This document shows, piece by piece, positions 1-22,359 of a DNA stretch of 22,359 nt. Position 1 is the first letter of the stretch; every line of letters starts with the position of its first letter. This DNA is from Geosiphon pyriformis uo1 (lineage: Eukaryota; Fungi; Glomeromycota). The position numbers and the translations under genes were made by a program. The DNA is taken from positions 1-22,359 of the forward strand of contig JAAOMT010000332.1 of NCBI GenBank assembly GCA_016748015.1, given 5' to 3'. Below the pieces are notes generated by a model. The model worked only from the letters and a program-made list of their open reading frames with translations. It was not told where the DNA came from and ran no database searches.

Positions 1-3
1 TCT

Positions 4-344
4 CCTAACCCTAACCCTAACCCTAACCCTAACCCTAACCCTAACCCTAACCCTAACCCTAACCCTAACCCTAACCCTAACCCTAACCCTAACCCTAACC
101 CTAACCCTAACCCTAACCCTAACCCTAACCCTAACCCTAACCCTAACCCTAACCCTAACCCTAACCCTAACCCTAACCCTAACCCTAACCCTAACCCTAA
201 CCCTAACCCTAACCCTAACCCTAACCCTAACCCTAACCCTAACCCTAACCCTAACCCTAACCCTAACCCTAACCCTAACCCTAACCCTAACCCTAACCCT
301 AACCCTAACCCTAACCCTAACCCTAACCCTAACCCTAACCCTAA
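4..344 (+). repeat. Canonical telomere (CCCTAA)n, i.e. TTAGGG on the other strand; left chromosome end
   Basis: 56 perfect CCCTAA units at 9-344 plus a partial unit, at the window start with the C-rich strand 5', as expected for a left end. Confidence 0.97.
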
Positions 345-848
345 CCCTATCCCTATCCCTAACCCTAACCCTATCCCTATCCCTATCCCTATCCCTATCC
401 CTATCCCTATCCCTATCCCTATCCCTATCCCTATCCCTATCCCTATCCCTATCCCTATAAATATCCCTATCCCTATAAATATCCCTATCCCTATCCCTAT
501 AAATATCCCTATCCCTATCCCTATCCCTATCCCTATAAATATCCCTATCCCTATCCCTATAAATATCCCTATAAATATCCCTATAAATATCCTTATCCTT
601 ATCCCTATCCCTATAAATATCCCTATCCCTATCCCTATAAATATCCCTATCCCTATCCCTATAAATATCTCTATCCCTATAAATATCCCTATCCCTATCC
701 CTATCTCTATCCCTATAAATATCTCTATCCCTATAAATATCCCTATCCCTATAAATATCCCTATCCCTATAAATATCCCTATCCCTATCCCTATAAATAT
801 CCCTATAAATATCCCTATAAATATCCCTATAAATATCCCTATCCCTAA
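345..848 (+). repeat. Telomere-variant repeat array (CCCTAT, AAATAT, rare CTCTAT/CCTTAT)
   Basis: Unbroken 6-bp register. 15 consecutive CCCTAT at 369-458, then CCCTAT interleaved with 19 AAATAT units. Ends with one canonical CCCTAA at 843-848. Confidence 0.93.
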
Positions 849-1728
849 TCACTTTCACAATATCAAACAAGAAACATCTAAAACTGTTATAACCTATCTT
901 AGAAAATTTAACAAACTTCTCAGACAAATCCAACAATTGGAAACCAATGACTACTATTCTAATGCTCAAATTCTGGATCAGTTTATAGCAGGGTTAAAAG
1001 ACAAACTGATTAAGAAAGTCTGTTCACATGCTCTAGCAGACTTAGCAACTGCTATTAGACATGCAAAGAGCTATAAAATGACAATGAAAGAAGCAAATCA
1101 CACCAAGCTTGTAAACCTTGCAATTGGAAAAACCAGCTTAGCAGCTGAAGAGAAAATAAACCAACTCACAAAAAAGGTTGAAAGCTACTTCACAAACTAA
1201 CAACAACAGCAACAACAACCACAAAGATATCAACTTCCACAACAATGCAACCAAAACAATTTTGGATCACCATCCAACAACCAATCTCAAAATTGTCATT
1301 ATTGTGGAATTCCAAGACACTGGAAACGAGATTGTAGGAAATTACAAAGAGACCAATAAAACAGAAGTAATCAATGTTATTTTTCACCACAACAATCTTA
1401 TTACCAATCTCTACCATCAACCTATTATTCACTAAGACCACAAAATCAAAACAGTTACTATCCACTAGCTCCACAATTAATGCAGCAACAATATTAGCAA
1501 CCTTTACCAATTCAGCCATATCAAATACCACCCACTCAACAATATCAAGTATCAGCAAGAAGATTGGTTTAACATAACCAATTCACACCCCAAAATCAAT
1601 TGCAGAGTAACAACAACAGAATCAATTCAAATAACCAGTTGGTTCCCCGAAATTCTGGTCAGCAAAGATCCAATCACTATCACACTCAATTCAGTTATCT
1701 TACAATACCAGAAAAATCGGATTTTTAA
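847..1728 (+). pseudogene. gag: gag of element A (capsid C-terminal half, Q/N-rich linker, CCHC zinc knuckle), N-terminus missing
   Basis: Frame 1: NHFHNIKQETSKTVITYLRKFNKLLRQI...ILDQFIAGLKDKL (capsid-like) and knuckle CHYCGIPRHWKRDC at 1294-1335. Internal stops present. Confidence 0.88.
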
Positions 1729-1899
1729 CAAACTGCACTTTCTGAAGATGAAGTTGCAGCACCAAAATCAAACCCTTTTAACTACACCATTTCATCAGCT
1801 CAAATTGCCCAAAATGCCAATTTGTCAGATATATTTCTATTTGAATTTAAAGCAAATGAATCACCATTTCTGCTTAGTAATGCAGCAGTTAATGAACAG

Positions 1900-2292
1900 A
1901 AAGCAATTACTGCTATGTACACAGAAGCTACAGTAGAAGGAAAACCCATTCGCTTAATCTTAGATAATAGATCGGCTGGAAGTATCATTACTTACTAGCT
2001 GATGCAACAACTCAAACAAAATATAGACAGACCAGCTCAAACAGTTATTGTCACAGCTGATAGTATAAAGAAGACTCCAGTAGAAGAAATTGATGATTTT
2101 TCCTTTACAATTGATGGAATCACTATTCCAGTTAAAATTCTTGTTATGGATGCACTCCAATACCAAGCTCTAGTCGGAAATGATTGGCTTCTCAAGGCCA
2201 ATACAAATCTGAACTGGAAAACTCAAGAACTTAAAATCTCATACCAAGGACAATATACTATAGTATCTGCAACCTGTGGTATCTTTAAAAAA
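1900..2292 (+). pseudogene. Aspartic protease (retropepsin) domain of element A
   Basis: Frame 1: VEGKPIRLILDNRSAGSII (decayed LDSGS active site) and ALVGNDWL flap-closing motif. Confidence 0.88.
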
Positions 2293-2337
2293 TGATCAGA
2301 AAAAGTTCCAGTATTTGAATTTGAAGAAGAGAAGAAA

Positions 2338-3160
2338 ATGCCACTCACTGAAACCTACATGGCTCTTGAATTACCATCTAATTGGGTTAAGGAAACAGAA
2401 CAAGAGATTTTCGAAGAATCAAGAGGATGGAAGAAAGTTAGATATTCCACACCAGAACCACAAAAAGAACCATCATACATTCTACTAAAATACAAAGATT
2501 GCAAAAAAAAGCTTTCATCTATGGAAGCCTGTATTTCCCCAGAAGAGGAATACAAAACTCGCACTTGCTACTTCTACAAGGCATGCCATAAAGAACAATT
2601 TAGATCCCCAAAGAGAAGTGGAAAATGGGACAAAACTCCTTGCCTTACTTGTGGAGAAAGGCTACCAGAAGAATGCAATTAGATTGATATAGCAATGAAA
2701 AGAGGAGTATGTAATCAAACCTGTCAATATGCTCTATCAATTTTGAAAAAAGTCAGAAAATGAACACCATTTGATGCAGCATACAACAGTGCTCTTAATA
2801 AACTTTACTACTATCCTCATGATGCTGAAATGATTTTTGACCTAGCAATAGCATTGATCAATAGAGCCACCCAAAAAGATATCTGCCAAATGAAAGAAAC
2901 TGAATACATTGAGTATACTATGGAATTAGCTAGATTTGATTATGAAGATGAAGTAGAAACCTACCACCAAATTGCAAGCCACATATACCCGACTTAAGAA
3001 GCTCAAATTCAACAATTAGAGCAAATGAACATTCAATTGTGTGAAGAATGCATCATGCTTTGTGATGACAAATGGTGTTCAAAATGCTATGTTCTTAGCA
3101 TTCCTCTGCCAGAGGAGAATGATGAAAATGAAATCGAATTTGGAGTATTTGAACTAGTAA
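2338..3160 (+). pseudogene. Cys-rich domain of unknown function in the element A polyprotein, between PR and dUTPase
   Basis: Same frame as PR. Clusters CYFYKAC, CLTC, CNQTC and CEEC-x3-C-x4-CSKC. Confidence 0.55.
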
Positions 3161-3206
3161 AAAACTACCAACCACCCCCATCTATCTCCTTGAAAAGCAA
3201 CTATCT

Positions 3207-3639
3207 CTACAATTTAAATATTTTGACAACTATAGCCAAGGAATCAGACCAAAAAAAGCACACAAAATTGATGCCAGATATAACCTAAGATACCCAGAAA
3301 AAAATACTTTAGTTCTCCAACCAAAGTCTTTGACAAAAATCAATCTCAAAATCACTCTTAAAATTCCACCTGGAGCAATAGTTCAAATTACCTCCAGATC
3401 ATCATTGGCAAGCAAAGGGATCAATATTAGAGGAGGAGGTATAGATACAGAATACACTGAAGACATTACCATCATGTTGTAAAATAAAACAGAAAAATCA
3501 TTTAAGATTGAACATGCTGAAAAAATTGCTCAAGCAATTTATCTACCCTTAATCAATATTTTGGGTCTACAATCAGTTAACAACAGAGAACAATTGGAAA
3601 AAAGTGAAATTGGAACTCAAGGTTTTTGGTTCAACTGGA
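3207..3639 (+). pseudogene. dut: Trimeric-type dUTPase domain of element A
   Basis: Frame 3, not in the ORF track. All five motifs are recognisable: DARYNL (I), SRSSLASKG (II), GGGIDTEYTEDI (III), EKIAQAI (IV), SEIGTQGF/GSTG (V, 1-nt insertion near 3627). Compensating frameshifts near 3160 and 3627 imply it was in the pol frame. Confidence 0.9.
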
Positions 3640-4149
3640 TGATTTACAGTTCCAGTAAACATAGTCCTTAAAATACAAAATGAATCTCACCAGATTCTTT
3701 AACTTCTATAACCAATTACCATTTCACCTTTTGGAGAACATCACGAAATTTACACTTGCTCAAAACCCACTACTACCCAACAAATCTTTGAATCCAATGA
3801 ACAAATCTGTTTAAAGCATGAAATTTCAATTCCAAACGTTTATATTCCCAAAGGAATGAAAAAATTTTGAGTTATATTCTACAATCCCAATAATTACCCT
3901 ATTGTTTTATTAAACAAATTAGAGATTGGAATCATACACATCAATATTTTTCAAGATAAAAACCCTCAAATTGTCTCTAATTTTATCAAAATTGTAAGAC
4001 ATACTCTACTCCCAAATCCAAATATCATTCCCATCACTGAAAACTATCATCTTTTAGAAGAAAAACTCTCTCGTATCAACATGGGTCCCTTAAAACCTCA
4101 ACAACAAAGACAATTAAAACAATTGATAACTGAATTTGCAGATATATTT

Positions 4150-5487
4150 GCAAAAGACAACAATGATCTGAGAAAAACAGATATGGTTTAACATCCGATC
4201 CATATAGAAGATGCTCCACCAAAATGTTAGCAAGCTTACAGAGTGCCACTTGCCAGCCACCAATTTATCAGAGAAGAAGTCCAGAAAATGCTCAATAACA
4301 AATTGATTCAACCATCAAGAAGTCCTTGGGCCTTACCAGTAGTCCTTGTTAAAAAAAAAAATAGAAAAATCAGATTTTGTGTTGACTATTGCCAATTGAA
4401 CAGTGTAACAATTGGAGATACCTACTCTCTTCCAAGAATTGATAACATGCTAAATGCTTTAGGAAAAACCAAGTTTTTCTCAACTTTAGACTTGGAAAGT
4501 GGATACTAGCAAGTCGAAATGAACCCAAAAGACTGATCCAAAACAGCATTCACCACTTAAGGAGGAAACTATGAGTTCAATGTTATGCCTTTTGAATTCT
4601 GCAATACACCAGCAACATTTCAGCGACTCATAGATGTTGTATATAAAGGGCTTTTGTGACAATTAGTAGTTGTTTATCTTAATGACACTGATGTATACTC
4701 ACCAAGCTTTGAAGCCCATCTCATTCACCTGCGAGAAGTTTTTCAATGATTACGGAAAGCAGGATTAAAGTTAAACATTAAAAAATGTCACTTTGGAAAA
4801 ACAAGCTTGATCTTTCTTGGACACATAGTTAGTAAAGATGAAGTCAAATCAAATCCAGGAACAATTAGTGCTGTCAAAAACTTTCAAACTCTCAGAAATA
4901 CCACAGAACTACAAGGATTTGTAGGATTAGTCTCTTACTATTGAAAATTCATAAAAGAAATCTCAGAAATTGCCAAACTACTCAATTATCTTACCAACAA
5001 AAACATGCTATACAAATAGACTGAAGAACAACAAAAAGCTTTTGAAACTCTCAAAACAAAATTAACAACAGCTCCAGTTCTTGCTTACTCAGACTTCAAC
5101 AAATGGTTCTAATTAGCCACTAATGCTTCACACATAGCATTTGGTGCCATCTTATCACAATTGGATGAAAATAGACAAGAACAAGTCATTGTCTATGCTA
5201 GTAAAACACTCAAACCAACAGAATTAAAATATGGCTCAACTGAATTAGAAGCTGCCACAGTTATCTGGGCTCTTAAACATTTTCAACAATATCTGAAGAA
5301 TGGAAAAGAATTTAACATCATAACTGACAATATTGGTCTCAAATGGCTCAATAAAAAAAAAATTGAACAAAGTGCCAAACAGTCTTGATGAAATGACTTC
5401 TTAGCAGACTACAAATATATTGTACACCACAAACCAGAAAAAATACACACTAATGTTAACAGCCTCTTAAGGATGAGACAATATTAA
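4150..5487 (+). pseudogene. pol: Reverse transcriptase and RNase H of element A
   Basis: Frame 1: PSRSPWALPVVLVKKK, RFCVDY, FSTLDLESGY*Q, VYLNDT (YLDD to YLND, 4675-4686), LATNASHIAFGAILSQ, YGSTELEA, IITDN, HTNVNSLLR, stop at 5485-5487. Confidence 0.95.
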
Positions 5488-5543
5488 TACTAACATCAAC
5501 ACCAACAAACTTAACAGCAGAACAAACAACAAAATTAATAACA

Positions 5544-6929
5544 ATAGATCCAGAAAACTACAACAACATCAAAAACTATTTGGAGACTTTCACCATGTCA
5601 GGAAATTAGTCCCCAAGTGAAAAACATTGATTACAACACCAATCCAAACAATATTTTATACACCACAACAAAATCTATTACAAAAATCGTAAAAACCCAA
5701 ACCAACCACTCAAATTAGTACAGGAAAATAAAAAAGAAACAATTTTATATAACATGCACACAGATCTATCTTCAGCACATTTGGGAAGAGATGGAACAAT
5801 TCAAAGAACTTTTGAACATTATTTTTGGCTTCACATGCAAAAAAACATTCAACAATATGTAGAATCTTGTAATAGTTGTCAAAAAAGAGAAGGAACTCAC
5901 CCCACAGAACCTTTAAATCCAATCAAAGTTGGACAACCATTTGACAGAGTTGAAATTGATTTAGTCGGACCATTACCTATCACAACCCAAGGAAATCGCT
6001 ATATTGTAGTAGCAGTAGATTATCTTACCAAATGGCCTAAAGTTAGAGCCATCCAAAGAGCAGATACAAAATCAGTAGCAAATTTCATCTATAAAGACAT
6101 TATTTGTAGACATGGATGTTCAATTGAACTCTTATCTGATCAAGGAACACATTTTGTAAACAACTTAATACAAGAAATTTGTGAACAATTCAATGTCAAA
6201 AGATCTCTATTATTGTCTTATCACCCTCAAATAAATGGATTTGTAGAATGGTTCAACAAAACATTGTGTGAATTATTGGCCAAAGTCTCAACAGATTTTG
6301 AGCAGGAATGGGATATCTTTATTCCATTAGTGTTACTAGCATACAGAACACTAAAACAAGATACTACGAAACACATACTATTTGACCTTACTTATGAAAA
6401 GACAGCAACATTACCAATTAATTTCACAGTAAAAACATATCCAGTGCAACCAATCAATGAAAAAAACTTTCAAAAAACACTTCAAAGAAGGGCCTACACT
6501 CTTCTCAGTACACTGGAAGGAAAAAGAAGGATACCAGCAACTCACATTGAACATTCTCAAGCTCAACAAAAAAAAAGACATAACAACAAATTACCACCCA
6601 TTATCAACGAATTTAAAGTTAGAAATAAAGTTTTCTTACACAGAACTAAGACTGAAAAACAATGGAGTGGAAAATTTGAAAACAAATGGGATGAACCATT
6701 TTATATTCACGAAATTCTAGGCAATAGATCATACAAGTTAAGACTTGATGATAAAATACTAGCAAAAGTTACACATAAAGACAAATTGAAACACTATTAT
6801 TCCAGAAACAATTCTAAAACATTAATTTCACAAATTGGTACACATTCTCCTTTAATAAATCCTGAAGATATTCCCCGAAATTTAGAACCAATAATTATAA
6901 TAAAACAACAACCAAACTTGAACACTTAA
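5544..6929 (+). pseudogene. Integrase of element A, in its own reading frame
   Basis: Frame 3: HHCC finger (HTDLSSAHLG...CNSC), IDLVGPLP, VDYLTKW, SDQGTHF, YHPQINGFVEWFNKTL, GPF-like KWDEPFYI. The N-terminus begins ATA-GAT-CCA (probable decayed ATG) at 5544. Confidence 0.93.
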
Positions 6930-7073
6930 ATTTTACAATAATTCTTTAATAAAACACAAAGACAAAAAATAGTAAATAATTACAAAAAACACCCAAACCT
7001 AAAAACAAATAAAAACTCCATATCTAAAAATAATTTTCTTTATTCTCCCTTTTCATAATTAGTCAATTTTATT

Positions 7074-7781
7074 ATGATTGTTCTCCAAAATATTCAACAA
7101 ATATTTCAAAAATTAATGTTAGTCTTGAAAACACTTCCTAACTTATCCATAACGATTAATGAAAGTCAAATTAATTACATTCAGAAAGAAACCACAGTCC
7201 CAATAGTAAATTATTTACAGAACTATCACTCCTACAGAAAAAAAACAAGAAGTCACTCTGAAAATAAGTTACCAAGACTTTTAAAGCAAGCACTAGAAGA
7301 AAATCTTTTAATTGCCCCTATTAACATTCCACCAAATACTACAATACAACAAAAACTTCTACTACTTCTCAATAAACAGAACAATAAACACACCCTTATC
7401 TATAAATACTTTCACATTGGAAAGACACTTTATGAACGAAAACTGGAACTTGAAACAACAAATCTCACTCTTGAAGCTATACAAAAACAAATTTATAATG
7501 AATTTAAAACAGCAGCTGGACTAACAAACACTCACTACAAACTTAAAGCAGCTTTTAGACTCTATAATTTGTTTAATACTTGTGAAAATGATCTACAAAA
7601 TTCAATACTGCAACCAATGAAAGTCCAATACATTGGCAAACTCACAGAACTGAAATTTTAACAATTTTCAGACCAGATTACTTCAATTATTTTGGATCAC
7701 TATCTTAATATCACAGATAATGCTTGGACTTTAATGGAGCTCAGTCTTAAGGAGAAGATTATGTTACCAGTAGAATTTTAG
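7074..7781 (+). pseudogene. Extra ORF of element A at the env position, unknown function
   Basis: 195-aa open frame 7074-7661, then TAA and a further 39 in-frame sense codons through the PPT into the LTR. Shares motifs with the ORF at 20621-21277. Confidence 0.7.
7749..7758 (+). other. Polypurine tract of element A
   Basis: AAGGAGAAGA, 3 nt before the LTR TG. Confidence 0.7.
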
Positions 7782-8730
7782 CTATTAATTAGCATGAAAT
7801 TACCTTTATAAATCCTATAATTAATTAGTATATTAATATCATTTCAAATTATCATTTATTATTTAATCAATTATCACATATTACGATTCAATTAAATAAT
7901 CCAATTAGTATAACAGAAAGTAGAATGATCAAATTACACAATACCCTGAACTTTGTAACATTCAAAACTTCGCCAAAATTTATAGAAATTCGCCAAAATT
8001 ATGAATAGTTTACCCAAATTAATCAATAGTTCAGCGAAATAACTTGTAATTCATCAAAATGTATTTTTAGTTTGCCAATATTTGAGCAAAGAGAAAAAGT
8101 GCAAGTTCATAGACTAGTACTACAACAAGTTATATAAAAGAAGAGCTTTTTTCTTTAAAGAAATATATCTTACTTTAGATTTATTACTTAGAATTATTCC
8201 TATACACACAAAAAGAAATTAATATTAAATAATTTGAAAAACCAAATTTTTTAATTATTGCACTTGAAAAATCCCTAAAACCCAACTAATGTTTTGAAAT
8301 TAATTAGCTACCAATTTCAGTAAACTGTTAGTAACTTCAGGCCTGAATAGAAAACGTTTCCCTTGACAGAATTCAATTTCTTTTATATTTCTTTTATTTT
8401 CTTTTATTTTCTTACTATAATTATTAGGGTAGCCTACAGACAAGATTCTTGTAAAAGAGTTGACTTTCACAGCAAAGTAACTACACATTTTTAGTAAGCT
8501 TCCAGACAAGCAATTTCTGAGAAAGAGTTGACATTCACTGCAACATAACTACATAAAGTAACTGGCACTGAATTGGCCATTCTATTTATAAGCCCACCAG
8601 TTCAAATTATAGGAGATAATTTGAAGATAAATTCAGTTATTGGAGGTTCAACTACTTCTAGAAAACGTGAATTTGCAACCAACAGACATTTACAACATTC
8701 AAGAAAAGAGACCAAAAACCTCTGGTAACA
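7762..8730 (+). repeat. 3' LTR of element A (969 bp)
   Basis: Perfect 9-bp terminal inverted repeat TGTTACCAG...CTGGTAACA. Preceded by the PPT, with a homologous decayed copy ending at 14193. Confidence 0.92.
8131..8139 (+). promoter_or_regulatory. Candidate TATA box of LTR A
   Basis: TATATAAAA about 370 bp into the LTR. The decayed copy has TGTATAAAA at the equivalent site. Confidence 0.45.
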
Positions 8731-9176
8731 CCACCAATGACTGTGAATGAACTAGAATTGGCTGCTTTAGAGATCAAGAAGTTGATAAAAGAAGCTTGGC
8801 TAAAATGTGTATTAACAGAAGCACCAGTATACAGGCCCAAGATTGTAACTGAAAGCTTGTCTTTAAATAAAAAATGAACAGAAATCAGCTGACCAGGAAT
8901 TTTGTTCACCTTTGAAACATGCTGAGCCAAAGAACTGTTCATAATAATGGCAACTCCAGAACCAAAAAAACCCACACCCAAACCAGAAATGAAAATCCGA
9001 ATTCCATCAAACTTATTTATAATCCAAGATCTAATATTAGATCTCAATTTGGTTTCTGTAACAATTAAAACCATATTTCCTAATTCCTTATGCCAACAAA
9101 CAATGTCTTCCTGCTTTGCAGGGACATTTATACCTCTATTATTACATGTAGCAAATTTCCAAACTAAATTACTCAT
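8731..9176 (-). pseudogene. LINE ORF2 N-terminus: apurinic-like endonuclease (EEP fold), truncated
   Basis: ATCNNRGIN (T-x-N-V-R-G), VTETKL, GSGVAII, ILGLYT, and TVIGG cut just before the expected DFN by the LTR. Confidence 0.9.
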
Positions 9177-11032
9177 TAAAAAGTAGGAGGAACAAACAAA
9201 TTCAAGTCAGAACACAAGTGATTTAATCTCTCTAAGACTGACTTAACTGACACTTCTAAAGCCACCATCTTGGATTTCAAACCTCCCACCTTGGTGGTTA
9301 AAATCTTAGAACTGTTAAGCTAATATCAGCAACCATATTAGTAACAATCACAGAAAGGGGAATAAAATGAATCAAAGCATTATTCAAAGTTATATCCAAA
9401 TCTATGTCTACTACCAAGGATGTAGAAGCTATAGGAGGAGAGACAAGAGGCAAAGATGCCAGAGGCACTAATTCAACATTGTTCAGCTTTCTCAAAATAT
9501 CAGAAACTTGGTCTGCCAAAAGCTCTAAAGAGCACTCCAAAGAAAATAAATGGTTATGTAAAGCAGAGTCATCAGGGAGAGCAGAGATCACTGAAGAAAT
9601 CCTAGCACCAGAAAACAAACTATTACCAAAAGACACCAAAGAAACCATGCAAGATGCAAAACTTTCAGAAGAAGAATTGAGTAACATGATCTGCATTTAC
9701 AACTTGCCACCAAAAGTGGCAGAATGGGAGATAGGGACAGTTTTCTTTGCATACAACTTGGCTAGCCAAAGACAATGTTCCACTGAGGTGACTTTTCTAA
9801 CAATTTTTGAAAACTTAGGAGTAAATGCAAGTGGTGCACCACATTTCAAAGCAGAATGACCAAGAAACTCACATCTTTCACAACAAACCAAATCCAGTCT
9901 AGTCCAAGAAAATTTGACACCACCAAATATCAGCTTAGTGCAATAAGCAGATTCTATTACATTCTCAAACTCGAAGCCAACTACAGCATAGCAAATTCTA
10001 TTGCCAGAATCCAATGAACAATTTATGATACAAGTTTTCCCACCAGCTTCTTTCAAAAAAGTGCTCAAATCATGAGCAGTTGTTTCTACAGACAAAGTAA
10101 ATAACAAAGCCCTGAATCAGTCTCTTGATGCCCATGTTTCACAATCTCTTACAGTTATAACCACTCACACAGAATTTTTTTCAATCAAAAAAGACCATTT
10201 AGCAGCCAATTGTACAGCCTGACCTATTTTAGCAAATTCCACCATAGCTTTTTGCCACAATCTAATAAGTTGGATTTTGATCGACTTAATTTTGCCAAAC
10301 TTAGCTAGAGCAGCGACAATCATTTTCTTTGGTGTGTCCATGGAAATTTTTTTGATGACCACAATCCGATTTGAGCAAATTTTTTGTTTTTTGAGATCAC
10401 TGTTAATGATGATTCTCTTCTCTCTGGTCAATGATATAGCTTTAATCAAGCTCTCATCATAAGTAAATGTAGATCAGATGATCCCTTCAAATTTTGAGGA
10501 AGTAGTGACTTCTCCAAAACCATTGACTAAAAAAAAAATTTTCTAATGAACTGAGTCTTTACTGTTACTGATTTCCCTTTCATAGCAGAAAAATTGATAT
10601 CTAAGGCAAAGAATTTTTGATGGGCACTTCAACTTGAGTTTTTACTACTTTAGGATCAATCCATCTTTTTTAAAGAGAAATATTGAGAGAAAAAAGGAAG
10701 TAAATCATGTTCTCATCTATTCCAAAATCAATAGTATCAATAGGAAAGCCACCGACCAAATCAATAATGACTTTCTTAGCTTTGGGAGTTGTTACAGCCA
10801 AATCGAGAAAAAAAGCACCACCTAAACTCAACTCAGTACTACCAAGCTTATTGTTACTGAACTCACTGTTCATATCCGAATATATGTCCTCATTGATATT
10901 AGGTTTGGTTAGAGAAATTTTTTTTTTATCACCAGAGTGTTTGATATTGCTAACAGAAATTTTTTTCTTCTGAGAAAAAGTTTCACCAACAGGACCATGA
11001 AAAGCACCTTTAGATGTCTTTTTCTTAAACAT
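9173..11032 (-). pseudogene. LINE ORF1 (gag-like nucleic-acid-binding protein), fragmented
   Basis: Consecutive minus-strand ORF pieces from MFKKKTSKGAFHGP (ATG at 11032). RRM-like segments (ALAKFGKIKSIKIQ...AMVEF), CERCEFLGHSALKC at 9882-9841 and coiled-coil-like C-terminus ending VPPTF-stop. Confidence 0.8.
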
Positions 11033-12416
11033 ATTGCTACTCAAAGCAGTCTCCAGATCTACCACAAATAGGTTATTAGCTTGAGAAATAGTAAAAGTAA
11101 TAAAACAAGCAGGATAAAAACAAAAAAACTTCTTTTTCAAAATTTGCTTTTTGGGAAATTAGGACAAAGAAGAGAAAAAAGTTTTTTAAATATGCTTTTT
11201 GTTGCAGTTTTTACACTTAAGTAAAATATAAAATAGTTGTTTCTGTAATTCTAATTTATAATACCAAACTTTATTTCAACTACTAATTTTTTTAAAAATT
11301 TTTTGTTTTGTTTTTTTAGTCCAATTAGATATTAATTCAAAAGTTATATAGGTTTTAGTAATTGGTATTTCTTTTTTTTTAAATTCGAACATAGAGGCTT
11401 TTTCTGATAATTTGTTAAAAGTACTACATATAACAAGTACTCTAATATATTGTTTTTGATATAAAATTTTAAGTTTTTGGGTTTTTTAATCTAAGTTTGT
11501 ATTGGTCTTGAAAAGCCAATTATTTTTAATAAATGTTTAATATTGAGATGTATTCATAATTAAAACTTTTATTAAAATGATAATTCCATTAATTGTGAAA
11601 AAAAAGTTATTAATTTTTTTTACTGCAATCTTCTTTATATTATTGGCTATTACAATTACTGTTTGGACTAATCTGTCCATATTTTAATTTAGTTGTTGTA
11701 TTAGTTAGTAGATAATAATACTTTTGGCAGATTTACTGTTTAAAATTAACCAAATTTGCTTTTCTTTAACTTTAGCTTTAATATTATTACTTATAAAAAT
11801 TAGGAGTATTGTATAGTTAAAAAATTTGCCAATCAAAAATAGACATAATAACAGAGAAATTTCAAGATTATTCTGAAGAAATTGCAGGATTCCAGAATTT
11901 TAGAATTCTAGAATTTTTCATAAAAATTACAGATTTTTCTGAAGAAATCACAAGATTCCAGAAATTTTATATAACACCAATTATGTATATATAGCAATAG
12001 TAAAAAAAAAAAAAAAAGACAGAATTCAGTTCAGTTTTAATTTAGCATTTTTTTTTATCTATTAATTAATCTTTACTTCACATATAGTTACTGTTAACCA
12101 AAATGAATTTATTAACCATATCAAATAAAACATACTTATTATCATTTAATCTATATTATTATTATTTAATTGAAAATTTTCATCACTTTTCTATTATTAA
12201 TACTTTATGTTAATAACATTCAACACTTAAACATGCTAAAACAATAGCTTTTGATCATGGCTATTAACAGGATATTAATTTTTTCTTTTCTTTTATTTAT
12301 TTATTCATTTTTATTTTGTTGTTTTGTTGCTTTACTAACTAATTAAAGAATTAATGCATAAAGTACTAACATCAAAAATAGCATTGATAAAAAACCCAAA
12401 AATAAGAGTAGATATT

Positions 12417-14193
12417 CGAAATTTGAAACAACAAATCTTATTCTTAAAGCTATACAAAAACAAATTTACAATAAATTTAAGACAACAATTGGATTAATAA
12501 ACACTTATTACAAACCTAAAGCAGTTTTTAAATTTTATAATCTATTTAATATTTTGTAAAAATGTTCTACAAAATTTAATATTTCAATCAATAAAGATTC
12601 AATATATTAACAAACTTACAAAACTAAAATTTTAACAATTTTCAGACCAAATTACTTGAATTATTTTGGACTATTATTTCAATATTACAGATAGTACTTG
12701 GACTTTAATAGAGCTCAGTTTTGAGAAAAAAATTATGTTATTAGTAGAATTTTAATCATTAAATTAACATAAAATTNNNNNNNNNNNNNNNNNNNNAAAA
12801 TGTATCTTTAATTTATCGAAATTATAGCAAAAAGAAAAATACAAGTTTATAGATTAGTATTACAACAAGTTGTATAAAAGAAAAACTTTTCTTTTTAAGA
12901 AAATGTATCTTATTTATAATAATCTTATCATAGATATCTTACTTGAGAATTATTTTTCTTAAAACAAGTCTCTTAGTACAAATCAAATAAAAACCAAATA
13001 CTTAAAAAATGCAAAAATTTATTAGTTAATATTTGAAATTCTAACTAATGTTTTAAAATTAATTAATAACTTTAGGTTTAAATAGAAAACAATTCCTTTA
13101 ACAAGATTTTATTTTTTTTATACTTCTATTATTTTTTTTTATTTTTTTTAATATAATTATTAAAATAGTTTANNNNNNNNNNNNNNNNNNNNTATTAACA
13201 AACTTACAAAACTAAAATTTTAACAATTTTCAGACCAAATTACTTGAATTATTTTGGACTATTATTTCAATATTACAGATAGTACTTGGACTTTAATAGA
13301 GCTTAGTTTTGAGAAAAAAATTATGTTATTAGTAGAAATTTTAATCATTAAATTAACATAAAATTACTCTTATAATTCTTATCATTAATTAATATATATT
13401 ATTATTGTTAAATTATTACTTATTATTTAATCAAATTATTAAATATTACTATAATTTAATTTGTATAATAAAAATAAAATGATCAAATTACACAATATTT
13501 TGAATTATGTAACATTTAAAAATTTGCCAAAATTTGCAGAAATTTACCAAAATAATAAATAGTTTACTTTTTAGTTAATAGTTTGCAGAAATAACTTGTA
13601 NNNNNNNNNNNNNNNNNNNNAAAAGAAAAACTTTTCTTTTTAAGAAAATGTATCTTATTTATAATAATCTTATCATAGATATCTTACTTGAGAATTATTT
13701 TTCTTAGAACAAGTCTCTTAGTACAAATCAAATAAAAACCAAATACTTAAAAAATGCAAAAATTTATTAGTTAATATTTGAAATTCTAACTAATGTTTTA
13801 AAATTAATTAATAACTTTAGGTTTAAATAGAAAACAATTTCTTTAACAAAATTTTATTTCTTTTATACTTCTATTATTTTTTTTATTTTTTTTATATAAT
13901 TATTAAAATAGTTTACAAACAAAATTCTTGTAAAAAAGTTAATTTTTATAGCAAAGTAATTACACATTTTTAATAAGCTTTCAGATAAGTAATTTCTAAA
14001 AAAAAGTTGATTTTTATTATAAAGTAATTGGCATAAAATCAGCTATTCTACTTATAAATCCAGTATTTTAAATTATAGAAGATAATTTAAAAATAAATTC
14101 AGTTATCAGAGATTTAACAGTTTTCAAAAATGTGAATTTATAATAAACAGACATTAACAACATTTAAAAAAAAGACCAAAAACCTTAGTAACA
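12417..14193 (+). mobile_element. Heavily AT-mutated relic of the element A family 3' end (extra-ORF tail, PPT, LTR), partly duplicated around gaps
   Basis: 12421 onward aligns by eye with 7449 onward (TTGAAACAACAAATCT...GCTATACAAAAACAAATTTA). LTR starts TGTTA at 12736 and again at 13324, and ends AGACCAAAAACCTTAGTAACA at 14193. Confidence 0.9.
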
Positions 14194-14513
14194 ATATTTC
14201 TAAAAATATGTTATAATTTTCTAAAAATATGTTTACTTGTTAAGTACTATTTTCTTATTAGTCTATTTTTATGATTTGTTTTTCTTATCTCTTTTTTTGT
14301 ATTTTTTTTCTATAAATAACAATAATAATAAAAATTTCGCCTAATGGCTTTTATGATCAATCTGGTTTTTTGTTAACTAGAATAACTTATTTGCTTGGTA
14401 TTGTTAAGTTTTTTGTAGTTAGTTTTGGTCTGTATAAAATGTGTTTGTTTTTTTTAAGCATAACAATAGTACAGAAATTTATATAAAAATGTANNNNNNN
14501 NNNNNNNNNNNNN
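12777..14513. other. Four 20-N scaffold gaps (12777-12796, 13173-13192, 13601-13620, 14494-14513)
   Basis: N runs of identical length, probably placeholder gap size. Confidence 0.97.
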
Positions 14514-15015
14514 CTCTTAGCTGTAGAAAAGCATGAAAAAATTAAAGAAATAAAAGAAATAAAATAACAATTTCATCTCAATTTTTCTCTTATTGCTAAT
14601 TTTTCTTTTCCTATTTTCAAGTATCTAAACATCTTAAAGATAAAAAATTATTTGTTGGTTATTCCTTACCCTTTTTCTAAAATGTGTAATTGCAGCATTT
14701 GAAGATTATTGAATAAAACGTTACTAAAAAGCACATCTGATACTTGATATTGAATTTTAAGAGTGCTAACGTGAGGCATAAAATTATACCAAGTGTAATC
14801 ATTTGTTGACAGTATGGACTATCTTTCTATCTTCAGATTTCTTAGTTACCTTTGAAAAATATAGCAACTGAGATATTTTATGAGACTAATCTTGCATATT
14901 GAATCTATACTCATTCAATTCGCTCTTTGAAGTTGAATTTCCTTTGATTATTTCCATCACCCTACAATTCTGTTCTCCCTTGCTATCCATTAGCTTGTTA
15001 CTCCAACTCGTAACA
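14514..15015 (+). repeat. 5' LTR of element B (first ~226 bp not visible, presumably in the gap)
   Basis: Aligns without indels to 21473-21974 (offset 6959) and ends GTAACA. Confidence 0.95.
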
Positions 15016-15021
15016 TAAAAG

Positions 15022-15038
15022 TGGTGCTCCCTATAAGG
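15022..15038 (+). other. Primer binding site of element B
   Basis: TGGTGCTCCCTATAAGG, 6 nt after the LTR. TGG is complementary to tRNA CCA. The sequence resembles the complement of a tRNA-Ile(UAU) or tRNA-Thr 3' end, identity not confirmed. Confidence 0.7.
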
Positions 15039-15067
15039 TTATCAAAATTCACTTTGTTTCCTATTGT

Positions 15068-16520
15068 ATGGGGGATTATTTATATCTGCCACAACAATTA
15101 GAAGAACACTTTGAAGCACACAACAAAAACAATCTAGACTTTATTAAACTCAATCTTTTGCCCTCCTGCTTGATTTGCTTCCCCATTGAAAAACAATCCA
15201 GCAGACAATTCTAAGACTTTTGGAACTGGTTCCTGAATGAGCATTCAGCTGAAACCTACACAGCTTATACAACCTATTACTTTGACCAAGCTTATTTTGA
15301 AGACAACTGTAAAGAAAGAAACAACAGCATTAATCAACTTTTATACTCAACAATCTTTGAACAACAGCCTTCTGATTTTGAATATTTGAATCATCAAATC
15401 CACATTTAGATTGCTGCTCATCAATCAACAGAAACTCCTCTTGAAACAGAAGAAGAAAGCTATTAAACCACTCCTGTTTTTGATCTCTTTTCAAGTAAAT
15501 CAGAACACTCCACACAAACAGTTACACCTGAACCAATGGCTCAAAACCCTCTACAACAAAACATTCTGATCGCCTTTCAAGGTATACAGACTGCTTTAGG
15601 GCAAAAAAACAACACCCTATTATCATTATTCAGAGGTGATGCCCAAGATCCAATCGAATGACTGGATGATTTTGAGAGAGCTGCCACAGCAAACCAATAT
15701 AATAATGAATACAAGTTTCAAATCGTTGGTGGCTACCTTCAAGGCTCTCCTGCTACTTGGTTCTTACAAAAAACCAATCTTAATCTCAAATTGGCATATG
15801 GAATTAGAAAGAAGAACTCAAGGCCCTGGTGAGGTTGTAACAAAATATGCCAAAGCAATAAAAAAACTTATTAAATGGGTAGACTCTAGAAGAAATTGAA
15901 CAGAAGAGCAGAAAATACATTCCTTTACAAAAGAACTGAGAACTGATCTATTATATGCTCTTTGGCCCCTCCTGGTCTTGAAAGATAATCTCACAATGGA
16001 TATGGTCATTGAACTTGCTCAGAAAATAAAAAACAATCAAAGGATGCATCTAGGATCCACACTTCCAGTTTTTGCTTCTGCTTTTGTTATGGCTTCTGCT
16101 CCCCAAATGGCTGCTACCTTTTTTGCTGTCCAAACTCAAGACCCAAATAAACAGTTAATAGATAGACTTACAGCTAATCTTGTCTGGCTATTAAAACCAT
16201 TGGTCCAAGCAGTCAGAGACAACCAGCAACCCCAAAGACCTAGATTTGAATCCTGCTTCAATCAGCCCCAGCAACCACCATATTAAAAACAACAAAATTG
16301 TGGCCCACCTATGTACTATTACTGTGGACTAACTGGACACTTTTTCAAAGACTGTAACAATCCTCCATTGCCTCCTCCAGCTCCCAAAAATAATAACACC
16401 CAGAATAACAGATCCAACAATAATAATGTTCTCAATCAAAAACCCAATTATCCCAACATCAATTTCTTTGGAGAGGATCCCTTAGTTGAAGCTACTGTTT
16501 ATCAGCCTTTAAACTGGTAG
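15068..16520 (+). pseudogene. gag: gag of element B (N-terminal extension, capsid, zinc knuckle)
   Basis: FRGDAQDPIE*LDDFERAATAN, GYLQGSPATWF, frame break near 15780, RTQGPGEVVTKYA, decayed knuckle YYYCGLTGHFFKDC (16314-16355), stop TAG at 16518-16520. Confidence 0.88.
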
Positions 16521-16557
16521 GCACATCTTCAAAGGGTAAGAGTACAAGCCAACCAGA
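16508..16557 (+). promoter_or_regulatory. Candidate -1 programmed ribosomal frameshift site (T TTA AAC plus downstream hairpin)
   Basis: Heptamer at 16508-16514 is phased X XXY YYZ in the gag frame, one codon (TGG) before the gag stop. The -1 frame is open through the protease. Confidence 0.75.
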
Positions 16558-19198
16558 AAAAAATTTCTTTTATGCTTTTAACCTAACTAATAATGATTAT
16601 AACATGGATGAATTAGCAATTAACACTTCTGAATCAACCAGAAAAAAAAAGAAAGCCAAAGTTGATTTTGTTCTAGATCCAAAAAAAGCCTCCACATCAA
16701 CTGTTGATAACAATGAGCTGCTAAAGGCTAAAGTTTTTAAAAATTCCCCAAAGTTGGAACTTCTAGAAATAGTACAAAAATCTGGCCCCTATTCTGTTGT
16801 TAAAGATCTCATGAAAACCCTTGCACACATTACATTTGGCCAATTGATGACCCATCTACAGTTCAGAAAAAATCTTTACAAATCATTGATACCAAAGAAA
16901 AAAACACCAAAGACCAACAAATGCCCTTACCAAGTTGGATTTGCTAATAACAGCAATGTCACTCCTCTGATTTGTAAAGCCCAAGTGGCTGGTTACTTCA
17001 TTGATCTGATCCTAGACAGTAGATTATCTGTTAGTGTAATTGCCAAACATTTTCTTGAAGCAATTGGCAAAAAAATTGATGAGCCTTCCACAAGACCAAT
17101 GACCAATATATATGGTGACAAGAAGAAAGGTCTGGACATAACCAAAGCTATTTCTGTCCACATTAATGGTATCAGTATTGAAACTAATATAAAAGTGTCT
17201 AAAGCAAAAGAGTACACCATCATTGTTAGTAATGAATGGCTTAAGAAAACCAAAGCACTACTTGACTATGAACTTTGTGAGCTAACTATCAGATGTGGTG
17301 AGAAACCCATTGTAGTTAAATGCCAACATTAAACAACTCTTCCAGTAACCCAACAGAACAAAGAAAAAAAACAATCAGATGAATCAGATAATAATGAAAG
17401 CAATAATAATAAAGATCAAAAAAAACAAGAAGAAACTGCTGAACTTGTCTACACTATCTTCACTAGCAATGGCAAGCCACTGGACAATGTTAAAGTTGAC
17501 AAAGAAGGAATCATGGTGAATGGCAAAATGATTTGCTGGCCCTACTATGATATTTTCAGAAGAATCTTTGACAGAAAACCTAGTAAAAAAGCCAAATACA
17601 GTTATTAGTAGCATGGCCCTTGTGCACAATGCTAGTGTAATAAATCTTTGTATTCACCAAGTGATGAATGCAAATTCTGTCTGATCTATTACAAAAATTG
17701 GGAACCAATTAGTTTGATACCTCGAGAAGAACTCAAAGAAGTACAAAAGTCTTTTGAGAATAAACCATCTGAAATCCAATCATTGGTTTTAGAACAAAGA
17801 AAACCTTCCCCTAAAGAAAAAAAAGTGGACATTAAAAATCTGTTGGCTAGAAATAGCCCAGTTATCTCAAAAGAAGGTGACATCCCTGAACAAACTTATG
17901 TGATACAACACACCATCACCACTAAAAAAACTCACCCTATTTATTTGAAGCTTTATCAATCCAATTGACACAATGATGAGTTTATTAAGAAAGAGATAAA
18001 CTGGATAAAAGATCTTGGATTCATACAAAAAACCAAAAATAAATGGGCTTTTTCAGTTGTAGTAGTATCCAAGAGAGGTGGAACTTTATGCTTCTGTGTT
18101 GACTACTGCCAATTAAATGCCATCACTATAAGAGACATATACCCATTTCTCAAGATTAATGCAATGCTAGATAAATTTAATGGTGCTGTATTTTTCTCAA
18201 CCATTAACTTAACTGCTGAATTCTGGCAAGTAGAGATGGATTCAGAAAGCAGAAAAAAAACTGCCTTTATCACCAAGTATGGCATCTATGAATTCACAAT
18301 CATGCTTTTTGGTTTCACCAATGCTCCTCTTATCTTTTAATGCTTAATGAATAAAGTGTTTGAATCAGTAAAAAAAAACTTTGTTCTGGTTTACTTGGAC
18401 GACATAATGGTATATTCAAAAACCTGGGATAAACACCTTAAACATTTACAGAAGGGTTTTAACCTCCTTAGAAATGCTGGCCTTAAGATCAACCCAATCA
18501 AATCTTTTTTTGAACACCAATCCACCCAATTTCTTGGTCATCTTGTTACAAAAGATGGAATCTTTCCTGACCCAGCTAAAGTTGAAAAAGTTCAGAACAT
18601 TAGACAACCAATAAATGTTTCTGAACTATGTTCTTTCCTTGGTTTGGTCTCTTATTATCGCAAATTCATCAAGGATTTCTTCAAAATTGTCTTTTCTTAC
18701 AATTAGCTACTTAGAAAAAATGTCAATTATCACTGGAATACTCATCAACAAAAAACTTTTGAATTTCTGAAGGAAAAACTTGTTACTAAACCAATTCTCA
18801 AACAACCTAATCTGAATCAACTTTTTATCCTTCACACTGATGCATCTGGCTATAGACTTGGTGATGTTTTTTCACAAAAAGATGAAAATGGCAGAGAACA
18901 TGTCATAGCATATGCCAATAGATCTCTCACACCAGCTGAAAAGAACTATTCAGTTACTGAACAAGAATGTTCAGCAATAGTTTGGGCTACTAATTACTAG
19001 GACTAATATTTTCTTGGTGCAAAATTCTTAGTAGTAACAGATCATCAAGCCTTGGTTTGGCTGTACAAGAAAAAGAAGCTGGAACACAAACAAATAACTT
19101 ACTAGATACTCCACTTGGATGAATTCGACTATGATATTCAACACCACAAAGGAGCAAATCATCAAAATGCTAATGTTCTCTCTAGACTTACTATCTAG
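16514..19198 (+). pseudogene. pol: pol of element B: protease, spacer with Cys cluster, RT, RNase H (no dUTPase)
   Basis: Frame 2: LILDSRLSVSVI, IIVSNEWL, FCVDYCQLN, VYLDDIMVYS (18392-18403), LHTDASG, YSVTEQEC, VVTDHQAL, NANVLSR, stop at 19196-19198. Confidence 0.95.
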
Positions 19199-19265
19199 TG
19201 ACAGTACAACCTTTTAAACCAAACCAACTTAATTATTAGTAACTTCTTCACAAACAAACACAATA

Positions 19266-20579
19266 ATAGACTTGAACAACTACTCTGCTTTAATGAAATT
19301 TTTGGGTAAAAGACAATACCCACCAGAATACACTTAACAGTAAAGAGAACATTTGTGCAAACAATCAAATTTCTATTTGATCCGCTAGAACCAATTATAC
19401 AAAAAAAACAGAAAAAATCTTGACTGCCCCCAGAGAGTTATCAAATTTGAAGAAAAAGAAATTGTAATATACAACATGTATACTGACCCATTAGCTAGAC
19501 ACTTTGGAAAAACAAAAACAATTCAGAAAACTTTAGCTTGTTATTATTGGCCTACTTTGAAAAAAGACATTGCTGAATACATTAAAACCTGTGACATCTG
19601 CCAAAAAAAAGGCAAACCTAATCACAAAGAAGATATCCATTCAATCTTTGTTGGTCAACCATTTAACAGAATTGGTATAGATATTGTTGGACCTTTAACA
19701 ATCACTCCTGATGGCAACAGATATATTATCATAGCTACTGACTATCTTACAAAGTAGATAGAAGCAAGAGCCACACCAAACCAAACAGCAGTCTCAATAG
19801 CTAATTTTATTTATGAAGATATTATCTGCCATCATGACTGTCCCAAAAAACTTTTATCTAATAGAGGAAGAGCTTTTTTCAGTACACTGGTTGAAGAACT
19901 TTGTAGAAAAATAAGAATATGTCATAAACTTTCCTCCTCTTATCATCTTTAAACAAATAGCCTAGTGAAACGTTTCAATAGAACACTATGTGAAACCCTA
20001 GCCAAAACCAGTAAAGAAACAAACTTATGAGACAAAGTACTGCCTTTAGCTTTGTTTGCTTATAAAACTGTAAATCATAACATAACAAGTTATGAACCTT
20101 TTTATCTGCTCTATGAATGCATGGCAATGCTACTAATAGAAACTAATATTGAAACAATATCTTTTGAAGAAATCACAATAGAGAATTACAAAAACATTTT
20201 GCAAAGAAGACTTGGTACCATTCTTGACTTCTTGGTAGAAACATGAATAATTGCTTTTAAAAAGATAAAACAGTTTTAAAAAAAGCTTAAAAAAAAGAAA
20301 ACCTATAAAACACTTTCTTTAAGTGTTGATAACTTAGTACTAGAATACCATTCAAATAGAAACAATATTTATGGTGATAAATTTTCTAGCCAGTAGAAAG
20401 AACTTTTTATAGTCAACAAAGTTTTGAACAATAATTCTTATATTCTTCAAGATCAATTCAAAACAATCTTTAATAATTATTCTGTTCATGGTACACAATT
20501 CAAGAAATATCATAAACGACCTGATTGGCTACCTGTTGTGGTAATATCAACTCAAATGATCAGCAAAAATCAAGTATAA
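19266..20579 (+). pseudogene. Integrase of element B, in its own reading frame
   Basis: Frame 3 from ATA-GAC (probable decayed ATG): RHFG...CDIC, IGIDIVGPL, TDYLTK*, SNRGRAF, VKRFNRTL, ending WLPVVVI...stop at 20577-20579. Confidence 0.92.
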
Positions 20580-20620
20580 ATAAATGTACCATTCCTAAAA
20601 CAGAGGTATTTTCAATCAAT

Positions 20621-21277
20621 ATAAACAATTATTTTCTGGATCAAAACATTCAAAACACTTTCTATACTCTTTATGAGTATTGAATCAAAAACTATCCAAA
20701 TGCTACTCTGACCATTGGAAAACAAACCACCATAACTAATAACAGTAGAACACATACTGTTATTAGACCAAAGAAAATCACTACCAGAAGAGAAAGAATT
20801 GGTAGTAAAATGAATAAATATCTGTTAAAAAGTATAACAGCAGCTATACTCCTACCTTCCAACACAATTGAAAAAACACTACAAGAAATCTTATCTATAG
20901 ACAAAAACTTGTCATATGAAAGGCAATTAGAACTTTATGGTCATCTTGGTAAAATTATAAAGGATATGAAACTCATAAAGAAAACAACTTCAGAGATACA
21001 GGCAGAAATTTTGGGCATTATACGATTATATATTCCAAGAGTTTTAACTATTGCTAGAAAAGCCAAAACTCTAATACAAAGATTTGGTCTCTTGAATACA
21101 AAACTCATTTTGTCTCAAGTATTATATACCTTATCCACAAAAGACTTCAACAAATTAGTTAGCTTTGAGTTAGATAAAACCCTTCTAATAGATTACACTA
21201 TAAATAGCTTGATTTTGCCAGAGCTTAATCTTTTTGGAGAAGATGATATTACAGTTAAAACTTATACTTTTTATTAA
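20621..21277 (+). pseudogene. Extra ORF of element B at the env position, unknown function
   Basis: Frame 2 with one internal stop (20681). The 155-aa ORF 20810-21277 is its 3' part and runs through the PPT into the LTR. Confidence 0.7.
21236..21246 (+). other. Polypurine tract of element B
   Basis: GGAGAAGATGA abutting the LTR start. The context GAGCTyArTCTT..GGAGAAGAT is shared with element A. Confidence 0.7.
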
Positions 21278-21974
21278 TTATCACATGTATTAGCCACTCT
21301 ATTTTTAGTAAGTGATCATTGACCTGATCAATAATCTGATCATTGATCTGATCATTGACCTAATTATTGACCTGATTAATGACCTAATTATTGACTTAAT
21401 TATTGACCTGATTATTAACCTAGTCATTGACCTAATCATTGACTACTTTTGACAGCTATATAAGCAATGAATTTCTTAGCTATAGAAAAGCATGAAAGAA
21501 TTAAAGAAATAAAAGAAATAAAATAACAACTTCATCTCAATCTTTCTCTTATCACTAATTTCTCTTTTTCTACTTTCAAGTATCTGAACATCTTAAAGAT
21601 AAAAGATTATTTGTTGGTTATTCTTTACCTTTTTCCTGAAATGTGTAATTGCAGCATTTGAAGATTATTAAATAAAACATGACTGAAGAGCACATTTGAT
21701 ACTTGATATTGAATTTTAAGAGTGCTGATGTGAGGCATAGAATTATACCAAGTGTAATCATTTGTTGACAGTACAGACTATCCCTCTACCTTCAGATTCC
21801 TTAGTTACCTTTGAAAAGTATAGTGACTAAGATATTTCATAAGACTAATCTTGTACATTGAATCCATACTCATTTAATTCACTCTTTAAAGTTGAATTCT
21901 CTTTGATTATTTCTATTACTCTACAATTCTGTTCTCCTTTACTATCCATTAGCTTGTTACTCTAACCTGTAACA
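21247..21974 (+). repeat. 3' LTR of element B (728 bp)
   Basis: Ends TATTACAG (decayed TGTTACAG)...CTGTAACA. The last 502 bp match the 5' LTR. Confidence 0.93.
21313..21444 (+). repeat. 11 x 12-bp tandem array (consensus TGATCATTGACC) in U3 of LTR B
   Basis: Exact 12-bp period, ending 12 bp upstream of TATATAA (21457-21463). Confidence 0.9.
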
Positions 21975-22179
21975 ATATTATTGTTTTTCAATATAATTAA
22001 AAAAATAATTAAAAAATTTATATAAAAAACAAATAAGCTTTAAATTAACTTAATAAAATTATAAAAAACATAAAACTCTTAAAAAAACAACTATAAAAAT
22101 ACAAATAAAAATTTTGAATATTATATAATTAAATATTTTTAAAGTTTTAATTATTATTAATATTATATGTATTAATTAT

Positions 22180-22359
22180 TTATTATTATATAATTAACCA
22201 TTTTATTTTCAGATAATAATTGTTAATTTGATTAATAATTTGATTATTAATCTAATTATTAACTTAATTATTAATTTAATTGTTAATCTAATTATTAATA
22301 GTTACATATAAAAAAACATAAAATCTAAAAATTAAATACAATAAAAATATATCCAATAT
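22180..22359 (+). mobile_element. Older, very AT-rich relic of a B-related LTR U3
   Basis: Seven 12-bp units at 22217-22300 (TAATTGTTAATT, TGATTAATAATT...) with a preceding flank similar to 21275-21312. Confidence 0.65.

What the first reader, a model, noticed from the sequence alone, without database searches (positions are those of the whole stretch)
7074..7781. Conserved extra gene at the env position that is not an envelope protein
Seen: both elements have a ~220-235 codon sense ORF after IN, with colinear similarity. A VLQNIQQIFQKLMLVLKTLPNLSITI matches B LDQNIQNTFYTLYEY*IKNYPNATLTI; A KYFHIGK matches B LYGHLGK; A VQYIGKLTELKF matches B SQVLYTLSTKDF; A MELSL matches B PELNL. Both frames extend across the PPT into the LTR (in A after one internal TAA). 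Neither shows an obvious signal peptide or transmembrane run, and both look helical and basic. A's copy keeps 195 open codons in AT-rich DNA. Inference: a lineage-defining accessory protein (nucleic-acid binding, anti-silencing, IN partner or movement factor). Together with the split integrase, this gives a gag / pol / IN / ORF-X retroelement architecture that I do not recognise as described.
Basis: partly seen in the sequence, partly recalled or inferred. Interest (0 to 1): 0.8.

Follow-up and report, generated by a model that had tools for sequence, protein, structure and literature searches.

The report
Fungal retrotransposon's non-envelope extra gene
A family of fungal jumping genes carries a conserved extra gene in the slot where retroviruses keep their envelope gene, but its product has no membrane anchor and matched no known protein family, and it likely acts in the nucleus as a helper for the element's own expression.

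Summary
ORF-X (7074-7781) is a real 235-codon gene between integrase and the 3' LTR of a decayed Ty3/gypsy element. Its 120 best relatives are all Geosiphon pyriformis proteins. Two full-length metagenome relatives are 27-28% identical. One lies in a near-intact element with the same layout: RT-RNase H, stop, separate integrase, ORF-X, PPT, LTR. Unselected evolution to that distance always left at least 6 stops, against 0-1 observed, so the frame is maintained.

It is not Env: no transmembrane run, a helical model, and no Pfam or fold match.

'Basic' is partly mutational decay. gag and pol read in one frame in element A.

Most likely it is a nuclear, nucleic-acid-binding regulator of its own element (inferred, about 0.4). 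An integrase adaptor is the main rival. Non-env extra ORFs are a known kind. This family and the split-integrase layout were not found in ten literature searches, but this scan has noted split-integrase gypsy elements and third genes on other DNA.

The parts
7074..7781 (+). ORF-X of element A, 235 codons, one decay stop (TAA 7659-7661); last codons overlap the PPT and LTR start
850..5487 (+). Decayed gag-pol of element A in one frame (gag tail, protease, dUTPase, RT, RNase H), cut at its 5' end by the telomere; ends in TAA five codons after the RNase H LSR-type motif
   Evidence: Pfam; frames; junction
5544..6929 (+). Integrase of element A as a separate ORF in another frame (start read as ATA; H2C2, rve, SH3_Tf2-1; no chromodomain hit)
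   Evidence: a Geosiphon gene model begins at the matching place (P0048)
7749..7758 (+). Polypurine tract of A, inside ORF-X
7762..8730 (+). 3' LTR of A; TG...CA with a 9-base inverted repeat at its ends
12420..14193 (+). Second, more decayed A-family copy: 3' part of ORF-X plus LTR, broken by assembly gaps
   Evidence: similarity ends at the LTR end
14514..15015 (+). 5' LTR of element B (start lost in an N gap), followed by a TGG-type primer-binding-like site at 15022
15068..19198 (+). Decayed gag-pol of element B (frame changes within gag, likely decay), stop three codons after LSR
19266..20579 (+). Integrase of element B as a separate ORF in another frame
20621..21277 (+). ORF-X-like gene of element B, 218 codons, start read as ATA, one decay stop; probable distant relative of A's ORF-X
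21247..21974 (+). 3' LTR of B, preceded by its PPT (21236-21246)

Best explanation
ORF-X is a conserved extra gene of a lineage of Ty3/gypsy retrotransposons that encode integrase separately, and its predicted soluble, helical product likely enters the nucleus and likely binds the element's own DNA or RNA to promote its expression or export. Shown: gene limits, position, conservation, a maintained reading frame, no membrane segment, no family match. Inferred: it has its own start codon 41-316 bases after the integrase stop, so it would need its own transcript or reinitiation (no RNA data). A conserved Pro-Tyr plus basic stretch in a predicted flexible linker would act as the nuclear import signal. 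The conserved G/K-T-N-x-R-x-R...A-x-R-L-Y-x-x-F helix pair in the core would be the binding surface. It would play the part that Rev/Tat-like accessory factors, Cer1 CERV or Grande GENE23 play elsewhere, without being shown to be related to them. The copies in this window are dead.
For: Real gene. Layout repeated in L001 and partly in L002/L003. Gene models join ORF-X to integrase-tail motifs in 12 of 120, 26 of 120 and 15 of 43 hits (crude motif test). Selection: 600 of 600 neutral simulations left 6 or more stops, against 1 in A and 0 in L001; 32 columns are conserved in at least 5 of 6 lineages that are 18-64% identical. Soluble helical model: pLDDT 76.6 overall, 81-94 over residues 81-200, low-confidence linker at 42-51. 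P53/Y54 are conserved in 5 of 6 lineages. A [HK][PSL]Y-basic-basic motif is in 19 of 22 full-length A copies, and a basic patch at the matching place is in 20 of 21 B copies. Segments 41-80 and/or 121-160 are net positive even in the acidic metagenome relatives. The resemblance to a nuclear localisation signal is recalled, not tested. Analogies: PMC7264820 (nuclear aORF proteins, accessory-factor proposal) and PMC10309623 (CERV).
Against: There is no direct functional evidence. The two metagenome relatives are net acidic (pI 5.4, 5.9). No fold or sequence match to any nucleic-acid-binding family passed threshold. TATA-like boxes upstream in B, L001 and L002 are near chance (shuffle rates 0.14-0.45) and are absent in A. 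dN/dS (0.78/2.08) can be mimicked by transition bias alone, so it is not independent support. Subfamily-fixed changes are not clearly more conservative than private ones (P 0.09). A-B homology is unproven.
Confidence: 0.42

Rival explanations
1. ORF-X is an integrase partner: an adaptor that brings the separately made integrase into the particle or nucleus, or tethers it to target chromatin in place of a chromodomain.
For: It follows a split integrase in 3 of 3 elements where both junctions could be read (A, B, L001). Integrase not fused to Gag-Pol needs another route into the particle (inference). No chromodomain hit. A short integrase tail motif (IGxHxPL...EPIV-type) recurs in A, L002 and partly L001.
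Against: Three elements cannot show coupling, and no split-integrase elements without ORF-X were sampled. L002 has another ORF between integrase and ORF-X.
Confidence: 0.25
2. ORF-X is a host-interacting or structural factor, for example a silencing suppressor acting on proteins, a particle component, or a factor for moving between nuclei of the coenocytic hypha.
For: It diverges faster than integrase (28% vs 55% identity between A and L001), as host-facing accessory proteins often do (PMC13547354, passages). It has a long C-terminal helix that could oligomerise.
Against: No match to viral movement, capsid or suppressor folds in BFVD or PDB. The conserved motifs look more like an import signal and a basic helix (inference).
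Confidence: 0.2
3. A's and B's ORFs are unrelated genes that fill the same slot. This question is separate from function.
For:: several profile and pairwise tests at shuffle level. The shared C-terminal ELxL-E motif is fixed by the PPT DNA.
Against:: colinear full-length alignment, strongest through the intact relative P0267 with the PPT tail removed. Same slot, similar length, and integrase distances rank the same way (A-L001 61%, A-B 47%).
Confidence: 0.28
4. ORF-X is an Env-like fusion or membrane protein.
For: Position and orientation only.
Against: No transmembrane run or hydrophobic leader, median 0-2 cysteines; compact helical model; no match to Env or fusion folds or Pfam families.
Confidence: 0.03
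5. The frame is a chance or passenger ORF in AT-rich spacer DNA.
For: dN/dS and substitution-type tests are not decisive by themselves.
Against: 0 of 10000 shuffles; open frames at 22-36% identity across lineages; 600 of 600 neutral runs gain stops.
Confidence: 0.02

Closest known systems
Ty3/gypsy (Metaviridae) LTR retrotransposons, including fungal ones with dUTPase between protease and RT (PMC6431247, passage)
   Same: LTRs, PPT, primer-site-like motif, order PR-RT-RH-IN. Ty3 RT is the best PDB sequence match of L001's RT-RH (E 6e-47). dUTPase lies between PR and RT in A.
   Different: Integrase is its own ORF after a stop, and a further gene follows it.
Sense additional ORFs between pol and the 3' LTR (aORF-3S, 'env-like', e.g. 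Athila, Bagy2; PMC7264820, parts 1-2 of 3 read)
   Same: Same slot and strand; kept across copies and lineages.
   Different: No transmembrane segment, no Pfam similarity, fungal host, and it overlaps the PPT and LTR start.
Nuclear accessory proteins of LTR elements: Cer1 CERV (PMC10309623, abstract), Grande GENE23 and Boty antisense ORF (as reviewed in PMC7264820)
   Same: Small non-Env accessory gene; nuclear function proposed here by analogy.
   Different: No sequence relation shown (not compared directly). CERV comes from a spliced RNA, and the Grande and Boty ORFs are antisense.
Retroviral and errantiviral env
   Same: Position only.
   Different: Lacks signal peptide, transmembrane anchor and cysteine-rich ectodomain.

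Membership tests
Ty3/gypsy (Metaviridae) | Domain order PR-RT-RH-IN | tested here: met
Ty3/gypsy (Metaviridae) | LTRs with TG...CA ends, PPT, primer-binding site | tested here: met
   (B's LTR start reads TA, likely decay; primer tRNA not identified)
Ty3/gypsy (Metaviridae) | RT related to Ty3 | tested here: met
   on relative L001; no tree built
Ty3/gypsy, canonical layout | Integrase translated as part of Pol | tested here: not met
   Stop 3-5 codons after the LSR-type motif in 3 of 3 elements, integrase restarting 24-67 bases later. In L001 the restart is in the same frame, so readthrough is not excluded there.
Chromovirus | Chromodomain at the integrase C-terminus | tested here: not met
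   No chromodomain hit at E<=0.1 in A's integrase or L001's C-terminal part
Env / env-like ORF | Sense ORF between pol and 3' LTR | tested here: met
Env / env-like ORF | Signal peptide and transmembrane anchor | tested here: not met
   Hydropathy scan only, no dedicated predictor
Env / env-like ORF | Fusion-protein fold or Env family profile | tested here: inconclusive
   No significant match; absence from these lists does not exclude a family
Env / env-like ORF | Expression from a spliced RNA | not testable with these tools
   No RNA run was available to lay on the stretch
Rev/CERV-like or anti-silencing accessory factor (works-like claim) | Nuclear location and binding to element RNA or DNA | not testable with these tools
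   Motif-level inference only
Helix-turn-helix DNA-binding proteins | HTH fold | tested here: inconclusive
   Best Z 4.5, none at 5 or above among 48161 chains

The most novel reading that the evidence does not exclude
An undescribed clade of fungal Ty3/gypsy elements has a three-gene plan (gag-pol / integrase / ORF-X) in which integrase is made apart from Pol. ORF-X, a protein with no recognised family or fold, would be the dedicated factor that delivers or targets integrase, or that switches the element on, making it a 'complex' retrotransposon analogous to complex retroviruses.
Probability: 0.3. Interest if true: 0.8.

Novelty: new variant of a known kind. Interest (0 to 1): 0.56.

Why it matters
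Non-Env accessory genes of LTR retrotransposons are poorly understood, and few fungal ones are described. This family has hundreds of copies that sit in public databases as Geosiphon 'hypothetical proteins', so recognising it removes false host genes from a genome reported to have a strong LTR expansion (PMC11952901, passage). Its pairing with a separately encoded integrase raises a testable question: how does integrase reach the particle or the cDNA when it is not part of Pol? A near-intact natural relative (L001) and a confident core model give starting points.

Tried and rejected
No whole genome is held for the window, so copy number and linkage could not be counted on DNA.

Public RNA runs: none was listed; no reads were laid.

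ESM Atlas: no answer obtained for the window ORF or four stored homologues.

Integrase plus ORF-X complex prediction: no verdict, the pair was not folded.

Viral contigs: 4 scans, no relative confirmed.

The better model gave no Foldseek match at E<=0.001 in PDB or BFVD and a best VIA Z of 4.5. Its weak rows include ParB/Spo0J, SigF, Orc6 and the CHD1 C-terminal domain at Z 3.2-4.0, within noise and not used. The PDB sequence hit to FtsQ (E 0.03) was treated as chance. Pfam: nothing near a curated cut-off for ORF-X members.

Statistics dropped: the RNase H and duplicate-copy rows, because they were out of frame; dN/dS as independent evidence; the TATA-box signal; and the C-terminal ELSLEEEIMLP motif as protein evidence, because it is the PPT and LTR start.

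My first idea that 12420-14193 is a segmental duplication was dropped, because similarity stops at the LTR end.

I recall similar ORFs after integrase in Rhizophagus elements. No call recovered one, so this remains an untested lead.

Full report
SETTING. The window starts with a (CCCTAA)n telomere and holds two decayed Ty3/gypsy elements. Element A runs from a telomere-cut gag (850) through protease, dUTPase, RT and RNase H in one frame to a stop at 5485-5487. Integrase follows in another frame (5544-6929), then ORF-X (7074-7781), a PPT and a 969-base LTR (7762-8730) whose ends form a 9-base inverted repeat. Element B (14514-21974) has the same plan without a dUTPase hit. Its LTRs agree at 446 of 498 aligned bases, and 51 of the 52 differences are transitions. 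All 120 listed relatives of each ORF are Geosiphon pyriformis hypothetical proteins (165 and 130 hits in all), so the host is likely this fungus or a close relative.

OBSERVATION. The coordinates are exact. Intact-length A relatives are 235 or 239 aa and B relatives 218 aa. An open run of 195 codons arose in 0 of 10000 shuffles of either region. Both frames cross the PPT into the LTR, but in different phase relative to the LTR start. A further Geosiphon subfamily (P0270 type) ends without the PPT-coded motif (inferred from protein only), so the overlap is not universal. There is no transmembrane run and there are few cysteines. 'Basic' is partly an artefact: copies decay E>K 63 times against K>E 15, and the two metagenome relatives have pI 5.4 and 5.9, with local basic patches only.

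THE FAMILY. A profile of 49 A sequences run on 1.84 billion representatives gave 36 hits. Of 9 looked up, 7 are Geosiphon and 2 are unnamed metagenome proteins of 230 and 234 aa. The Geosiphon hits include two further subfamilies at 19-27% identity to A. A second search with a 12-sequence alignment gave 47 hits, 46 Geosiphon plus P0267; only the 7998 candidates sharing most words were scored. The metagenome scan returned 3 loci from 261 pattern matches. L001 shows RT-RH, a stop, integrase with its own ATG 24 bases later in the same frame (one internal stop), 316 bases of spacer, an intact ORF-X, PPT and LTR. L002 shows an integrase tail, another 128-codon ORF, then ORF-X. L003 shows the ORF-X tail and an LTR. 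The stop after RNase H lies 3-5 codons past the LSR-type motif in 3 of 3 elements, so the split integrase is unlikely to be decay.

SELECTION. A and L001 share 28% of ORF-X residues against 55% of integrase residues; dN/dS is 0.78/2.08 against 0.33/1.39. Strong transition bias alone can give such ratios, but 600 of 600 neutral simulations at comparable distances left 6 or more stops, against 1 and 0 observed (substitutions only, no indels). Thirty-two columns are conserved in at least 5 of 6 lineages. A test of subfamily-fixed against private changes was not significant (P 0.09). The maintained frame is therefore the firm evidence.

A VERSUS B. For: z about 7 for the window pair; E 0.004; median 6.0 bits under one B-free profile with 3 of 630 shuffles reaching it; hhalign E 0.009; and median z 4.1 through P0267 without the PPT tail, with 11 of 21 pairs above all shuffles. 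Against: median z 1.6 over 32 pairs; profile cross-scores at shuffle level; hhalign probabilities of 0.2 and 4.5%; and 0-1 of 21 for the five other A-side lineages. With shared slot, length and motif order I put homology at about 0.7.

STRUCTURE. The model of P0267 on 12 sequences (pLDDT 76.6, pTM 0.63) has an N-terminal helix and beta hairpin, a flexible linker, a helical core (81-200, pLDDT 81-94) and a long final helix. No Foldseek match reached E 0.001. The best VIA Z was 4.5 among 48161 chains, which neither names the fold nor shows it is new. Pfam and PDB sequence searches gave nothing credible.

MECHANISM. Shown: a separately started, soluble-looking, maintained gene. Inferred: nuclear import through the conserved PY-basic linker (the signal type is recalled) and nucleic-acid binding through the conserved TN-x-R-x-R...RLY helix, giving a regulator of the element's transcription, silencing or RNA export (0.42). 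Rivals: integrase adaptor or tether (0.25), host-facing or structural factor (0.2), Env-like (0.03), chance (0.02). How ORF-X is expressed is unknown; upstream TATA-like boxes are near chance.

LITERATURE. Ten full-text searches listed no paper describing this ORF or a gypsy integrase in its own ORF. Seen: PMC7264820 (parts 1-2 of 3: main text), PMC10309623 (abstract and outline), and passages of PMC11952901, 10.1101/2021.03.30.436303, PMC3248453, PMC6431247, PMC5911963, PMC4427930 and PMC13547354. In PMC6431247, PMC5911963 and PMC4427930, 'separate ORF' did not refer to integrase. No supplements were read. Repbase and subscription papers, including the Geosiphon genome paper (recalled), did not come up in these searches and could hold a description. 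Earlier notes of this scan report split-integrase gypsy elements and third genes in other genomes. Two protein look-ups and one look-alike look-up found no stretch like this one. These notes are leads, not support.

VERDICT. A real, conserved, uncharacterised non-Env accessory gene in a Ty3/gypsy lineage with a split integrase. It is a new variant of a known kind, and its function is inferred only. Interest 0.56.

Noticed in passing
window 1-849: Telomeric (CCCTAA)n grading into CCCTAT and CCCTATAAATAT variant repeats and joining directly onto the middle of element A's gag, as if the chromosome end was healed inside the element.
   Followed up: partly
window 5449-5600, 19161-19300; L001 736-830: Integrase is a separate ORF in all three elements, restarting 24-67 bases after the RNase H stop, in the same frame in L001 and in other frames in A and B.
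   Followed up: yes
window 3153-3482: dUTPase between protease and RT in element A (Pfam E 2.6e-06); no such hit among the B pieces scanned.
   Followed up: partly
L002 425-811: A second extra ORF (128 codons) between integrase and ORF-X, with no Pfam hit and no match in the window or L001; some elements may carry two accessory genes.
   Followed up: partly
window 8731-11160, minus strand: Fragment of another element, LINE-like by recalled motifs, with a weak RRM hit (E 0.006); A's LTR abuts it, so A likely inserted into it.
   Followed up: no
window 11194-11778, minus strand: Decayed inverted copy (71%) of A's protease region 1925-2512.
   Followed up: no
window 14515-15015 vs 21474-21974: 51 of 52 LTR differences are transitions and CpG is depleted (observed/expected 0.08-0.17), pointing to methylation-linked or RIP-like decay.
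   Followed up: partly
window 21277-21460: A degenerate 12-base tandem repeat near the start of B's 3' LTR.
   Followed up: no
P0001-P0316: Many Geosiphon 'hypothetical proteins' are gene-model chimeras of ORF-X with integrase, protease, gag or LINE pieces.
   Followed up: partly
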